Assembly: GCA_035656635.1 (NCBI GenBank)
Contig: DASRSD010000158.1
Coordinates: 32,778-96,777 of the forward strand
DNA from: Pirellulales bacterium
GTDB taxonomy: Bacteria > Planctomycetota > Planctomycetia > Pirellulales > JADZDJ01
Direction of reading: 5' to 3'
DNA length: 64,000 bases
Of the stretch, positions 1 through 64,000 are shown in pieces; the stretch's first letter is position 1; each line of letters begins with the position of its first letter. Made by a program: the position numbers and the translations under genes. The notes under the pieces are model-generated. The model had not been told where the DNA came from. It did no database searches and saw only the letters and a list, made by a program, of their open reading frames with translations.

Positions 1-301
1 CGCGCTTCACCAGTCCTTTGGCTTGCCGGGGGTCTTCTGTTTGCTCACAAATGGCGACGCGCAGGCCCAGCGACACCAGCTTCGCCAAATAGCTTTCCAA
101 CTGATGGTGCGGAAAGCCAGCCATGGGGACGGCGTTTTCGCTTTTGTCACGACTGGTCAGCGCCAAACCCAACAGGCGCGCGGCCGTGCGGGCGTCGTCA
201 AAAAACAGCTCGTAAAAATCCCCCATGCGAAATAAAAGCAGCGCATCAGGGCATGCCGCCTTGGCATCCTGATACTGGCGCATCATGGGGGTTTCGACCA
301 T
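1..301 (-). CDS. mutS: DNA mismatch repair protein MutS, N-terminal fragment (gene runs off the left edge)
   Basis: Reverse-strand reading frame from ATG at 301 gives [76 protein letters not shown]. This is the canonical MutS domain I (PMMxQY, GDFYE, MAGFP). It is absent from the ORF track because it is truncated. Confidence 0.85.
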
Positions 302-372
302 GACGCCGATGTTAGCAAAGGGAAGCAGAGTTAGGGAGTGGGGCGCTGCCCCCGTCGTCAAGGATGCACTTC

Positions 373-1374
373 TTACGAAATAAACTGCTCTTCTTCTTCG
401 CCGGCGCCGCGGGTGATTTCGCCACTGTCCTCCAGCCGGCGAACCAAATCGACCACCTGCTGCTGCATTTGCTCCACCGAGCTGCGCTTGACCGGCCCCA
501 AGTATTCCATTTCCTCCTTGAGCGTTTCGGAAGCGCGGGCCGACATGTTTTTCATAATCTTCTGCACTAATTCCTCGCTGGCTCCCTTCAGCGCCATGGC
601 CCATTGCGAGGTTTCCACATTCTTGAGCACGGTCTGAATATCTTTGTCGGAGAATTTTGTCAGATCTTCAAATACGAACATCAATCGCCGGATTTCTTCC
701 ACCAGGTCAGGATCATCCTGTGCCAGGTGCTCCAACAACGATCGTTCGGTGGCGCGATCGATGACGTTCAAAATTTCGGCCACGCTGCCGACGCCGCCGG
801 CGTTTTCGAACTGCTGGCTCATGACGCTGGCCATGCGGTTTTCCAAGCCCTTTTCCACTTCGTGAATGATTTCCGGGTTCGTTTGTCCCATGGTGGCAAT
901 GCGGCGAATAACGGCCAACTGCCGCTCACTGGGCAGGCCAGCAATGATCCCGGCCCCTTGGGCCGGCGGCAGGTTGGAAACGATCAGGGCAATCGTTTGC
1001 GGATGCTCGTCGACGATGAACGTTAGCAAGTTTTGGCTGTCGACTTTTTGTAGGAACCCGAAGGGAACCGCCTCAATTTGCTGCCGAACGTTGTCGAGCG
1101 TATCGGTGGCATTTTTGCCCATCGCTTTTTCGACCAAGATTTTGGCCACTTCCAAACCGCCGGAACTGACCGCCAGCGCGCCGGGGGTGGCGTCGGCGAA
1201 TTCGTTAATGATGGCTTCCTGTTCGTCGCCAGCCGTGGTGCCCATTTTGGCAATCTCAACCGAGACAGCTTCCACTTGCTTGGGTTCAAGCTTAGCCAGG
1301 ATTTTGACCGCGTCCTCTTCGGGAAGGCTGGTCAACATGACAGCGGCTTTGCGAATGCTGGAAGTAGCGGCCAC
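373..1374 (-). CDS. fliG: flagellar motor switch protein FliG
   Basis: 333 aa with [16 protein letters not shown] at the N-terminus, [15 protein letters not shown] in the middle domain and MFVFEDL in the C-terminal domain. Length and motifs are typical of FliG. Confidence 0.85.
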
Positions 1375-1616
1375 GGAACACTCTCACTTTCGCAACCAGT
1401 TGGAGATAATACTTGCCGCTGCGTGGGGCTCGCGCCGGACGGCAATCCGCAAGGCAATTATGCTGGCCGCTAGCTTGCGCTGACTGGCGCTAGCGGCAGC
1501 TTTTTGCGTTGGGAGGTCATGCGCACTATCGATGGCTTTTACAACTCGCATAAGCGGCTTGCCTTATTAGAATTCTAGCCTGAAATCTCGATCGGAATTC
1601 GATAGGGTCGGTGGCC

Positions 1617-1646
1617 ATTATCGACCCGTGCTGGTGGAAAACTTTA
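1617..1646 (-). promoter_or_regulatory. possible sigma-28 (FliA)-type promoter upstream of fliG
   Basis: The minus strand reads TAAAGTTT-N13-GTCGATAA. The E. coli-type consensus is TAAAGTTT-N11-GCCGATAA. Both boxes nearly match but the spacer is 2 nt longer, and the site is about 240 nt upstream of the fliG ATG. Confidence 0.3.
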
Positions 1647-1757
1647 ACGATTATAAGAAGTGTATGCTGTCGCAGCACTGCTGGCATGGATGGCTACAGG
1701 CATCCCGTTGAGCTCGGGCTCGCCCAGTGTGGATGAGCAAACTGCTTGGCCTGCTGC

Positions 1758-2249
1758 CTATCGATTGGACAGTTCGCACACGCCGATTTGGCCGTAGCAT
1801 TCGTCAACTTCCACGCGCAGTCGATCGGCCTGGAACGAATAGCGCTGCTGCAATTCATCAAGCAGTCGCCGGCCAATGTATTCGGCCAATCGTTCAGCCG
1901 TAGTGTTGGCGAGCGGTAGCAACACACAATCGCCCCGTGGAAAAACCCAGCGGCGATTTTGGAACACCGCTTCCACACTGCTCTCGTTGGCGATGACGCG
2001 GATTTGCGCATGCTCGGTGGGCAAAAGAACGTAATGATCGAGCGCTTTGACAATTTCCTGCAACGTGTCGCGCAGCGCAATGAAATCGATCACCCACTGC
2101 TCTTTGCCCAGCGGCCCAAACACTTCCGCCGCCACACGGTAGTTGTGGCCATGCAGCCGTTCGCAAAGATTTTCGCCGAGCGTAATGAAGTGTGCGGCGC
2201 TAAACACCAGGAAATCTTTAGAAACACGAACGTGAAATTGTTCAGCCAT
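1758..2249 (-). CDS. queD: 6-carboxytetrahydropterin synthase / 6-pyruvoyl-tetrahydropterin synthase family (QueD-like)
   Basis: 163 aa with FSAAHF and the CxxxHGH signature (CERLHGHNY) of the PTPS/QueD family. Confidence 0.7.
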   Translation of the reverse strand: MAEQFHVRVSKDFLVFSAAHFITLGENLCERLHGHNYRVAAEVFGPLGKEQWVIDFIALRDTLQEIVKALDHYVLLPTEHAQIRVIANESSVEAVFQNRRWVFPRGDCVLLPLANTTAERLAEYIGRRLLDELQQRYSFQADRLRVEVDECYGQIGVCELSNR

Positions 2250-2258
2250 GACTATTCG

Positions 2259-3170
2259 TTAACTTAAAGTGGCGCTCAGGCTGGGCACTGTCTTGCCCAA
2301 CGGATGGCGCGAAATAAATTCTTGCAGGGAGGCAATCACTTCCTGTGGATCATCTTCGACCAACCAATGCCCGGCCTCTGGCAGCCGTCGCACTTCGGCT
2401 TGTGGAATTAATTCCAAAAACCGCCGTAAATACCAATCATGAAAGCACCAATCTTGCATCCCCCACAGCAGCAACCAGGGGCGATCGGCCAGTGTGTGCA
2501 AGGTTTGTTCCATATGCCGCAGTGTTTCGTAACTGGGATGCCCTGGATTACGTGGAATATCTTTGACGAAGCGATCGACCGCCACACGGTTACGCCATGA
2601 ATTATACGGAGCCAGGTAACCGGCCCGGACCTGCGCCGACATGTTCTCTCGCTTTTCTAATGCCATCCGCAACGCTGCTTGCAAAAATGCATTTCCGCCC
2701 CGAACGGCCAGCGTGCCTAACAAGGGCATGCGCGCTAAACGGATCCGCCAGGGAATATATGGCGAATGAAATGCGGCGGTGTTCATCATCACAATTCGAG
2801 CAAATCGATTGGGCGATTGCAGCGCGGCCCCAGCGCCGATTGCTCCGCCCCAATCGTGCGCCACTAGCGTCACGTTTTTCAAATCGAGCGATTCCACCAG
2901 CCGACTGAGATTTTCGATATGCTTCGCCAATCGGTATTCATACCGCTGCGGTTTGTCGCTCAGCCCGCAACCCATGTGGTCTGGCACAATCAGCCGGTAG
3001 CGATTGCGCAATGCGACGACCAAGGCACGCCAATAAAACGACCAGGTCGGGTTGCCGTGCACCAAGAGCAGCGGCTCTCCTTGCCCTTCGTCGAGGTAAT
3101 GATACCGCCTTCCGTCGAGCATTAATTCGTGCGACGCAAACGGATACAGCGCTTGCCAATCGGAATTCAT
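2259..3170 (-). CDS. alpha/beta-fold hydrolase, haloalkane-dehalogenase-like
   Basis: 303 aa with LLVHGNPTWSFYW, a nucleophile-elbow-like VAHDWGG and C-terminal AGHW. Its stop is 10 nt upstream of queD, so the two are probably co-transcribed. Confidence 0.7.
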   Translation of the reverse strand: MNSDWQALYPFASHELMLDGRRYHYLDEGQGEPLLLVHGNPTWSFYWRALVVALRNRYRLIVPDHMGCGLSDKPQRYEYRLAKHIENLSRLVESLDLKNVTLVAHDWGGAIGAGAALQSPNRFARIVMMNTAAFHSPYIPWRIRLARMPLLGTLAVRGGNAFLQAALRMALEKRENMSAQVRAGYLAPYNSWRNRVAVDRFVKDIPRNPGHPSYETLRHMEQTLHTLADRPWLLLWGMQDWCFHDWYLRRFLELIPQAEVRRLPEAGHWLVEDDPQEVIASLQEFISRHPLGKTVPSLSATLS

Positions 3171-3391
3171 GGGTTGTGTTTCGCTTAAATTTGCGCGATT
3201 TTGTGCGGTAAATCAGCGGTTTCGCGTTGGTCCTGGGTGAATGCTAACCTTTTCATAATACGGCAATAGCGCGGCCTGCATAGCGGGGCTTTTCCTGCGT
3301 ATCTTGCGGTTCGTAAGATATGTGGAGGCGGCCAATGGGTCATCCGCTCGCTGAATTCGCTTAGTCGTATGCTTGCCCATCGAGGATTTTC

Positions 3392-5662
3392 ATGCACGAT
3401 CAAAACTTTCCTCCCGATTTATTCATTAACCGCGAGCTAAGCTGGCTGGATTTCAACGCCCGCGTGCTCGAGGAAGCGGAAGATACGCAAACGCCGCTGT
3501 TGGAGCGGGTAAAATTCTTGGCGATCTTCAGCTCCAACTTGGATGAATTCTTTATGGTCCGGGTGGCGGGTTTGCGTGAACAAGCGTTCGGCGACGGCGC
3601 CCCGCAAGATTACAGCCCCGACGGTCTGCGAGCCATTGCCCAGTTACAGCGCATCACCAAGCGGACTCAGGAATTGGTGGCCGCGCAATATCGCTGTTGG
3701 AATGAAGCAGTGCGGCCGGCGCTGAATCGGGAAGGCATTCGCTTGCTCACGCCGGCGGAATTGAACGAAGAACATCAGCCAGCACTCGATCGGTTTTTCC
3801 GAGAAAGGGCCTTGCCTATTCTTACGCCTATGGCAATCGACCCAGCCCACCCTAGCCCGCGCTATCACAATCGCGGACTGTATTTGGCTGCCATGCTAGA
3901 GCGTCGACGCGGTCTGGGTCCAAAGCAATTGTTCGCGGTAGTGCAAGTGCCGCAAGTGCTGCCCCGATTGGTGCCCCTGGGCGTGGGCGACGATGCCCAA
4001 TTCATTTTGCTGGAAGATTTGGTATCCACACGGCTGCCGGAATTGTTCGGCGGCTTCGACGTTCACTCTTGGACCACATTCCGCATCACGCGCGACAGTG
4101 ATATTGATTTGCTGGAACAAGAATCGGATGACATGCTGCGGTTAATTGAAGATCGCTTGAAAACGCGGCAGCGCGGCGAGGCCGTGCGGCTGGAACTTTC
4201 CGCCGGCGGAAGCGAAGAACTCAGCCGCATGATTATCGACGATGAAGCCATTCGCGATAACACGCCCGAGGGCTACAGCGAAGTTTATCGCATTCCCGGG
4301 CCGCTGGACCTTTCGGCCATGATGGAATGGGTGAAGCTTTCGGACCGGGAACAGTTACGTGATCCGCCCTTCTCGCCGCAAATGCCGCGCGGCCTGCGGC
4401 GGCGTGACGATTTGTTTGCTACCATCGCCCGGCGCGATATTTTAATTCATCATCCGTACGATTCATTCGACGCCGTCGTCGATTTTGTCACCAAGGCAGC
4501 CAACGATCCCAAGGTGCTGGCGATCAAACAAACGCTGTATCGCACCAGCGGCGATTCTCCTATCACTCGCGCATTAATCCAAGCGGCCGATAATGGCAAG
4601 CACGTAACGGCGCTTGTCGAATTAAAAGCCCGGTTCGACGAAGCCAACAACGTTTCCTGGGCCCGACAACTAGAACGAGCCGGCGTGCACGTGGTGTTCG
4701 GCTTTTTAGATTGGAAAACGCACTGCAAGTTGTCGCTGATCGTTCGGCAAGAAGGAAACTCGCTCAAGCGCTATGTGCACCTGGGCACCGGCAATTACAA
4801 CCAGATTACGGCTCTGGTATATACCGACCTGGGGCTGTTTACCGCTGACGAAGATATTGCCACGGATGCTTCGGCGCTATTCAACTTGCTCACGGGTTAC
4901 TCGCAGGGACACCAATGGCGCAAGCTCGTTGTCGCCCCGACGGATTTGCATCGGCGTACTTTACAACTCATCGAAGAGCAAATTCAACTCGCCCATGAAG
5001 GCAAACCTTCACGCATCTTTGCGAAAATCAACGCGATTGTCGATCATCGCGTGATCGAATCGCTGTATCGGGCGAGCCAGGCGGGCGTGCCAATTGACAT
5101 TGTGGACCGCGGCATTTGCTGCTTGCGGCCAGGCGTGCCTGGCATTTCAGATACCATTCGGGTCCGGAGCATTGTCGATCGGTTTTTAGAGCACAGCCGA
5201 ATTTATGTGTTCGGACCCGATGCGGACGCCAAAGTGTTTTTGTCCAGCGCCGATTGGATGCCGCGCAATTTTTATCGCCGCGTAGAAGTGATGTTCCCGA
5301 TTGAACAAGAAGATTTGCGCGACCGAATTCTGCACGAAATTGTGCCGGCCTATTTAATGGACAACGTGAAAGCCCGCATATTGCAATCCGATGGCACTTA
5401 CCTCCACAAGCCGCTTTGCGAGGGAGAAACGCCTTATCGCGTGCAGGAACGGTTGTTCGGCTTGCCTCCCGGAACAACGACTGCCGCCAACGACATTCGT
5501 TTGGCGACTACAATTAGCAGTAACGGCAGCGCAGCGGATGTATCGCTTGTTGAAAACCATCCGATTTCCGAAATTCACGCTGTCGAAGGAAACGGCCAAT
5601 CCGGGACCGGCTCATCCCACCCAGAACATGCTGAATTGCGAACCGACTCCGGTTCGAATTGA
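3392..5662 (+). CDS. ppk: polyphosphate kinase 1
   Basis: 756 aa. It has FINRELSWLDFNARVLEEAED at the N-terminus, the two PLD-like C-terminal domains (KTHCKLSLIV ... FLEHSRIYVF) and a low-complexity C-terminal tail. Confidence 0.9.
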   Translation: MHDQNFPPDLFINRELSWLDFNARVLEEAEDTQTPLLERVKFLAIFSSNLDEFFMVRVAGLREQAFGDGAPQDYSPDGLRAIAQLQRITKRTQELVAAQYRCWNEAVRPALNREGIRLLTPAELNEEHQPALDRFFRERALPILTPMAIDPAHPSPRYHNRGLYLAAMLERRRGLGPKQLFAVVQVPQVLPRLVPLGVGDDAQFILLEDLVSTRLPELFGGFDVHSWTTFRITRDSDIDLLEQESDDMLRLIEDRLKTRQRGEAVRLELSAGGSEELSRMIIDDEAIRDNTPEGYSEVYRIPGPLDLSAMMEWVKLSDREQLRDPPFSPQMPRGLRRRDDLFATIARRDILIHHPYDSFDAVVDFVTKAANDPKVLAIKQTLYRTSGDSPITRALIQAADNGKHVTALVELKARFDEANNVSWARQLERAGVHVVFGFLDWKTHCKLSLIVRQEGNSLKRYVHLGTGNYNQITALVYTDLGLFTADEDIATDASALFNLLTGYSQGHQWRKLVVAPTDLHRRTLQLIEEQIQLAHEGKPSRIFAKINAIVDHRVIESLYRASQAGVPIDIVDRGICCLRPGVPGISDTIRVRSIVDRFLEHSRIYVFGPDADAKVFLSSADWMPRNFYRRVEVMFPIEQEDLRDRILHEIVPAYLMDNVKARILQSDGTYLHKPLCEGETPYRVQERLFGLPPGTTTAANDIRLATTISSNGSAADVSLVENHPISEIHAVEGNGQSGTGSSHPEHAELRTDSGSN

Positions 5663-5675
5663 CGGTGCCCCTGAT

Positions 5676-7337
5676 TCAATCCTCAGTGGCTTTCCTCAGC
5701 ATTGCACGCCAATACTCTTGGGCTTGCTGCACGCAGTGAATCGCGTCTTGGGCAGTTGCCGAGTCGTCGGCTTTCAACGCCTCGACAATTTCTGCTGATC
5801 GTTTGTTCGTCCAATCAAGAAAAAACTGTACGCTTGCGCGGCTAATGTGCGGATGATAACCAATTTCGACATAGTAAGGCGCCGTGGTGGCGTAGCGATA
5901 GGTTTGGGAATTATCGGTAATAGCCCGCACTAAAAACCAACCACTGGCATTAAATTTCAGCGGCGGCAGCTTTCCCCCGGAAGAGCGAAAATCATCTAAA
6001 TTGGCTTCGATTTCGCTACGGCCGTTTTTGATCACCTCCAGGTAACGAATCTTCTCCCGTGTAGAAAGCGTCAGGGCAATCAGCAACTCGACGGTTTTCC
6101 CATCATCTGCTTTGAAGACGTAACCCGGGAGCTGCCCCTCGACGTTTGGCCGAATGAGCGGACCGTTGGTGATGATGGCTCGTCCGGCGTGCAGTGCGTT
6201 CCACCATTGATCCCACGCGAGAGCGCTTTCTTTAGCGTCACCGCCCTGTTTCGTTGAAGCGGAGGATTCTGAGCCGCTTTCATTAACAGCAGACGGCACA
6301 TTCACATATACACGGTTGTAACCCACCGGATTATTGTTGAATCCCGATCCGCTTCCGGCAGTCGGCGGAATACGCAAACCGCAATTCAGCAAGTGGTAAT
6401 AAATTTCCTGCGACCAACGGCCATTGCCGTACGGTTTGGGAAAGGCCGACAGATCGCGCGGCCAGCCGCCGGCCTCGTTGTCGACGACTCCGTCACGCTG
6501 CATGTGACGATTGGCCAATTGGATGGAATCGATTTGGCCGGCCGCAATCCAAATGGGCAAATCTCGCGCAAAAAATGCCCCCGCATCAACCCAAACTTTC
6601 TGTTCCCCACGGGCTTTTTTCACTACCGGAAGCCAAGGCAAGCTGCCTAAAACGTTGGCCACGGCTTTGGATTGACCCGCAGCAGCGGCATCAATCAGCT
6701 CCAGCGGTTTCTCAAGTCGGAACAGCCGCAGCGTAGTTCCCGGTGCTGTTAATTCACCGCCGAGGAGGCTATAGAAAAACGAACCGTCAAATTGCTTTAC
6801 GGCCCTTTGATGGACCGCTGCCTTTTGCGGGCTCTCGATGCCTACCGGATTTTTCGTAGGCGGCTCTTTTTTGTTGGACCACGTAATCAGTGGCACGACA
6901 TGCACATCGTCAGCCCGCATAACCAGTTCCAAATCTTTGGCGGGCCGATCGACATCCAAATCGCCGCTGTACCATCCCTCCTGGGCCATGTCGACGAAGC
7001 GTCGCATTTCCACGGTTTTCGTGTCGTCGGCGAAATTCTCGATTTCGAAATGACCGTTTTGATCCAAGTACTCCGGGCCGCGTTCGATCAAAAACTCATA
7101 GCCGCCATTCGGCAGCCGCAAAACGAGCTTATCGTAGAACACAAAATGATCGCCCAGCGTGGGTACCCCGGGTGGCTTTACCGGCTTGCCTTGTGCGTTT
7201 TTCAAGTGCATTCGAACGGCCAATGGTTGGCCAGTGTCACGGTCTACCACATGGATTTCTAACTGCCCGTTGGCGCGCAGCTGGGCCGCAGTGAAAACAG
7301 AAAGCACGAAAACAATAGCGCCGAAGCAGAATTTCAT
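5676..7337 (-). CDS. secreted hypothetical protein, tentatively CehA/McbA-like (PHP-type fold) with altered metal motif
   Basis: Long ORF trimmed to the Met preceding the signal peptide (MKFCFGAIVFVLSVFTAAQLRANG). It has an N-terminal beta-sandwich-like region followed by WYSGDLDVDRP. The family assignment is from memory of the motif pattern only. Confidence 0.5.
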   Translation of the reverse strand: MKFCFGAIVFVLSVFTAAQLRANGQLEIHVVDRDTGQPLAVRMHLKNAQGKPVKPPGVPTLGDHFVFYDKLVLRLPNGGYEFLIERGPEYLDQNGHFEIENFADDTKTVEMRRFVDMAQEGWYSGDLDVDRPAKDLELVMRADDVHVVPLITWSNKKEPPTKNPVGIESPQKAAVHQRAVKQFDGSFFYSLLGGELTAPGTTLRLFRLEKPLELIDAAAAGQSKAVANVLGSLPWLPVVKKARGEQKVWVDAGAFFARDLPIWIAAGQIDSIQLANRHMQRDGVVDNEAGGWPRDLSAFPKPYGNGRWSQEIYYHLLNCGLRIPPTAGSGSGFNNNPVGYNRVYVNVPSAVNESGSESSASTKQGGDAKESALAWDQWWNALHAGRAIITNGPLIRPNVEGQLPGYVFKADDGKTVELLIALTLSTREKIRYLEVIKNGRSEIEANLDDFRSSGGKLPPLKFNASGWFLVRAITDNSQTYRYATTAPYYVEIGYHPHISRASVQFFLDWTNKRSAEIVEALKADDSATAQDAIHCVQQAQEYWRAMLRKATED

Positions 7338-7522
7338 AAGCTCGCGTGGCGTAAAGTCGTTATTCTCAAGCGTAGCACGGCCCACGTTCGAAATCGCTTA
7401 TCTTGATGTAAACCACGTATACAACCTAGAATAGTTTGTGGACGAGAATGGCATTTTGCATTGTCGTTTAACCCGCGAATTTCGACAATTTTGCGGTAAC
7501 CTTTGAAGATTGCAACTACCGC

Positions 7523-8509
7523 ATGGCTGACGACTATTACGAAACGTTGGGAGTTGCCAAAAACGCCTCGCAGGCCGACATCCAAAAGGCGTACCGCACG
7601 TTGGCGCGCAAGTATCATCCCGATTTAAATCCCAACGATAAAACCGCCAAGGAAAAATTTCAAAAAGTGCAAGCCGCGTTCGATGTTCTGAACGACACCA
7701 GCAAACGCGAGCTGTACGATCGATACGGCAGCGCGTTTGAACAGACTGGGACGGGCGCCGGCGCGGGACCTCATGCCCGGCAAGCATGGCAGGCGCAGCA
7801 AAGGCCGGGTGGATTTGAAGAAATCGATTTGGGAGATTTATTCGGCCAAGGCTTCGGCGGAAGCGGCGGGAGTGGTGGCAGTCCGTTCGCTGATTTGTTG
7901 GGCGGCTTTCGCCGTGGAGCGCAAGCTGGCGGAAAAGGACGCCGCGGCAAGCCCATCGAGCAGCCCGGGCCCGATGTCGAAAGCGAAATCGAAATTCCCT
8001 TTCAAACGGCCATTCAAGGGGGCAAAGTAGAAGTGGGTGTACAACGCTCCGCAGGAAAAACGGACCGGATCGAAGTCAAAATCCCGGCGGGAATTCGCGA
8101 CGGGGCAAAAATTCGCTTGCGAGGTCAAGGCGGCGCGGGTGAAGGCAATGCGCTGGCAGGCGATTTGTTGCTGACCGTTCACGTGGCCACACATGCCTAT
8201 TTTCAACGTCGCGGAAACGATTTAATTGTCCGCGTGCCGATTACCTTGACCGAAGCAGTGGCCGGAGCAAAAGTCGATGTTCCTACGCCCAACGGCGCCA
8301 TCTCGCTGCGAATTCCCCCGCGCACCAGCGGCGGCGCCCGGCTCCGCGTGCGCGGCCATGGCGTGAAGCTGAAAAACGGCACGACGGGCGATTTATATGC
8401 CGAAGTTCAAATTGTGCTGCCGCCGGTCATCGACGATGCGACGGTGGAAATGATCCGTAAGCTCGATCAAGAGCATCCCACCAATCCGCGACACGAGCTG
8501 CGTTGGTAG
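7523..8509 (+). CDS. J-domain chaperone, CbpA/DnaJ-like (no zinc-finger domain)
   Basis: DYYETLGV...YRTLARKYHPDLNP J-domain with HPD, a Gly/Phe-rich linker and a DnaJ C-terminal substrate-binding domain. There are no CxxCxGxG repeats. Confidence 0.85.
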   Translation: MADDYYETLGVAKNASQADIQKAYRTLARKYHPDLNPNDKTAKEKFQKVQAAFDVLNDTSKRELYDRYGSAFEQTGTGAGAGPHARQAWQAQQRPGGFEEIDLGDLFGQGFGGSGGSGGSPFADLLGGFRRGAQAGGKGRRGKPIEQPGPDVESEIEIPFQTAIQGGKVEVGVQRSAGKTDRIEVKIPAGIRDGAKIRLRGQGGAGEGNALAGDLLLTVHVATHAYFQRRGNDLIVRVPITLTEAVAGAKVDVPTPNGAISLRIPPRTSGGARLRVRGHGVKLKNGTTGDLYAEVQIVLPPVIDDATVEMIRKLDQEHPTNPRHELRW

Positions 8510-8529
8510 TACAACCGCATTTTGCCCCG

Positions 8530-8961
8530 ATGGTCGATCAATCGTTTCCCAAGTTGTTGCGATTGCGCTCGCGAACTGACTTTCGGCGAGTGTACGAGCG
8601 CCGCTGCGCAGTCGGCGACAGTCTCATCCGCCTGCTGGGGCGTTTAAACGACTTGCCGCATGCTCGGTTGGGGTTGTCGGTTTCCCGAGATTGCGGCAAT
8701 GCCGTCGTCAGGAACCGTTGGAAGCGATTGCTCCGCGAGGCATTCCGGCTATCTCGCCAGAAATTACCTGACGGATTGGATTTTATCGTGATGCCGCGCG
8801 CTGCGGAGCCGCCGAATTTGGAATTGCTTTCCAAATCGCTGGTGCAACTGGCGTGGAGGTTGCAAAAACGGCTAAAGCAAGACGATTCGACCGCTCGACG
8901 AAATGCCCAAGCGGAAAAATCTCGCCCTCAGACGCGGGGGCGCAAAGACGTAGAAGAGTGA
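8530..8961 (+). CDS. rnpA: ribonuclease P protein component
   Basis: RLRSRTDFRRVYE...ARLGLSVSRDCGNAVVRNRWKRLLREAFR matches the RnpA signature. I used the ATG at 8530. The ORF-track start at 8503 is a TTG that overlaps the J-protein stop. Confidence 0.8.
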   Translation: MVDQSFPKLLRLRSRTDFRRVYERRCAVGDSLIRLLGRLNDLPHARLGLSVSRDCGNAVVRNRWKRLLREAFRLSRQKLPDGLDFIVMPRAAEPPNLELLSKSLVQLAWRLQKRLKQDDSTARRNAQAEKSRPQTRGRKDVEE

Positions 8962-8963
8962 CC

Positions 8964-9800
8964 TTATTCTTTCCGTTTGCGGCCTTTACGCCGTGGCTTA
9001 GCTGGTTGTTCCATTGGAGCGTTGTCGCCCGATGTGTCCTGCGCTGTGATGTTTTGGGAAGCGGCTAAATCCAAGGGTTTGTCCGCTGACTCCCCCGGCA
9101 AAATCCAAATCTCCTCGAACAGTTCTCCTTGTTCCAATCGCACGCCGTGGTGACGTACCAGTTCCAGCGTTGCCAAAAACAATCCTACCAAAGTCGATCG
9201 ATTTGTGTGTGGGCTAAATAATTCCGACATCGCCAGTTTGCCGTGTTGCTTCAATTGCCCGTGAATGCGCTCCATGTAAACGTGAATGGGGGTGTCGTCG
9301 TAAACGATGTTCGACGGGCCCGACGCGGCTTGCTCGCGCAATATGCGGCCAAAGGCGCTGACTAAATCCCACAGCTCAACTTCGTGAATGGGTTCCTCTG
9401 CCGGATCGCGCTCGCGCTGCTGCGTGTCGCTGGTTAAGCGTGGAAAATGCTGCTGCCATTGTCGGCCGCGCTCCTCGAGCATGCTGGCGGCGTCTTTGAA
9501 CTGCTTGTACTCCAGCAGGCGTCGAACCAAATCGCGCCGTGGGTCTTCCACGGGCTCCTCGATTTCCTCCGTCCGCGGCAAGACGCTTCGCGATTTGATT
9601 TCGATCAGCGTGCTGGCCAATTCGACGAAGTCGCCCACATCGTCCACATTAAGCTGTTGCAACACTTCCAAGTATTGCAAGAATTGATCCGTGATGGGCG
9701 CAATGGGAATATCGTTGATTTCGACTTCATGCTTGCGCACCAGGAACAAAAGCAAATCGAGCGGCCCGCGAAACTCATTAAGTTCGACCTGAAAATTCAT
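8964..9800 (-). CDS. scpA: segregation and condensation protein A
   Basis: 278 aa with LNEFRGPLDLLLFLVRKHEVEINDIPIAPITDQFLQYL, typical of the ScpA N-terminus. Confidence 0.85.
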   Translation of the reverse strand: MNFQVELNEFRGPLDLLLFLVRKHEVEINDIPIAPITDQFLQYLEVLQQLNVDDVGDFVELASTLIEIKSRSVLPRTEEIEEPVEDPRRDLVRRLLEYKQFKDAASMLEERGRQWQQHFPRLTSDTQQRERDPAEEPIHEVELWDLVSAFGRILREQAASGPSNIVYDDTPIHVYMERIHGQLKQHGKLAMSELFSPHTNRSTLVGLFLATLELVRHHGVRLEQGELFEEIWILPGESADKPLDLAASQNITAQDTSGDNAPMEQPAKPRRKGRKRKE

Positions 9801-9955
9801 GGATCAATTAGGGCACGTAAGGGGCAAGCGAGCGGGCAAAGGAACTCATTGACCACCGCGGAATGCAACCCTTATAATCCGCAATTCGATTCATTGATGC
9901 AATCGAAAGTCGCCCTCCCTGATTCTTTGCTAGCTGCCGATCGCTAGCCGCTTTC

Positions 9956-11140
9956 ATGAAAATTCACGAATTTCAAGCTAAACAAATTTTCCGCGATGCC
10001 GGCGTAGCCACTCCACGGGGCATGGTTGCCCGCACCGCCGACGAAGCCGCCAAGGCATTCCGCGAGTTGGGCGGTTCGCTCGCCGTGGTGAAAGCTCAAA
10101 TTCATGCCGGCGGTCGCGGCAAAGGCACGGTAAAAGCCAATTCGCAGCACGGCGTGCAGTTGGTTAAATCGGCCGAAGAAGCCGCGAACGTGGCCCGCAA
10201 TTTGTTAGGCCAGCCGCTGGTGACTATTCAAACCGGTCCGGAAGGACAAGTTGTTCGCCAGGTGTTGGTTGAAGAAGGCTGCGAGATTGCGCGGGAATTG
10301 TATTTGGGAATTCTCGTCGACCGCAGCGTCGGCGGACCGGTGCTCATTGCCTCGCCGGCCGGCGGCATGAACATTGAGGAGGTGGCCGCCAAAACACCGG
10401 AGTTGATTTTCAAAGAGCCGTTCGATCCCGAAGCCGGCTTGCAGCCCTATCAAGCGCGCAAAATGGCCGCAAAGTTGTCCCTGCAAGGCAGCAGCATCCG
10501 CGCAGCTGAAAAATTCCTCCGCTCGGTCTGCCGCGTGCTGGTGTGGAAAGATGCCAGTTTAGTCGAGGTCAATCCGCTGGTCGTAACAAAGTCGGGCGAT
10601 TTGATCGCACTCGATGCCAAGATCACTTTCGACGACAACGCCTTGTTCCGGCATCCCGAACTGCTCGAAATGCGCGACATTGCCGAAGAAGAACCCACCG
10701 AAGTGCGGGCTCAAAAGGCCGGTCTAAGCTATGTAAAGCTCGACGGCACCATCGGCTGCTTGGTAAATGGCGCTGGCTTGGCCATGAGCACGATGGATCT
10801 CATCAAACTACACGGCGGCGAGCCAGCGAATTTTTTGGACGTGGGCGGCGGCGCCAACACCGAGCAAGTAACCGAGGCATTCCGCATTTTACTTTCCGAT
10901 CCCAATGTGAAGGGTGTGCTGGTAAATATTTTTGGCGGCATCATGCGGTGCACCATCATCGCCAACGCTTTGGTGGAAGCGTACAAAACCGTCGGATTCA
11001 ATGTCCCGCTGGTTGTGCGGCTTGAAGGAACGGAAGTGGAGGAAGGCCGAAAAATCATTAAAAACAGCGGCGTGAATATCGTCACTGCCGAGGGATTAAC
11101 TGACGCAGCGAAAAAAGTGGTTGCGGCCACCGCACGCTGA
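9956..11140 (+). CDS. sucC: succinyl-CoA synthetase beta subunit
   Basis: [17 protein letters not shown], an ATP-grasp domain, and [15 protein letters not shown]...[14 protein letters not shown]. Confidence 0.95.
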
Positions 11141-11158
11141 ACTTCGTTTGAAATTCAT

Positions 11159-12037
11159 ATGAGCATTCTCATCAACAAAAACACCCGGGTCATTTGCCAA
11201 GGCATCACCGGCAAGGTAGGGCAATTCCATACCAAGGGATGCAAGGAATACGGCACGAAAATGGTCGGCGGCGTGACACCGGGCAAGGCGGGTGAAACCG
11301 TCGAAGGCCTGCCGGTATTCGATACCGTGATGGAAGCGGTGAAGCAAACCGGCGCCGATGCCACCATGATTTTCGTGCCGCCGGCTTTCACCGCCGACGC
11401 CATTTTGGAGGCGGTCGACGCGGAAATTAAAACGGTCATCGCCATCACCGAAGGCGTGCCGGTGCTCGACATGGCTCGGGTCTATCCGATTGTGAAGCGC
11501 AGCAACTCCGTTTTAGTGGGTCCCAACTGCCCCGGCGTGATAACGCCCGGCGAATGCAAAATCGGAATTATGCCCGGTTACATCCACAAGCCCGGTAAGG
11601 TAGGCGTAATGAGCCGCAGCGGCACGCTCACGTACGAAGCCGTGTGGCAGCTCACGAATTTGGGGCTTGGGCAATCGACCTGCGTGGGCCTGGGAGGCGA
11701 TCCGATCGTCGGCACTTCGTTCATCGATTTGTTCAAAATGTTCCAGGCCGATTCAGGCACGGAAGCAATTTTGATGATGGGGGAAATCGGCGGCACGGCC
11801 GAAGAAGAAGCCGCCGCCTACGTCAAGCAGCATGTGACCAAGCCGGTGGCCGCGTTTATTGCCGGCCGCACCGCCCCGCCTGGCAAGCGCATGGGGCACG
11901 CCGGTGCGATCATTAGCGGCGGCAAGGGAACGGCGGAGGAAAAGCTGGCCGCGCTGAAAGCTGCCGGAATCGAAATTGCCGAAAGCCCCGCCGACATGGG
12001 CGCTGCTGTCCAACGGGCCGTGCAGCGCAAAAAATGA
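11159..12037 (+). CDS. sucD: succinyl-CoA synthetase alpha subunit
   Basis: [25 protein letters not shown], and the phosphohistidine loop [17 protein letters not shown]. Confidence 0.95.
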
Positions 12038-12056
12038 AACCGTCGCTTCGAGCGAT

Positions 12057-13277
12057 TCAATACGACAACCCCACGCGAACCATCATCGTGCCGGGCAAGT
12101 TCTGGTCGGGGCCAGTTTGGTACTGCAATTGGCGGTCGAAAACATAGCCGATTTCGGCAAAACCATTTAGGCTAAGATCCAAGCTTTTGTGCTCGACCCC
12201 TAGCATGATTCGCAGGTCGCTGTAATTCAAGATATTGTCGACGCCACCCGTTTGCTCGATGGCCCATTGTCCGCCGCCAAATTCGCCGGCGATGTATACC
12301 CAGCGCTCGTATGTGGGCTCGCATTCTACACGGTATGCAATTCTGGGCTTGGGGGTAATTAGCTCGAATCGCGTATCTTCATTGGGGGTCCAAATGACAC
12401 CGCCGGCCGGTACTACGTTGGCATTCAACCGGCCCCAGTATGCGGCGCCCACGGCAATTTTCAAATTCGGCGACCAGGTGTAAACCACCACGGCGTGCGA
12501 TTCCAGGCGAAACGCTTGCGAGCCGTTGGCGTTTTGATAATCGCTGTGCCAGCCGGGCGTGACCATGAGATCGGCCCCCCAGCAATCGTTGATTTTGCCC
12601 AGCCAGTGGAATTCCACGTAATCATCGTGCACCGTGGAGGGCAAATCAAAGTGCGGCGCGTCGAGCACCCAAAAATCGGTGCCGGGCTCAATCAACAGCG
12701 GCGAGTCACGCGTCGGACACGGTACCCCAAACACGCCGTAAATTTCCGTATCTTCAAAACCGACGTTGTTACTTTCGTCGAATCGCGGCAAATACGTCGT
12801 GGTGGCGGAAATTCGCTGAAAGAAACCAGCCCGTTGCGGCGGCAAGCTTGGCTGCTGCGATTCGGGAATCAAAACGAAATTGTTGGGCTGATCGAGCAAT
12901 GGCTCCGTGGCATCGCGCGGAAATGAGGCTAACTTCGTCGGCGGATGATTGGGGTCGTTCTCGTCGTACAATGGCGCGCTCGCCGGCGGCGCGGCCGGCC
13001 ACGGCGTAAGGGGCGGTTGGATCGTTGCCGAGTTCAAACTCGGCGGCAATGGCGTCAGCGAATAAGAAATGGAATTGCCCGTGGGAGGCTGCGAATAACC
13101 TGGCTGCGCGGACGTGAAATTAGACGCCGATTGCGCGGTTGTGCTTGTCCGATACGGTTCACCAGGCTGCTGTGCCTGCGCGCAGCGCACACAAATTGCC
13201 AACGCCACGGCGATCTGGCATTGCAGCAGGATCGTTCCTAGTTTGCCGCGAGGAATGCGAAATAGATTCATATTCAC
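12057..13277 (-). CDS. secreted Pro-rich protein with C-terminal beta-barrel-like domain (paralog 1)
   Basis: Signal peptide, a Pro/Ser/Gln-rich linker, then alternating-hydrophobicity strands ending in ...MMVRVGLSY (aromatic terminus). It is a paralog of the upstream gene. Confidence 0.6.
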   Translation of the reverse strand: MNMNLFRIPRGKLGTILLQCQIAVALAICVRCAQAQQPGEPYRTSTTAQSASNFTSAQPGYSQPPTGNSISYSLTPLPPSLNSATIQPPLTPWPAAPPASAPLYDENDPNHPPTKLASFPRDATEPLLDQPNNFVLIPESQQPSLPPQRAGFFQRISATTTYLPRFDESNNVGFEDTEIYGVFGVPCPTRDSPLLIEPGTDFWVLDAPHFDLPSTVHDDYVEFHWLGKINDCWGADLMVTPGWHSDYQNANGSQAFRLESHAVVVYTWSPNLKIAVGAAYWGRLNANVVPAGGVIWTPNEDTRFELITPKPRIAYRVECEPTYERWVYIAGEFGGGQWAIEQTGGVDNILNYSDLRIMLGVEHKSLDLSLNGFAEIGYVFDRQLQYQTGPDQNLPGTMMVRVGLSY

Positions 13278-13279
13278 AA

Positions 13280-14455
13280 TTAATACGAAATGCCCGCGCC
13301 CAGCAGCACGGTATCGGATAAATCAAAATTACCTGGATTATTGCTGCGGAATACCAACCGACGATCGAATGCATAGCCAACTTCAACGTACCCGCGCATG
13401 CCCGATTGCGTTTCCGGCAGCACATCCAGCCCAATGGCAAACCTCAAATCGTTGTAGTCGAAATCGTCGGAGCCGACGCCGGGACGATTGATGGTCCATG
13501 CGCCCCCTCCGTATTCACCGCGAATGTATGCCCAGAGCGTGTGATTGCCAACCGTCGAACAGCGATGGGCCAGTTTAGGGGCGGGAAAGAAAATTTCGTA
13601 GCGTGAGTCGGCGTTGGGCGTCCACACGATGCCGCCCGCGGGCAACATCTTTACCAAATTGCGATCGAGGTACCACACCCCCAACTTGAACTGCATCGTC
13701 GGAGTGAGCGTGAGCACGCCTAGTCCACGAGCCAAAATGCGAATGCTTTCGCTGCTGGTGTGTTGAAAATCGGTATACAAACCGGGACTAACTTCCAACT
13801 CCGCTCCAAACCAATTCGAGATTTGCGGATTCCAAGCGGCATCAATGTAAGCCCCATAGGTTTGGGCGGGCAGATCAGGGCCGAAAGGAACCGGCTGGCC
13901 AACCGGATCAGGGCCGTCCCATAAATTCAACTGAAACCCTGGAGTAATGAGCAACGGATTCGGATTCCAATAAAACGGAATGGCAAACGCTGCCCACACG
14001 TTGATGGTGTTAATCCCCAAGGCGGTTTCGCCACCGCCGCGCGCCAGCCAAGTTTCGTCCGCATGAATTTCCTGAAAAAATCGCATGGTTTTGGTCCACG
14101 TGTCGGTAATCGGCGCGAACGTAGGACCGTTGTAAACAGGCACCCCATCGGGATATAGTGCCGCGGGCGCGCCATTGTAGGGCGTGCCATACAGCGGAGC
14201 AGGCGCGGGCGCGTAGGGGGAATACGCTCCGGGCGCCCCATAAGGCGCTGCCGGGGGCAATGCGGGAGCGCTCATCGGCGGCGCCGTGCTGGGAATGGAA
14301 TACGGATCAAACGTCGGCGGCGGAACCGCGGGGCCCGATGGATAAGCAGCCGATGGCGCAGGCGTGGGAAATTCCACTCGCTGGCCTCGCGCCTCTCGCA
14401 ATGAAAAGCACGTGCCGCAAATCAAAATCACGATTGCCAGCCGCGGCTTGCTCAC
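13280..14455 (-). CDS. secreted Pro-rich protein with C-terminal beta-barrel-like domain (paralog 2)
   Basis: Signal peptide and a Pro/Ala/Tyr-rich linker, ending ...VLLGAGISY. It shares the blocks PAGGIVWTPNADSRYEIFFPAPKLAHR and YIRGEYGGGAWTI with the downstream gene. Only 2 nt separate the two ORFs. Confidence 0.6.
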   Translation of the reverse strand: MSKPRLAIVILICGTCFSLREARGQRVEFPTPAPSAAYPSGPAVPPPTFDPYSIPSTAPPMSAPALPPAAPYGAPGAYSPYAPAPAPLYGTPYNGAPAALYPDGVPVYNGPTFAPITDTWTKTMRFFQEIHADETWLARGGGETALGINTINVWAAFAIPFYWNPNPLLITPGFQLNLWDGPDPVGQPVPFGPDLPAQTYGAYIDAAWNPQISNWFGAELEVSPGLYTDFQHTSSESIRILARGLGVLTLTPTMQFKLGVWYLDRNLVKMLPAGGIVWTPNADSRYEIFFPAPKLAHRCSTVGNHTLWAYIRGEYGGGAWTINRPGVGSDDFDYNDLRFAIGLDVLPETQSGMRGYVEVGYAFDRRLVFRSNNPGNFDLSDTVLLGAGISY

Positions 14456-14777
14456 CGGGCTATCCTCAACATTGAAGTTCGATGCAAGACGATGAATTGA
14501 TTCCGTGCCGAAAGGCTGATCGCCGGCCTCTAACAGCTAGCAGCGACGAGAAAAGAGCGTGGGTAAATACCGGTTACGCCACAGTCGGTCAAGAGCAGAT
14601 GTGCTCGCAGGGTGGATCGCTAGCATTGGTGAGCATCACTTTATGAAGAATTTAGAAGAACGGCTTGTGAGGCGGCATTGCGCTGGATACTCTTGCCGGT
14701 CTTATCACATCTTTGTTCTCGTGCTGCGCGCCCAGTTGATTCGCGTCGTGTCAACGGGCTGCGCTCAGACTGCACTC

Positions 14778-15977
14778 ATGAAAAGGCCGCTCATCATCGC
14801 CCTGTTGATAGGGTTAGTCGCCGGCTGCGCTGAGCTGCCGCTCGATCATGCTGCGCACCAAGATCTGGCGCAGCAAGCAGATGGTAGGCACGCAGATAAG
14901 ACCTTAAGCGCGCGAGCTGTCAACGAGGAAACCGACGAACAGGCTGAAGCCGATGAACCATGGGCGCCTGTTCTCATAACCGACAGCGTGTTGGAGTCTG
15001 ATTCATTCGGCAATGTTACCTTAACGAACGACCAATTAGCTGCATGCCATCTTTCTGCTCCCTCGTACTGGAGTGAGCTTTCTTTGACGAATGACGCGGA
15101 GTCAGACGATCAAGTGCACTTATTGCCGCCAGTAAACGACGGGCCAGCCAAACATAGTGATTCTTCAGAGGCGCAGGAGCCTGTCGACCTTGGTAGCGGC
15201 GGCGACCACGCTCCTCAGGATGCCAACGCCCCGCCATTATTTATGAACTTGCAGGATCATCCGCTGCTGTTCAACTTGCTCAATGATCAAGCCAATTTTT
15301 ACCGGCGCGGCAGCTTAGAATGGCTTGCCGTCGGCGTGGGAGGTGCGGCAATTTTGGCCAATACGCACGCAGACGCAGGGTTCGGCGATGCGTATGGAGA
15401 ATTCCTTCGACCGTCGGACACCAAATTGGATTTTCTCAAGCAATTTGGCAATGGTGTGTACGTGATTCCAAGTCTGTCGGCGATTTGGTTGTTCGATTAT
15501 GGCATCGACTCATGGCTCAGCAACAACGAGAGTGAATTCGCTTGCACTGCCTGGCTGCAGGAATGGAGTGGCCGATCGTTGCGCGGTCTAATCGTGGGAG
15601 GCGCGCCCGTCGTTGTGCTGCAGTATGCCATCGGCTCCGCGCGTCCCAGCGAGGGAATCGGCTCCGGATGGCACCCACTTCGTCATCATAACGGCGTCAG
15701 CGGTCATGCCTTCGTCGGCGCCGTGCCGTTTTGGACCGCCGCACAAATGACCGATTGCTGCGCATTGGACGTGTCGTTTTATGCCGCCGGAACTTTGGCC
15801 GGTTGGGCACGCATTCACACGGATACCCACTATTTGTCGCAAGTGTTGCTCGGCTGGTGGCTGGCCAGCATGTCGGTTTCAGCAGTCAATCATACCGAGT
15901 GGCAAAAACACCAGTGGTATACGGTACCCACCGTGGATGACGATGGCGTCGGCATTGCACTATTGCACTTGTGGTAA
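14778..15977 (+). CDS. PAP2-superfamily phosphatase-like lipoprotein
   Basis: Trimmed to MKRPLIIALLIGLVAGC (lipobox). The C-terminal region has PAP2-like motifs GSARP, VSGH and RIHTDTHYLSQV. The N-terminal half is acidic and low-complexity. Confidence 0.55.
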   Translation: MKRPLIIALLIGLVAGCAELPLDHAAHQDLAQQADGRHADKTLSARAVNEETDEQAEADEPWAPVLITDSVLESDSFGNVTLTNDQLAACHLSAPSYWSELSLTNDAESDDQVHLLPPVNDGPAKHSDSSEAQEPVDLGSGGDHAPQDANAPPLFMNLQDHPLLFNLLNDQANFYRRGSLEWLAVGVGGAAILANTHADAGFGDAYGEFLRPSDTKLDFLKQFGNGVYVIPSLSAIWLFDYGIDSWLSNNESEFACTAWLQEWSGRSLRGLIVGGAPVVVLQYAIGSARPSEGIGSGWHPLRHHNGVSGHAFVGAVPFWTAAQMTDCCALDVSFYAAGTLAGWARIHTDTHYLSQVLLGWWLASMSVSAVNHTEWQKHQWYTVPTVDDDGVGIALLHLW

Positions 15978-16042
15978 CGTGCGATCGAATTCAATCGCCT
16001 TGCCGGCGCATCTACCAGTTGGAAAAAGGGCCTGTATCAGCG

Positions 16043-18604
16043 TTACGGGTTTTGCCGACTATACCATTGTTTCCAACGTTGCACTTGCTCGTCGAGCGTT
16101 GCCGAGCCACTTTCACCGGCGTCTACAGGGGCTTCGTAGGCCGCGGGCTGCGAACCGGAAGCTGCAGGCGGATTGCCCGCTCCGCTAAGGCTGCGCAAGC
16201 TTAGCAGGGCCGCACGACGGACATCTTGCTGGTCGTCCAGAAGCTTAACTAGCGTCGGTAATAGAGGGTTATCGCTAAGACCGCCGCCATCGAGCTTGCC
16301 GATCACTTGGGCCGTTTTGCGCCGGATTTGCGGGTCATCATCGGCTGCCAAGCGTTCTAAAGCCGCCCAACCCGACTCCAATTTCCATCGAGACAGCGAA
16401 ACGGCCGCATCAAGCCGCAAGGAATGGTCGGACGCCGTCAGCAAGGTTTCCAATGGCGCTGGATCGGCCAGCGGCGGACCTGTTCCCAGTGCCTGCGCAG
16501 CCGCGTGCAACACCGAAAGGTTGTCGTCACCGAGCGCCGCTACCAGCAAATCAGATTGCTGCGCATCCGGATATTGGGCGAAGTACAGGCACGCTCGGCG
16601 GCGGATTTCGGCAGATGGGTGGCTCATTCCCGCTGCCGCCAACAATCGGGCTGGCTCACGCGGATCGTGTTCAATCAGTTGATAAGCCGAGAGCCATTGA
16701 ATTGGATCCGATTCCTTAACCAACAGTTCCGAAATGCGTGCCAGCGCCACGGTAGATAACTGCCTCTCGCTGGAAACTTTTACGATTGCCGCCAATGCCG
16801 CTCTACGATTCGCCGGCGCGGCATCGGCTAGTTGATTGATCAATTCGAATTCTTTTCCACACTGTGGCAGCACGTCGCGATAAATTCTGGCAGGCAATGG
16901 TTGATCATGTTCCGCTTGTAGCGCGTCCAATATCGGTAGCAAATCTGCGCCCAGCGCCACCAGGGATTGCGCTGCCGCCGTTTGTTCCGCATCGCTGGCC
17001 CGCGGATCGCCCAGGCGATTTATCAGTCCGAACACTGTATTTTTTCGCTCGTCAGAAATTTCGGAAGTTCGTTGTGACGCCGATACCAAGGCTTGGGTGT
17101 CGATATTTCCAAACTGTGCAATCCATTGCTGCTGCAATTGGACCGCAAGTTCCGTACGGCGCTGTTGGGGAGCATCGATGGGAAACCCTGCGGCGGGGGC
17201 CCAACGGTCTGACAACAATGTTGCAGCATCTTTCCGCGGAGAGTAATTCGGCGAATCCAACACCGACAGCAGCAGCGGGCCGGCGGTTTCTATTTGCCAC
17301 GCAGCGGTCATGCGAATGGTTGCACGTTGTACTTCCACACTGCCGTCTGTGAGAAATTGCCGAGCTAGCGCAACGGATCGGCGATCGGGATGTTTGGCCA
17401 GCGAAGCCACCACTGCCGTGCGAACTCGCCAAGAAGGATCGTGGGCGGCGCTCTCGACGTTGTCTCGATCATCCAAATTCGCCAGCGCTTGAATGGCTGC
17501 CACGCGCACTAATTCGCCGTGGTCGCCAGCCAATCGCTTCAGCCTAGCGCGGTCCTCGTCGGCGCCGACTTGCCCCAGCAGTTCAATTGCCTTGGAGCGA
17601 ACGGAAAAGTCAGAATCGGAAAGCGCGCGGTGAATTTTGTCGAGCGCTTGCGGATCTTTTCGCGCGGCAATCAATTTCAAAGCGGCGATGCGAACTTGCG
17701 GGTCCGCATCGGAGGTCAAATCCAGAGCCAGCGGCGGCAACGATGTTGCATCGGTTTTAGCCGCTGCCGCATTCGAGTTCGTCATGGCTCCCAATGCTTC
17801 GCGCTTGACCACCGGAGCAGGGCTCTTCAAAGCATCGACAATTCGGGCGTCAATTGTTCCGCCGGACGAATGCGCCAGCGCCCGGACAAGCTCCGCATGA
17901 ATTTCCGGAATGTAGTGCGATCGATTGGGGCCCGTGCATTGACTATATTGATCGATTAGGTCGTTCAAAGCGGCGGTCGCCGCCGTACTGTGTACCTCGC
18001 CCAAGGCCTCCGTTGCGGCACGGCGGACTGCCAATTTGAGGTCTGGAGCCTGGACTGCGGAGGTTAAAGTTTTTTCGGGCGAGCCTGCTCCTTGGCGGGA
18101 CAGGGCAATGGCGGCATTCACGCGGACAATCTGCTTTTCCGATTGCAACGCCAATTGCCAATCGGGCTGCTGATCGATTGGTCGATCCAGGATGTCCTCC
18201 AGCGCGTGGTGCCGCCAACGATAGCGCGGCGCTTCGGCATGATCGGGTGGTGCAAAGTGCTCGAGCGCATCGGGCGATTCGGGCATGGCCACCGCCAATA
18301 CCCAGTTGTCATCGTCCAATGGTTTGAACGAGTCGAGAACAGAATTTGCCGCTGGTTGCGAGCCGGGGTTAGGCTTAGATTTAGCCGTTGCCGTTTTGTC
18401 TGCCGCCGCGCCAGACGTTGGGTGGTTGCTAGTAGTTGACTGCGGTTCAGCGGCAAACGTTCCGCCGGTTGGTGACCAACGGGACGACTGGCAACCGGCG
18501 GAAATTGGCAATGCCAACAGCAACCCAATCCGCGCAACACAAGCGCAAAAACTACCGTGGCGGCAGTTCGATGACAAACAGTGCAATGGCAAGCAGTGCA
18601 TCAC
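16043..18604 (-). CDS. HEAT-repeat protein, secreted or membrane-anchored
   Basis: 853 aa with many repeats of the type VRxAAxxALGxxxD (e.g. VRRAATEALGEV, VRIAALKLIAAR, VRVAAIQALANL, IRRKTAQVIGKL). Confidence 0.7.
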   Translation of the reverse strand: MMHCLPLHCLSSNCRHGSFCACVARIGLLLALPISAGCQSSRWSPTGGTFAAEPQSTTSNHPTSGAAADKTATAKSKPNPGSQPAANSVLDSFKPLDDDNWVLAVAMPESPDALEHFAPPDHAEAPRYRWRHHALEDILDRPIDQQPDWQLALQSEKQIVRVNAAIALSRQGAGSPEKTLTSAVQAPDLKLAVRRAATEALGEVHSTAATAALNDLIDQYSQCTGPNRSHYIPEIHAELVRALAHSSGGTIDARIVDALKSPAPVVKREALGAMTNSNAAAAKTDATSLPPLALDLTSDADPQVRIAALKLIAARKDPQALDKIHRALSDSDFSVRSKAIELLGQVGADEDRARLKRLAGDHGELVRVAAIQALANLDDRDNVESAAHDPSWRVRTAVVASLAKHPDRRSVALARQFLTDGSVEVQRATIRMTAAWQIETAGPLLLSVLDSPNYSPRKDAATLLSDRWAPAAGFPIDAPQQRRTELAVQLQQQWIAQFGNIDTQALVSASQRTSEISDERKNTVFGLINRLGDPRASDAEQTAAAQSLVALGADLLPILDALQAEHDQPLPARIYRDVLPQCGKEFELINQLADAAPANRRAALAAIVKVSSERQLSTVALARISELLVKESDPIQWLSAYQLIEHDPREPARLLAAAGMSHPSAEIRRRACLYFAQYPDAQQSDLLVAALGDDNLSVLHAAAQALGTGPPLADPAPLETLLTASDHSLRLDAAVSLSRWKLESGWAALERLAADDDPQIRRKTAQVIGKLDGGGLSDNPLLPTLVKLLDDQQDVRRAALLSLRSLSGAGNPPAASGSQPAAYEAPVDAGESGSATLDEQVQRWKQWYSRQNP

Positions 18605-18683
18605 GGCGAATTCCTTTCGCCTCCGTTCTCATCCATGAAACTGATTCAAACTTTCAAACTAGACGCCCTGTGCGGCGGACGCG

Positions 18684-20087
18684 TTAATTCAGCCCGAGGG
18701 GATTTTCCGGCTGTTGTGCCGGAGTGGTGGCAGGAGCCGTTGTGCCCGGCGCTGCCGGACCTCCGGCCGCTCGTTGCACTGCCGCGTCCAAACTATTCCC
18801 TGCATTTGCCAGGGCGTCTTCAATGGGTTTTTGCCGGTCGATGGGAATGACCACCGGCGCGCCGCCATAAGCCGGCGTTGTGGGGGTCGGTGGATCTGCC
18901 TGCTTAGTGCCGCACGCTGCAATGAGATTATCCAGCGGGCCGATGAGCGAATCTACATACTGTTGCAAGTCCGCAGTGGCCGACATGGCACGCACGCCCC
19001 CTTTGCCATCGCTTCCGACCAAGCCTTGGCGAATATCGCCCAGTTGCTGAGCCAATCGGCCCACGACAATGGGCATGTTATGCGCGGCAGCGGTTTCGAG
19101 TTCCTTCTTGTAATCATCGACGGCAATGTTTCCCAGCGTTTTTGCCAGCGCCGCAGGGTCAAAATTTTGCGGCACATTTAATTTGATTGTGGCCAGCGCG
19201 CCCGCGGCGGCAGTCCGAATTGCCATGGACGTGGAATTGTCTTTGATGGTGTCCAACAGCGCCTTGGAGACATCGGCGTTGGGCGGAGGATTGTTGAGAG
19301 CGATCAAAACATCAATGGCCCGACAGCAAATCCAATCTTTTCCATCCTGCGTAGTGCCTGCCAGATCGTTTCGTTTTTGCAAAGCATCCACGGCGGCGCT
19401 GATGGCCGCTTGTCGATGGTCAGCGTCAATGCCGTTTTGCGTGGCAAAGCGTACCAGGCCGCGCCAGGCCGGAACACGAACGGCGTCGATCGAATTTTTT
19501 GCCGTCGCATATTTCCACAGGTATGGCAGCGCCGGTTTCCATGGCGCGCCGGTCGATTCGGAATCGTTCAAATCGCCCATCATGAGCAGGGCGTTGGCTC
19601 GTACCACGGGATGAAAATTGCCGCTGGCAATTTGATCCATTTTCTTCACCGTCAGATCGTTCAAGTGCTCGTGTGCGGCGGGGTTGGTGGCTTTATTCAA
19701 AAACTCCCGCTTGAAGCGCACTCGTAGATCCGACAATTTCACGCCGTTAATCCCCTCGGCCAATGGCGATACTGTTCGCGTGCCAATTTTGACATCCTTC
19801 CACTGCGCGAACATGGGAAAGACAATGTCATTAAAGTATTGGTCAAATGCCGCAGCATCGAGCGGATCGCCGCCAAGCATTCCCAAGATGGATTTGGTCT
19901 TGTCGTCCAGAGCGGCGCTGGTCAATTGCGACCAAGCTTGCACCGGCTTGTTGTTCGCCTGGTACAGCGGTAGCTCCTCATAATCTTGGCCGCTGGCAGG
20001 AGAGCCGGCGAGCAAGAAAATCGCCACAATCGCCAAGGCCGAAGACACACGCGAAAAACGACAATGCCCAATCATGGCCAAACTCAT
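18684..20087 (-). CDS. hypothetical secreted alpha-helical repeat protein
   Basis: 467 aa with a signal peptide (AIVAIFLLAGSPASGQ) and HEAT-like segments (VRANALLMMGDL, IRTAAAGALATI). It lies 80 nt upstream of the HEAT-repeat gene on the same strand. Confidence 0.55.
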   Translation of the reverse strand: MSLAMIGHCRFSRVSSALAIVAIFLLAGSPASGQDYEELPLYQANNKPVQAWSQLTSAALDDKTKSILGMLGGDPLDAAAFDQYFNDIVFPMFAQWKDVKIGTRTVSPLAEGINGVKLSDLRVRFKREFLNKATNPAAHEHLNDLTVKKMDQIASGNFHPVVRANALLMMGDLNDSESTGAPWKPALPYLWKYATAKNSIDAVRVPAWRGLVRFATQNGIDADHRQAAISAAVDALQKRNDLAGTTQDGKDWICCRAIDVLIALNNPPPNADVSKALLDTIKDNSTSMAIRTAAAGALATIKLNVPQNFDPAALAKTLGNIAVDDYKKELETAAAHNMPIVVGRLAQQLGDIRQGLVGSDGKGGVRAMSATADLQQYVDSLIGPLDNLIAACGTKQADPPTPTTPAYGGAPVVIPIDRQKPIEDALANAGNSLDAAVQRAAGGPAAPGTTAPATTPAQQPENPLGLN

Positions 20088-20227
20088 TTTAAAAACGCAG
20101 AGTTATTCCGAAGTTTTGACATGGCCGCAAACACCGTAAGAGAAGACGCCAGCATGGTTTGCGACACACCTGCCCTCCCTTAAGCGTACTTACCCACGCC
20201 GGGTGCTGTCAAGGTAGATCAGGTAGA

Positions 20228-21220
20228 ATGACGCTGCCGCGAAGCCCATTTCACTCGACTTTTTTGCACACCACGCCGTTGACCCTGCTGTACTATCACG
20301 ACCGCTTCCTCGACCATGAAACAGGTACCCACCCGGAGCGCCCGGAGCGGCTGACGCAAGTCATGCGGCATTTGGAGCGGCAAGGCTTGGTAGCATGCTG
20401 CCATAGGGCGGAATGGGAGCCCGTTTCGCTCGCTCGGCTGTCCCGAGTACATCGGCCGGAATATGCGGCCCAGGTGGAGGCTTTCGCTCAGCAAGGCGGC
20501 GGTCGACTGGAAGTCGATACCGTCGTTTCGCCCGTTTCCTATGCTGTCGCCCTGCTGGCGGCTGGTGCGGTGGCAAATGCTGTCGATCGCCTGTTGCATG
20601 GCGAAGATAAAAACGCGCTATGCCTGGTGCGCCCACCGGGTCATCATGCCCTGGCAGCCGGGGCGATGGGTTTTTGCCTGTTTAACAACGTAGCGATTGG
20701 TGCACGCGTGGCCGTTGACGAGCATCAATTGAACCGCGTATTGGTTATCGACTGGGATGTGCATCATGGCAATGGCACACAAGCTGCATTTTGGACCGAT
20801 CCCCAAATTGGATTTTTTTCAATTCATCGTTGGCCGTTTTACCCTGGCAGCGGCAACCGCGACGAAACTGGCGCCGGCTCCGGCTTGGGCGCAACCGTGA
20901 ACGTGCCGGTCATCTTCGGCACTTCACGCCCAGATTATCTGGACCAATTTCGTTTGGCGTTGGAATCATTTGCCGACCGTCTGCGACCAGAGTTGATATT
21001 GATTAGCGCCGGATTCGACAGCCACCGCGACGATCCGGTCGGTTCGCTGGGCTTGGAAATCGAGGACTTTCAAACTCTAACCCAAATTGTGCGGGCCGTG
21101 GCCGACACGCACTGCGGCGGCAAAATGGTAAGTGTTCTGGAAGGGGGTTACAACCCGGGAATCTTGGCCGGCTGCATGGAGGTTCATTTACGCGAATTAG
21201 TTGGCTTGAAAAAATTGTAA
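20228..21220 (+). CDS. histone deacetylase-family amidohydrolase (AcuC/HDAC-like)
   Basis: LVRPPGHHA, DWDVHHGNGTQ, SAGFDSHRDDP and LEGGY motifs. Start trimmed to the ATG at 20228. Confidence 0.85.
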   Translation: MTLPRSPFHSTFLHTTPLTLLYYHDRFLDHETGTHPERPERLTQVMRHLERQGLVACCHRAEWEPVSLARLSRVHRPEYAAQVEAFAQQGGGRLEVDTVVSPVSYAVALLAAGAVANAVDRLLHGEDKNALCLVRPPGHHALAAGAMGFCLFNNVAIGARVAVDEHQLNRVLVIDWDVHHGNGTQAAFWTDPQIGFFSIHRWPFYPGSGNRDETGAGSGLGATVNVPVIFGTSRPDYLDQFRLALESFADRLRPELILISAGFDSHRDDPVGSLGLEIEDFQTLTQIVRAVADTHCGGKMVSVLEGGYNPGILAGCMEVHLRELVGLKKL

Positions 21221-21442
21221 TCGCACAAGCCCCGATTTCGCGCTCGTCAATTTTAACTTTTCAATTTTTTCCGAAACCCGCCACACGCTCTGGGGTTTGG
21301 TAGGGATGAATCTTTCCGGGCTCGAATGGCTCCGTGCTTGCTAGCACGATATAGCCTTCGGATTCTTGCCTTGCTCGCCATCGAACGTGATTGCGTTGCA
21401 ATTTCGTAATTTTTTCGGATCAAGTCTAAGTGTGGAGATACT

Positions 21443-22018
21443 ATGCGCTCGAATTGGAAAAGGGTGCCTCAATCGCAAGCTGCTCAGGGGAGTTGTGTTG
21501 AAAAATCTTCGCGCTGCGGCTTCACTCTGGTGGAGTTGCTGGTGGTATTGGGCATCATCGGAATTCTGCTGTCGCTGTTGTTGCCCGCGGTGCTGCGATC
21601 GCGGTTGAATGCGCAAAAAACGCAATGCCAGTCACAACTGCGGCAAGTCGGGTTGGCGCTGGAAAACTACATGAATGCGCAAGGCACGCACGGCAAATAC
21701 CCGAATGCGGCCATTCTTCCTACGGCCACGCCGAATTTACCTAGCTTGCTCACAGTGCTCGGCAAACACATTGAAGAAAATCAACAGGCGTTCGATTGCC
21801 CGGCAGATCAAACATATTTTCCCGTCCAAGGGCTAAGTTACGAATACGCCAACACCACCCTGGCCGGAAAAACGCGTGTGCAAGTGCTGCAAACCGCCAG
21901 CGGCGTGCCCCTGAAAGAAGCTACGGTGCAGGCAGCCTATGATTTCGACGATTTTCATGGTCCGGCGGGAGGGCCAACTTCGCGAAACATTTTATTTTTG
22001 GATTGCCACGTGGAGTGA
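21443..22018 (+). CDS. prepilin-type N-terminal cleavage/methylation domain protein (DUF1559-like pseudopilin)
   Basis: G|[24 protein letters not shown] class III signal, and a C-terminal [10 protein letters not shown] resembling the H-X9-DG-type end. Confidence 0.75.
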
Positions 22019-22148
22019 GCAAATAACATATCGGGTGCGCAGTGCGGCATGTCTCGTGAAACGCGTAAAAACACAGGGTGCTGTTTGATGAGCTACGTGC
22101 CGCATAGACGCCACAATAAAAAAAGACCGGGCGCAACCTAGGAGCACG

Positions 22149-22745
22149 ATGATGCGGAAGCGAAAAATTGTTATCGGCCTGGTCATCAGTTGCCTCACCA
22201 TGCTGGGCACCGCGTGGCTGTTCGGTTGGTTCAGCGGCAATCCGGCGCTGGGCGAAGTACAGCAACTACAAGCACAACTGGCGGACCCAAATTTGAAAGA
22301 TGACGCGCGCCGAGCGTTACTGGATCAAATGCGCGCCAAGCTGAACTCCCTGTCTCCTGATGCCCGGCGCGCAATGTGGGACAACAACCGGGAAATATTC
22401 GAGAATCGCATGCTGTCACACATGAAAGATATTCTGGCCATGTCCACGGCGGAGCAAGCCAAGGCGCTGGATGCCGACATCGATCGCATGGAAAAAGCGC
22501 GCGCCCAAATGCAAGCCAATGCGCAAAGCAATGCGGCTACAACGAACGCCCAAAATTCAGCGCGTCGGCAAGGAAACCGCGGTCAAGCGCTCTCCGATGA
22601 TCAGCGAATCAGCCGGCTCCGAAATCGCTTGGATCGCTCCACGCCAGAAATGCGCGCGGTGCGAAATGCATATACCCAACTCGTCAATCAGCGCCGCCAA
22701 CAGCGCGGCCTGCCCCCGCTGACCGCCGGCCGACCTGTCCGCTGA
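22149..22745 (+). CDS. hypothetical membrane-anchored, Gln/Arg-rich helical protein
   Basis: 198 aa with one N-terminal TM helix (IVIGLVISCLTMLGTAWLFGWF), then charged helical sequence. No family recognised. Confidence 0.5.
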   Translation: MMRKRKIVIGLVISCLTMLGTAWLFGWFSGNPALGEVQQLQAQLADPNLKDDARRALLDQMRAKLNSLSPDARRAMWDNNREIFENRMLSHMKDILAMSTAEQAKALDADIDRMEKARAQMQANAQSNAATTNAQNSARRQGNRGQALSDDQRISRLRNRLDRSTPEMRAVRNAYTQLVNQRRQQRGLPPLTAGRPVR

Positions 22746-22771
22746 GCGGCTTCCACGGAATGCGGTCGCCG

Positions 22772-24697
22772 CTACTTTGATTCTAGCGCCACGACGCCGT
22801 CCCAATTAGGCGGGGGGGTCATGTTCCGTTGATTGACATAAGCGGCCAGAAAATCTTTCACGCGATCCTGTGCCGGCACGCGCTGCAATAGATCGACCGT
22901 TTGGCCCCACTGTCCGGCAATAAACGCATCCAACGCCGCCTCGTAGTCGCGCAAATTCTGATCGCTGGTGTCGGAAAATTCATGCTGCGGTGGCAATAGC
23001 TCGCTAATTTCCAGCGCCGATGCTAGGCCGTACGGGCGGACTTTGGCTACACGCCGCACACGACCCACGGTCGACGGTAACTGGCGACGAAGTGCGCTGG
23101 CGGTGGGAGGATCGAGCAGAATAGACGCATGCACAAATTTGGTCATCGATTCGAGCCGAGCGGCTAAATTTACCACCGGCCCAAACACGGTCACCTTCAC
23201 ATGATCGGTGGTGCCGATTTTACCCGCCACCGCGCGGCCCGTGGCCACGCCAATGCCAACGCGAAAATCGGCTAGCGGATGGTCGGGCTGACGGCTGGCC
23301 AATTCGAATTGCGCGCGAATGCCCAGCGCCGCCAGCGCGGCACGTTGCGGAGTATCAGCCTGTGCTAAAGGCCAACCCCAAAAGCCCATGGCCGCATCGC
23401 CTTGAAAATCGCCAATGACGCCGCCGTGATCAAGAATTTGATGCGTCATGACGCCGAGTGCTTTGCTGACTCGTTCCAACAGGCCGAGCAAATCGCTGGC
23501 GCTGCGCTCGCTGGTACGAGAAAAACCGCGCAAATCGCAAAATAACACCGAGACTTCCGTTTCCCGCGGAGCAAGCACCGTTTCCGGATCATCCGTCGAC
23601 AAAGCTTCCATCACAACCGGCGCAAAGAATTGGCTCAGCCCTGCCTGCCGGCGCCCCAGGCGGTTCAATTCGCGCAAGCTACTGAGGGTGGCTGCGGCCA
23701 ATTCCGTGAATTTAATGTCGTCGCGGAGATCGGCCACGTTAGACCGGCCCGCTTCGTCGGGCGAGTGGTGATTAAAACGACCTGCCAAATACAACGCCCA
23801 ACCGCGGCACGCATCGCCAGGCAACGGGGTGCAATAAGCCCAATCGATGCTTTCTGTAGCGGTGTAATCCCGCGAGGGAGTTTCAGTCCACATGTGCAAC
23901 ACGGTTTCGCTCTGGACAAGCGCTCTTTGAATCAGCCGTTGGCTTGGCTGAAAATTTGCGCCGGCCAGACGGCGACTGTCCCAATGCAGAAGGCGAATGG
24001 GGCTGGTTGGACGAGTTGTTTTCAATGAATTTGTGTTCGCTGCAACGGCGGGATCACTAGGTGGTTGAGCTTCCTCGGTGCCGCCAGGCATCTCGTAAGC
24101 AATCAAGGCGGCTGCATCGGCACGCGGAACGCCGGCCAGCAACAAATTCACCAGCCGCACAAACAATTCGCTATCGGAAGCGGCGTTCTTAATTACTTCC
24201 GGCAGACGCCCAAGCAATTCGATCCGTTCCTGTGCGTTATGGAACGACACCCGCCGCAACTCCGCGGCACTGAAGACTTGCTCGTGATCGGGCTGCGGCA
24301 CGTCGAGCGTGATTTGCGGATTGTCGGCCGACAGTGTGAAGCTGGTGTTGCCAATCACAAAGTGCTCGCCGGGAATCATCTGAAACTGCGTGGCTATATT
24401 GCCGTTCAGGAATACAGGATTGCGGGCCGTGGGCAACTGTTCTACATGCAGCGCTGCGCCATCCCAACAAATGCGAATATGCATTCGCGAAATGCGGTCG
24501 TCCCACGGTATTGACCAAATTCCCGCCTCTCGGCCAATGGTCACCGGCAGATTTTTGGGAATCCGCCGCCGCCAACGCTGCGAAAATTCCTGGCCTTGGG
24601 CAATAAGTTCGGGCATTGATAGATAAAAGTGAAGCTCGGATAAGGAAAGGTTGCTCCCTCGGGATTGTCTTTCCATTTTAACGATTGCGGCGGTCAT
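22772..24697 (-). CDS. FHA-domain adenylate/guanylate cyclase (class III)
   Basis: N-terminal FHA-like VTIGREAG...ISRMHIRICWDG...NPVFLNG. The C-terminal cyclase domain has VSVLFCDLRGFSR, GDFQGDAAMGFWG and KVTVFGPVVNLAARLE. The start is uncertain, with alternative Mets at 24676 and 24616. Confidence 0.8.
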   Translation of the reverse strand: MTAAIVKMERQSRGSNLSLSELHFYLSMPELIAQGQEFSQRWRRRIPKNLPVTIGREAGIWSIPWDDRISRMHIRICWDGAALHVEQLPTARNPVFLNGNIATQFQMIPGEHFVIGNTSFTLSADNPQITLDVPQPDHEQVFSAAELRRVSFHNAQERIELLGRLPEVIKNAASDSELFVRLVNLLLAGVPRADAAALIAYEMPGGTEEAQPPSDPAVAANTNSLKTTRPTSPIRLLHWDSRRLAGANFQPSQRLIQRALVQSETVLHMWTETPSRDYTATESIDWAYCTPLPGDACRGWALYLAGRFNHHSPDEAGRSNVADLRDDIKFTELAAATLSSLRELNRLGRRQAGLSQFFAPVVMEALSTDDPETVLAPRETEVSVLFCDLRGFSRTSERSASDLLGLLERVSKALGVMTHQILDHGGVIGDFQGDAAMGFWGWPLAQADTPQRAALAALGIRAQFELASRQPDHPLADFRVGIGVATGRAVAGKIGTTDHVKVTVFGPVVNLAARLESMTKFVHASILLDPPTASALRRQLPSTVGRVRRVAKVRPYGLASALEISELLPPQHEFSDTSDQNLRDYEAALDAFIAGQWGQTVDLLQRVPAQDRVKDFLAAYVNQRNMTPPPNWDGVVALESK

Positions 24698-24740
24698 TTT
24701 GCATTCTAATTTTTATTTCAACAACATTCTGCCACCGAAT

Positions 24741-24780
24741 AAAAACAGCCGCTGCTGGAATGTGGCCTCCAGCAGCGGCA
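24741..24780 (-). terminator. intrinsic terminator after the CC-doublet peptide gene
   Basis: Perfect 12-bp stem gccgctgctgga/tccagcagcggc with an 8-nt loop, followed on the minus strand by TGTTTTTATT. It lies 60 nt past the stop at 24840. Confidence 0.55.
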
Positions 24781-24839
24781 GAAACCAATTGGCAAACCGC
24801 GGATGCATAAACTCAATTCCGGGAAAGCCAGCGATGGCA

Positions 24840-25247
24840 TTACTTGCTTTTCTTGCTTACGCCTACCGCCAAGTTCATGTGTTGGGGAAAGCAATTCGCC
24901 GGGCGAACATTACCGCATGGGTAGCAGCAACTCGAAAGATGGCTGCAACTAGGGTAGTAGCTGACGCACGGAGAAATTGGCTCCGCAATCAACGCTGGCT
25001 GGCAAACAAACTGTTCGGCCACGACGGGTTGGCAAACCGGGTAGCAAGATTCGCAGCAAGTCGGATAGCAGTAATTGCAGCAATAGTCATAGCAGCAGTT
25101 ACTGTGGCAACAATGATTGGAGCAGCAATCGTGGGGACAATTACTACACCTTGCCCCGTTGCCGCCCGTTTTGGCCATTGCATTTTGTACGGCAACGAAA
25201 CTCACTACCAGCAAAACGGACGCAACAATTTTCACGGAACGTATCAT
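24840..25247 (-). CDS. secreted cysteine-rich protein (CC-doublet repeats)
   Basis: 135 aa from the ATG at 25247, with GGAGGA upstream. The signal peptide is MIRSVKIVASVLLVVSFVAVQNAMA. The mature part has 22 Cys, including CSNCPHDCCSNHCCHSNCCYDYCCNYCYPTCCESCYPVC. Confidence 0.6.
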   Translation of the reverse strand: MIRSVKIVASVLLVVSFVAVQNAMAKTGGNGARCSNCPHDCCSNHCCHSNCCYDYCCNYCYPTCCESCYPVCQPVVAEQFVCQPALIAEPISPCVSYYPSCSHLSSCCYPCGNVRPANCFPQHMNLAVGVSKKSK

Positions 25248-25485
25248 GGCACAGTCCTCCATACTCGAACTTCTTTTTTATTTCGGCCCGGGCACGGTGC
25301 CCGGGCCGCTAAGAAATTCAGCGTGGAACGGGCCGGGATGTTACCATGGGCGAGAAAGCCTGCACCACAGCACTTACTCAGTTTCTAACCTGAACGGCAT
25401 GGAAAATTTGGATAGCGGCCAATTGAATTGCATGAAACAAAAGCGTGGGGGCGGTGCTGCTCCAATTGGTTGCGGAAGGCGCACA

Positions 25486-25519
25486 AAAAAAGCCAGGTTC
25501 CGACAAGCGGAACCTGGCT
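25486..25519 (-). terminator. intrinsic (bidirectional-looking) terminator after the CCCGG/His peptide gene
   Basis: Perfect 11-bp stem gccaggttccg/cggaacctggc with a 5-nt loop. A7 lies on the plus-strand 5' side, which is a U7 tail on the minus strand, and TAATTTTT lies on the other side. It is about 60 nt past the stop at 25578. Confidence 0.7.
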
Positions 25520-25577
25520 AATTTTTGGCTCTTTCGCATGGCCAGTACACAAGTTGTGTACTACCCCTGCGGAGAGA

Positions 25578-25916
25578 CTAGCGACGATAGCTCACGTGAG
25601 CAAACGCATACGGAGCCCGATCGCTGTTGATCGAGGTCATCGGAGCCGGGGGAGCAGGAGCGGCAGACTTGTCGTCCTTCTTCTCGCCACCGCAGCTCGG
25701 GGCTTCGCCGCCGCAGCAGCTATTTCCGCCACAGCAGCAGTTTCCGCCACAGCAGCAGTGGTGACGGTGATGATGGTGGTGACCACCGCAGCAGCAGGAA
25801 TTTCCGCCACAGCAGCAGCAACCGTGACCAGCGACGGCCACTTTCTCACCGCCCACTAGGGCGATGCCGACGATCGCGATAAATATCGCGATGCCTAAAA
25901 TCAAAATACGGTTCAT
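25578..25916 (-). CDS. membrane-anchored or secreted Cys/His/Gly-rich peptide (CCCGG repeats plus HHHHHRHH)
   Basis: 112 aa from the ATG at 25916, with GGAGGA 7 nt upstream. The hydrophobic N-terminus is MNRILILGIAIFIAIVGIALVGG. It is followed by HGCCCCGGNSCCCGGHHHHHRHHCCCGGNCCCGGNSCCGGEAPSCGG. Confidence 0.6.
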   Translation of the reverse strand: MNRILILGIAIFIAIVGIALVGGEKVAVAGHGCCCCGGNSCCCGGHHHHHRHHCCCGGNCCCGGNSCCGGEAPSCGGEKKDDKSAAPAPPAPMTSINSDRAPYAFAHVSYRR

Positions 25917-26130
25917 CCTCGAATCCTCCAACAAAAACAGGTACCTTGGCGTAACAAACACAATACCGTCCAAACTCGTCACCCCCGCTTGGGACGGCCG
26001 CCAAGCGAAGGAACCAAAAATCCGTTTACGTCCTATTGCTGATCGCGTCTGCTGGCCTAATCCTTCCGGCTGCCAAGTAATAAGCTTTTCGGATTACGCA
26101 AAGAAACGCGAATAGCTAGGTTAGGACGTT

Positions 26131-26158
26131 AAGTTAGCATGGAACGACTTCTTGTCAA
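26131..26158 (-). promoter_or_regulatory. possible sigma-70-type promoter for the CCCGG/His peptide gene
   Basis: The minus strand reads TTGACA-N16-TAACTT in an AT-rich intergenic region, about 215 nt upstream of the ATG at 25916. This is a motif match only. Confidence 0.25.
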
Positions 26159-26259
26159 GCATCCATACAACAGATTACAAAGCTCTGGAGGTATGGGTCG
26201 ACTGCGAAAAATGTTCCTTCAACTGTACATCACCTTTATGCCGCGCCTAGTGAGTAGCG

Positions 26260-26297
26260 AAAAAAAAACAGGATCCCGCAAATTGCGAGATCCTGTC
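26260..26297 (-). terminator. intrinsic terminator downstream of the lipoprotein gene
   Basis: Near-perfect palindrome acaggatcccgcaaattgcgagatcctgt, followed on the minus strand by a run of 9 T. Confidence 0.6.
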
Positions 26298-26427
26298 AAT
26301 TTTACAATCAAACTTTAACGTCTTTATTAGCAATGCATTACAGCGAGTTAAACAGGCTGTAATATCAAACTAAATAGAATTGCGCAGACTCCGTAGTTTG
26401 CGCGAAATATTCCGATGATTTCGGTTA

Positions 26428-27039
26428 TTATCTTGCCACCGGTGCCGCCATAGCCGGCCGTTCGGCTTGTGGTTGACCAGTCTGCTGGTTTTCTGAACCG
26501 CCACTGGTGCTATCATGCAGCAATTGCTGCTTGCGGAGCATGTCTTCCGGGTCTTCAAAGTTAAGAACCAAAGGGGGCTGATCGGGAAATACTTTGGTCA
26601 CCATTCCGGCAATTCGCCACCCCTCATCCTCACGCCGCAGCACCCAGATGATATTGTCAGTGCGCGTGTGTCCTTCCGCATCAACCTGGTCTGTCCAGTT
26701 GCACCAGACGTGGGCGCCATCCTTATTGGGCGTGACGTACTCGACCTGGCCCACTTTGAATTGAGCTGTCGGACTGCCCGGGGGCGCCACGACCATTTGC
26801 ATTTCCGTGGTTTTTTGCCGTGCCAAGGGGGTCAGCATGGTGGAAGCCTGCTGATCGTTGCCCGTTCGCACCGCTTCGAGGAAATCAAAAACGGCCCGGT
26901 CTGGCGTATCGGCGGCGAAGCCATTCGCGGAACTGCCTGAGGAAACTCTGTTGTTGGCCACGTTAGCTTCCGGTTGGCTTGTTTGGCCGCAACCGACGAT
27001 AAACAGCAACAAAGTGACCGGCCAAAATTTGCGGTCCAT
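26428..27039 (-). CDS. hypothetical lipoprotein
   Basis: Trimmed to MDRKFWPVTLLLFIVGCGQ (lipobox IVGC), with GGGAAGGGAG upstream. No family recognised. Confidence 0.6.
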   Translation of the reverse strand: MDRKFWPVTLLLFIVGCGQTSQPEANVANNRVSSGSSANGFAADTPDRAVFDFLEAVRTGNDQQASTMLTPLARQKTTEMQMVVAPPGSPTAQFKVGQVEYVTPNKDGAHVWCNWTDQVDAEGHTRTDNIIWVLRREDEGWRIAGMVTKVFPDQPPLVLNFEDPEDMLRKQQLLHDSTSGGSENQQTGQPQAERPAMAAPVAR

Positions 27040-27207
27040 AGTGGCTGCTCCCTTCCCTGGATAATTTAAATTCAAAATTTTCTGATGGTGGATGACCGCG
27101 GCCGTTTTCCTAACTAACGGAATTGCGCGCAATCGGGATTAGCGCGGGGCGAAAGTTTCGCAAGAAGCGCCGCACAGGTCAAGAGAAAAACGACTTTGGG
27201 CCCTGTC

Positions 27208-28110
27208 TTAATTGGCCGCCACGGGGAGCCCAGACCTGCTAGCAATGCCTTCAGAATCGGCAACCGCAAACACGCTGTGCCTGGAGAGTCCCGATTGTTT
27301 AGCGTCGGGGGGTTCTCGAACAAAAAATACATACAGCAGTAGCGCAAATAGCAGCACCACGAGACCCAACAGGACCAAGCTCAGCGTCGCCCGGATTTCT
27401 CGCTTTCCACGGTGACGTTGCCGCAACCACGTTGCCGGGGTAGCGGTGGAAGCCGTGCCGCGGACCGCCTCGGCCAAGGGATCATCCAGCGAAGAAGCAA
27501 CTGCTGAAACTGGTTGTGGTTGTCCGGCGGTTTGGTTGCTATGCCACTGTGGGAAAACCGAGGCGGCCGATTGCCAATGAGGCCAGCCTTCGCGCCACAG
27601 CATGTCATCGGGACTAACGCGTCCTTCGGAAATCCACATGCGTAGTGCGGTTTCATCAACCGGTCCATATTGCTGGCCGGCGGCAGTTTGCACATACCAA
27701 TCGGAACTGGAGCGGATGCTGGCTACCGGGGGGTGGCTCCCTGCCGGCAACAATAAATCCTCCGCAGCCCCTGACCCGGACAGGGCCGAAAGATCAACTC
27801 CCAAATCGTTCGGCTTTGGCGAGGCAGTAATCATCGACCCATTTGGCGACGACAGCGCCGGCGTTTGCCGAGACACCACGGCCGGCTCAGAGGGAATGGT
27901 CGTGATTTCTTCCTCTTCGGCATCATCTTCATCATCCGCGACGTCGGTCGCCGAGCTGGCAATCGCTGCCGCCTTGGTACGATCGCGCTTTACGCTCTCC
28001 AGGGGAATATCAATCCGCACGCCGCACTTTGGGCATAAGCCTTTCTTGCCCGCCAGAAAGGACTTTACATGCACCTTATGCCCATTGGGGCAATAAAACT
28101 TGATGCCCAT
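27208..28110 (-). CDS. zinc-ribbon / GYF_2 (DUF4339) domain protein with C-terminal TM helix
   Basis: N-terminal YCPNGHKVHV...CPKCGVRI zinc ribbon. The GYF_2-like segment is WYVQTAAGQQYGPVDETALRMWISEGRVSPDDMLWREGWPHWQSA. The C-terminal TM helix is LSLVLLGLVVLLFALLLYVFFV. Confidence 0.65.
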   Translation of the reverse strand: MGIKFYCPNGHKVHVKSFLAGKKGLCPKCGVRIDIPLESVKRDRTKAAAIASSATDVADDEDDAEEEEITTIPSEPAVVSRQTPALSSPNGSMITASPKPNDLGVDLSALSGSGAAEDLLLPAGSHPPVASIRSSSDWYVQTAAGQQYGPVDETALRMWISEGRVSPDDMLWREGWPHWQSAASVFPQWHSNQTAGQPQPVSAVASSLDDPLAEAVRGTASTATPATWLRQRHRGKREIRATLSLVLLGLVVLLFALLLYVFFVREPPDAKQSGLSRHSVFAVADSEGIASRSGLPVAAN

Positions 28111-28114
28111 CGAA

Positions 28115-28555
28115 TCAGCCTTGAATCGTCCGGTGTTTTTCCATTACCACACGGTGTCCACCGTCAATGTATTCCACCCGCGACATATAGTTCCGCATGA
28201 GCATGATGCCTCGGCCGCCGGGCCGCTGCAGATTTTCCGACTGAGTGCAATCGGGCACCAGCGTGGGATCAAACCCAGCGCCTTCATCTGTAATTTCCAG
28301 CAGTAGCCGGTGCGGACTGAGTTTACACGCCACGTGCACATGTTTACTGCTGTCGGATCCGTTGCCATGGCGGATGGCGTTCACCAGGGCCTCTTCCACG
28401 GCCAGATGAATACCGAAGATTTCGTGCTCGCTCCATTGCACTTGCTTTAGAACATGGAGCAACTCGCCCAAGAACGGTTGTCCCGCTCCGCGCAGGCTGG
28501 GAAACTTGAGTTCCCTCGTCCAAGTCCAATCTGAATGATTGTTCATGCGCTGCAC
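28115..28555 (-). CDS. anti-sigma regulatory factor-type Ser kinase (RsbW/SpoIIAB-like HATPase)
   Basis: 146 aa with LAVEEALVNAIRHGN (N-box), ITDEGAGFD and GGRGIMLMRNYM. It ends 4 nt before the zinc-ribbon/GYF gene. Confidence 0.75.
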   Translation of the reverse strand: MQRMNNHSDWTWTRELKFPSLRGAGQPFLGELLHVLKQVQWSEHEIFGIHLAVEEALVNAIRHGNGSDSSKHVHVACKLSPHRLLLEITDEGAGFDPTLVPDCTQSENLQRPGGRGIMLMRNYMSRVEYIDGGHRVVMEKHRTIQG

Positions 28556-28743
28556 GCTCTGTTCCGCGGTCTGCTGCCTATTCCCTACCTAAATTATAAT
28601 GATCTGCAATCCGCCAGCTATGCGGAATGGGGCCATTTTGCGCGGATTTTTGCCTGTCGTTTGCCACGCCATTTGCTCCAACCGCGCGGGTTCAGTATGC
28701 TCTAGGCACTGCTCTTGTCACGGCTTCTTGGCGTGCCGATTTC

Positions 28744-30144
28744 ATGCAACCCAGCACCCGTCTGCCAACAAAATCCATCGAATTCTCCTGGTTGCCGCGA
28801 TACTTTCGGCCTGCGCCTCCAGCGGCGCCAATCACGAACCCTACGGTAGTCCGTGAACAATATGCATACTTTCGGCCGCGCATCCTATTTTGGACGACAA
28901 TCGGCTATGGAACGTTTTACTTCGTCCGTAAGAACTATTCGTTTTGCATGCCGCTTTTGGAAAAACAGCTGGGCTTGTCGAAAACAAACCTGGGATTGAT
29001 TCTGACCCTGCACAGCGTTTTGTACGGTGTTTCCAAATTTGCCAACGGAATTGTTGGCGACCGTGCCGATGGGCGCAAGTTAATGGCCTTCGGATTGGCG
29101 ACGTCGGCGGTGGTAAATGTGTTTTTCGGATTGAGCACGGCACTGCCGGCTTTGATCGTGTTTTGGATGATCAATGGTTGGTTTCAGGGAATGGGTTACC
29201 CACCCTGCGCTCGATTGCTGGCCCATTGGTTTTCGCCACAGGAATTGGCGATAAAAATGTCGTTTTGGAACGCCTCGCATTCGCTGGGCGGCGCTGGCAT
29301 TTTGATTTTGTGCAGTTATTTGGTCTTTTGGACGGGAAGTGGGCCGGACGAACCGGGCGATTGGCGGATTTGTTTTTTTGTTCCCGCCGGAATTGCTTTA
29401 GCGGTTGCCGGTGCACTTTGGCTGTGGCTGCGCGATACGCCAGAATCGATCGGCTTGCCCGAGCTACCTGGAACACACGTGGTTGCCAAGTCACCAGAAT
29501 ATGATCAGCCGCCGCAAGAATTTCGGGCATTTCTTTGGGAGCGAGTCTTTTCCGACAAATATATTTGGATTGTGTCCGCCGCAAATTTTTTTGTGTATGT
29601 GCTGCGCTATGGAATTTTTGACTGGGGCACCACCATGCTGAAGGAAACAAAAGGCATCGATATTAAAGATGGCGCTCGAATGCTTGCCTTTTTTGAGTTT
29701 GCAGGCTTAGGCGGAATGATTCTTACCGGATGGCTAACGGACCGCGTATGTGGTGGCCGTGCGGCGCCGATTTGCGTGGTATGCATGTTGTTGGCGGGCT
29801 TGACCATGTTCTTGTTTTGGCAAACACCGCCACATCATATGTGGCTGAGCACGGCTTTATTAATGGCCGCCGGTTTTTTCATCTATGGCCCACAAGCGCT
29901 GGCCGCTGTAATCGTCGTTAAGCTGGCGACCAAGCGTGCCGCAGCCACGGCCGTTGGTCTGACCAGCATTTTTGGCTACGCCAGCACCGTGCTTTCCGGT
30001 TGGGGAATGGGTGCGCTGGTGCAACATTTGAATTGGAACTGGGCGTTCGGCGAGCTGATTGCATTTGCCGTGATTGGCGCTATTTTGTTTGCCGCTGCGC
30101 TGCCGGCGAATGTGGAAAACTATTCGCAGCCGGTTCCCAAGTGA
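28744..30144 (+). CDS. MFS organophosphate:phosphate antiporter (GlpT/UhpC family)
   Basis: FRPAPPAAPI...YAYFRPRILFWTTIGYGTFYFVRKNYS resembles the GlpT N-terminus, and the protein is a 12-TM MFS. Start trimmed to the ATG at 28744. Confidence 0.85.
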   Translation: MQPSTRLPTKSIEFSWLPRYFRPAPPAAPITNPTVVREQYAYFRPRILFWTTIGYGTFYFVRKNYSFCMPLLEKQLGLSKTNLGLILTLHSVLYGVSKFANGIVGDRADGRKLMAFGLATSAVVNVFFGLSTALPALIVFWMINGWFQGMGYPPCARLLAHWFSPQELAIKMSFWNASHSLGGAGILILCSYLVFWTGSGPDEPGDWRICFFVPAGIALAVAGALWLWLRDTPESIGLPELPGTHVVAKSPEYDQPPQEFRAFLWERVFSDKYIWIVSAANFFVYVLRYGIFDWGTTMLKETKGIDIKDGARMLAFFEFAGLGGMILTGWLTDRVCGGRAAPICVVCMLLAGLTMFLFWQTPPHHMWLSTALLMAAGFFIYGPQALAAVIVVKLATKRAAATAVGLTSIFGYASTVLSGWGMGALVQHLNWNWAFGELIAFAVIGAILFAAALPANVENYSQPVPK

Positions 30145-30200
30145 GTATGCGGCCGTCGAGCTACGCCAGAGAGCCGGGCTACGCCAGCGAGAAGTGCCAA

Positions 30201-30554
30201 CTAAAACGCCGCGATGGCGTCGGTTTCGTCATCTTTGATGTCGAACAGCTTGTTGAGCTTCGTGATGGCGAACACTTCGTAAATTTCCGGCCGAATGTTG
30301 CTGAGCTTGAGCCTGCCGCCGTTGGCTTTCACTTTTTTGTCCAGCGTAATTAGCTTGCCCAGCGCGGCACTGGAGAGAAATTCCACGTTGAAGAAGTTGA
30401 GCAGCAGGTTTTTGCGCTTTTCTATCTCGACCAGCTTAAACAGCTCCACGCCCAGCTCTTGAATGTTGGCTTCGTCCAAGATCTTGCGATCGACGAAGCG
30501 GACCACGGTCACTTCGCCTTTCTGCGTAACGTCAATACGTCGATTACCGGCCAT
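30201..30554 (-). CDS. STAS-domain anti-sigma-factor antagonist
   Basis: 117 aa with VTVVRFVDRKILDEANIQELG...LLLNFFNVEFLSSAALGKLITL...IYEVFAITKL, typical of the SpoIIAA/RsbV family. Confidence 0.8.
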   Translation of the reverse strand: MAGNRRIDVTQKGEVTVVRFVDRKILDEANIQELGVELFKLVEIEKRKNLLLNFFNVEFLSSAALGKLITLDKKVKANGGRLKLSNIRPEIYEVFAITKLNKLFDIKDDETDAIAAF

Positions 30555-30962
30555 GGGGAAACCCTCGAGAAAATCAGGCCGCTCAAAGTGGGCAGACCAC
30601 CCACCATGCGTAGAAACGTAATCATATTCGCCCGGGTGCCAGTGTCAATGGTTGCTATGTGCGGCTCGTGCGGCAAATGCGCTGGCTAAACCCGCCATTC
30701 ACGCCACTCACGGGCCTAAGGGCGCGATGCGTCTGAGTAACATCCTGTTTCGTCGAAGCAACATCGTGTCATTGGCAGATGGCCAGCGCGTTGACGCTGC
30801 AAGAGTGCAACTATGCTGGCCAACAAAGTTTAGGCGAAATGCCCCGCCAGCGGCCTGTTTTGGGTATCGACTTTGCCTAGGCTATGCAGCACGTTCGCTG
30901 CTCCATCAGGAGCGTTTGTTCGTACCCTCCGATTCAAGCTGCAAGCCAAGTGGCCGGGGCCA

Positions 30963-31907
30963 ATGTTTGTGGGCTTTCAACGAATTTGCTCGTATCGATT
31001 ATGCCGCCTGGCACAGTCTGCTGCTTGGCTGGGTAGCGGCGCTTTTGCGTTCCTGCTTTCCCAGGCTGCTGTAGCGACATTCGCCGGCGAGCCAATTGCC
31101 GTAGCGGTTCATAGCGGCAGAATTTTTACCGGCGAAGTGGATTCACGCACCGACGGCTCGCAACTTTGGCTGCGATATTCGGAACCGGGTCTAACACTTT
31201 ACCGGCCGATTGATTGGGACAACATTGTGCTGGCCCAGCGCGGCGACCGGCAATTATCGGCCGTGGAATTAAAGTCGCAAATCGATGAATTGAAGTCGCC
31301 TGACGAAAGTCAAGATTTGGCTGCGGCGACCCCTGCACTCCCCCCTGCCACTACCGAAGAAGTGCCGCATCCGCGGCCTATTCCCTGGCAACCCGACACT
31401 CGACTATCGGAATATATTCAAGCGGCGCGGGAAAACAATACGCAGGTTAATTCGGTTTCCATCGACGCCCATCTGGCGCAATGGAGTCGCACGGTGCAAT
31501 CCAACGGGATCATTTTGCACGTCTTCCCGTTGGATGCCTACGGCCACATGGTGTCTGTCGATGCCACTTTGGATGTGGAATTGATTGCCCAAACGCCGCC
31601 AGGCTTGCATGGAGGGCAATCGCTGCCGCGCATTGACCACTGGACCGTACGGATTACGCCCGATCAGTTTGGGCCCTCCGGAGCCGTCGTCAAGCTGCCG
31701 TTCCAAAGCGTGCAGCCGGAATTCGATTTGAACTATGGCCCCTACGGGTTAGTTCACGCCACGCTCAACGTTCCGGGAGCGGGCTCATTCGAAACGAGCC
31801 AAGCCATGACGCGGATTCGACAGTACAGCGAGGTGCGGGACGAGCAGCAGCAACGGACCGGCTACCGCTACTTCGATGTCGAACGAGTTGACCGCTGGGC
31901 GCCGTGA
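30963..31907 (+). CDS. hypothetical secreted protein
   Basis: Trimmed to the Met preceding the signal-like AWLGSGAFAFLLSQAAVATFA. No family recognised. Confidence 0.5.
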   Translation: MFVGFQRICSYRLCRLAQSAAWLGSGAFAFLLSQAAVATFAGEPIAVAVHSGRIFTGEVDSRTDGSQLWLRYSEPGLTLYRPIDWDNIVLAQRGDRQLSAVELKSQIDELKSPDESQDLAAATPALPPATTEEVPHPRPIPWQPDTRLSEYIQAARENNTQVNSVSIDAHLAQWSRTVQSNGIILHVFPLDAYGHMVSVDATLDVELIAQTPPGLHGGQSLPRIDHWTVRITPDQFGPSGAVVKLPFQSVQPEFDLNYGPYGLVHATLNVPGAGSFETSQAMTRIRQYSEVRDEQQQRTGYRYFDVERVDRWAP

Positions 31908-32014
31908 AAATAGTAGGTGTACAGCAGGATGCAAAAAAGCGTGGTCATTTCAGATTCCCTTCTGATATTAAAGTAATTGCCCTTCTTGATTCGCTCTTTG
32001 CAAGTTCGGCGTTG

Positions 32015-32290
32015 CTATCCGCCCGGTTTTTTCATCGCCAGGCTGTGCAAAATGCAAACGGCGCCACTCGAAACCAATGCCCAACCAAGCCATTGTGGTG
32101 GCTGAATCACCTTGTGGACGGCCGAACCCGGCAATACCGCCATCATGCCCGATGGAGCCGATGCCATGTGGGTAGCTAAGAACTGGGTGGTTTTTTCGTT
32201 CAACGTGGCCGATTCCACCAGCCGAAACTGAATGCCCAAAAGCACCAGCAACACGCCGATCATGAAAAACTGATTGCGATTGAATTCCAT
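32015..32290 (-). CDS. small hypothetical membrane protein
   Basis: 91 aa with two predicted TM helices (FFMIGVLLVLLGIQF and WLGWALVSSGAVCILHSL). It competes with a longer overlapping ORF in another frame. Confidence 0.4.
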   Translation of the reverse strand: MEFNRNQFFMIGVLLVLLGIQFRLVESATLNEKTTQFLATHMASAPSGMMAVLPGSAVHKVIQPPQWLGWALVSSGAVCILHSLAMKKPGG

Positions 32291-32674
32291 TGGCGCTCGG
32301 TGACCCTTGATAATCCTGTTTGGAGGATGCGGTCTTTAGCCGTTCATCCCGTGGTATCGAATGGCGGCTGCTAGCGTCTTTATCTACCCGGCAAAGTTGA
32401 CGCCTGTTGCGAAATTGCCGCTGGCAGCGGCGGTGAGGAATGCACGGTGCGGCAACGATCCGGCGATCTTCTGCTGAAAGTGGAAGCGAGTCTTCCAACC
32501 GATCTTGTCGCAACGACCCGTTTTCGCTACAAGCCTTGGCCCGGAGCAGTTTTTTGCTGCCGGAGTCTGTTCCCAGGTGTTGGAAGGTTCCTTGCAGCCA
32601 TGCGGAACAGTCTGTTGGCGCCCCTTTTCTATTCGCATTCGCGATTTATTAGCCCTACATTCAGGAGAGTTCCG

Positions 32675-33952
32675 ATGCGCTTTTCCAGCGTCATCGCTTT
32701 TATGGTTTGCGCCGGCTGGCTGGCGCTGGGTTCCGTCGATAGCGTCTCACGCCAGGCATTCGCAGCGGACCAGCTTCCCTTTACCGCCTACGCCAATTCC
32801 AACGACGTGTATGTTCGCAGCGGACCGGGAAAAAACTACTACCCTACCGATAAATTGCCCCAAGGCACGGCCGTGGAGGTTTATCGCCAAGATCCGGGCG
32901 GCTGGTACGCCATTCGCCCGCCGCAGGGAAGTTTTAGTTGGGTGCCGGCCGATGCCGTCAAGCCACTGGGCGAGCATCTGGCGGTGGTGGAAAAAGATCA
33001 CGCCATGTGCTTCGTCGGCACGCGATTTAGCAATGCGCGCGATGTCCATCAGGTGCGATTGGACAAAGGGGAACAAGTAGAAATTCTCGACATCAAACAA
33101 CTGGGCGACGGGCCCGATGCTCAAACCTGGTGCGAAATTGCGCCTCCTTCGGGCGAATTCCGCTGGGTGTTTAGCAAATTCCTCGATCGTGATCCACCCT
33201 CCGGCCTGTCTCATGCAATTGCCGACGACAGCCATGCCGCACGGCAGCATGCGGAGCTAATGGGCGATGTCCCTGCTGCATCACCAACCGAGTGGACAAC
33301 CAAAGGAAGCGGCGCGGTGGCCACTTCGGCATCAGCGGCGGCCGGCGGCATAGCCAAGCACGAATCCGATTGGCGGGCCACCAAGGGCGCAACTGACGAC
33401 AAATCGGCGCCGGCGGTTGATCCCTTTCAGGCGGAACTAAACGCGATTGATTTGCAGGTTTCGCAAATCGTGGTTGATGACCCGGCAACGTGGGAATTCA
33501 CGGCGTTGCGTCGCCGCACTGAAGCGCTTCTGCCCAGTGCAGATACCGCCTTGGAGCGCGGCCGCGTGCGATTGGTGCTTAACCGCATTGCCCGGTTTGA
33601 AGACGTGAAGCACCGTCAGGATTTGCTCGGCGATCCCGGAAGTGCCACGGCCAGTGCGCTGGCCAGCCATCGGCCATCGGTCTTGCCAACAGACGATCCG
33701 GATCGGTTCGACAGCGTCGGGAAACTCACTCCAGTAATTTCACAGCGACCAAATGCCCCGGCTTACGCGCTGGTCGATCCGTCGAACCAAGTGGTTTCGT
33801 TCATTTCGCCGGCCCCAGGAGTCAATTTGCAGCCCTACGTCGGCAAGGAAGTGGGCATCAGCGGCCAGCGCGGCTTCATGCCGGAACTACAAAAACCGCA
33901 CGTAACGGCCATGCACGTGAACATTCTCGACGACGGTCCAATTCTGCGGTGA
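32675..33952 (+). CDS. secreted SH3b-domain protein
   Basis: Trimmed to MRFSSVIAFMVCAGWLALG, with AGGAGAG upstream. It contains two SH3b-like units (VYVRSGPGKNYYPTDKLPQGTAVEVY...GWYAI). Confidence 0.6.
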   Translation: MRFSSVIAFMVCAGWLALGSVDSVSRQAFAADQLPFTAYANSNDVYVRSGPGKNYYPTDKLPQGTAVEVYRQDPGGWYAIRPPQGSFSWVPADAVKPLGEHLAVVEKDHAMCFVGTRFSNARDVHQVRLDKGEQVEILDIKQLGDGPDAQTWCEIAPPSGEFRWVFSKFLDRDPPSGLSHAIADDSHAARQHAELMGDVPAASPTEWTTKGSGAVATSASAAAGGIAKHESDWRATKGATDDKSAPAVDPFQAELNAIDLQVSQIVVDDPATWEFTALRRRTEALLPSADTALERGRVRLVLNRIARFEDVKHRQDLLGDPGSATASALASHRPSVLPTDDPDRFDSVGKLTPVISQRPNAPAYALVDPSNQVVSFISPAPGVNLQPYVGKEVGISGQRGFMPELQKPHVTAMHVNILDDGPILR

Positions 33953-34096
33953 ACGAATAGGCCGTCGTGACCAACGGCGGCTCGAACGTTTCTGGCGAAC
34001 GTGTAGCGACAATCGCCGAATGCTCACAGCATCCGGACCGGACGGCGTGGCCGTCCGGCTGTTCTTAACGCGCCACATTGAACTGTGGATCGCTAT

Positions 34097-34190
34097 AGTG
34101 CGGTTGAGAGGATTTGAACCAGCAACCGAGCACATCCGACAGGCGTCGGAGGAGCGCAGGGCGGTAGCTAGAGCCAACTGTGCGACAACC
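34097..34190 (-). pseudogene. degenerate tRNA-Leu-like copy (24-nt exact duplicate of the tRNA-Leu 3' end plus diverged body)
   Basis: agtgcggttgagaggatttgaacc occurs at 34097-34120 and again at 34191-34214. The 70 nt between them keep GGTTGT and AGTTGGC-like pieces, but the T-stem and acceptor stem no longer pair. Confidence 0.4.
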
Positions 34191-34192
34191 AG

Positions 34193-34276
34193 TGCGGTTG
34201 AGAGGATTTGAACCTCCACGACCTTGCGGCCACAAGCTCCTGAGGCTTGCGCGTCTGCCAGTTCCGCCACAACCGC
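34193..34276 (-). tRNA. tRNA-Leu (anticodon CAG), type II with long variable arm
   Basis: The minus strand reads GCGGTTG...CAAGC-CTCAGGA-GCTTG...GGTTCAAATCC...CAACCGC-A. The acceptor stem has 7 bp. CCA is not encoded. Confidence 0.9.
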
Positions 34277-34523
34277 TGATTCTGTTTGGCGAGCGTTCAA
34301 TCTAGGGCTAAATGTAGCGGCCTTCAAGGCCGGCGAATTCCTGTAACATCGGTCCAGGCAGGCGATTTCCCGCCGTTTATGCCGGATATGCGGCCCGTGC
34401 AAGTCTCCCTGCATCTGGGCAGCATGCCAATCTAAGGTAAGCGTGCGCAAACAGAAGTTATAATTCTCAGTCACCAACTACGAATTGCGCTTTCGTCATA
34501 ACTTGCATTTTCGGTCGCCGGCC

Positions 34524-35147
34524 ATGGCTTACCTTGCACCCCATGTTTTCGAAAGCAAATTCACTTGCCCTCATTGTGATACGGTAGCGAAGCAAAATTG
34601 GCAGGCGCGAACCGAAGATTTCTCGCAATTTGAATCGCCCGAGCATAATGCGATTCGCGTCGCCACCTGCGAGCAGTGCAATCACTATTCACTATGGCAT
34701 GCGGACGTAATGGTTTACCCCAATCATGGCGCCGCGCCCCCCTCCAATCCCGACATGCCCTTGGAGGTGAAGCAATACTATGCCGAAGCGGCGACCATCG
34801 CTCTGAAATCGCCGCGCTCGGCAGCGGCGCTGTTGCGGCTGGCTATTCAACTATTGTGTGCAGAACTCGGCGAAGACGGGCAGAACCTGGAATTCAGCGT
34901 TATGTCCTTGGTGCGTCGCGGCTTGCCTATCACAATTCAGCAAGCCCTGGATGTAATGCACGTGATCGGCCCCGACGCAGTTCGGCCAGGGTTCATTGAC
35001 ACGGACGGCGAGCACGTTGTTTTTCGACTGTTTGATTTATTGAATTTGATGGTCGAATACATGGTGACGCTGCCCAATCGCGTCGACACGCTCAACAATC
35101 GGCTGGCGTGCGAAACGTTGGAACTAATTCAGCAGCGCGGCACGTAA
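34524..35147 (+). CDS. DUF4145-like protein with N-terminal zinc ribbon
   Basis: CPHCDTV...CEQCNHY zinc ribbon, then YYAEAATIALKSPRSAAALLRLAIQLLCAELG...ALDVMHVIGPDAVRPG, resembling DUF4145. Start trimmed to the ATG at 34524. Confidence 0.6.
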   Translation: MAYLAPHVFESKFTCPHCDTVAKQNWQARTEDFSQFESPEHNAIRVATCEQCNHYSLWHADVMVYPNHGAAPPSNPDMPLEVKQYYAEAATIALKSPRSAAALLRLAIQLLCAELGEDGQNLEFSVMSLVRRGLPITIQQALDVMHVIGPDAVRPGFIDTDGEHVVFRLFDLLNLMVEYMVTLPNRVDTLNNRLACETLELIQQRGT

Positions 35148-35193
35148 GCAGCCAGCTTCGGCAAACATCCGCCGCATTTCTCGCCAGCTCTAG

Positions 35194-35538
35194 TTAGTAG
35201 CGCGGCACGCCCGGATCAATTTCTTGCGACCACTGGTCGATGCCACCGGCCAGGCTTTGGACTTGTAAGAAGCCTTGGCCGCGCAGCCAGCGTGCCACGC
35301 GCATGCTGCGGCCGCCATGATGGCAATACACCACCACTTGCCGCTGCCGATGCGGCTCAAGTTCGTGCAGGCGCTCGGAAATTTCGCTCATCGGCATGAA
35401 CTGCGACGGGGTAATTTTGGCCGTGGCATATTCGTCCGCCTCGCGGCAATCGAGCAGCAAAAAATCTTCGCCGGCGTTCATTTTTTGCTGCACGCTGCGG
35501 CAATCGATTTCCAGCGGCAGGCTTGGTTCACTGTTCAT
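35194..35538 (-). CDS. rhodanese-domain sulfurtransferase
   Basis: FLLLDCREADEY plus the active-site loop VVYCHHGGRSMRVA. Start trimmed to MNSEPS. Confidence 0.8.
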   Translation of the reverse strand: MNSEPSLPLEIDCRSVQQKMNAGEDFLLLDCREADEYATAKITPSQFMPMSEISERLHELEPHRQRQVVVYCHHGGRSMRVARWLRGQGFLQVQSLAGGIDQWSQEIDPGVPRY

Positions 35539-35561
35539 GGTGTCGTATCGTTGTAGATCTA

Positions 35562-36059
35562 TTATGGGTTGCGCTGTAACCAATCGGCCAGGCCTCGTTC
35601 TCCGCGGCGCATGACGTAATTGTGGTTCGCAGCGAATAGCCACTTCAAGAGCGGCGACAAGCGATTCAGCCAACGCCCCTGCGTGGCCACGTTCCAATGC
35701 AGCGTCACTTCCGTTCCGGCGGTTTTCCCGGCGGCGGAGCCCGGCGGCGTGTTGGGCGTAATTTCTTTCAACACAAACTGCCCGTCCCCGACCAAATCGC
35801 CTTCCGCATTATATGCCAAATCGTGCGGCGGCTCGGAGCGCGTAATGGTCGTCGTGTAATGCAACGAATAGGGAAGAAAGCCCCGCACCGCTCGCTTGCC
35901 GCAGGCTCCCACGCCACGCGGATTCTCAGGCGTAAGGCACTGATAATACGACACGTTGGGCCACCACAGCGGGTAGTCTTCCGCTGCATTCAAGGCTTTC
36001 CACACCTGGCCGATCGGCTCGGAAAATCGCCAAATGGTTACAAAGCGATATGCAGCCAT
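35562..36059 (-). CDS. SRPBCC-family (polyketide cyclase/dehydrase-like) protein
   Basis: 165 aa. The pattern IGQVWKALNAAEDYPLWWPNV is typical of the START/SRPBCC fold. Confidence 0.7.
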   Translation of the reverse strand: MAAYRFVTIWRFSEPIGQVWKALNAAEDYPLWWPNVSYYQCLTPENPRGVGACGKRAVRGFLPYSLHYTTTITRSEPPHDLAYNAEGDLVGDGQFVLKEITPNTPPGSAAGKTAGTEVTLHWNVATQGRWLNRLSPLLKWLFAANHNYVMRRGERGLADWLQRNP

Positions 36060-36215
36060 AATCGGTTATTCCAGGAAGGCGGAAATTGCAGTCCGCATAA
36101 TTGCGCTGCCTGGCAAAGTGGTGAAGGTAGTTCCCAGCAGACGACGAGGTTACGATTGACGGAACATTTCGGCAAGACGAATGTGCGCGATCCACCGCTA
36201 CCCTAATCATCCCCG

Positions 36216-38492
36216 ATGCAACCGCTGCCGTTGAAACATGCCCGTCGCCGCTTGCAAGCGTTTCGGGATGACAATGGAGTCCCGCACATTACCGCCGGCT
36301 CCTGGCGGGCCGCGCTATATGGACTCGGCTACATGCACGGGCTCGATCGGCCCACGCAAATGCTATTTGCCCGAGCATTGGCCAGCGGCCATTCCGCCGA
36401 GCTCATTGCCGATAAGCCGGAGCTATTGGAAACCGACCGGTTTTTTCGCCGCGTCGGTTTGCACTTGCTGCTGGAAGACGAAGTGCGGCGGTTAGACGAC
36501 CGCTCCTTCGGCGACATCACCGCCTATTGCGAAGGGGTGAACGACGGCCTGCACGAATCGGGCCGATCGCTGCCAATGTGGGCCACGGGGTTTCATCCAC
36601 AACCGTGGAATCAGCAGGCGGTGCTGTTGATCGGCAACTTATTGAGCTACGGCGGATTAGCCGTCGGCCAGCAACAAAACGAGCGGCTGCTCGTGGAGCT
36701 AATTCAAACCGGCATTGACGACACCCGCTTGCGCGAACTTTTTTATCCGCAACTGGAACGGGTGAATTTAGAACTGCTGCGGCGCGTGCGAATTTCCAGC
36801 CAGCTTTCCGACGAAGCCATCGAGCTCATCACCGATCTGCCGCGGCTGGCCGGCAGCAATGCCTGGGCGGTTTCGCCGGCGCGAAGCGCAACGGGGCAGG
36901 CCCTGCTGGCCTCCGATCCGCACTTGGAAATCAATCGGCTGCCGGCCATTTGGTACGAGGCCGTGCTGCGCTGGAACGACGAATACGTGCTCGGCGCCAC
37001 ATTGCCGGGTTGTCCCTTATTCGGCGTCGGCCGCACCGAAAAGTTAGCCTGGGGCGTCACGTACATGAAGGGAGACGCCATCGATTTTTTCATTGAAGAT
37101 TGCCGCCCCGGAGGCGCTACCGGTTGGCAATATCGCCGGGGCCAGCAGTGGTGCGATTTTCAATTGCGCAACGAAATCATTCAGCGCAAATCGGGGTCCC
37201 CGGAAACATTTCGCGTGCTGTTTAATCCCCAGGGCATTTTGGAAAGTGATCCCAGCGGCGCAGGGGCCGGCTATTACTTGTCGTTCAGCTGGATCGGCAG
37301 CTCCGCGGGGGCATCGCGCTCGATTGCCACCTGGCTAGATATTATCGGTTGCCGCTCGGTCGCCGACGCCATGGAAGTGGCCCGAGAGTGCCCCCAACCC
37401 ACGTTGTGCTGGGTGCTGGCAGACAAGCTCGGGCACATCGGCCTGCAAGGCGGCGGCTGGTTACCCAAGCGAAATCCCGCCAATAGTGGTTTGCTGCCGG
37501 TGCCGGCGTGGGACGAAGCCAATCACTGGCGGGGCCGATTGGAAAGTTACTACTTGCCGCACATTTATGATCCGCCCGAGGGATTCATCGCCACCGCCAA
37601 CGAAAATCTTAACGCGCCAGGCGATCCGCCGCTGGTCAGCATGCCCGTGCCAGATTATCGCAAAAGGCGCCTTGTCGAGCGGCTGAGGGAATTGCCCCAG
37701 GCAACTTTGGCCGACATGCAAAAGCTGCAATACGATGTTACTAGCGTGCAAGCCCGAGAGCTGCTGGCGGTTTTTTTGCCGCACTTGCCCGAGGGCAAGC
37801 TCAAACAGCGGTTAGCCGCCTGGAACTGCAGCTACGATCCGGCGAGCTTGGGAGCAACTTTATTTGCCAAGCTATATCGCAATGTGCTGTTGGTGATTTT
37901 TGGCGAGGCGCCGCATCGAGAAGGAGGAGGCCTCGGCTGGCGGCGAATGTTGTATTTATCGTCCCGATTCGGTTATTCCACGATGGTGCTCACGTGCATC
38001 GACCGCTTACTGAAAGAAGAAAACTCCCGGTGGTGGACTGATCGCAGCAAAGGGGAAATGATTCGCCAGGCCGCCGAAAGACTGGCCAACGAGCCCGATG
38101 AGCCCTGGGGCGAATTCAATTCCTTCCACTTCGTCAACCGCTTTATTGGCGATCGGCGAATGGGGCGCTATCTCGGCTTTCACACCAAGCAAATGCCGAT
38201 GCCCGGCTGCCATGCCACGCCCTTCCAAGGTCACTTGCTGACCACCGCCAAGCGCGAAACTACCTTCGCCCCGTCGTATCACTTTGTGACCAACCTGGGC
38301 TCCGACGAGGCGTGGACCAATCTTCCCGGCGGGCCCAGCGAAAGCCGATTTTCTCCTTTTTACAAAAACGACATCGTCCGCTGGCAAACCGGTACGTACA
38401 AGCGTTTGGCGGCGGCAGACACGGCCCTAGGTGCAGAGGACAAGGAGCAGAAGCGAGAAAGCGAGCAGGACAAAACCGAGGGAGCAGCCTAA
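36216..38492 (+). CDS. penicillin acylase-family Ntn hydrolase (possible acyl-homoserine-lactone acylase)
   Basis: 758 aa with GVPHITA, the beta-chain nucleophile context AGSNAWAVSP and ASDPHLE. Confidence 0.85.
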   Translation: MQPLPLKHARRRLQAFRDDNGVPHITAGSWRAALYGLGYMHGLDRPTQMLFARALASGHSAELIADKPELLETDRFFRRVGLHLLLEDEVRRLDDRSFGDITAYCEGVNDGLHESGRSLPMWATGFHPQPWNQQAVLLIGNLLSYGGLAVGQQQNERLLVELIQTGIDDTRLRELFYPQLERVNLELLRRVRISSQLSDEAIELITDLPRLAGSNAWAVSPARSATGQALLASDPHLEINRLPAIWYEAVLRWNDEYVLGATLPGCPLFGVGRTEKLAWGVTYMKGDAIDFFIEDCRPGGATGWQYRRGQQWCDFQLRNEIIQRKSGSPETFRVLFNPQGILESDPSGAGAGYYLSFSWIGSSAGASRSIATWLDIIGCRSVADAMEVARECPQPTLCWVLADKLGHIGLQGGGWLPKRNPANSGLLPVPAWDEANHWRGRLESYYLPHIYDPPEGFIATANENLNAPGDPPLVSMPVPDYRKRRLVERLRELPQATLADMQKLQYDVTSVQARELLAVFLPHLPEGKLKQRLAAWNCSYDPASLGATLFAKLYRNVLLVIFGEAPHREGGGLGWRRMLYLSSRFGYSTMVLTCIDRLLKEENSRWWTDRSKGEMIRQAAERLANEPDEPWGEFNSFHFVNRFIGDRRMGRYLGFHTKQMPMPGCHATPFQGHLLTTAKRETTFAPSYHFVTNLGSDEAWTNLPGGPSESRFSPFYKNDIVRWQTGTYKRLAAADTALGAEDKEQKRESEQDKTEGAA

Positions 38493-38528
38493 CAGCGACG
38501 CAATTCGCAAAATTCTACGCCGAGCTGA

Positions 38529-39404
38529 TCAGCCCCCATCTTCCGATTTCACTTTGGCAATCGCCGCTAAAAACTGCTCCATGCTCGGGCAGCGTTCCTC
38601 CGGGTTGGCCGTTAGGCACCACATAATTGTCTTGGCCAGCGTTTTGTTGATTTTTGGCAGCCGCTGGGTAATTTCGATCGGCGGCGCTAAATCGTGCTCC
38701 AGCGCCGCGCGGCCATCGATGCCACGCGTCCACGGCAGATCAAACGTCATGACTTCGTAAGCCGTAACGCCAAAGGCGAACACATCGACACGCTGATCGG
38801 TTTTTCTCCGCCGCACAATTTCCGGCGACATGTAATTGGGCGTGCCCGTACGATTGCCCGGCTGCATAAATTCCGCCCTGGCAGGGAGCGTCAGGCCAAA
38901 ATCGATGAGCGTGACCCGATCGAATTGCGGCGAAACCATGAAGTTTCGCGGGCAAACGTCGCGATGGATGAAGCCCGCTTTGTGCACGGCGGCAATCGCT
39001 TCCGCCATTTTGCGGATAATGTCCAATCGCCGCCCGTCCAATTGCACGCTGCGGCTAATCAACAGCGAGTTCAATCCCACCCCTTCCAGAAACTCCAGCA
39101 CAATGAATTGCTTATTGTCGTAGCTTGTGCCGTGCGCGATGGTCTTGACAATATTGGGATGACTAAGCGCCAGCCCAATTTCTGCCTCGCTGGGTTTATT
39201 GCACCCTTTGAAACGGCTTTCGACAATTTTTGACTTTTCCGAATCGAGAATTTTCAAGCCGACTATTTGTCCGGTTTGCCGATCGCGGACCTTGAAAAAG
39301 CTGGACATCGTGCCGGAAACCGTCTCGCGCAGCATTTCGTACTTGCTGTCGATGTCGACCTTGCTGGACAGCATCGACAGGAAATGATCGAACAATTTGG
39401 CCAT
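38529..39404 (-). CDS. Ser/Thr protein kinase (kinase domain only)
   Basis: VGLK, IHRDVCPRNFMV, DFGL and YMSPE motifs. The Gly-rich loop is atypical (SGTMSSF). Confidence 0.8.
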   Translation of the reverse strand: MAKLFDHFLSMLSSKVDIDSKYEMLRETVSGTMSSFFKVRDRQTGQIVGLKILDSEKSKIVESRFKGCNKPSEAEIGLALSHPNIVKTIAHGTSYDNKQFIVLEFLEGVGLNSLLISRSVQLDGRRLDIIRKMAEAIAAVHKAGFIHRDVCPRNFMVSPQFDRVTLIDFGLTLPARAEFMQPGNRTGTPNYMSPEIVRRRKTDQRVDVFAFGVTAYEVMTFDLPWTRGIDGRAALEHDLAPPIEITQRLPKINKTLAKTIMWCLTANPEERCPSMEQFLAAIAKVKSEDGG

Positions 39405-39553
39405 ACGTAGCAGTTCCTGCTGCCGATGATGCCGACCGGCCGCCAGATGTCGGCCAACACCGCGGAGTATGCCGACTCAAAGGAGGTTCTGTTCCGTCAC
39501 GTTCGCTGCCCTTCAATTTACTGTAAAGACAGCGGGCTGATCAGGCAAGCGGA

Positions 39554-40570
39554 TCAACGAGGCTTCGGCGAATTTCGCGGCGGCGAAAGCTCACAGCGAT
39601 CCGGCAATGGCCCTTCGGCCAAATAGGCGCCGCCCCCTCGCGCTTTGGCATTGTACATGGCGGCGTCGGCCCGCGAAATTAGTTCTTCGGCCGTCAGCAC
39701 TCCGTCTGCAGCCGTGGCAATTCCGATGCTTGCGCCGATGGTTATCGCCCCGGCGCCCGTTCCGTCGAGGGCAAAGGGCAAATGCAAATGTTCCAAAATC
39801 CGCTCGGCCACATTGATGGCGTCTGCCGGCTGATCGAGATCGTCCAGCAAAATAATGAACTCGTCGCCATCGCGCCGGGCGACCATGTCTTGCGGCCTCA
39901 CCGCTTCCACTAAACGATGTGCCGCATTCACCAACAACTTATCGCCCAGCACATGGCCGTATTGATCGTTGACGCTTTTGAAGCGATCCAAATCGACAAA
40001 TAGCACGGCAAAGCAGTGGTGCATTCGGCCGGCTCGTTCGATGATTCGCTCCAAGCGGCGCTGGAACAATCGTCGGTTGGGAAGCCGTGTCAACGGATCA
40101 TGAAAGGCATCGTCAAATGCATCCCGGCGCGGCATTCCGCCATCGGCGGCGCCGCCAATCGGCCGTAAGCCCAGCACCGTTAGTTTCCGTTCGTCCGTCA
40201 ACACAGCCGAGTGGTTTTCCGGAGTTACTGCGCTGAGTTCGCGCTCCGCATCGGCCAGGGGATAAAGATGCAGCATCACTTCCCGCAATTCGTCCGTGCC
40301 GGGGTCAATGGCTCGGCTCAGAACAAAGCCGCTGATGGAATCGACCAGCGACGAAAGCTGAAGCTCGGGCAGCAAATCGGCAAGCATCCAGGAGCCAATC
40401 CCCTGGTGCGAGGGCAGCCATGTATCAGCAGCGGCGTTCAACGCCCGCAATTCTTCTGTGGAAGAATCAACAAGAAACAACGCTTCCGGCAGGGCGTCCA
40501 ATACCGCCTGACGCAGGCCGGCAATCGACCGACTTCGGCCGTCGGAAGTCAAAACAAGTGGATTCATCAA
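39554..40570 (-). CDS. GGDEF-domain protein (diguanylate cyclase-like, DGDEF variant)
   Basis: DPLTRLPNRRLF, FVDLDRFKSVNDQYGH, RPQD-MVARR-DGDEF and YNAKARGGG. Confidence 0.8.
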   Translation of the reverse strand: MMNPLVLTSDGRSRSIAGLRQAVLDALPEALFLVDSSTEELRALNAAADTWLPSHQGIGSWMLADLLPELQLSSLVDSISGFVLSRAIDPGTDELREVMLHLYPLADAERELSAVTPENHSAVLTDERKLTVLGLRPIGGAADGGMPRRDAFDDAFHDPLTRLPNRRLFQRRLERIIERAGRMHHCFAVLFVDLDRFKSVNDQYGHVLGDKLLVNAAHRLVEAVRPQDMVARRDGDEFIILLDDLDQPADAINVAERILEHLHLPFALDGTGAGAITIGASIGIATAADGVLTAEELISRADAAMYNAKARGGGAYLAEGPLPDRCELSPPRNSPKPR

Positions 40571-40835
40571 TGTTGCCGCCTCAGAGAACGTGAAACGTGG
40601 CGCTCACGTGTCCTGGCCTTGTCATGTCAGCTTAGTCGTCGATTGCATGGCTGGCAAGTTACGGCCCAACTTGAACGCCGTGCGAGCTAGCAAAACATGC
40701 AGATTCCGAATATCGTTATAAGTATGCGTGATTTAGGCGGTTACGAAGCCGCATCGACCTCGCTTGCCAGCGTTGGATTTTCGATTCGTGTTATTTGTAG
40801 TTAGAAATTTATAAGGGCAACCTTTCCAGCAAATC

Positions 40836-41915
40836 ATGAGTGTTGCCCTCATTACCGGTTCCGCAGGGCTGATTGGCTCGCAAGCCAGCCGCTATTTTGC
40901 CGAGCTGGGCCTGGATGTCGTGGGCATCGACAACGACATGCGCCGGCATTTCTTCGGCGACAATGCATCAACCCGCTGGCAGCGCCAAGCGCTGGAACAA
41001 GAACTGGGCCCGCGCTACCGACACGTGGATGCGGATATTCGTGACGCAGATGCCATCCGGGCCGTTTTTCAACATCACGGTTCACAAATCGCGCTGGTGA
41101 TTCACACGGCGGCTCAGCCGGCGCACGATTGGGCAGCCGGCGATCCAACGACCGATTTCAGCGTCAATGCGGTCGGCACGTTGCAGCTTTTGGAAGCCAC
41201 GCGCTTGGCGGCGCCGGAAGCGGTGTTTATTTTCACCTCCACCAACAAAGTGTATGGCGATGCCCCCAACCGCTTGCCGCTCGTGGAACTTCAGACGCGC
41301 TGGGAAATTGATCCCGCGCATCCCTGGAGCAGTGGCATTCCCGAGGAAATGTCAATCGATCAAACACTGCACAGCCTGTTCGGCGCGTCCAAAGTGGCCG
41401 CCGACGTGTTGGTGCAAGAGTACGGCCGCTATTTTGGACTGAAAACGGTCTGCTTCCGCGGCGGTTGCATTACGGGACCTAACCACAGCGGCGCACAATT
41501 GCATGGCTTTTTGGCATACTTGGTGAAATGCGCCGCCACCAACACGCCCTACACCGTCTTCGGTTATCGTGGAAAGCAGGTCCGCGACAACATTCACAGC
41601 AGCGATTTAATTTCCGCCTTTGCACATTTTTTTCGTCAGCCGCGCCGCGGCGAAGTGTACAACATGGGCGGCAGCCGCTTCAGCAATTGCTCCATGCTGG
41701 AAGCGATTAAGTTGTGCGAAGACCTGACGCACAGGAAACTGCATTCCACGTATTCCGATGCCAACCGGATGGGCGATCACCAGTGGTGGATCAGCAGCGT
41801 GGCCAAGTTTCAACAGCACTATCCCGATTGGAAACTGACGTATGACGTGCCGCGAATTATTCGGGAAATTTACGAGGCCAACGCCGACCGCTGGAATCCT
41901 GATGGCAATCATTGA
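40836..41915 (+). CDS. NAD-dependent epimerase/dehydratase (extended SDR, CDP-paratose/tyvelose 2-epimerase-like)
   Basis: [10 protein letters not shown] Rossmann motif, TSTNKVYG, and [10 protein letters not shown] at the YxxxK position. Confidence 0.8.
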
Positions 41916-41954
41916 GCGCAGTGCGGAAAACCCGCAACCGGCGGCGCACAATGG

Positions 41955-42872
41955 TTAGGACCTTTTAGAAAATTTCCGGGCTTGTGCGGCAATATCTAGC
42001 TCGGCCATTTCATTCCACGCCGCAAGCAGCTGTTGAAACACCTTTCCAGGCTGGCCGTTGCCAATTGCCTGGCCGTTTAAGCGCGTGACCGGAAGCAAGC
42101 AATTCGGCGTGCTGCTGACGAATGCCTCATCGGCGCGGGCAAATTCATCCGGCTTCAAATCTTTGTTGGCAAATGGAATTCCCAATCGACCGGCCAACTC
42201 GGTCACCACTTGCAAGCTGATTCCAGGCAGAACTTGTTCCAGCGGCGGCGAAACTAAGCCCCGATTGGCATAGTAAGCCACGACGTTGGCCGTCGACGTT
42301 TCGGAAATCAGGCCGCCCGCGTTCAACAGCAAAGCCCGCGATCCTGGCTCGGCCTCCGCCGCTTCCTGATCGGCCAAAAAATAGTGCATGCGGCTGCGGC
42401 ACTTCAAGGCCGCCGGCCAACATTCCGGCGGAACTTGTTGGATGGGGGTTGTGCGCAGCGCCACGCCTTGCTGATACCGATCGGCCCACAGATGAAACGG
42501 CAATCGATAGGTATGCAACCCGACAGTCGGTCCACCGGCAACTCCCTCCGCCATGGATGTGTAAGGACCCGGCGTAATGAAAATGCACAGGCCCAAGTCG
42601 TCGGCCGGATCGATCAGCCTGCGGTTATCGGCCACGAGCCGGGCGGCAATGTCGGCCAGCTCGGGCAACGATTCGCGCGGTTCAATGCCGGCGGTTTGCA
42701 GCGAAGTGTGCAAGCGGTTCAAATGCTCGGGCAGCCGAAACAACTCGCCCCGAAAAGTTCGCAATTGCTCGGTGACCGTGGCGCCTAGCACGAACCCGGT
42801 GTCATATACCGGAAGCACCGCCTGCGAAGCGGGAAGCAATTGACCGTTCAAATAAGCAACCGGCTCAGGCAT
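41955..42872 (-). CDS. class IV aminotransferase (BCAT / D-aminotransferase / ADC lyase family)
   Basis: YLNGQLLPASQAVLPVYDTGFVLGATVTEQLRTF... fold-type IV pattern. Start trimmed to MPEPVAYLNG. Confidence 0.75.
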   Translation of the reverse strand: MPEPVAYLNGQLLPASQAVLPVYDTGFVLGATVTEQLRTFRGELFRLPEHLNRLHTSLQTAGIEPRESLPELADIAARLVADNRRLIDPADDLGLCIFITPGPYTSMAEGVAGGPTVGLHTYRLPFHLWADRYQQGVALRTTPIQQVPPECWPAALKCRSRMHYFLADQEAAEAEPGSRALLLNAGGLISETSTANVVAYYANRGLVSPPLEQVLPGISLQVVTELAGRLGIPFANKDLKPDEFARADEAFVSSTPNCLLPVTRLNGQAIGNGQPGKVFQQLLAAWNEMAELDIAAQARKFSKRS

Positions 42873-43001
42873 GGCGACGCAAAATGGCGGAAAGCAACTC
42901 GATCTTGCGGCGAAAATCAACGCATCATTTTCCAAGATGACAGACGGAGCCAATCGCCGTCAAGCCACAGGAAAATTCTGCACGTTTGGGTTCGGCCTTC
43001 G

Positions 43002-44039
43002 TTAATCGGCCAATCCAACATACGGCCGCATCATCGCCACGATGCCGGGGTTATAAAAATAGTTTCCCCAATAATGCCGTTTCCCCACGGCGCAGCACAT
43101 ATTGTATTCGCTCAACTTGCTGGCGTTTTCACCCAACGGACCCACCGCGCCGGTGTAGCCCAGAGCTTGGGGCTTATTGCAGGGATCAATCACGTCGTAA
43201 CGTTTTAAGGCCATGTCGCAACCATTGTTCAGCGACAACATTCGCTCCACCGCCGGCAGGGCCTCGCCGTGGGCGTGACCAATGGCCAGCCAATCATTGT
43301 TCACGGCCGGCGCCACCAACACAGCCTGCATGGGCGCCAATCGTTTCGTGGGCGGCAGTGCCCAACCGCATAATGTGCCCCCGCCCAGCAGATGCAACGC
43401 CCCGGTTACAATGCGGGCGCCGAAGCTGTAGCCAATAATATCGACCTGAAGGCGCGAATCCATTTGGCTCACCAGCCAGCCCAAGTAATAGCCGTCGACA
43501 TTCGTGCGGGCGGCTTTCACTCGGGCGTCTTCTTTCAAGCCATGAATGGGAGCGGAGGGCCAGGAAAAAATGACGAACCGGATGGGCCTATCGCCGGAAA
43601 CACCGGCCGTTAATTGCTGATAGATTTCCATGGCATCTTCGCGCGCTTCGTCGGCATATTTCCGATTGCCATGCACCCAAAACACCGTGGGCAGCGCGGC
43701 ATTGTTGGCGGCTAGAAAAGCGGCCTGCGAAGAGCGGTTCCACTCGTGCGCGTTCAAATCGCACTGCCACACTTCCAATTGCGGCGGACTGGCTTCGTGA
43801 TCGGGACAGCCCAGGCCGCGTGTGCTGACCAGCCACACCTCGTCGTGCGTGCGCGGCAAGCAAACCGCAGGCTCAGGAGGGCATGCAGCCGACGAAGTGC
43901 CGCAGTGCGCATCGTCGGCGGTTGCTGGCCGCAACGCGGCGGCTATCAGCGCCACGTACACCGTAGCGCAAGCCGCGAGCACTTTCAGCCCAGGTGCCGG
44001 CCGCGGCCACGAAACGAATGACCTTTGCATAATCGGCAA
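43002..44039 (-). CDS. secreted alpha/beta hydrolase, DUF900-like
   Basis: TVFWVHGN, FVIFSWPS and IIGYSFGARIV (GxSxG) match the DUF900 pattern as I remember it. Confidence 0.5.
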   Translation of the reverse strand: MPIMQRSFVSWPRPAPGLKVLAACATVYVALIAAALRPATADDAHCGTSSAACPPEPAVCLPRTHDEVWLVSTRGLGCPDHEASPPQLEVWQCDLNAHEWNRSSQAAFLAANNAALPTVFWVHGNRKYADEAREDAMEIYQQLTAGVSGDRPIRFVIFSWPSAPIHGLKEDARVKAARTNVDGYYLGWLVSQMDSRLQVDIIGYSFGARIVTGALHLLGGGTLCGWALPPTKRLAPMQAVLVAPAVNNDWLAIGHAHGEALPAVERMLSLNNGCDMALKRYDVIDPCNKPQALGYTGAVGPLGENASKLSEYNMCCAVGKRHYWGNYFYNPGIVAMMRPYVGLAD

Positions 44040-44192
44040 ATCCGCCAGAATCCGTTTTTGCGGTGAAGATGTTGCGCGCGGACCTTCCGCGGTGCGTCAC
44101 AACACGTCATATAGGGGAAAATTATCACCTTTTCCGCCCACAAGTGTTGAGAAAAAAAATCCCGTTGCGAAAAAAAATCGTGCGTGTTGCGT

Positions 44193-44220
44193 TTGCACAT
44201 CACAGGGCGTGGTGTAGAGT
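44193..44220 (+). promoter_or_regulatory. possible sigma-70-type promoter with upstream A-tracts
   Basis: TTGCAC-N16-TAGAGT lies 60-90 nt upstream of the ATG at 44282. It is preceded by two GAAAAAAAATC repeats (UP-element-like). This is a motif match only. Confidence 0.3.
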
Positions 44221-44281
44221 TGCTCGACCCAAACCGAATCGCCTCCCCTCCCGATTTCGTTTTGCACTGGAGAGTTGAGCC

Positions 44282-44548
44282 ATGAGAAGGCTTTTAATTG
44301 TGACGACCCTGGCGGCTTTGACGAGCGTATCGCTTGGCTGCTGTGGCATGGGAAATCCTTGCGGCGGCATGTTTGGCCGACGCGGCGAATGCTCGCCTTG
44401 CGGGGAGCCCGTTGAAGCCGCTCCCTGCGGCTGCAACCACTGCGATGCCTGCAGCGGCGGAGTAATGGGCACTCCCATGATGACCGCTCCGGCCACCACA
44501 GTGACGCCAGGTCCGGCTTACACCACCGGCTATTTGCCGCAGAAGTAA
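44282..44548 (+). CDS. small secreted or lipoprotein-like Cys-rich peptide
   Basis: 88 aa with GGAGAG upstream. It begins MRRLLIVTTLAALTSVSLGCC (lipobox-like) followed by GMGNPCGGMFGRRGECSPCGEPVEAAPCGCNHCDACSGG. There are 9 Cys in about 45 aa. Confidence 0.55.
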   Translation: MRRLLIVTTLAALTSVSLGCCGMGNPCGGMFGRRGECSPCGEPVEAAPCGCNHCDACSGGVMGTPMMTAPATTVTPGPAYTTGYLPQK

Positions 44549-45199
44549 GCTCACCGTTTGCGGAACCTGATGGGCGTGTTTGACCGGCGACAGATCCTGC
44601 GCGGGCAATGGGCGATGGAATCATCGCTCTGCCATTGCCGTTGAGTCAGGTTGTTGCAGTGCTCGATGTTCCGCTCGCGAATTACAAATCAAAAAATTTG
44701 CCGCTGCGCGCGCCGTGCCATCCTGAACACGAATGCACGCAGCGGCGAATCCCGCTTGAGGCGCCGGCAAAAGTCGGCGCCCAGGTGAGGAACTTCGTTT
44801 CCATTGCACAGGGCGAATGATGCACGGTTTTGCTTCCCGTTCGCGCTCTTCACGGCGCGGTCGATTGTTTGTGCGCACCGTCGTAAAATCGGCGGAAACA
44901 AATCGCACAACTTCACCCGCTTTACCTCTGCGAAAAACCGATTTATGCGAACTCACTCGCCCCGCGCTGCCAGCCGGCACGAAATCCGCCCGGTAAAGCC
45001 GCTGCCAGTTCCACCGCCTGCGCCGTCCCCGCATCCGGAACTGAATCTGCCGCTGATCTTCCAGCCGTCGCTCAATTAAATTTGCCACGAGTTACTGGCC
45101 GCCGATCGTGCCCCGCGCTGCGTAGGCTCTATCTCTTCGATTGCCGGTCGGTTATGCTCAATACTGCGCTGGTTGCAGGCCGCTGCGGGGTGGCAGAGT

Positions 45200-45277
45200 G
45201 GGTGCCCGGGGTCGAGGCCGCCGAGCCACCGGAATCCAACCGGTTGGGGGGCTCACTTCGTTCGACCCCAGCCACCC
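45200..45277. repeat. 78-nt palindromic (REP/MITE-like) element, copy 1
   Basis: gggtgcccggggtcga...tcgaccccagccaccc with imperfect inverted arms. It matches the reverse complement of 50302-50379 over its full length. Confidence 0.7.
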
Positions 45278-45344
45278 GACCGCTGCAGCACCGCGCGAGA
45301 TTTTCATAAGATGCGGCCCAGCCGCTCCGCCATTGAGTATCGAA

Positions 45345-46595
45345 ATGTCGCATGCCGCAGAAACTGTCGATTCCATTTCACTGGCGCGCGAAGCCGCCGC
45401 CGGACTGGGCGTGGCCCAAGTAATTCTCAGGCCGCGCAAAGCGCAGCCTTTTTTCGGCCGGCATCCGTGGGTTTTGGATACCGCGATTGATCGAATTGAA
45501 GGCACAGTTTCCAACGGCGACATCGTCGATCTCATTTCCGACAAAGGGAAGTTTATTGCCCGCGGATTTTATAACGGCCACAGCCGCCTTCGTGTGCGGC
45601 TTTACACGTGGGATGCTGGCACTCTGCTGGACGAAGCACTTTTTCGCCGCCGCCTGGAAACGGCCATCGCCCTGCGAAAGCGTTTGGGCTACGACAACCC
45701 TGCCGGCGCCGCACGGCTGGTGTATAGCGAAGCCGACGGACTCAGTGGGCTAATTGTCGACCGCTATGGCGAATATTTATCGGTGCAGGCCACGTCGCTG
45801 GCCGTTTGGCAGCGGTTGGACAAAATTGTGCCGCTGCTTATCGATTTAGTTCATCCGCGCGGAGTGGTGTTGCGCCAGGAGCGCGGCGCCGTACAGATGG
45901 AAGGCATGCCGCACGAGGAAGGACGCGGCTGGGGCGATTTGCCCACGGGCCCTGTCTTCATCGAAGAACATGACCTGCGCTACGGTGTTAATTTGCGCGA
46001 AGGGCACAAAACCGGATTGTATTTGGATCAACGTGAGAATCGCCGAGCGGTGGCCAACTACGTGCAAGGCCGGCGAATGCTCGATATGTTTTGCTACAGC
46101 GGCGGCTTCGCGCTCAATGCCGTAAAACACGGCGGGGCCAGCGAAGTGTTATGCGTCGATAGCAGTGAAAAAGCGTTAGCGCTCGCCCGAGCCAATGCGG
46201 AGTTGAACGGGGTCGCTAATCTTCATTTCCAACCCGGAGACGGCTTCGAGACGCTGCAAGAATTGTCGCTGCAAAAAGAACGCTTCGGCATCGTGGTGCT
46301 CGATCCGCCTAAGTTTGCCCGCAACCGAGCGGCAGTGAACGATGCCTTAATGGCCTACCACCGCATCAACCGGTTGGCCGTGAACTTGCTGGAGCCAGGC
46401 GGAATTTTGGTTACGTGCAGTTGCTCCGGTCACGTGCTGCGCGAAGATTTTCTGCACATGCTCTCGGGCGTGGCTCAGCGCAGCAATCGAGAAATTCAAG
46501 TGTTGGAGCAGCGCGGCGCGGCCCCCGATCATCCCATTAGCACCACTTGCTTGGAGAGCGAGTATTTGAAGTGCTTTGTCTGCCGCGTGGGATGA
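45345..46595 (+). CDS. rlmI: class I SAM-dependent 23S rRNA m5C methyltransferase (RlmI family)
   Basis: PUA-like N-terminus (GHPWV...GDIVDL), VLDMFCYSGGFAL, and DPPKF. Start trimmed to the ATG at 45345. Confidence 0.7.
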   Translation: MSHAAETVDSISLAREAAAGLGVAQVILRPRKAQPFFGRHPWVLDTAIDRIEGTVSNGDIVDLISDKGKFIARGFYNGHSRLRVRLYTWDAGTLLDEALFRRRLETAIALRKRLGYDNPAGAARLVYSEADGLSGLIVDRYGEYLSVQATSLAVWQRLDKIVPLLIDLVHPRGVVLRQERGAVQMEGMPHEEGRGWGDLPTGPVFIEEHDLRYGVNLREGHKTGLYLDQRENRRAVANYVQGRRMLDMFCYSGGFALNAVKHGGASEVLCVDSSEKALALARANAELNGVANLHFQPGDGFETLQELSLQKERFGIVVLDPPKFARNRAAVNDALMAYHRINRLAVNLLEPGGILVTCSCSGHVLREDFLHMLSGVAQRSNREIQVLEQRGAAPDHPISTTCLESEYLKCFVCRVG

Positions 46596-46603
46596 GGGAA
46601 GGC

Positions 46604-48064
46604 ATGGCCACTTATCCCAAGGTCGCCCAACTCAAAAATCCCGCGGCGCTAACTGCGCGCCTGGCGGAGTTGGGTTTGGAATTGCCCCTCGACGAGCGCA
46701 TTCTCACCGCGGCCGAAAACTCCCCCATGGCCCAGCCACTTATGATCGGCGGCATGCGGATCGGCAACCGTTGGTGCATTCATCCCATGGAAGGCTGGGA
46801 TGCCAATCCGGATGGCTCGCCCTCTCCGCACACGCTGCGCCGGTGGCGAAATTTCGGCTTGAGCGGGGCGAAGTGGATTTGGGGGGGCGAAGCGGCGGCC
46901 GTGCAGCCCGATGGCCGCGCGAATCCCCATCAAACCTTGGCCACTTCTTCAAACCGCAACGGTTTGGCCGCGCTGTTGAGCGCATGCCGCACGGCCCATC
47001 GAGAAGCGTTCGGAAATGACGACGATTTGTTCGTCGGCCTGCAACTCACCCACTCGGGCCGGTTTTCTCGTCCGCACGACAAGCGATTGGAGCCGCGAAT
47101 TGCGTATCATCATCCGCTATTAGATGCGAAGTTTGGCATCGACCCGCAAGATCCATCCATCGTTTGGACCGACGATGATTTGGAGCGTTTGATCGTTTCG
47201 TACGTTACGGCGGCCGGCTTGGCCGCAGGAGTTGGCTTTCAGTTCGTCGACATCAAGGCCTGCCACGGTTATTTGATGCACGAATTTTTGAGTGCCCGTT
47301 CACGGCCTGGGCGATTTGGCGGCGATTTAACGGGCCGCTCCCGGCTGCTGTTTTCGGTTGTCGAGCGCATTCGCAGCCAGTTTCCACAATTGATGGTGGT
47401 CGTGCGGCTGAGCGCTTTCGACACGCTGCCCTACAAAACCGGCCGCGAAATTGGCCAGCCGCTAGATTATCGTCACTTATTGCCATACGAATATGGTTTT
47501 GGCGTGGATCCAAACGATCCGTTGAAATTCGACATGCGCGAGCCCATCGAGCTTCTTCGTCGCTTGCACACGGCAGGCGTGGCGGCGGTGAATTTGTCGT
47601 GCGGCAGTCCGTATTACAATCCGCACATTCAGCGCCCGGCAATTTTTCCACCCAGCGATGGTTACTTGCCGCCGGAAGATCCTCTGGTGGGCGTCGTGCG
47701 GCTAATTCAAGCGGCCCGGCAATGCAAATTGGCGGTGCCGGAAATGCCGATGGTGGGCTCCGGCTATTCCTATCTGCAAGATTACGTGCCGCATGTGGCG
47801 CAAGCCGTGGTGCGGGCCGGCTGGATCGATGCCGTGGGCTTGGGCCGGATGGTGTTGGCTTATCCCGGCTTGCCGGCCGATTCGCTCGCCACCGGGAAAC
47901 TGGCCCGCAAATTAATTTGCCGCACCTTCAGCGATTGCACCACCGCCCCGCGCAACGGCATGATTTCCGGCTGCTTCCCGCTCGATCCATATTACAAAGC
48001 GCTACCGGAAGCGGAGGAACTGCGCGACATCAAAGCAACAATTGAGGCCGAGGAAAAAGCATAA
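46604..48064 (+). CDS. NADH:flavin oxidoreductase, Old Yellow Enzyme family
   Basis: RIGNRWCIHPMEG, GVGFQFVDIKACHGYLMHEFLS and LGRMVLAYP are typical of the OYE TIM barrel. Start trimmed to the ATG at 46604. Confidence 0.8.
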   Translation: MATYPKVAQLKNPAALTARLAELGLELPLDERILTAAENSPMAQPLMIGGMRIGNRWCIHPMEGWDANPDGSPSPHTLRRWRNFGLSGAKWIWGGEAAAVQPDGRANPHQTLATSSNRNGLAALLSACRTAHREAFGNDDDLFVGLQLTHSGRFSRPHDKRLEPRIAYHHPLLDAKFGIDPQDPSIVWTDDDLERLIVSYVTAAGLAAGVGFQFVDIKACHGYLMHEFLSARSRPGRFGGDLTGRSRLLFSVVERIRSQFPQLMVVVRLSAFDTLPYKTGREIGQPLDYRHLLPYEYGFGVDPNDPLKFDMREPIELLRRLHTAGVAAVNLSCGSPYYNPHIQRPAIFPPSDGYLPPEDPLVGVVRLIQAARQCKLAVPEMPMVGSGYSYLQDYVPHVAQAVVRAGWIDAVGLGRMVLAYPGLPADSLATGKLARKLICRTFSDCTTAPRNGMISGCFPLDPYYKALPEAEELRDIKATIEAEEKA

Positions 48065-48077
48065 CGTGCCGCGGCTT

Positions 48078-49118
48078 TCAGCGTCGCGCCGTGGCCATTT
48101 CTTTTCGATTGCTCACCGTAGTGGCAGCGGAACTGGACGCTTGCGGCGTGCTGTTTCGAGCGACTTGTCCGCGGAGTGTTTCCGGCGCAAGGAATGCCAA
48201 GCTTGCCACAATCATCATCACGGCAAAGCTCACCGAGCCGCCAATCACCGCCAAAGCGGCCCACATCAATGCGCCCAGTACCAGTAAAATGGGCCGGGCC
48301 AGCGGATTCCAAATTAAAAACACAAAGCACAATTCATAAATCAAAATGGCATGCGTAAAGAAATTCACGATGTATTCAAACGCCAAACCTATTCGGCTTA
48401 ATCCCGTCAAGTCGATCAATCGAGATTCGGGTCGGGCCATCAGCCACCACAGGGCGGTTCCCTGCCACCACGCGGCCCCTTGTAACTGGGCAATGATCAT
48501 GGCGGCGTAAATCAGCGTCAAATGAATTTGCAGCAATCGAATGGCAACGGTTGCGGCGCTCGACCAGTAAATTTCGGATTCGGCCGTTCGGATGGCGCCC
48601 ACTTCTCGCTGACGACGCCGGCGTCGGAGCCAAGCATCGATCGAAAATTTGGCGCCCGAGGGACCCAAGCACAAATAGAACATGACCAGCGCCAAAACTT
48701 CGTCCACCGGCCGCATCATCATCGGCATGCGGTGAATGCACGACAATACATACACCAGCGATGCCACGGTGGCCACTCGGCTGAATAATCCAATCAGCAT
48801 CATAACCAGTGCCGCCAGGCCCAGCCCGTAAATCAACCACAACTGCGAGGGCGAACCGGTCCAATCGAACAGCGAGAATGCGGCTTTCGAGGCGTCGCCT
48901 GATGCTCCTTGCACAAGCTGTGCTAATTCAGCAGACAGTAATCCATTGGGCCCAAACCAGCTTTGCAAGTCGGGCAGCAAACTCAGGTACCACCATAACG
49001 CGACCACTGCCGTCAGCACGCGAATCAGCGACAACACAATTGCGTCGCTGGGCGCGAACCAAAATCGGGTCCAGCCCGCTCCAAATCGGCTGCCAGCGGT
49101 GCGAAGGTAATTTCCCAT
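48078..49118 (-). CDS. HTTM-domain (vitamin-K-dependent-carboxylase-like) integral membrane protein
   Basis: FWFAPSDAIVLSLIRVLTAVVALWWY at the N-terminus and a polytopic profile, as in bacterial HTTM proteins. Confidence 0.7.
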   Translation of the reverse strand: MGNYLRTAGSRFGAGWTRFWFAPSDAIVLSLIRVLTAVVALWWYLSLLPDLQSWFGPNGLLSAELAQLVQGASGDASKAAFSLFDWTGSPSQLWLIYGLGLAALVMMLIGLFSRVATVASLVYVLSCIHRMPMMMRPVDEVLALVMFYLCLGPSGAKFSIDAWLRRRRRQREVGAIRTAESEIYWSSAATVAIRLLQIHLTLIYAAMIIAQLQGAAWWQGTALWWLMARPESRLIDLTGLSRIGLAFEYIVNFFTHAILIYELCFVFLIWNPLARPILLVLGALMWAALAVIGGSVSFAVMMIVASLAFLAPETLRGQVARNSTPQASSSAATTVSNRKEMATARR

Positions 49119-49155
49119 ACAAACAAATCGCTATGATCTGATCAAAGAACGGCTG

Positions 49156-50055
49156 CTAATTCGGTTTTTCGGGGGGCAAGGTCAAATCATTTCCGTCGCC
49201 ATTCAAGGGAAGCGGCAATTTTCGATTGGTGTTGGTGGAGCTGGACCCACTTTTGCCCCCCGGCGGGCCCGGCGGCGTATCCGTAGAAGACGAATCACCA
49301 GCCGGCGGGTTTTGCAGGCGGCTGCGGCCACGCGGGCCGGTCACCGGGGCTACGTCGCGCTTGGCCTCGCCCAAATCGTGGACTTCCCCCTGCCCCAAGC
49401 TGTTCAGCGTTATATCGCCCGCGTAAACATTGGCAAACGTGCGGGCATTGTTTGGGTCATGCAGGCCAGGGTCGTCGGCTCGGGCTTCTTCCATCGACAG
49501 CGGCTGGTGGCGGCGAATTTGCACGCGCACCTCTTTGGCCCCATTCTGCTCTAATAAATTTTCACTAATTTTTGTCAGCAAGGTTTTATCGGGCGCATCC
49601 TCATAAAACTGCATGGCCAATGTCCGCACCAAGGCTTTATATCGCAAGCGCTGTTCGCCGTGAGAATCGGCCGGAGGAAATTGCCGCGCTTCGGTGTGGC
49701 CGTCGGGATAGGTTAACGTCAGGTCCACTGTGTGGTCGTCATCGGTGGAATCGCCATACGATAGCCAGTAATCGTGCGGGGTATCCAGGCACAACGCATA
49801 CATGTATTGGGCCAGAACCGGAGTGGATTTCAGCGCCAGGAACAACTTGGAATCGTTGGGCGAATCGATATCAACCACCGGAGGCGAAAGCAGCGCCGGA
49901 GCGTTCGGATTCCACGTTAGCGCCAGCGCCACGCCAAACAAATGAAACAAAATAAACAGCGTAACCAAAGCCCGAACGGTTTCGTTGGGCATTTTTGCCG
50001 TCGGCGGCGGCAAATTAGGCTGCGTGGCGGCGGGGGAGGACGGAGAGGTGCTCAT
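49156..50055 (-). CDS. hypothetical membrane-anchored protein, upstream partner of the HTTM gene
   Basis: 299 aa with one TM helix (LVTLFILFHLFGVALALTW) and a low-complexity Pro/Gly/Ser tail. It ends 37 nt upstream of the HTTM gene on the same strand. Confidence 0.55.
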   Translation of the reverse strand: MSTSPSSPAATQPNLPPPTAKMPNETVRALVTLFILFHLFGVALALTWNPNAPALLSPPVVDIDSPNDSKLFLALKSTPVLAQYMYALCLDTPHDYWLSYGDSTDDDHTVDLTLTYPDGHTEARQFPPADSHGEQRLRYKALVRTLAMQFYEDAPDKTLLTKISENLLEQNGAKEVRVQIRRHQPLSMEEARADDPGLHDPNNARTFANVYAGDITLNSLGQGEVHDLGEAKRDVAPVTGPRGRSRLQNPPAGDSSSTDTPPGPPGGKSGSSSTNTNRKLPLPLNGDGNDLTLPPEKPN

Positions 50056-50301
50056 CGCATCACTTCAGGAGGGTGTGCGGTGCATTGGCTAGCTTCCACC
50101 ACAATGTTGTGCATCGACTGGCCAAAACCGCAGCCTCGAATCTGCTTTCTCCCCTTTGCGCAAGCCGTACAGCCTGCATCGGGCGTATAGCCAGCGTGCC
50201 AATCATCGCCGGTACATCCCACATGCTACACTTTTCTAGCAAGTTTTTCACCGGCTTGCTAGTTTTGAATTTTCCTGGTAGCGGGCCAGTTTGATTTTTC
50301 A

Positions 50302-50379
50302 GGGTGGCTGGGGTCGAACGAAATGAGCCCCCAGTCGCAGAAATTCCGGGGGCTCGGCGACACTCGACCCCGGCCACCC
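50302..50379. repeat. 78-nt palindromic (REP/MITE-like) element, copy 2 (inverted relative to copy 1)
   Basis: gggtggctggggtcgaacgaaatgagccccc ... gggggctcggcgacactcgaccccggccaccc. It has the same length and termini as 45200-45277. Confidence 0.7.
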
Positions 50380-50432
50380 AAACTGTTTCCATCAAATTGG
50401 CCCACTACCATTTTCCTCGCGCCGAAACGAAC

Positions 50433-51386
50433 ATGCTCAACCTAACTTTCCTTGCGGGTGTGCTCCGATCGAAATTTTTGGCGGCTGGGGCCGTTTGCTT
50501 CACGATTGCCACAGCCAGCGCCCGCGAAATCTATGTGAACAACGCTTCCGGCAGCGACTTGCTGGACGGCGCCGCCACCTCGAACGTAAATCCTGGCCAG
50601 GGGCCCTTTCAAACCATTGCGAAAGCATTGCGCACCGCCGGGCCGGGAGACCACATTATTTTGGCCAATACCGGTCAGCCTTACCGTGAGGCTGTGTCTC
50701 TGGTGGGCAGCCGGCTGAGCGGAACAGCCTATCAACCGTTCACCATCGAAGGCAACGGCGCCACGCTGGACGGCACAACCCCTGTGCCGCAAAACGCTTG
50801 GGAATGGTTTAGTAACGACGTCTTCCGCTTCCAGCCGGAAGGAAAGCAGTTCCAACAGTTATTCCTCGATGGCCAGCCGGTGGCGCGCCGGCCGGCCGCC
50901 GGAAATGGCACGAATGAAAAAGTTCCAGCGCTGGAGCCCAAGCAATGGGCGCTGGTCGAGGGCTGGGTTTATTTTCGAGTAGAGCCCGTCACGCTCCCGC
51001 AAAGCTATGCGATTTCTTACGCGGCGCTGCCCGCCGGATTAACGCTTTACAAGGTCGGCAATGTGGTCATCAGCAATTTAACCATCCAGGGCTTCCAACT
51101 CGATGGCGTTTATCTGCACGATGTCACCGGTCCGTGCGATTTAGTCGGGCTGAACTGCCGCTGGAACGGTCGCAGCGGAGTGAATGTACTGGGCGTTTCA
51201 CAAACGCAGCTCGTTTCCTGCACGCTGGACGGCAATGGGGTGCATCAGCTCCAGCTCGATAACTACAGCGACTGCGATCTGCGCAACTGCCAAATACAGG
51301 GAGATGCGGCTGCCCAGTGGCAAATCGGGAAATTCTCCAAGCTATTTGTCAATGGCCAGCCGCTCCAATCGGCCCCGTCGAAATAG
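50433..51386 (+). CDS. secreted right-handed parallel beta-helix repeat protein
   Basis: Signal peptide, then IYVNNASGSD..., NVVISNLTIQGFQLDGVYLHD and SGVNVLGVSQTQLVSCTLDGNG repeats. Start trimmed to the ATG at 50433. Confidence 0.65.
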   Translation: MLNLTFLAGVLRSKFLAAGAVCFTIATASAREIYVNNASGSDLLDGAATSNVNPGQGPFQTIAKALRTAGPGDHIILANTGQPYREAVSLVGSRLSGTAYQPFTIEGNGATLDGTTPVPQNAWEWFSNDVFRFQPEGKQFQQLFLDGQPVARRPAAGNGTNEKVPALEPKQWALVEGWVYFRVEPVTLPQSYAISYAALPAGLTLYKVGNVVISNLTIQGFQLDGVYLHDVTGPCDLVGLNCRWNGRSGVNVLGVSQTQLVSCTLDGNGVHQLQLDNYSDCDLRNCQIQGDAAAQWQIGKFSKLFVNGQPLQSAPSK

Positions 51387-51420
51387 CTGGCCGGTTGATT
51401 TCGGTGAATTTCGTGCGACT

Positions 51421-52470
51421 TTATCTCGCCGGATCTCCTGTGACCTTCCCGCCGCTGCTTTCCGCTGCCATTTCTGCTTCCACTTTGTGCATCATCGCCG
51501 AGACTTCGCGCCGGTTCACGAAGTAAATGACCGCCCCCACCATGGCAATGGCAATGGTGACCAAGCGGTAACCTAGCGATACCAAAAAGCCAGCGCCAAC
51601 AATCGCCGCAGTTCCCATCAGTTGGAGATACATCAATTCCACCAGCGCCTCGAACGTCCCCAGGCCATTGGGCGCCAGCGGCAGCACGCCGGTGATCATC
51701 GCCATGGGCACCACCACCATGTGCTCGCCCAAAGAAGGCGCGTTGCTCAGCAATCCGCGCGCAATCAACCAAAATCCAATTGCATACAGCGCCTGGGCAA
51801 TAATCGTCAGCACCACGGCAACCGGCAACACGGCCCAATGCCGGTAATACATTCGAGAGGCGCGATTGATCCGCTCGATGAATCGGCCCACCCGGGGCAA
51901 ATCGTGCAACCGCCGAGAAATGGGTCCTTGCGAGAAACCAGGCATTGCCGAAACCACAACCAACACGGTGCTGATGCCCGTGCACCAAAACATCACTCGG
52001 CACGCCAGCCGCACGTCTTCCGATTCGAAGTGCCACATGCCGGTGAATAAAATCGCCCCGGTGGCCAGCAGAAACAAACCGTACAGGCCGGTCATTCGAT
52101 CGACCAGCACCGTGAGCGCCGCTTCGGTTCGCCGGCCGGGTTGCTCACGGGCCAAAAAACCGGCCTTCACGAAATCGCCGCCGACCCCGCCGGGCAGCAC
52201 AAAATTCCACAAGTAACCCAAAAATCCCAAGCGAACGGTATCGCGCAGCCGCAGCGGCAAGTCTACCGCACGCACCAGAAAGTGCCAGCGCAAAATGGTC
52301 ACCAGCGTGGCCGAAAAAGTGATTGCCGCGGCCAGCGCCAGCAAATCCCAATGCTTGGGCTCAGCTAATAGTCGAGACAAACTTTGATCCCGCACGACGC
52401 CGCTGACTAGCCACGCGATAATCGCCGCGGGAATCAGCCATCGGCATAAATTCCAAAGCAGTTTTTTCAA
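51421..52470 (-). CDS. flippase-like / lysyl-phosphatidylglycerol-synthase TM-region family membrane protein (UPF0104)
   Basis: 349 aa, polytopic, with FLGYLWNFVLPGGVGGDFVKAGFLA, characteristic of this family. Confidence 0.7.
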   Translation of the reverse strand: MKKLLWNLCRWLIPAAIIAWLVSGVVRDQSLSRLLAEPKHWDLLALAAAITFSATLVTILRWHFLVRAVDLPLRLRDTVRLGFLGYLWNFVLPGGVGGDFVKAGFLAREQPGRRTEAALTVLVDRMTGLYGLFLLATGAILFTGMWHFESEDVRLACRVMFWCTGISTVLVVVSAMPGFSQGPISRRLHDLPRVGRFIERINRASRMYYRHWAVLPVAVVLTIIAQALYAIGFWLIARGLLSNAPSLGEHMVVVPMAMITGVLPLAPNGLGTFEALVELMYLQLMGTAAIVGAGFLVSLGYRLVTIAIAMVGAVIYFVNRREVSAMMHKVEAEMAAESSGGKVTGDPAR

Positions 52471-52602
52471 ACGATTTACACCTTTACTGGAACACGGAAG
52501 CCGCTGCCGCGATTGACAATCCGCCGCCCAGTCAGTTACTGTTTGTAGTTTGCCACACAGACGAGCCGATTTTAATTTCTACTAGATTCCTGCGAAACAC
52601 CA

Positions 52603-52682
<80 letters not shown>

Positions 52683-52830
52683 TCCACTGCCTGAAATCCA
52701 CGGCTTTGGAAATCGGCCGCTGGGAACCTGGGAACCGTAGAAAGGGCTATCTTGCATCGGCCAGCCAGCCTGTTTGCGTGAGCTAAACTTGCAAGGCTGA
52801 TTTTCCCTTGCCACCCGGTTTCGCTTGCTC

Positions 52831-53934
52831 ATGCACACCAATAGTCCCGTCAGTGGTTTTGCGCGTCTTTCTCCCTTCGCAGCGCGCAGCGTATTGGCCA
52901 TGACCGCGGCGGTTGCCGTTTCATTTGTAGCGATCAGTCTATCGCCCCTGGCCGGCGGTTTTGTCAGCCAGCATCCCACGGGGCCCGGCGACGTGCCGTT
53001 GTACCTGGCGGAAATTCAACGCATATCACACGGCGAAGGTTACTACGAAGCCGCCAGTCACGAGCTGCACGCCCGCGGTTATCCTACGCTCAGTCCGTTC
53101 AACTGGCGTACGCCGCTGCCGATCTGGCTCTTGGGAAAACTCCCCAACGAAGCTGCAGGCCGATTGCTGATCGGCGCGTTGGCGTTGATGTTGTTAGGTT
53201 TGGCACTGGCCGTGATTGCCCGCGACGGAGGAATACTGCGCGCCCTGGGTTGCGGATTGATTATTTCCGGCGCGTTGCTTCCCGGCTGGCTGGAGCAAAT
53301 TTATGTGATGCCGGTGGTGTGGGCCGGCATTTTGATTGGGCTTTCGCTGTGCGCCTATGGATTGAACCGTCCCGGCTGGGGCATCGCATTGGGACTGTTG
53401 GCCATTGTGCTGCGTGAACTGGCGGCGCCTTATGCTGCGGTTTGTTTGGCGCTGGCGGTGTGGGACAAACGGTGGCGCGAAGTGTTGGCCTGGGGTCTCG
53501 GCCTGGCGGCGTTCCTGGCGTTTTACGCTTGGCATGCGCAGCATGTTATGTCGCTGGTTCAGCCGGGCGATCACGGCCACGCAACAAGCTGGCTGCAATT
53601 TGGCGGCGCGCCATTTGTGATTGCCACCGCGCAAATGAACGCTTACCTGCTGCTTTTACCTCAGTGGGTAAGCGCCGTTTTTTTGCCGCTGGCAATGTTG
53701 GGCTTTGCCGGTTGGAACACGCCCACGGGCCGCCGCGCCGGATTGGCCGCTTGTGCGTTTGTCATTTTCTTTGCGTGCATTGGGCAACCGTTCAATCAAT
53801 ATTGGGGATCGCTCATCGCGCCGCTGTTGGCCTTAGGCGCCGCTCAAGCTCCGACAGCAATTTCTGACCTCGTCCGCCGCAGCCGCGGCCTGGCTTGCTA
53901 CCCGCCCGCGACGTTTGCCAGTGTGAACATTTGA
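52831..53934 (+). CDS. polytopic membrane protein (GT-C/DUF2029-like, tentative)
   Basis: About 10 predicted TM helices and a periplasmic-loop-like N-terminal segment. The family call is weak. Uses the ATG at 52831. Confidence 0.5.
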   Translation: MHTNSPVSGFARLSPFAARSVLAMTAAVAVSFVAISLSPLAGGFVSQHPTGPGDVPLYLAEIQRISHGEGYYEAASHELHARGYPTLSPFNWRTPLPIWLLGKLPNEAAGRLLIGALALMLLGLALAVIARDGGILRALGCGLIISGALLPGWLEQIYVMPVVWAGILIGLSLCAYGLNRPGWGIALGLLAIVLRELAAPYAAVCLALAVWDKRWREVLAWGLGLAAFLAFYAWHAQHVMSLVQPGDHGHATSWLQFGGAPFVIATAQMNAYLLLLPQWVSAVFLPLAMLGFAGWNTPTGRRAGLAACAFVIFFACIGQPFNQYWGSLIAPLLALGAAQAPTAISDLVRRSRGLACYPPATFASVNI

Positions 53935-54015
53935 CCTCTGGCGGCTCTCTGTTCGATTGCGGCCAGTGCCTTTCTCATTGGTCGCCAACTTGCTACAGTA
54001 AGGCTCTTGTGCGGC

Positions 54016-54084
<69 letters not shown>

Positions 54085-54089
<5 letters not shown>

Positions 54090-54200
54090 CTGATGTTTGC
54101 GCTATCCACTAGGGGGAGGTGATCATAGCGCGCTGCTCTGGGTGGGAACGTGCAAGCGATGGGCAGGAAAAACACTGCTGAAGACAGCAGCGGCGCTCGC
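54085..54200 (+). repeat. tRNA-Lys 3'-flank repeat, copy 1 (long form)
   Basis: It starts inside the last 5 nt of the tRNA (tctcactgatgtttgcgcta...) and contains the hairpin cactgctg-aaga-cagcagcg at 54173-54192. It aligns along about 110-120 nt with 63201-63320. Confidence 0.75.
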
Positions 54201-54277
54201 GCGCGGGAAGAGCTGGACGCAACAGATCAAGAGCGGGAATTGCGCCGCTATGTGACGCGAAAGCAATGGCAACGCAA

Positions 54278-54556
54278 TCAAGCGTGCTGCGCAAGTTGAT
54301 TTCTTTTCGCCTTCAGCGCCGCCCAGTGTTCCTCCGTGGCGGGCACAATGTAACTTAGTTTGCGTTGCGCCAGCGATTTACCACCCAGCGAGGCATACAT
54401 TCGTCCGTCAAAGAGTTGAACGTAGACGGGTCCAACGAATAGAACGCTCGCGATTTCTAACACTTCCGCCGCGGGTGAATTCTCATTGGGCATAATCGCG
54501 ACGTGGCTGTTACGCTCAAGCATCGTCACGGGTTCTTTCGCATTGCGTTCTGTCAT
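54278..54556 (-). CDS. hypothetical small protein (92 aa)
   Basis: Its start overlaps the upstream ORF's stop in ATGA (translational coupling). GC looks lower than the surroundings. No family recognised. Confidence 0.4.
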   Translation of the reverse strand: MTERNAKEPVTMLERNSHVAIMPNENSPAAEVLEIASVLFVGPVYVQLFDGRMYASLGGKSLAQRKLSYIVPATEEHWAALKAKRNQLAQHA

Positions 54557-54798
54557 AAGCCACCTATTGCTGATAATTGCCCATTGTGATATTGCCCGTG
54601 GTGCTCCTCAATTTTTTCTTCGCACTTACCGATGGCAGTATCCCGATCAAGAAGCGGCTCGGTGGGGCTGCCTTGATTCGCGCATTGCTTGCATTCCCAA
54701 AAGGCAAAGAAACCACCTAAGCGGCGGTAAACGCTGATGGAATAGTCGATGCCATCCCGCGAAAGTGCACGGGAAATCACAAAAGTAACGTCTGACAT
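54553..54798 (-). CDS. hypothetical small protein (81 aa)
   Basis: First gene of the coupled pair. It contains one CKQC pair and an acidic/His C-terminal part (KCEEKIEEHHGQYH). No family recognised. Confidence 0.4.
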   Translation of the reverse strand: MSDVTFVISRALSRDGIDYSISVYRRLGGFFAFWECKQCANQGSPTEPLLDRDTAIGKCEEKIEEHHGQYHNGQLSAIGGL

Positions 54799-55042
54799 CG
54801 TGTCACTCTAAACCAAGAAAATTGCCCAAAAATGTCCCAACTGCCGCTGTCTTTCCGTTGCTGCTAAGCGGATAATTACATGTTACCGAACTTTCGGATG
54901 CGTTCTGTGCGGTACCGTACAGACGCATTCACTCTTTTGCCTTCTCATAGGAACCATCACCCTCGACGTCAGGCGGCGCGGTAGGCCGTCCATTTCATCG
55001 GTGGTTCTTTCTAGCCAAGGTCCGAAGGACTCAGGCCTACCG

Positions 55043-55756
55043 ATGAATCATGAACCCGCGGAGCGGGGGCGTAACCGGCTTTTAAGTCGGTTGCAACCGC
55101 AAGATTACGCGCGGCTCTTACCGCAATTACGAAGCGTTATTTACGAATCGGGGCAGCTACTTTACGAAGCCCATGCACCGGTCGATTTTGTTTACTTTCC
55201 CAACGATTGCGTGTTGTCAGCCGTTGCGGTCTTAAACGATGGTACGGGAATCGAAGTTGGAACCATCGGCAACGAAGGGGCTGCCGGGCTCACCGCCTTT
55301 ATAGGCCCTTCCGTTTCGCCAACACGAATGTTAGTCCAGATTCCAGGCGGCGGAATGCGAATGGCTGCAGAATTCCTGGAACAGGAGGCGCGAGCCAATC
55401 GAACGCTGCACGATTTGTTACTGCGCCATCATCACGCCTTCCTGGCGCAAATGACGCAATCGGTGGCCTGCAACGGCGTACATCCGCTGCTTAAACGTTG
55501 CTGCCGCTGGTTGTTAATGACCCACGACCGGGTAGGAAAAGACGAATTACCGCTGACCCATGAATTTCTGGCATTCATGCTCGCCGTCCGGCGGCCTGGC
55601 GTGACAGAGACCTTGAATAAGCTGGAAGATCAAGGACTTATCACGAACAGCCGCGGCATGATCCAAATCGTGGACCGTACCGGACTGGAAGCGGCTTCGT
55701 GCGAGTGTTATCGAGTTGTCCAGGAGGAATACGAGCGGCTGTTAGGCTCGGCATAA
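55043..55756 (+). CDS. Crp/Fnr-family transcriptional regulator
   Basis: cNMP-binding-like beta-roll (VYFPNDCVLSAVAVLNDGTGIEVGTIGNEGAAG) plus a C-terminal HTH (THEFLAFMLAVRRPGVTETLNKLEDQGLI). Confidence 0.8.
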   Translation: MNHEPAERGRNRLLSRLQPQDYARLLPQLRSVIYESGQLLYEAHAPVDFVYFPNDCVLSAVAVLNDGTGIEVGTIGNEGAAGLTAFIGPSVSPTRMLVQIPGGGMRMAAEFLEQEARANRTLHDLLLRHHHAFLAQMTQSVACNGVHPLLKRCCRWLLMTHDRVGKDELPLTHEFLAFMLAVRRPGVTETLNKLEDQGLITNSRGMIQIVDRTGLEAASCECYRVVQEEYERLLGSA

Positions 55757-55909
55757 ATTCTGACGTGGCGACTCTGTACGATACCGTACAGTTCGTATAT
55801 AATCAGGGCGTTCCTCCTTTCTCGGATGGCCACGCCCTTGGGGATCGTGCCCACATTCGGGTGCCCTCTTTAACCGTCTTGCCCATCCGCCTTCATAAAG
55901 GGCTGGGAT

Positions 55910-56104
55910 ATGGGCGAGGTAAATACCGACCTTCGCTGCCCGAAGTGCAATTCCGACCATATTGCTTGGCATGGGATTGAAAACGATAGTCGCCAGTCCA
56001 CTCCCGCTGGAAATTTTAGCGAGCCTGCCCGAAACCCAGCGGCAGTCATTCACAAATGGGAATGCTTCAAATGCGGAAACAATTTCCGCGAACGTCTGGA
56101 ATAA
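55910..56104 (+). CDS. small zinc-ribbon protein (64 aa), hypothetical
   Basis: CPKC...N38...CFKC arrangement. The ribosome-binding site is weak. It competes with an overlapping ORF in another frame. Confidence 0.35.
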   Translation: MGEVNTDLRCPKCNSDHIAWHGIENDSRQSTPAGNFSEPARNPAAVIHKWECFKCGNNFRERLE

Positions 56105-56498
56105 GAATTGCGCCTGTCGTCTGTCGTGGATCGAGGCGCTTTCCGATTGGCAGGAGATACCGTTGCTTCGCCTAGATAATTATGTCCATTCGAAAAATGA
56201 TACTGGCTTTTGTGGTCGGCATACTCGCCTCCATCGTGGTGATGGCCCTCTAGAATCGCAGTGAACGCGCAGCATTCTTTGCGCGGCCGTTAAGCTTTAT
56301 CTAGCCGTGCAGCCAAGTGGTGGTCTCTGCTAGCACCACGCGTTTTGTTCGCTCAAGTCAGCCATGTTGCCGCATCGAAATTGATAAGGGGTAACACGTT
56401 TGTTGACTGTGGCGAACGTTCCTCGGGCGCCTGCTTTTCCAACTGCGCAGCCGAGCCAAAATTTTCACGCCAACGGGCCTTCCGCTTTTCTGCAAACT

Positions 56499-58202
56499 AT
56501 GAATGCGCAGCCGCAAAGCAATGAGGCCAATGAAACAGCCCGCTCACTGGTGCGCACAGCCTCTAAGTTAGCGGTAATCTGCTTGCCGCGACTGGTTCGC
56601 TTTCGAAATGTGGCTTTCGTGGCGGTCGCGCTAACGGCCCTTAGTGGCTGCACGACGAGTTTTCCCCAATGGGTACACAATGGCTTTAAGGTGGGGCCGA
56701 ATTATGCGCCTCCTGCCGCTCCTTTGGAGGCACAGTGGATCGATGCCACCGATCTACGGTTATTGACCGGACCCGTGGAAATTCGCGAGTGGTGGACAGT
56801 GTTCAACGACCAGACGTTAAACGGATTGATCGAGACGGCATATCGGCAAAACCTTGATCTCAAAACGGCCGGCCAACGCATTTTGGAGGCCCGGGCACAG
56901 CGGAACATCGCGGCCGGAAATTTGTTTCCGCAGTCGCAAAGCGCCGATGCGCTGTATGCCCACGCCCAATTGCCCGACAACGGCGCGTTGGCATTGCCGA
57001 GCACTCTCAACTTGTGGGCCACGGGTTTTAATTTATCGTGGGAGCTCGATTTTTGGGGCCGCTATCGACGCACTGTGGAAGCTGCCGATGCCGATTACGA
57101 CGCCCGCGTTGAAGATTATCACGATGCAATCGTTATGTTGCTTTCGGAAGTTGCGACCAATTATGTGCAAATGCGAACATACGAGCAGCGATTGCAGTTC
57201 GCAGCGCAAAATGTGGAGATTCAAAAAGGATCGACCCAAATTGCAGAAGAGCGCTTTACCAAAGGCGTGGCCACCGAATTAGACGTTCGACAAGCGCGTT
57301 CCAATTTGCGGCAAACCGAGTCGTTGATTCCGCCGTTGGTTACCGGCCGCTGGCAGGCTGCCAACGCCTTGTGCGTGTTGTTGGGCATGCCTCCCACAGA
57401 CTTGGCAATACAACTGGGCGCGGCGCCCATTCCAAAAGCGCCTGCCGAAGCGGCCGTGGGGATTCCTGCCGAATTGTTGCGGCGACGCCCTGACGTGCGA
57501 AAGGCGGAACGGAAAGTTGCTGCGGAGTGCGCGCGCATTGGGGTGGCCGAGGCCGACTTGTATCCGCGGTTTTCGATCGATGGGTTTGTAGGCGTAACGG
57601 CCAATCAAATTAGTCAGTTGTTTGAGCCCAGCAGCTTTACTGGAATTGTTGCGCCTGTGGTTCAATGGAACATATTGAACTACGGCCGAATCATCAACAA
57701 CGTGCACGCACAAGACGCCCGGTTTCAAGCGTCCGTGCTGCAGTACCAGCAAATTGGGCTGACTTCACAGCGCGAGGTGGAAAACGCCCTCGTGGGCTTT
57801 TTGCAATCTCAACAACAGGCCGTGAGCCTGGAGCAAGGAGTCGGGGAGACATCGCGCTCGGTCGCGTTGGTAACGGAGCAATTTCAAGGAGGGCTGACCG
57901 ATTTCAATCGGGTTTACAACACTGAGTCGTTATTGGTGACACAGCAAGACCAGCTGGCGCAAACCCTCGGCAATATCGCCGCGAATTTGATTGAAGTGTA
58001 TCGTGCCTTGGGAGGTGGATGGCAATCCTTTGACTGCCATTCGCCTCCGCATGCTGAAAATGTAGTTCCTAGCGCCGTTTCTTCCGTGAAGCCGCCGGAG
58101 GAAATTTTGGCCCCCGAAAAACAGGTGCCGCTGCCGTTGATTCTGCCTGCACCCCAGGACGCGAAAAGCCCGTCGCCTGGCGCTGCCCCGGCCAAGCCTT
58201 AG
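56499..58202 (+). CDS. efflux transporter outer-membrane factor lipoprotein (NodT/OprM family)
   Basis: Lipobox LTALSGC, WWTVFNDQTLNGLIETAYRQNLDLKTA, and a duplicated alpha-barrel/beta-barrel repeat pattern. The start choice (56499 versus the TTG at 56400) is uncertain. Confidence 0.85.
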   Translation: MNAQPQSNEANETARSLVRTASKLAVICLPRLVRFRNVAFVAVALTALSGCTTSFPQWVHNGFKVGPNYAPPAAPLEAQWIDATDLRLLTGPVEIREWWTVFNDQTLNGLIETAYRQNLDLKTAGQRILEARAQRNIAAGNLFPQSQSADALYAHAQLPDNGALALPSTLNLWATGFNLSWELDFWGRYRRTVEAADADYDARVEDYHDAIVMLLSEVATNYVQMRTYEQRLQFAAQNVEIQKGSTQIAEERFTKGVATELDVRQARSNLRQTESLIPPLVTGRWQAANALCVLLGMPPTDLAIQLGAAPIPKAPAEAAVGIPAELLRRRPDVRKAERKVAAECARIGVAEADLYPRFSIDGFVGVTANQISQLFEPSSFTGIVAPVVQWNILNYGRIINNVHAQDARFQASVLQYQQIGLTSQREVENALVGFLQSQQQAVSLEQGVGETSRSVALVTEQFQGGLTDFNRVYNTESLLVTQQDQLAQTLGNIAANLIEVYRALGGGWQSFDCHSPPHAENVVPSAVSSVKPPEEILAPEKQVPLPLILPAPQDAKSPSPGAAPAKP

Positions 58203-58221
58203 CTTGCCCGCGCGAAATCGC

Positions 58222-59841
58222 TCAATGCATTGCCACTTGGCCCGGCTGCGATTTGCGCAAGAGGAACACCACGGGCACAATCAGCAGCGCGGCCCAAGCG
58301 AGCAGATAAAAAATATCCAAGTAGGAAAGCATGCTCACCTGACGCTGCATGGCCTGATTCAAAGCCGCCAGCGGTGTTTTGTCGCCGTGCGGCACCAAGT
58401 GGCTGATATGACCAATGGCCTGCCGATAGGTCGCGTCGAATGGGGTCAAGTGTTCGACCAAGCGAACTTGATGGAATTGGCTCCGACGGGCCAGCCATGT
58501 TTGGGCCCAGGAAATGCCGATGCTGCCGCCCAGGTTGCGGGCCAGGTTAATTAGTGCCGAGGCATTATTGTTTTTTCCCTCGGGAAGCCCGACGTACGCC
58601 ACGGTGGTGACCGGCACAAACAGAAATGCAATTCCGGCCGCCTGGAAAATCCGCGCCCAAACAAAGTGGGCGAAATTGACATCGGTATTGAAGCCGGCCA
58701 GATGAAACATTGCCAGGCACTCAATCATCCAACCGAAGGCGATGATGACACGCGCTTGAATTCTTCGCAAAAGGATTGCGACTACCGGCATCAGCAACAT
58801 GACGCCAATTCCGCCTGGAGTAATGACCAATCCGGCTTGCGTGGCGGTGTAGCCAAATACTTCCTGCACTAATTGAGGCAGCAGTTGGGTGGTGCCAAAC
58901 AAAATAAAACCGACTGCAAGCATGATGATGTTGGAAGCCAAAAAGCCGCGATTGCGCAATAGCGGCAAATCGACAACCGGATCCCGGCACGTTAATTCAC
59001 GGATAACAAGCAGCACCAACGAGACCACGGAAATCACGCTGAAGGCGACGATAAAGGTGGACGAAAACCAATCGTCGCGCTGGCCTTTGTCGAGCACAAC
59101 CTGCAAGCACCCCAGGCCAATTGCCACCAGGCCAAAGCCGAGGTAGTCGACGTGAATGCCGCGCGCCCACATTTTTTTGCGGTTTTCTTTTTCGGCAGGC
59201 GGCTCCACCAGAAAGAAATAAGTTAACGCCAGCGACACAAGGCCCACGGGCAAATTGATAAAAAACACCCAGCGCCACGAGTAGTTGTCGGTGATCCAGC
59301 CGCCCAGCGTCGGTCCAATAACGGGCGCTACCACCACGGCAACTCCGTACAGCGCAAACGCCATTCCGCGTTGTTCGGCGGGAAACGAATCGGCCAAAAT
59401 GGATTGCTCGCTCGGAGCCAGCCCCCCGCCGCCAATTCCCTGCAGCACGCGGAAAAAAATCAACAGCTCCAACGAGGGCGCCATGCCGCACAAAAACGAA
59501 CTGACGGTAAACATCATGACGCACGCCATGTAAAACCGTTTGCGACCAATCACGCTCCCCAGCCAGCCGCTAATCGGCAATACAATGGCGTTCGAAACCA
59601 AGTAGCTGGTGAGAATCCACGTCGATTCATCCACCGAAGCGGCCATGCTGCCGGCAATGTGCCGCAGCGATACATTGGCGATGCTGACATCCAGGACTTC
59701 CATGAATGTCGCAATCGACACAATCACAGCAATGGACCACGGACTGCGTCCGCCAGCCAGCGACAAGGGCAAATCTTGGCCACCGCCGCGCGGTTGCAAT
59801 TTTGTTCGGTCCGCCGGCGGATGTTCCGATTCAGATGACAT
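58222..59841 (-). CDS. MFS DHA2-family multidrug efflux permease (EmrB/QacA-like, 14 TM)
   Basis: FMEVLDVSIANVSLRHIAGS, LQGIGGGGL and GPTLGGWITDNYSWRWVFFINLPVG are hallmarks of EmrB-type pumps. Confidence 0.9.
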   Translation of the reverse strand: MSSESEHPPADRTKLQPRGGGQDLPLSLAGGRSPWSIAVIVSIATFMEVLDVSIANVSLRHIAGSMAASVDESTWILTSYLVSNAIVLPISGWLGSVIGRKRFYMACVMMFTVSSFLCGMAPSLELLIFFRVLQGIGGGGLAPSEQSILADSFPAEQRGMAFALYGVAVVVAPVIGPTLGGWITDNYSWRWVFFINLPVGLVSLALTYFFLVEPPAEKENRKKMWARGIHVDYLGFGLVAIGLGCLQVVLDKGQRDDWFSSTFIVAFSVISVVSLVLLVIRELTCRDPVVDLPLLRNRGFLASNIIMLAVGFILFGTTQLLPQLVQEVFGYTATQAGLVITPGGIGVMLLMPVVAILLRRIQARVIIAFGWMIECLAMFHLAGFNTDVNFAHFVWARIFQAAGIAFLFVPVTTVAYVGLPEGKNNNASALINLARNLGGSIGISWAQTWLARRSQFHQVRLVEHLTPFDATYRQAIGHISHLVPHGDKTPLAALNQAMQRQVSMLSYLDIFYLLAWAALLIVPVVFLLRKSQPGQVAMH

Positions 59842-59868
59842 TGGTAGCGCTCGTCATCGGGAGGCTCG

Positions 59869-61032
59869 CTATTGCTGGCCCGTTGCCTTGGGACCATCTA
59901 CTTGAGCGGTCGTCGATTGCATTTGCGACGAGCCGGTTTTTCGAATGCTAACCGTGGGAATAACCGACATGCCCGGGCCTAACACCATGTCGTCCGGAAT
60001 CGGTTGGTCGAAGGCAATTTTGACCGGAACGCGTTGCACCACTTTAACGTAATTGCCGGTTGCGTTTTCCGGCGGCAGCGCGCTGAACCTGGCTCCGGTT
60101 CCGCGCTGGAAGCTATCGATGTGGGCCTGAAGCTTCCGGCCAGGGTACGCATCGAAGGTGATTTCGACCGACTGCCCGCTTCGCATTTGAGTCAATTGCG
60201 TTTCTTTGAAATTGGCGGTGACCCATAAATTTGGATCGACCAAAGCAAACAGCGGCTGGCCCGGTTCAATATAATCGCCCAGCTCCACGGTGCGGTGCGT
60301 GACCCGGCCCTGAATCGGCGACACAATTTTTGTATACGAGAGATTTAGTTTTGCCTGGCCCACTTTGACCAACGCTTGCTTGACATCGGCTTGGGCACTC
60401 GCCAATTGGGCTTTGGCTAATCTGATTTGCTCGGCCGCAGAATCTGCCCGGGCTTTCGCCGCTGCGGTCTGCGCCACGGACGACTTGGCGGTAGCCGCGG
60501 ACGAATCGAGCGTTTGCTGGCTTACCGAACGAGGCGTGAGGCGGTTATTTCGCTCGTAATCTTGTTGGGCGTTTTCGGCCGTGGCCTGCGCAGCCAGCAC
60601 TTGAGCATCGTCGGCGGCAGCCTCGGCAATGGCCGCATCGACCCGGGCCTTTCCCTGCGCTTCCGCTCCCAGGGCCGATGCCGCCGCCGCCTGGGCATTG
60701 GCTAAGGCGATGTCGTAGTCGCGTGAATCAATTTCCAGCAACGTATCGCCTGCATTCACCAGCTGGTTGTCGTCGATCAAAAGTTTGGCAACGTAACCCG
60801 ATATTTTTGGCGCGACTTGCACAGTGTGGCCGTCGATAAACGCATCGTCGGTCGATTCGAATTGTCGCGCGTACAACCACCACGCCGCGCCGACAATCAC
60901 CACGACGACCACTCCGCCGATGAGCCCGAACATTAAGAACGGCCGCTGGTAGATGGGCTTACTGGGACGGCGTTTTTCTTTTCCCTCGTCGCCGTGTTCG
61001 GACTTCTGCGGATCGGCAGGTTCGTTAGACAT
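59869..61032 (-). CDS. HlyD/EmrA-family periplasmic adaptor
   Basis: Single N-terminal TM helix, FIDGHTVQVAPKISGYV, a long coiled-coil, and QGRVTHRTVELGDYI. It lies immediately upstream of the EmrB-like gene. Confidence 0.85.
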   Translation of the reverse strand: MSNEPADPQKSEHGDEGKEKRRPSKPIYQRPFLMFGLIGGVVVVVIVGAAWWLYARQFESTDDAFIDGHTVQVAPKISGYVAKLLIDDNQLVNAGDTLLEIDSRDYDIALANAQAAAASALGAEAQGKARVDAAIAEAAADDAQVLAAQATAENAQQDYERNNRLTPRSVSQQTLDSSAATAKSSVAQTAAAKARADSAAEQIRLAKAQLASAQADVKQALVKVGQAKLNLSYTKIVSPIQGRVTHRTVELGDYIEPGQPLFALVDPNLWVTANFKETQLTQMRSGQSVEITFDAYPGRKLQAHIDSFQRGTGARFSALPPENATGNYVKVVQRVPVKIAFDQPIPDDMVLGPGMSVIPTVSIRKTGSSQMQSTTAQVDGPKATGQQ

Positions 61033-61229
61033 GGGGACAGCAACACTGTATTAGAGAATGGCAAATCAGGCGGATGAGCGCTAACGGAGATTCCCTTGAA
61101 TTGTAATTACCGTTGCTCTTAGCCGCTCTAATAGCAGGTGTTGTGCCCAGCGACTTTTTCATAGTGCTGATCGTAAACCAGCGAAATTCGTGGCAGTTTT
61201 GCGACCAACATGATTATCTTTCTGTCAGT

Positions 61230-61271
61230 CTTGGTTTCAAATCCCAATGGCCTGACTGATGTTTGCGCTAT
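61230..61271 (+). repeat. degenerate tRNA-Lys 3' half plus flank core (att-like), copy 2
   Basis: cttggtttcaaatcccaatggcctgactgatgtttgcgctat is identical to tRNA-Lys positions 54064-54105 at 35 of 42 positions in an ungapped hand alignment. There is no 5' half of a tRNA upstream. Confidence 0.65.
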
Positions 61272-61465
61272 ATAAATCTTCTAAACCATAATGATCGTTA
61301 TACTAGATTGCTCGAAGCCTACTTCGACCATTTGGTTTCTCCGTTGATAAAAATAATCTTGGCGTTCTGCGATTTGCGTTGAGAGGTCTGGCGTATTGAT
61401 CTTTTGTCAGCAAAGCAGCAACAGTATGCTGGACGTTTGGACAGTTCCAAAACTATAATTTTTAT

Positions 61466-62125
61466 ATGTGCGGACGATTCACACTACGCCGGCGGTTGAA
61501 CAACATACTGCAAGAATTCGCTGCGGAGGTTCGGGGCGAGCCATTTGAGCTATTCGGGCGATTTAATATCTGCCCAACGAATCAAGTGCCGCTAATTCGG
61601 CAAACGGATACCGGCCGCGAACTGTCAACAGTGCAATGGGGCTTCGTGCCATCGTGGGCCAAAGACGCCAAACTCTGCCCGATCAATGCGGTAAGTGAAA
61701 CAATCGCCACAAAACCAATGTTCCGCAGTGCAATTAAAAAACGTCGCTGCCTGGTACTCGCAGACGGCTTCTACGAATGGAAAAAGATACCGAAGAAAAT
61801 TAAGGGCGACGCGCCGTGGCTGTTCCAGGTGAAGGGCGGCGAACCGTTCGCGTTTGCCGGCGTTTGGGAACGGTGGGGAAAATCGTTGGAATCATGCGCG
61901 ATTCTAACAACTGCTGCAAACGAGCTAATGGCCCCGATTCACGACAGGTTGCCAGTCATTTTATCGCCTGGCGACTACGATGCCTGGCTTGATCCGGCAA
62001 TGAATGATCCAGACAAGCTCACCTATTTTTATGAGCCATTCCCAGCCAGCGAAATGTCAAAAGTGCGAGTTAGCGCTTATGTGAATAAGGCAGGCAATGA
62101 AGGTGAAAAGTGCATTGAGCCATAA
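61466..62125 (+). CDS. SOS-response-associated peptidase (SRAP/YedK family)
   Basis: N-terminal MCGRF (catalytic Cys2), and ADGFYEW. GC is visibly lower than the core genes. Confidence 0.85.
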   Translation: MCGRFTLRRRLNNILQEFAAEVRGEPFELFGRFNICPTNQVPLIRQTDTGRELSTVQWGFVPSWAKDAKLCPINAVSETIATKPMFRSAIKKRRCLVLADGFYEWKKIPKKIKGDAPWLFQVKGGEPFAFAGVWERWGKSLESCAILTTAANELMAPIHDRLPVILSPGDYDAWLDPAMNDPDKLTYFYEPFPASEMSKVRVSAYVNKAGNEGEKCIEP

Positions 62126-62171
62126 CAGGTCAAGTGAGAAATCCTAAAAGAATTTTCATATTACGTGTGAA

Positions 62172-63071
62172 ATGTCCATTCCTCGATTTAAATTAACCGA
62201 CGACTCAATCGTCAAGCGGCTGCGCTGGGTCATGATTGCCGCAATGCTGTTCAGTATGTACAACACGTTGGCCGGGCAGCCAGCACGTTTTTGGCTCAAT
62301 CCTGAACAAGCGATCCGCGGCGACGGCCTGCGCCTCCACAATTCCGTCAATCATACTTTTGAATTTTTCCTGAGCCGGGGCTGGCAGCTTTATGCGCTCT
62401 CTTGCCTGATTTACATGGCGCTGGCGTTCGTTGTCGTGTCCATCCTGCCCCGGAAGGCGGCGCTGGTGGCCGGTTTGTCCGTCATTTTTGGCCATTACTA
62501 CGGGTCGTGTAACTGGTTGGCCGTGCGCTGGCATCTGGGTTTTGACGGCGTGGGCTTGTACGCCCTGCTGTTGAGTGCGGCGATTGCCTGGGTGGTTTCT
62601 CCGATTCCCAACCAGACGGGCGATGAAATCCTCCGGCGGCTCCGCTGGGTGATGTTTGGCGTGATGCTTTTTGATCCGATTCTCACCCTGATAGGCCAAC
62701 CTGGCTCGTATTGGGCGCATCCAGAAACCGTGCATGAGGCCAACGGGTTTTGGCGCTGGTTCATGGTGCGGGGCTGGTCGGATTTTGTGCTGATGCACCT
62801 GCTTTACGACCTAGGCGCGTTTTGGCTGGCCTCAACTCTTCCGAGACGTTATGCGGTGGTGATAATTTTCGCATTTACATTTGGCCATTTTGACGGCGCA
62901 TCGAATTGGTTGTTCTACGAATGGAGACTGGGTATCGAAACGCCGGTCATTTACGGAATCGTTTTGAGTTCGATCATCGTTTTCCTTTCATTTCGCCGCA
63001 GCAAAGAACCAAATTCTATGACTGAGAATTCGCCCGCGTCGACGGCTGCCGCCCGTACGGTCTGCTGTTGA
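62172..63071 (+). CDS. hypothetical membrane protein made of two homologous halves
   Basis: RLRWVMIAAMLF...GQPARFWLNPE...FGHYYGSCNWL repeats as RLRWVMFGVMLF...GQPGSYWAHPE...FGHFDGASNWL. Confidence 0.6.
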   Translation: MSIPRFKLTDDSIVKRLRWVMIAAMLFSMYNTLAGQPARFWLNPEQAIRGDGLRLHNSVNHTFEFFLSRGWQLYALSCLIYMALAFVVVSILPRKAALVAGLSVIFGHYYGSCNWLAVRWHLGFDGVGLYALLLSAAIAWVVSPIPNQTGDEILRRLRWVMFGVMLFDPILTLIGQPGSYWAHPETVHEANGFWRWFMVRGWSDFVLMHLLYDLGAFWLASTLPRRYAVVIIFAFTFGHFDGASNWLFYEWRLGIETPVIYGIVLSSIIVFLSFRRSKEPNSMTENSPASTAAARTVCC

Positions 63072-63200
63072 GGATATGAAACCTCACCGTGCGGCGTCGA
63101 TAAGAGCCATCATCGCCCGGCGGATGGGCGTTGGGCAGCTTGGGATAGACGGCAGCGCCAAGACGCCCAGCACGAAGGTGCTTGGCTCGGGGACGGCTGC

Positions 63201-63320
63201 TCTCACTGATGTTTGCACGATCTATTGGGGTGCGGTGATCATAGGGCGCTGCTCTCGTGGGAACGTGCAAGCGATTGGCGGGAAAAAACACTGCTGAAGG
63301 CAGCAGTGGCGTCCGCGCGA
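63201..63320 (+). repeat. tRNA-Lys 3'-flank repeat, copy 3 (long form)
   Basis: tctcactgatgtttgcacga... with the hairpin cactgctg-aagg-cagcagtg at 63289-63308. The hairpin is at the same offset (108 nt) as in copy 1. Confidence 0.75.
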
Positions 63321-63486
63321 TTTGCTGCGTGTTGCCGATCCGTTTGCAAACAACAGGCAACGGGGTGATCCTTGTGATAACCCATGGGTGCGACGAATCG
63401 CAGCGTGGCACGGAAATATCTGAGGCGGCGGGGCCATTGAAAGGCTCGGGCAACTGCATACGATTTATGCGGGGAGGGCTTCCGCA

Positions 63487-63867
63487 ATGAAACTGCGTGT
63501 CTTGATCGTGGATGACAGCCGGGATGCGTTGCATCTTCTTGATCGTTTAATGGCTCATCACGACTGCGAAATTCGCACCTGCCAGGATAGCGTAAACGCT
63601 GTGCAAACAGTGCAGGAATTCATACCGCACGTTATTTTTCTGGACATTGCAATGCCCGGCTTAGATGGCTTCGAGGTGGCCGAAGATTTGCACGACCTTA
63701 ATCTGCCAAATTACCTGCTAGTTGCGCTTACCAGCCACAGCGATGAACCACATCGCAAGGAATGTGAAGCATCCGGCTTTGAACTGTTCTTATCCAAACC
63801 GGTTTCCATTGAGGACGTTGGACACGTAATTCAGTTGGCAAAAAAGCGGTTTCTAGCGACAATCTGA
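63487..63867 (+). CDS. stand-alone response-regulator receiver domain protein
   Basis: VLIVDDS, the phospho-acceptor context VIFLDIAMPGLDG, LVALTSH and LSKP. GGGGAGGG lies upstream. Confidence 0.85.
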   Translation: MKLRVLIVDDSRDALHLLDRLMAHHDCEIRTCQDSVNAVQTVQEFIPHVIFLDIAMPGLDGFEVAEDLHDLNLPNYLLVALTSHSDEPHRKECEASGFELFLSKPVSIEDVGHVIQLAKKRFLATI

Positions 63868-63959
63868 CGCGGTGGGCTTTAACAAAACCGCCGTCTAAAC
63901 ACCAATCGCCCAAACACAAACGCGGCCAGCACAAAAGTGCTGTGTTGCGGTAGGGCTGT

Positions 63960-64000
63960 TCTCACTGATGTTTGCGCTACCATTGGGAGCCGGCAATAAC
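63960..64000 (+). repeat. tRNA-Lys 3'-flank repeat, copy 4 (truncated by the window end)
   Basis: tctcactgatgtttgcgctaccattgggagccgg parallels copy 1 (tctcactgatgtttgcgctatccactagggggagg). Confidence 0.6.

Follow-up and report, generated by a model that had tools for sequence, protein, structure and literature searches.

The window, by which we mean the whole 64,000-nucleotide stretch of DNA analysed, carries on its minus strand an ATG-initiated open reading frame (ORF) that specifies a 112-residue, cysteine- and histidine-rich protein beginning MNRILILGIAIFIAIVGIALVGGEKVAVAGHGCCCCGGNSCCCGGHHHHHRHHCCCGGNCCCGGNSCCGGEAPSC. The gene, the segments of its product and the neighbouring genes are located as follows (arrows mark predicted cleavage sites):

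25578 to 25916, minus strand: coding sequence of the 112-residue Cys/His-rich, predicted exported protein (from the ORF list, homologues and codon-position entropy)
25578 to 25580, minus strand: its stop codon
25830 to 25916, minus strand: residues 1-29, composed of MNR, an 18-20-residue hydrophobic segment and GG-EK-VAVA; predicted Sec signal peptide cut after A29 (A-x-A↓G), or uncleaved N-in signal anchor
25692 to 25829, minus strand: residues 30-75, the low-complexity core GHGCCCCGGNSCCCGGHHHHHRHHCCCGGNCCCGGNSCCGGEAPSC, with 16 Cys, 12 Gly and 8 His
25708 to 25759, minus strand: 18-bp tandem repeat encoding CCCGGN(S) (Tandem Repeats Finder: 2.9 copies, 91% matches)
25581 to 25622, minus strand: C-terminal tail DRAPYAFAHVSYRR, conserved in the seven closest homologues
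25924 to 25929, minus strand: ribosome-binding site GGAGGA, 7 nt ahead of the ATG; TTGGAGGATTCGAGGATGAA is nearly invariant across 53 loci
25491 to 25519, minus strand: intrinsic terminator with a 12-bp stem (8 G-C pairs), a 5-nt loop and T7
26428 to 27039, minus strand: gene for a 203-residue lipoprotein (lipobox ..VGC) with an NTF2-like fold, ending in its own terminator (26297 to 26267)
24840 to 25262, minus strand: gene for a second, unrelated Cys/Tyr/Pro-rich secreted protein (signal ..AMA↓K), with its own terminator (24779 to 24748)
49156 to 50055, minus strand: gene 'A', 299 residues, one N-terminal transmembrane helix and an orphan alpha/beta domain (from tblastn and ORFs)
48078 to 49118, minus strand: gene 'B', a 346-residue polytopic membrane protein, remotely HTTM/SdpB-like (PF05090, TIGR04033)

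Residues 31-75 contain 16 Cys, 8 His and 11 Gly, in agreement with the Cys and His counts of an initial annotation made from the sequence alone; the whole protein contains 9 His. The initial annotation had also described what looked like a real monocistronic unit with a GGAGGA ribosome-binding site of its own and a textbook terminator, and this description holds: the site is in place at 25929 to 25924, the lipoprotein gene upstream is separately terminated, and a strong hairpin followed by a T-run lies past the stop codon in 75 of the 81 related loci. While the hairpin with its T7 tract is as described, the stem comprises 12 bp rather than 11, a trivial difference.

When codons 1-25 of 83 loci are compared, entropy is highest at codon position 3, intermediate at position 1 and lowest at position 2 (1.19, 0.60 and 0.18, respectively), and orthologues retain the Cys frame, which rules out a chance origin of the ORF. 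The opposite-strand Ala-rich ORF at 25428 to 25859, which had been named initially as the possible conserved frame, is not the conserved one: its phase is exactly opposite to that of the Cys frame, so that it is open automatically (TGC and GGC read backwards give GCA and GCC), and since its first codon position would be the one that varies most, we regard it as a shadow ORF. As judged by these patterns, the Cys-rich ORF is a genuine gene under purifying selection on its frame and was missed by the source annotation, which has an off-frame 70-residue gene and an antisense 83-residue gene at this locus and leaves the Cys frame uncalled. With such off-frame and antisense calls in place of the gene, gene callers systematically miss or garble the family. 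The exact 112-residue product, with either candidate start, is not present in a collection of 15 billion proteins. The calls of the source record could also be read to mean that the locus is not protein-coding, being instead an RNA gene, a DNA repeat or those very antisense and off-frame ORFs; Ala-rich antisense ORFs are open in 27 loci, and the core changes frame in the close loci L001 and L002 and in the more distant L007, L017 and L019. However, entropy by codon position tracks the Cys frame, protein motifs are kept at both ends with variable cores between them in more than 100 species, the ribosome-binding site is invariant and correctly spaced, and the exactly opposite phase accounts for the open antisense ORF, while the frame-shifted copies bear long-read-style contig names and L001 and L002 regain the frame before the tail. 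The evidence already contradicts the non-coding reading, which we consider scarcely credible.

Members of the family share an architecture of MNR, a hydrophobic segment, GG-E-K-A-x-A↓G-H-G-C, a variable core and a Pro/Ala spacer. Among the 83 loci, there is no variation at M1, N2, R3, G8, A10 and A14 and hardly any at F12, V16, G17 and G22. The N-terminus has the hallmarks of a signal for signal peptidase I, namely a positively charged n-region (MNR), a long h-region and small residues at -3 and -1, and the GG pair that would break the helix is conserved. At the predicted cleavage site, position -1 is always Ala, position -3 is Ala, Val or Ile, and position -2 varies; 160 of the 186 members have A-x-A↓G or V-x-A↓G, which bears out the export-like N-terminus proposed initially. 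With these features the product would enter the Sec pathway, where signal peptidase I probably removes everything up to and including Ala29. The hydrophobic segment (18-20 residues) is far more conserved than ordinary signal peptides, and its length and high conservation make an uncleaved signal anchor possible. A type IV prepilin-like signal was rejected, as inspection of the sequence found no Gly/Glu pattern with the right spacing. We are highly confident that this is a real family of exported Cys-rich proteins.

The core conserves composition only: across 186 members, the median is 16 Cys (23% of the core), with 22% Gly, 7% His and 1.5% aromatics, the core of the window protein being 35% Cys. 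Individual members have between 2 and 25 Cys, an odd number in 102 of them and an even number in 84, and this range, together with the nearly equal odd and even classes, argues against a fixed disulfide framework. The His content varies widely among members (2-19 residues), and many are strongly basic, with CHGR and CCGRDR repeats. The core appears to evolve by short-repeat slippage; close relatives are 112-134 residues long, with in-frame length differences. Haem attachment (CXXCH) was discarded as a family-defining property: CHGCH is found in some members and is absent from the window protein. The Pro/Ala spacer (residues 76-98) lies just ahead of the tail, whose consensus DRAPxAFxxVS(F/Y)RR is present in 77 of the 186 members, including the window protein, and in 36-40 of the 83 loci, distant ones included; about 60% of members are without it.

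The Cys-rich protein has 16 close homologues. A second search found relatives in the genomes of at least 102 Planctomycetota species, and a third gave 263 protein clusters at 50% identity; every named match to the family is from Planctomycetota. The gene is mostly single-copy, its chromosomal context is conserved, and the cultured Anatilimnocola sp. NA78 is among the carriers. The statement that no characterised family has this architecture stands. Searching Pfam with hmmscan (E≤10) returned no family for the window protein and five of the six relatives scanned, the sixth giving a non-significant LED_rpt match only (E 5.3); there was no NCBIfam match to the window protein at E≤1 and no match in sequence and profile searches of the PDB. 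Our literature search found no paper on the family and none linking HTTM to Cys-rich peptides. By all these searches, it is an undescribed small-protein family spread across Pirellulales.

The lipoprotein gene lies approximately 450-550 nt upstream in 69 of the 83 loci and is absent in about 10 with enough flanking sequence. Its 466 homologues are all hypothetical proteins, and its AF2 model (pLDDT 80) matches CaMKII hub and ketosteroid-isomerase-like folds in Foldseek (E 4e-4, probability 1.0). Gene A directly follows the Cys-rich gene in most family loci, and the A and B pair is found downstream on the same strand in 56 of the 83. Protein A has no Pfam or NCBIfam match at E≤10, and its predicted fold (AF2 pLDDT 62) has no significant Foldseek match, the weak T-fold-like ones being at chance level. 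Protein B matches PF05090 (HTTM) in 3 of 20 members, with a best E of 4.8e-7, and TIGR04033 (export_SdpB) with an E of 4e-8 and 33 bits, below the cutoff of 178; a PDB profile search with B gave no match. The A-B pair of the window (48078 to 50055) is 23 kb away from the Cys-rich gene, and the link is broken throughout the subclade to which the window belongs. The second Cys/Tyr/Pro-rich gene, overlaid in the source annotation with an antisense 229-residue gene, is conserved in position in the window's subclade only. There is no metal transporter, metal sensor or metallochaperone among the conserved neighbours of the Cys-rich gene, and radical-SAM, YcaO, LanM and MNIO genes are all absent within 10 kb, as had been said initially of RiPP maturation enzymes.

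Ahead of the Cys-rich gene lie a promoter and a long leader, with the following elements:

26159 to 26250, minus strand: conserved stretch 5' of the -35 box, with a CTACAGTTG box and CCCA boxes (from the consensus of 53 loci and a subclade alignment)
26131 to 26158, minus strand: putative sigma-70-type promoter, TTGACA (26158 to 26153), 16-nt spacer, TG-n-TAACTT (26139 to 26131)
25917 to 26128, minus strand: conserved 5' leader (putative 5' UTR) of about 212-215 nt (from an nhmmer profile and DNA identity)
26054 to 26099, minus strand: apical hairpin of the leader 5' domain (UAAUCC..AAAG-stem-loop ACAGGGC-like; covariance model R1)
25982 to 26011, minus strand: helix P_a, in which CCUUCGCUUG (26011 to 26002) pairs with CAAGCGGGGG (25991 to 25982)
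25965 to 25970, minus strand: 3' strand of helix P_b, GACGGU (GACGGC in the consensus of the family), able to pair with the loop GCCGUC

The promoter and the structured leader, both of which the initial annotation had overlooked, are the most conserved feature of the locus. Across 53 loci TTGACA is invariant, TG and TAAnnT are nearly so, and the distance to the ATG is constant; from the -35 box to the ATG it amounts to 228-289 nt, mostly 235-255. A consensus promoter scan misses this promoter, since its -10 element matches at 3 of 6 positions only. The nhmmer leader profile matches 5' of the gene in about 65 of the 83 loci and always ends at the ATG, and the DNA of the leader is 82-92% identical to that of subclade members, as compared to 64-75% for the neighbouring lipoprotein coding sequence. 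Its minimum free energy is -74.3 kcal/mol (z = -2.0). Against the 4227 Rfam families the window gave at E≤1 only chance-level matches far below gathering scores, and at the gathering threshold there was no match to the leader in seven diverse loci.

RNAalifold on MAFFT alignments of the leader recovered only the invariant GCCGUC/GACGGC stem, the 5' domain not being alignable in register; helices were proposed by hand and then tested by pair counts and two covariance models (CMs). For P_a, the loop of which contains the invariant GCCGUC (25998 to 25993), compensatory changes are seen in 5 of 6 pairs on the MAFFT alignment, with a covariation of 0.219 versus 0.122 shuffled. On the CM alignment of 54 loci, P_a comprises 10 pairs (81.8% paired), 8 of them with compensatory changes, and its covariation is 0.318 versus 0.155 shuffled, a value reached in 0 of 500 shuffles; slid controls give at most 0.124. 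P_b is paired in 98.7-99.1% of cells and shows no covariation, both strands being nearly invariant. Taken together, P_a and P_b would permit an H-type pseudoknot or a nested alternative fold. Model R1 matched 41 loci, all upstream of the Cys-rich gene, and the apical hairpin has moderate support (68% of cells paired, covariation 0.298 versus 0.196 shuffled).

The conserved boxes 5' of the -35 box are possible regulator-binding sites. We rejected a sigma-54 promoter, as the TGGAACA-N4-TCGCA box is conserved in the window's subclade only and not family-wide, and we also rejected a family-wide anti-SD sequestration, for which the duplex energies (-1.8 to -10.8 kcal/mol) are inconsistent; sequestration is convincing in the window's subclade only, where an alternative fold pairs UUCCUUC with the SD. 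The signals observed suggest that the gene is transcribed alone, from its promoter through a structured leader of about 215 nt to its own terminator. The family-wide promoter and leader, the covarying P_a and the recurrent terminator argue for dedicated regulation, and we regard the leader as a candidate for a new regulatory RNA.

Our best guess, which we hold tentatively, is that the product is an exported or tethered thiolate-rich metal or redox buffer, a function that we infer from composition alone. Cleavage after Ala29 would leave a periplasmic polypeptide of about 83 residues starting GHGC, while an uncut protein would stay attached to the inner membrane, its C-terminus facing outwards. 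The mature part would consist of a flexible Cys/Gly/His core, the Pro/Ala spacer and the tail, and the tail motif DRAPxAFxxVS(Y/F)RR may dock onto a partner. The core would act as an extracytoplasmic, metallothionein-like sponge of thiolates (and imidazoles) that binds soft metal ions (Cu, Zn, Ni, Cd) or buffers thiol redox, the amount of product would be set by the structured leader, and the NTF2-like lipoprotein and the pair of one-TM and HTTM/SdpB-like proteins are candidate handling or maturation partners. We prefer a sponge to a folded domain because the core is Cys/Gly-rich and aromatic-poor, varies in its Cys count, is built from repeats and matches no fold or family. A precedent is provided by bufferins, which are Sec-exported, Cys-containing metal chelators (PMC11626156). 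Speaking against a metal or redox buffer are the lack of metal-homeostasis genes among the conserved neighbours, the difficulty of keeping thiols reduced in the periplasm, the variable His content (2-19), the strongly basic character of many members, which is atypical of metallothioneins, and a leader that matches no known metal riboswitch. Furthermore, the long and extra-conserved hydrophobic segment suggests a membrane role that the buffer model leaves unexplained.

The initial annotation had considered a modified natural product the less natural hypothesis, a judgement weakened by the HTTM/SdpB-like protein and its partner directly downstream in 56 of the 83 loci and by the A-B pair that this genome retains at 48078 to 50055. 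By analogy with SdpC, a protein with a signal peptide, the processing of which into the SDP toxin requires SdpA and SdpB (PMC6818787), the Cys-rich protein may be a precursor from which a secreted peptide arises by processing or modification, with A and B, the latter a remote HTTM and SdpB relative, acting on it after Sec export. Recognition would then depend on the conserved N-terminus, and the product would be the hypervariable Cys-rich core; an invariant N-terminus with a hypervariable core does resemble toxin and RiPP precursors. We nevertheless consider such a precursor unlikely: the terminator of the Cys-rich gene in 75 of 81 loci makes A-B a separate transcription unit, the link to A-B is broken throughout the window's subclade, A is unlike SdpA and any solved fold, and no immunity gene or exporter is found among the conserved neighbours. 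In addition, a mostly single-copy gene in a conserved chromosomal context is unlike typical toxin loci, and adjacency within the order may be simple inheritance.

The protein may instead be an abundant structural component of the envelope, its core cross-linked by intermolecular disulfides as proposed for Cys-rich YTV wall proteins, with the Pro/Ala spacer and the ..(Y/F)RR tail tethering it to another envelope layer like a small Lpp-like connector. A small monocistronic unit with a strong invariant promoter, a strong ribosome-binding site and a strong terminator is in keeping with this role, as are the spacer with its conserved terminal tail, and random cross-linking would fit a composition-only core with both odd and even Cys counts. 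Moreover, a second Cys/Tyr/Pro-rich secreted protein adjoins in the window's subclade, in 5 of 146 relatives the family N-terminus and a Cys/Tyr/Gly region are followed by TIGR03000, a domain specific to planctomycetes, and planctomycete wall preparations contain Cys-rich proteins (PMC8567305). We judge a structural role improbable, given that the protein matches neither YTV nor any other wall-protein family, the tail is absent in about 60% of members, a regulatory leader as elaborate as this one (about 215 nt) is unexpected for a constitutive structural protein, and runs of His and repeats of CHGR are more suggestive of ligand binding. Conservation on all faces of the hydrophobic segment (G8, A10, F12, A14, V16, G17, A19, L20 and G22), the 18-20 residues of which suffice to span the membrane, and the presence of membrane proteins among the conserved neighbours would be in line with a small membrane-anchored regulator or sensor, in which an uncleaved transmembrane helix contacts a partner and the Cys/His region senses redox or metals. 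However, the Ala pattern at -3 and -1 with a variable -2 better fits cleavage by signal peptidase I, the core is hypervariable in both length and sequence, and strict linkage to a sigma, anti-sigma or kinase gene is lacking, which leaves a sensor very unlikely. Finally, in a combined reading that we regard as rather a long shot, the leader would represent a new, Planctomycetota-only class of riboswitch-like sensor and the peptide would be a natural substrate or client of a bacterial membrane enzyme of the HTTM (vitamin-K-carboxylase-like) type and of the orphan protein that partners it.

At least 100 Pirellulales/Planctomycetia species carry the family, for which there is nevertheless neither a name or a domain nor a structure or a paper. 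Conservation of a promoter and leader beyond that of neighbouring coding DNA usually marks an important, tightly regulated product. If the metal or redox buffer is real, the family would constitute a new exported metallothionein-like system in a phylum with poorly understood envelope biology, while a real HTTM link would open a route into the chemistry of bacterial HTTM enzymes. Should the combined riboswitch and HTTM-client reading hold, it would offer the first functional handle on HTTM proteins beyond Bacillus Sdp, as well as a handle on metal and thiol management in the enlarged periplasm of Pirellulales. At least one cultured carrier, Anatilimnocola sp. NA78, is open to experiments.

Like the bacterial metallothioneins and metal-storage proteins (SmtA/BmtA, MymT, Hpn and Hpn-like proteins, Csp1), the Cys-rich protein is small, with a core of 23-35% Cys plus His, CC, CXC and CXXC motifs, nearly no aromatic or aliphatic residues and a composition conserved over sequence. 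Unlike them, it has no fixed number of Cys and shows no sequence or profile similarity, the window protein and six relatives having no match to the Pfam metallothionein families at E≤10; it is further set apart by a conserved C-terminal tail, a Pro/Ala spacer and an export or anchor signal, the last of which is missing from most of these proteins. Hpn is cytosolic and about 40-50% His, whereas the window protein contains 9 His in 112 residues (the median for the family core is 7%) and carries an export signal. The initial annotation had taken the nearest Cys-rich metal-binding analogues to be devoid of an export signal, which is not the case for Csp1, an exported Cys-rich metal binder. Nor is it the case for bufferins, MNIO-modified, Sec-exported RiPP copper chelators (PMC11626156, PMC12452194) that bear Sec signals (PMC11626156). 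With these the protein shares its nature as a ribosomal Cys-containing peptide, a Sec-type signal, a predicted periplasmic destination and possible metal buffering, but its Cys density is far higher and its core is repetitive. There is no MNIO (DUF692) or DUF2063 in the Pfam tables of the source record for ±10 kb around both window loci, nor among the conserved neighbours, and no Pfam match to a DUF2282 or BUF_6/12Cys precursor domain at E≤10.

A possible resemblance to SdpC/SdpAB and YitM/YitPO of Bacillus subtilis (PMC6818787) would lie in a small protein with a signal peptide encoded beside a polytopic HTTM-family (SdpB-like) membrane protein and a second small partner. On the other side, B resembles SdpB remotely and scores under the family cutoff, A is not SdpA-like, the Cys-rich peptide lacks a C-terminal hydrophobic toxin domain, and the transcription units are separate, with the Cys-rich gene and A-B unlinked in the window. 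As regards planctomycete-specific domains, the five family representatives with a C-terminal TIGR03000 (plancto_dom_1) share the MNR..GGxxxAVAGHGC N-terminus and a Cys/Tyr/Gly-rich region with the family, while the domain is absent from the window protein and from 141 of the 146 representatives; a full-text literature search found no paper on TIGR03000. YTV-domain wall proteins (PMC8567305) are likewise planctomycete-specific, exported and Cys-rich; in place of YTV repeats, the window protein has repeats rich in Gly and His, and it is far smaller than they are. Neither Cys-rich ORF of the window has a Pfam match, to the YTV domain or otherwise. While the leader differs from known structured cis-regulatory leaders in that none of the 4227 Rfam families matches it, it resembles riboswitches and translational pseudoknot leaders in its considerable and constant length, its invariant loops, its covarying helix and its possible pseudoknot.

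The Cys ORF, its local signals and its internal repeat are positioned as follows:

25578..25916, minus strand: Cys ORF, ATG start, 112 residues
25929..25924, minus strand: GGAGGA ribosome-binding site, 7 nt before the ATG
25519..25491, minus strand: terminator, 12-bp stem followed by T7
25708..25759, minus strand: 18-bp tandem repeat of CCCGGN units, 2.9 copies

The 112-residue translation, MNRILILGIAIFIAIVGIALVGGEKVAVAGHGCCCCGGNSCCCGGHHHHHRHHCCCGGNCCCGGNSCCGGEAPSCGGEKKDDKSAAPAPPAPMTSINSDRAPYAFAHVSYRR, contains 16 Cys, 8 His and 11 Gly between residues 31 and 75, and all of the features of the ORF described in the initial annotation are present. A word-indexed search of 5.8 billion proteins yielded 16 homologues of the product, none with a name or a Pfam domain, while a profile search of 1.84 billion cluster representatives yielded 263 clusters at E ≤ 1e-3 (120 at E ≤ 1e-10). 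When one genome per species was scanned, relatives were found in 102 genomes, all from Planctomycetota and mostly Pirellulales MAGs, with Anatilimnocola sp. NA78 as a cultured carrier. The product itself matches neither a Pfam family at E ≤ 10 nor any NCBIfam family or PDB sequence.

Translating all 82 fetched family loci from the matched ATG revealed a common architecture: a near-invariant N-terminus (MNRxLxxGIAxFxAxVGIALxGGEKxAxAGHGC), a core that differs widely in length and sequence and combines Cys and Gly with clade-dependent His, Arg/Lys, Asp or Ser (with repeats such as CHGR, CCGRDR and CSGK), a Pro/Ala-rich spacer and, in ~40% of members including distant ones, the C-terminal motif ...(D/E)R(A/S)PxxF(R/S/H)xVS(F/Y)RR. 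Since both conserved motifs stay in the same frame although the core between them is rich in indels, the frame is maintained; the mean entropy at codon positions 1/2/3 (0.60/0.18/1.19 for the first 25 codons of 83 loci) is ordered as expected for purifying selection on the Cys frame. Eight of ten members of the window's subclade keep the frame from end to end, at lengths of 112-134 aa. By this conservation the Cys ORF is a genuine conserved gene, and that it is not a gene at all we consider extremely improbable. Both the gene status and the export signal claimed in the initial annotation are borne out by the frame conservation and the N-terminal pattern.

The same annotation had considered that the Ala-rich ORF on the opposite strand (25428..25859) might be the conserved one instead; it is the Cys frame that is conserved. 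We rejected the Ala-rich ORF as a real gene: it lies in exactly the opposite phase, in which the first codon position would vary most, and the only reason it lacks stop codons is that TGC and GGC become GCA and GCC when read backwards. In five loci (L001, L002, L007, L017 and L019) the Cys-rich core is partly or wholly in the Ala frame: L001 (10001-10354) and L002 (10001-10363) make a short internal excursion and return before the tail, and in the other three the gene is frame-shifted. All five contigs carry names in long-read-assembly style, and neighbouring genes (MFS transporter, cyclase) are likewise split in L001 and L002. The frame changes are likely sequencing errors in the repeat; less probably, they are real compensated frameshifts.

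Neither the exact 112-aa product nor its 134-aa GTG-start variant is present in a collection of 15 billion proteins, which does contain their same-contig neighbours. The Cys ORF is unannotated in its source record (JGI 3300036855, contig Ga0376680_0000055), where the calls at its position are an 83-aa antisense gene and, in the +1 (Ala) frame, a gene of 70 aa; a 229-aa antisense gene is also called over the neighbouring Cys-rich ORF (24840..25262).

Core statistics were collected from 186 unique full-length members (median length 134 aa). The core spans ~70 aa; its median Cys content is 16 (23%), and the remainder includes 22% Gly, 7% His, 12% Arg+Lys, 1.5% aromatic and 3% aliphatic residues. 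The Cys count ranges from 2 to 25, 102 members having an odd number and 84 an even one, and no Cys spacing is kept across the 186, which disfavours a defined disulfide-knotted fold. These sequence properties favour a flexible polymer whose function would depend on composition, with metal-thiolate binding, thiol redox chemistry or non-specific cross-linking as candidate activities. In 5 of 146 family representatives (P0073, P0095, P0099 and P0128 among them) the same N-terminus and a Cys/Tyr/Gly-rich region are followed by a C-terminal TIGR03000 (plancto_dom_1) domain, a planctomycete-specific domain of uncharacterised function; these relatives tie the N-terminal module to a wider uncharacterised set of planctomycetal exported proteins.

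Across 83 loci, M1, N2, R3, G8, A10 and A14 are invariant and F12, V16, G17, A19, L20 and G22 nearly so. The hydrophobic stretch is followed, in order, by GG, E, K, A-x-A and G. Ala occupies position -1 throughout and Ala, Val or Ile position -3, with -2 free to vary (V, Q, S, N, E, K, Y, L, M). Of the 186 unique members, 160 have A-x-A↓G or V-x-A↓G. The -3/-1 rule is established for signal peptidase I, and the family pattern, with a helix breaker at about -6/-7, is consistent with it. By the conserved Arg3 and the positive-inside rule, the N-terminus would face the cytoplasm and the Cys-rich part would lie outside it. Because the h-region is long (18-20 residues) and conserved far above what is normal for signal peptides, the N-terminus is possibly an uncleaved signal anchor or engaged in a specific interaction within the membrane.

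Nowhere else in the locus is the DNA as conserved as in the ~330 nt upstream of the ATG. Between the window and its subclade, identity is 82-92% over the last 245 nt before the ATG versus 64-75% in the adjoining lipoprotein CDS. In about 65 of 83 loci a profile of the upstream region matches before the gene, and each match runs up to the ATG. In the window, 25917..26250 (minus) comprises the putative promoter, a ~215-nt leader and a ~90-nt upstream region, more conserved than neighbouring coding DNA. An alignment of 53 loci and the leader helices give the following elements:

26158..26153, minus strand: -35 box TTGACA, invariant in the 53 loci
26139..26131, minus strand: TG-n-TAAnnT, after a 16-nt spacer from TTGACA
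26099..26054, minus strand: apical part of the 5'-half hairpin, conserved loop ACAGGGC
26011..26002 and 25991..25982, minus strand: helix P_a, CCUUCGCUUG pairing with CAAGCGGGGG
25998..25993 and 25970..25965, minus strand: helix P_b, GCCGUC (in the P_a loop) complementary to GACGGC/U

We infer a putative promoter from the invariance and spacing of TTGACA/TG-n-TAAnnT; a consensus promoter scan did not call this site because its -10 box agrees with the consensus at just 3 of 6 positions. Conservation reaches another ~90 nt beyond the -35 box on its upstream side, the distance from -35 box to ATG is near-constant (228-289 nt, mostly 235-255), and the start codon context, TTGGAGGATTCGAGGATGAA, is nearly invariant in the 53 loci. 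At ~25940..25950, 20-35 nt before the ATG, lies a near-invariant palindrome, GGUACC/GGTACC, preceded by UUACG; it is found family-wide in the leader (A3 columns ~287-292) and is a candidate RNA element or DNA operator.

In the MAFFT alignment, P_a shows compensatory changes in 5 of 6 pairs and a covariation of 0.219 versus 0.122 shuffled (reached by 0 of 500 shuffles; slid controls, maximum 0.086). Aligning 54 loci to the covariance model R2 gives it 10 pairs with 81.8% of cells paired, compensatory changes at 8 pairs and a covariation of 0.318 versus 0.155 (0/500; slid controls, maximum 0.124). P_b is paired in 98.7-99.1% of cells and neither of its strands varies, so covariation speaks neither for nor against it. 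The order a5'-b5'-a3'-b3' allows an H-type pseudoknot, which P_a and P_b possibly form. The minimum free energy fold of the window leader (-74.3 kcal/mol, z = -2.0) pairs UUCCUUC with the SD sequence and CUUGGCG with CGCCAAG, nests P_b and is incompatible with P_a; this modelling hints at mutually exclusive folds acting as an on/off switch, the pairings of the alternative fold not being kept outside the window's subclade. The 5' half of the leader is a long hairpin, for whose apical part covariation support is moderate; covariance model R1 matches this part in 41 loci, exclusively upstream of the Cys-rich gene. R1 and R2 have no other matches in 1.35 Mb of fetched sequence, and no Rfam family matches the leader.

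The lipoprotein gene, the second Cys-rich gene and genes A and B are positioned as follows:

26428..27039, minus strand: lipoprotein gene, 203 aa
24840..25262, minus strand: second Cys/Tyr/Pro-rich secreted-protein gene, 140 aa, terminator 24779..24748
49156..50055, minus strand: gene A
48078..49118, minus strand: gene B

In 69 of 83 loci the lipoprotein gene precedes the Cys-rich gene, on the same strand and across a gap of 450-550 nt; it is absent from about 10 loci with enough flank. The constancy of this gap, ~500 nt, is remarkable. Its product is modelled with an NTF2-like fold (pLDDT 80) and has 466 homologues, all hypothetical. The conserved chromosomal context also includes a gene for a protein with zinc-ribbon, GYF_2 and C-terminal TM segments (27208..28110, minus; upstream in 31 loci) and, downstream, one for an FHA and adenylate/guanylate cyclase protein (22772..24697, minus). 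Gene B lies downstream of the peptide gene in 56 of 83 loci, in 30 of which BLAST also finds the more divergent gene A in between. The product of A (~230-300 aa) combines one TM helix with an orphan alpha/beta domain that belongs to no family and matches no fold significantly; B overlaps or abuts A and encodes a polytopic membrane protein that seems remotely related to the HTTM domain and SdpB. Dismissing a maturation system, as the initial annotation did, thus fails at the family level, the A/B pair standing beside the gene in that many loci. In most relatives the pair directly follows the Cys-rich gene and in the window it lies 23 kb away; by this comparison, it has moved away in the window's subclade. 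Its former place is occupied by the second Cys/Tyr/Pro-rich gene, conserved there only in this subclade; the product (signal ..AMA↓K) has no Pfam match and is unrelated to that of the Cys ORF, and its repeats, CCSNHCCHSNCCYDYCC..., are reminiscent of keratin-associated proteins. A strong hairpin and T-run follow the peptide gene in 75 of 81 loci, which makes it monocistronic throughout and A-B a separate unit. No metal-homeostasis gene or RiPP enzyme is a conserved neighbour.

Judged by sequence, the gene is conserved and has expression signals of its own, an export-type N-terminus and a Cys/Gly core defined by composition only; a conserved structured leader and conserved neighbours accompany it. 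The product would exit the cytoplasm by Sec, be cut after Ala29 or left anchored, and act outside through thiolates and imidazoles, at a level that the leader may set. Our tentative preference, held at somewhat less than even confidence, is that the protein, exported or tethered, buffers metals or redox state in the manner of a metallothionein, with the leader controlling its level. However, metal genes are absent nearby, periplasmic thiols are hard to keep reduced, numerous members are basic and His-poor, and the invariance of the hydrophobic segment is left unexplained.

By analogy with SdpC, which SdpA and SdpB process (PMC6818787), the product might instead be a precursor processed by the A/HTTM pair, which is adjacent in most loci and a separate transcription unit; this we regard as rather unlikely. 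The protein might also be part of the envelope, cross-linked by disulfides much like the Cys-rich wall proteins that planctomycetes have (PMC8567305); this reading would suit a core defined by composition only and merits a similarly low weight. A membrane-anchored sensor, for which the N-terminus might serve as the anchor, is less probable still. We also give a small probability to the leader and the HTTM link being categorically new biology.

Among known systems, the Cys-rich protein resembles a metallothionein or bufferin in composition and predicted location. It nevertheless falls outside the metallothionein families and Hpn on every testable point of membership, and outside the bufferins, its locus lacking an MNIO or DUF2063 partner. 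Unlike SdpABC, the locus has no SdpA, and the SdpB-like protein is remote in similarity and, in the window, unlinked; nor does the product belong with the YTV or TIGR03000 proteins. We place the protein among exported Cys-rich small proteins, with a putative cis-regulatory leader.
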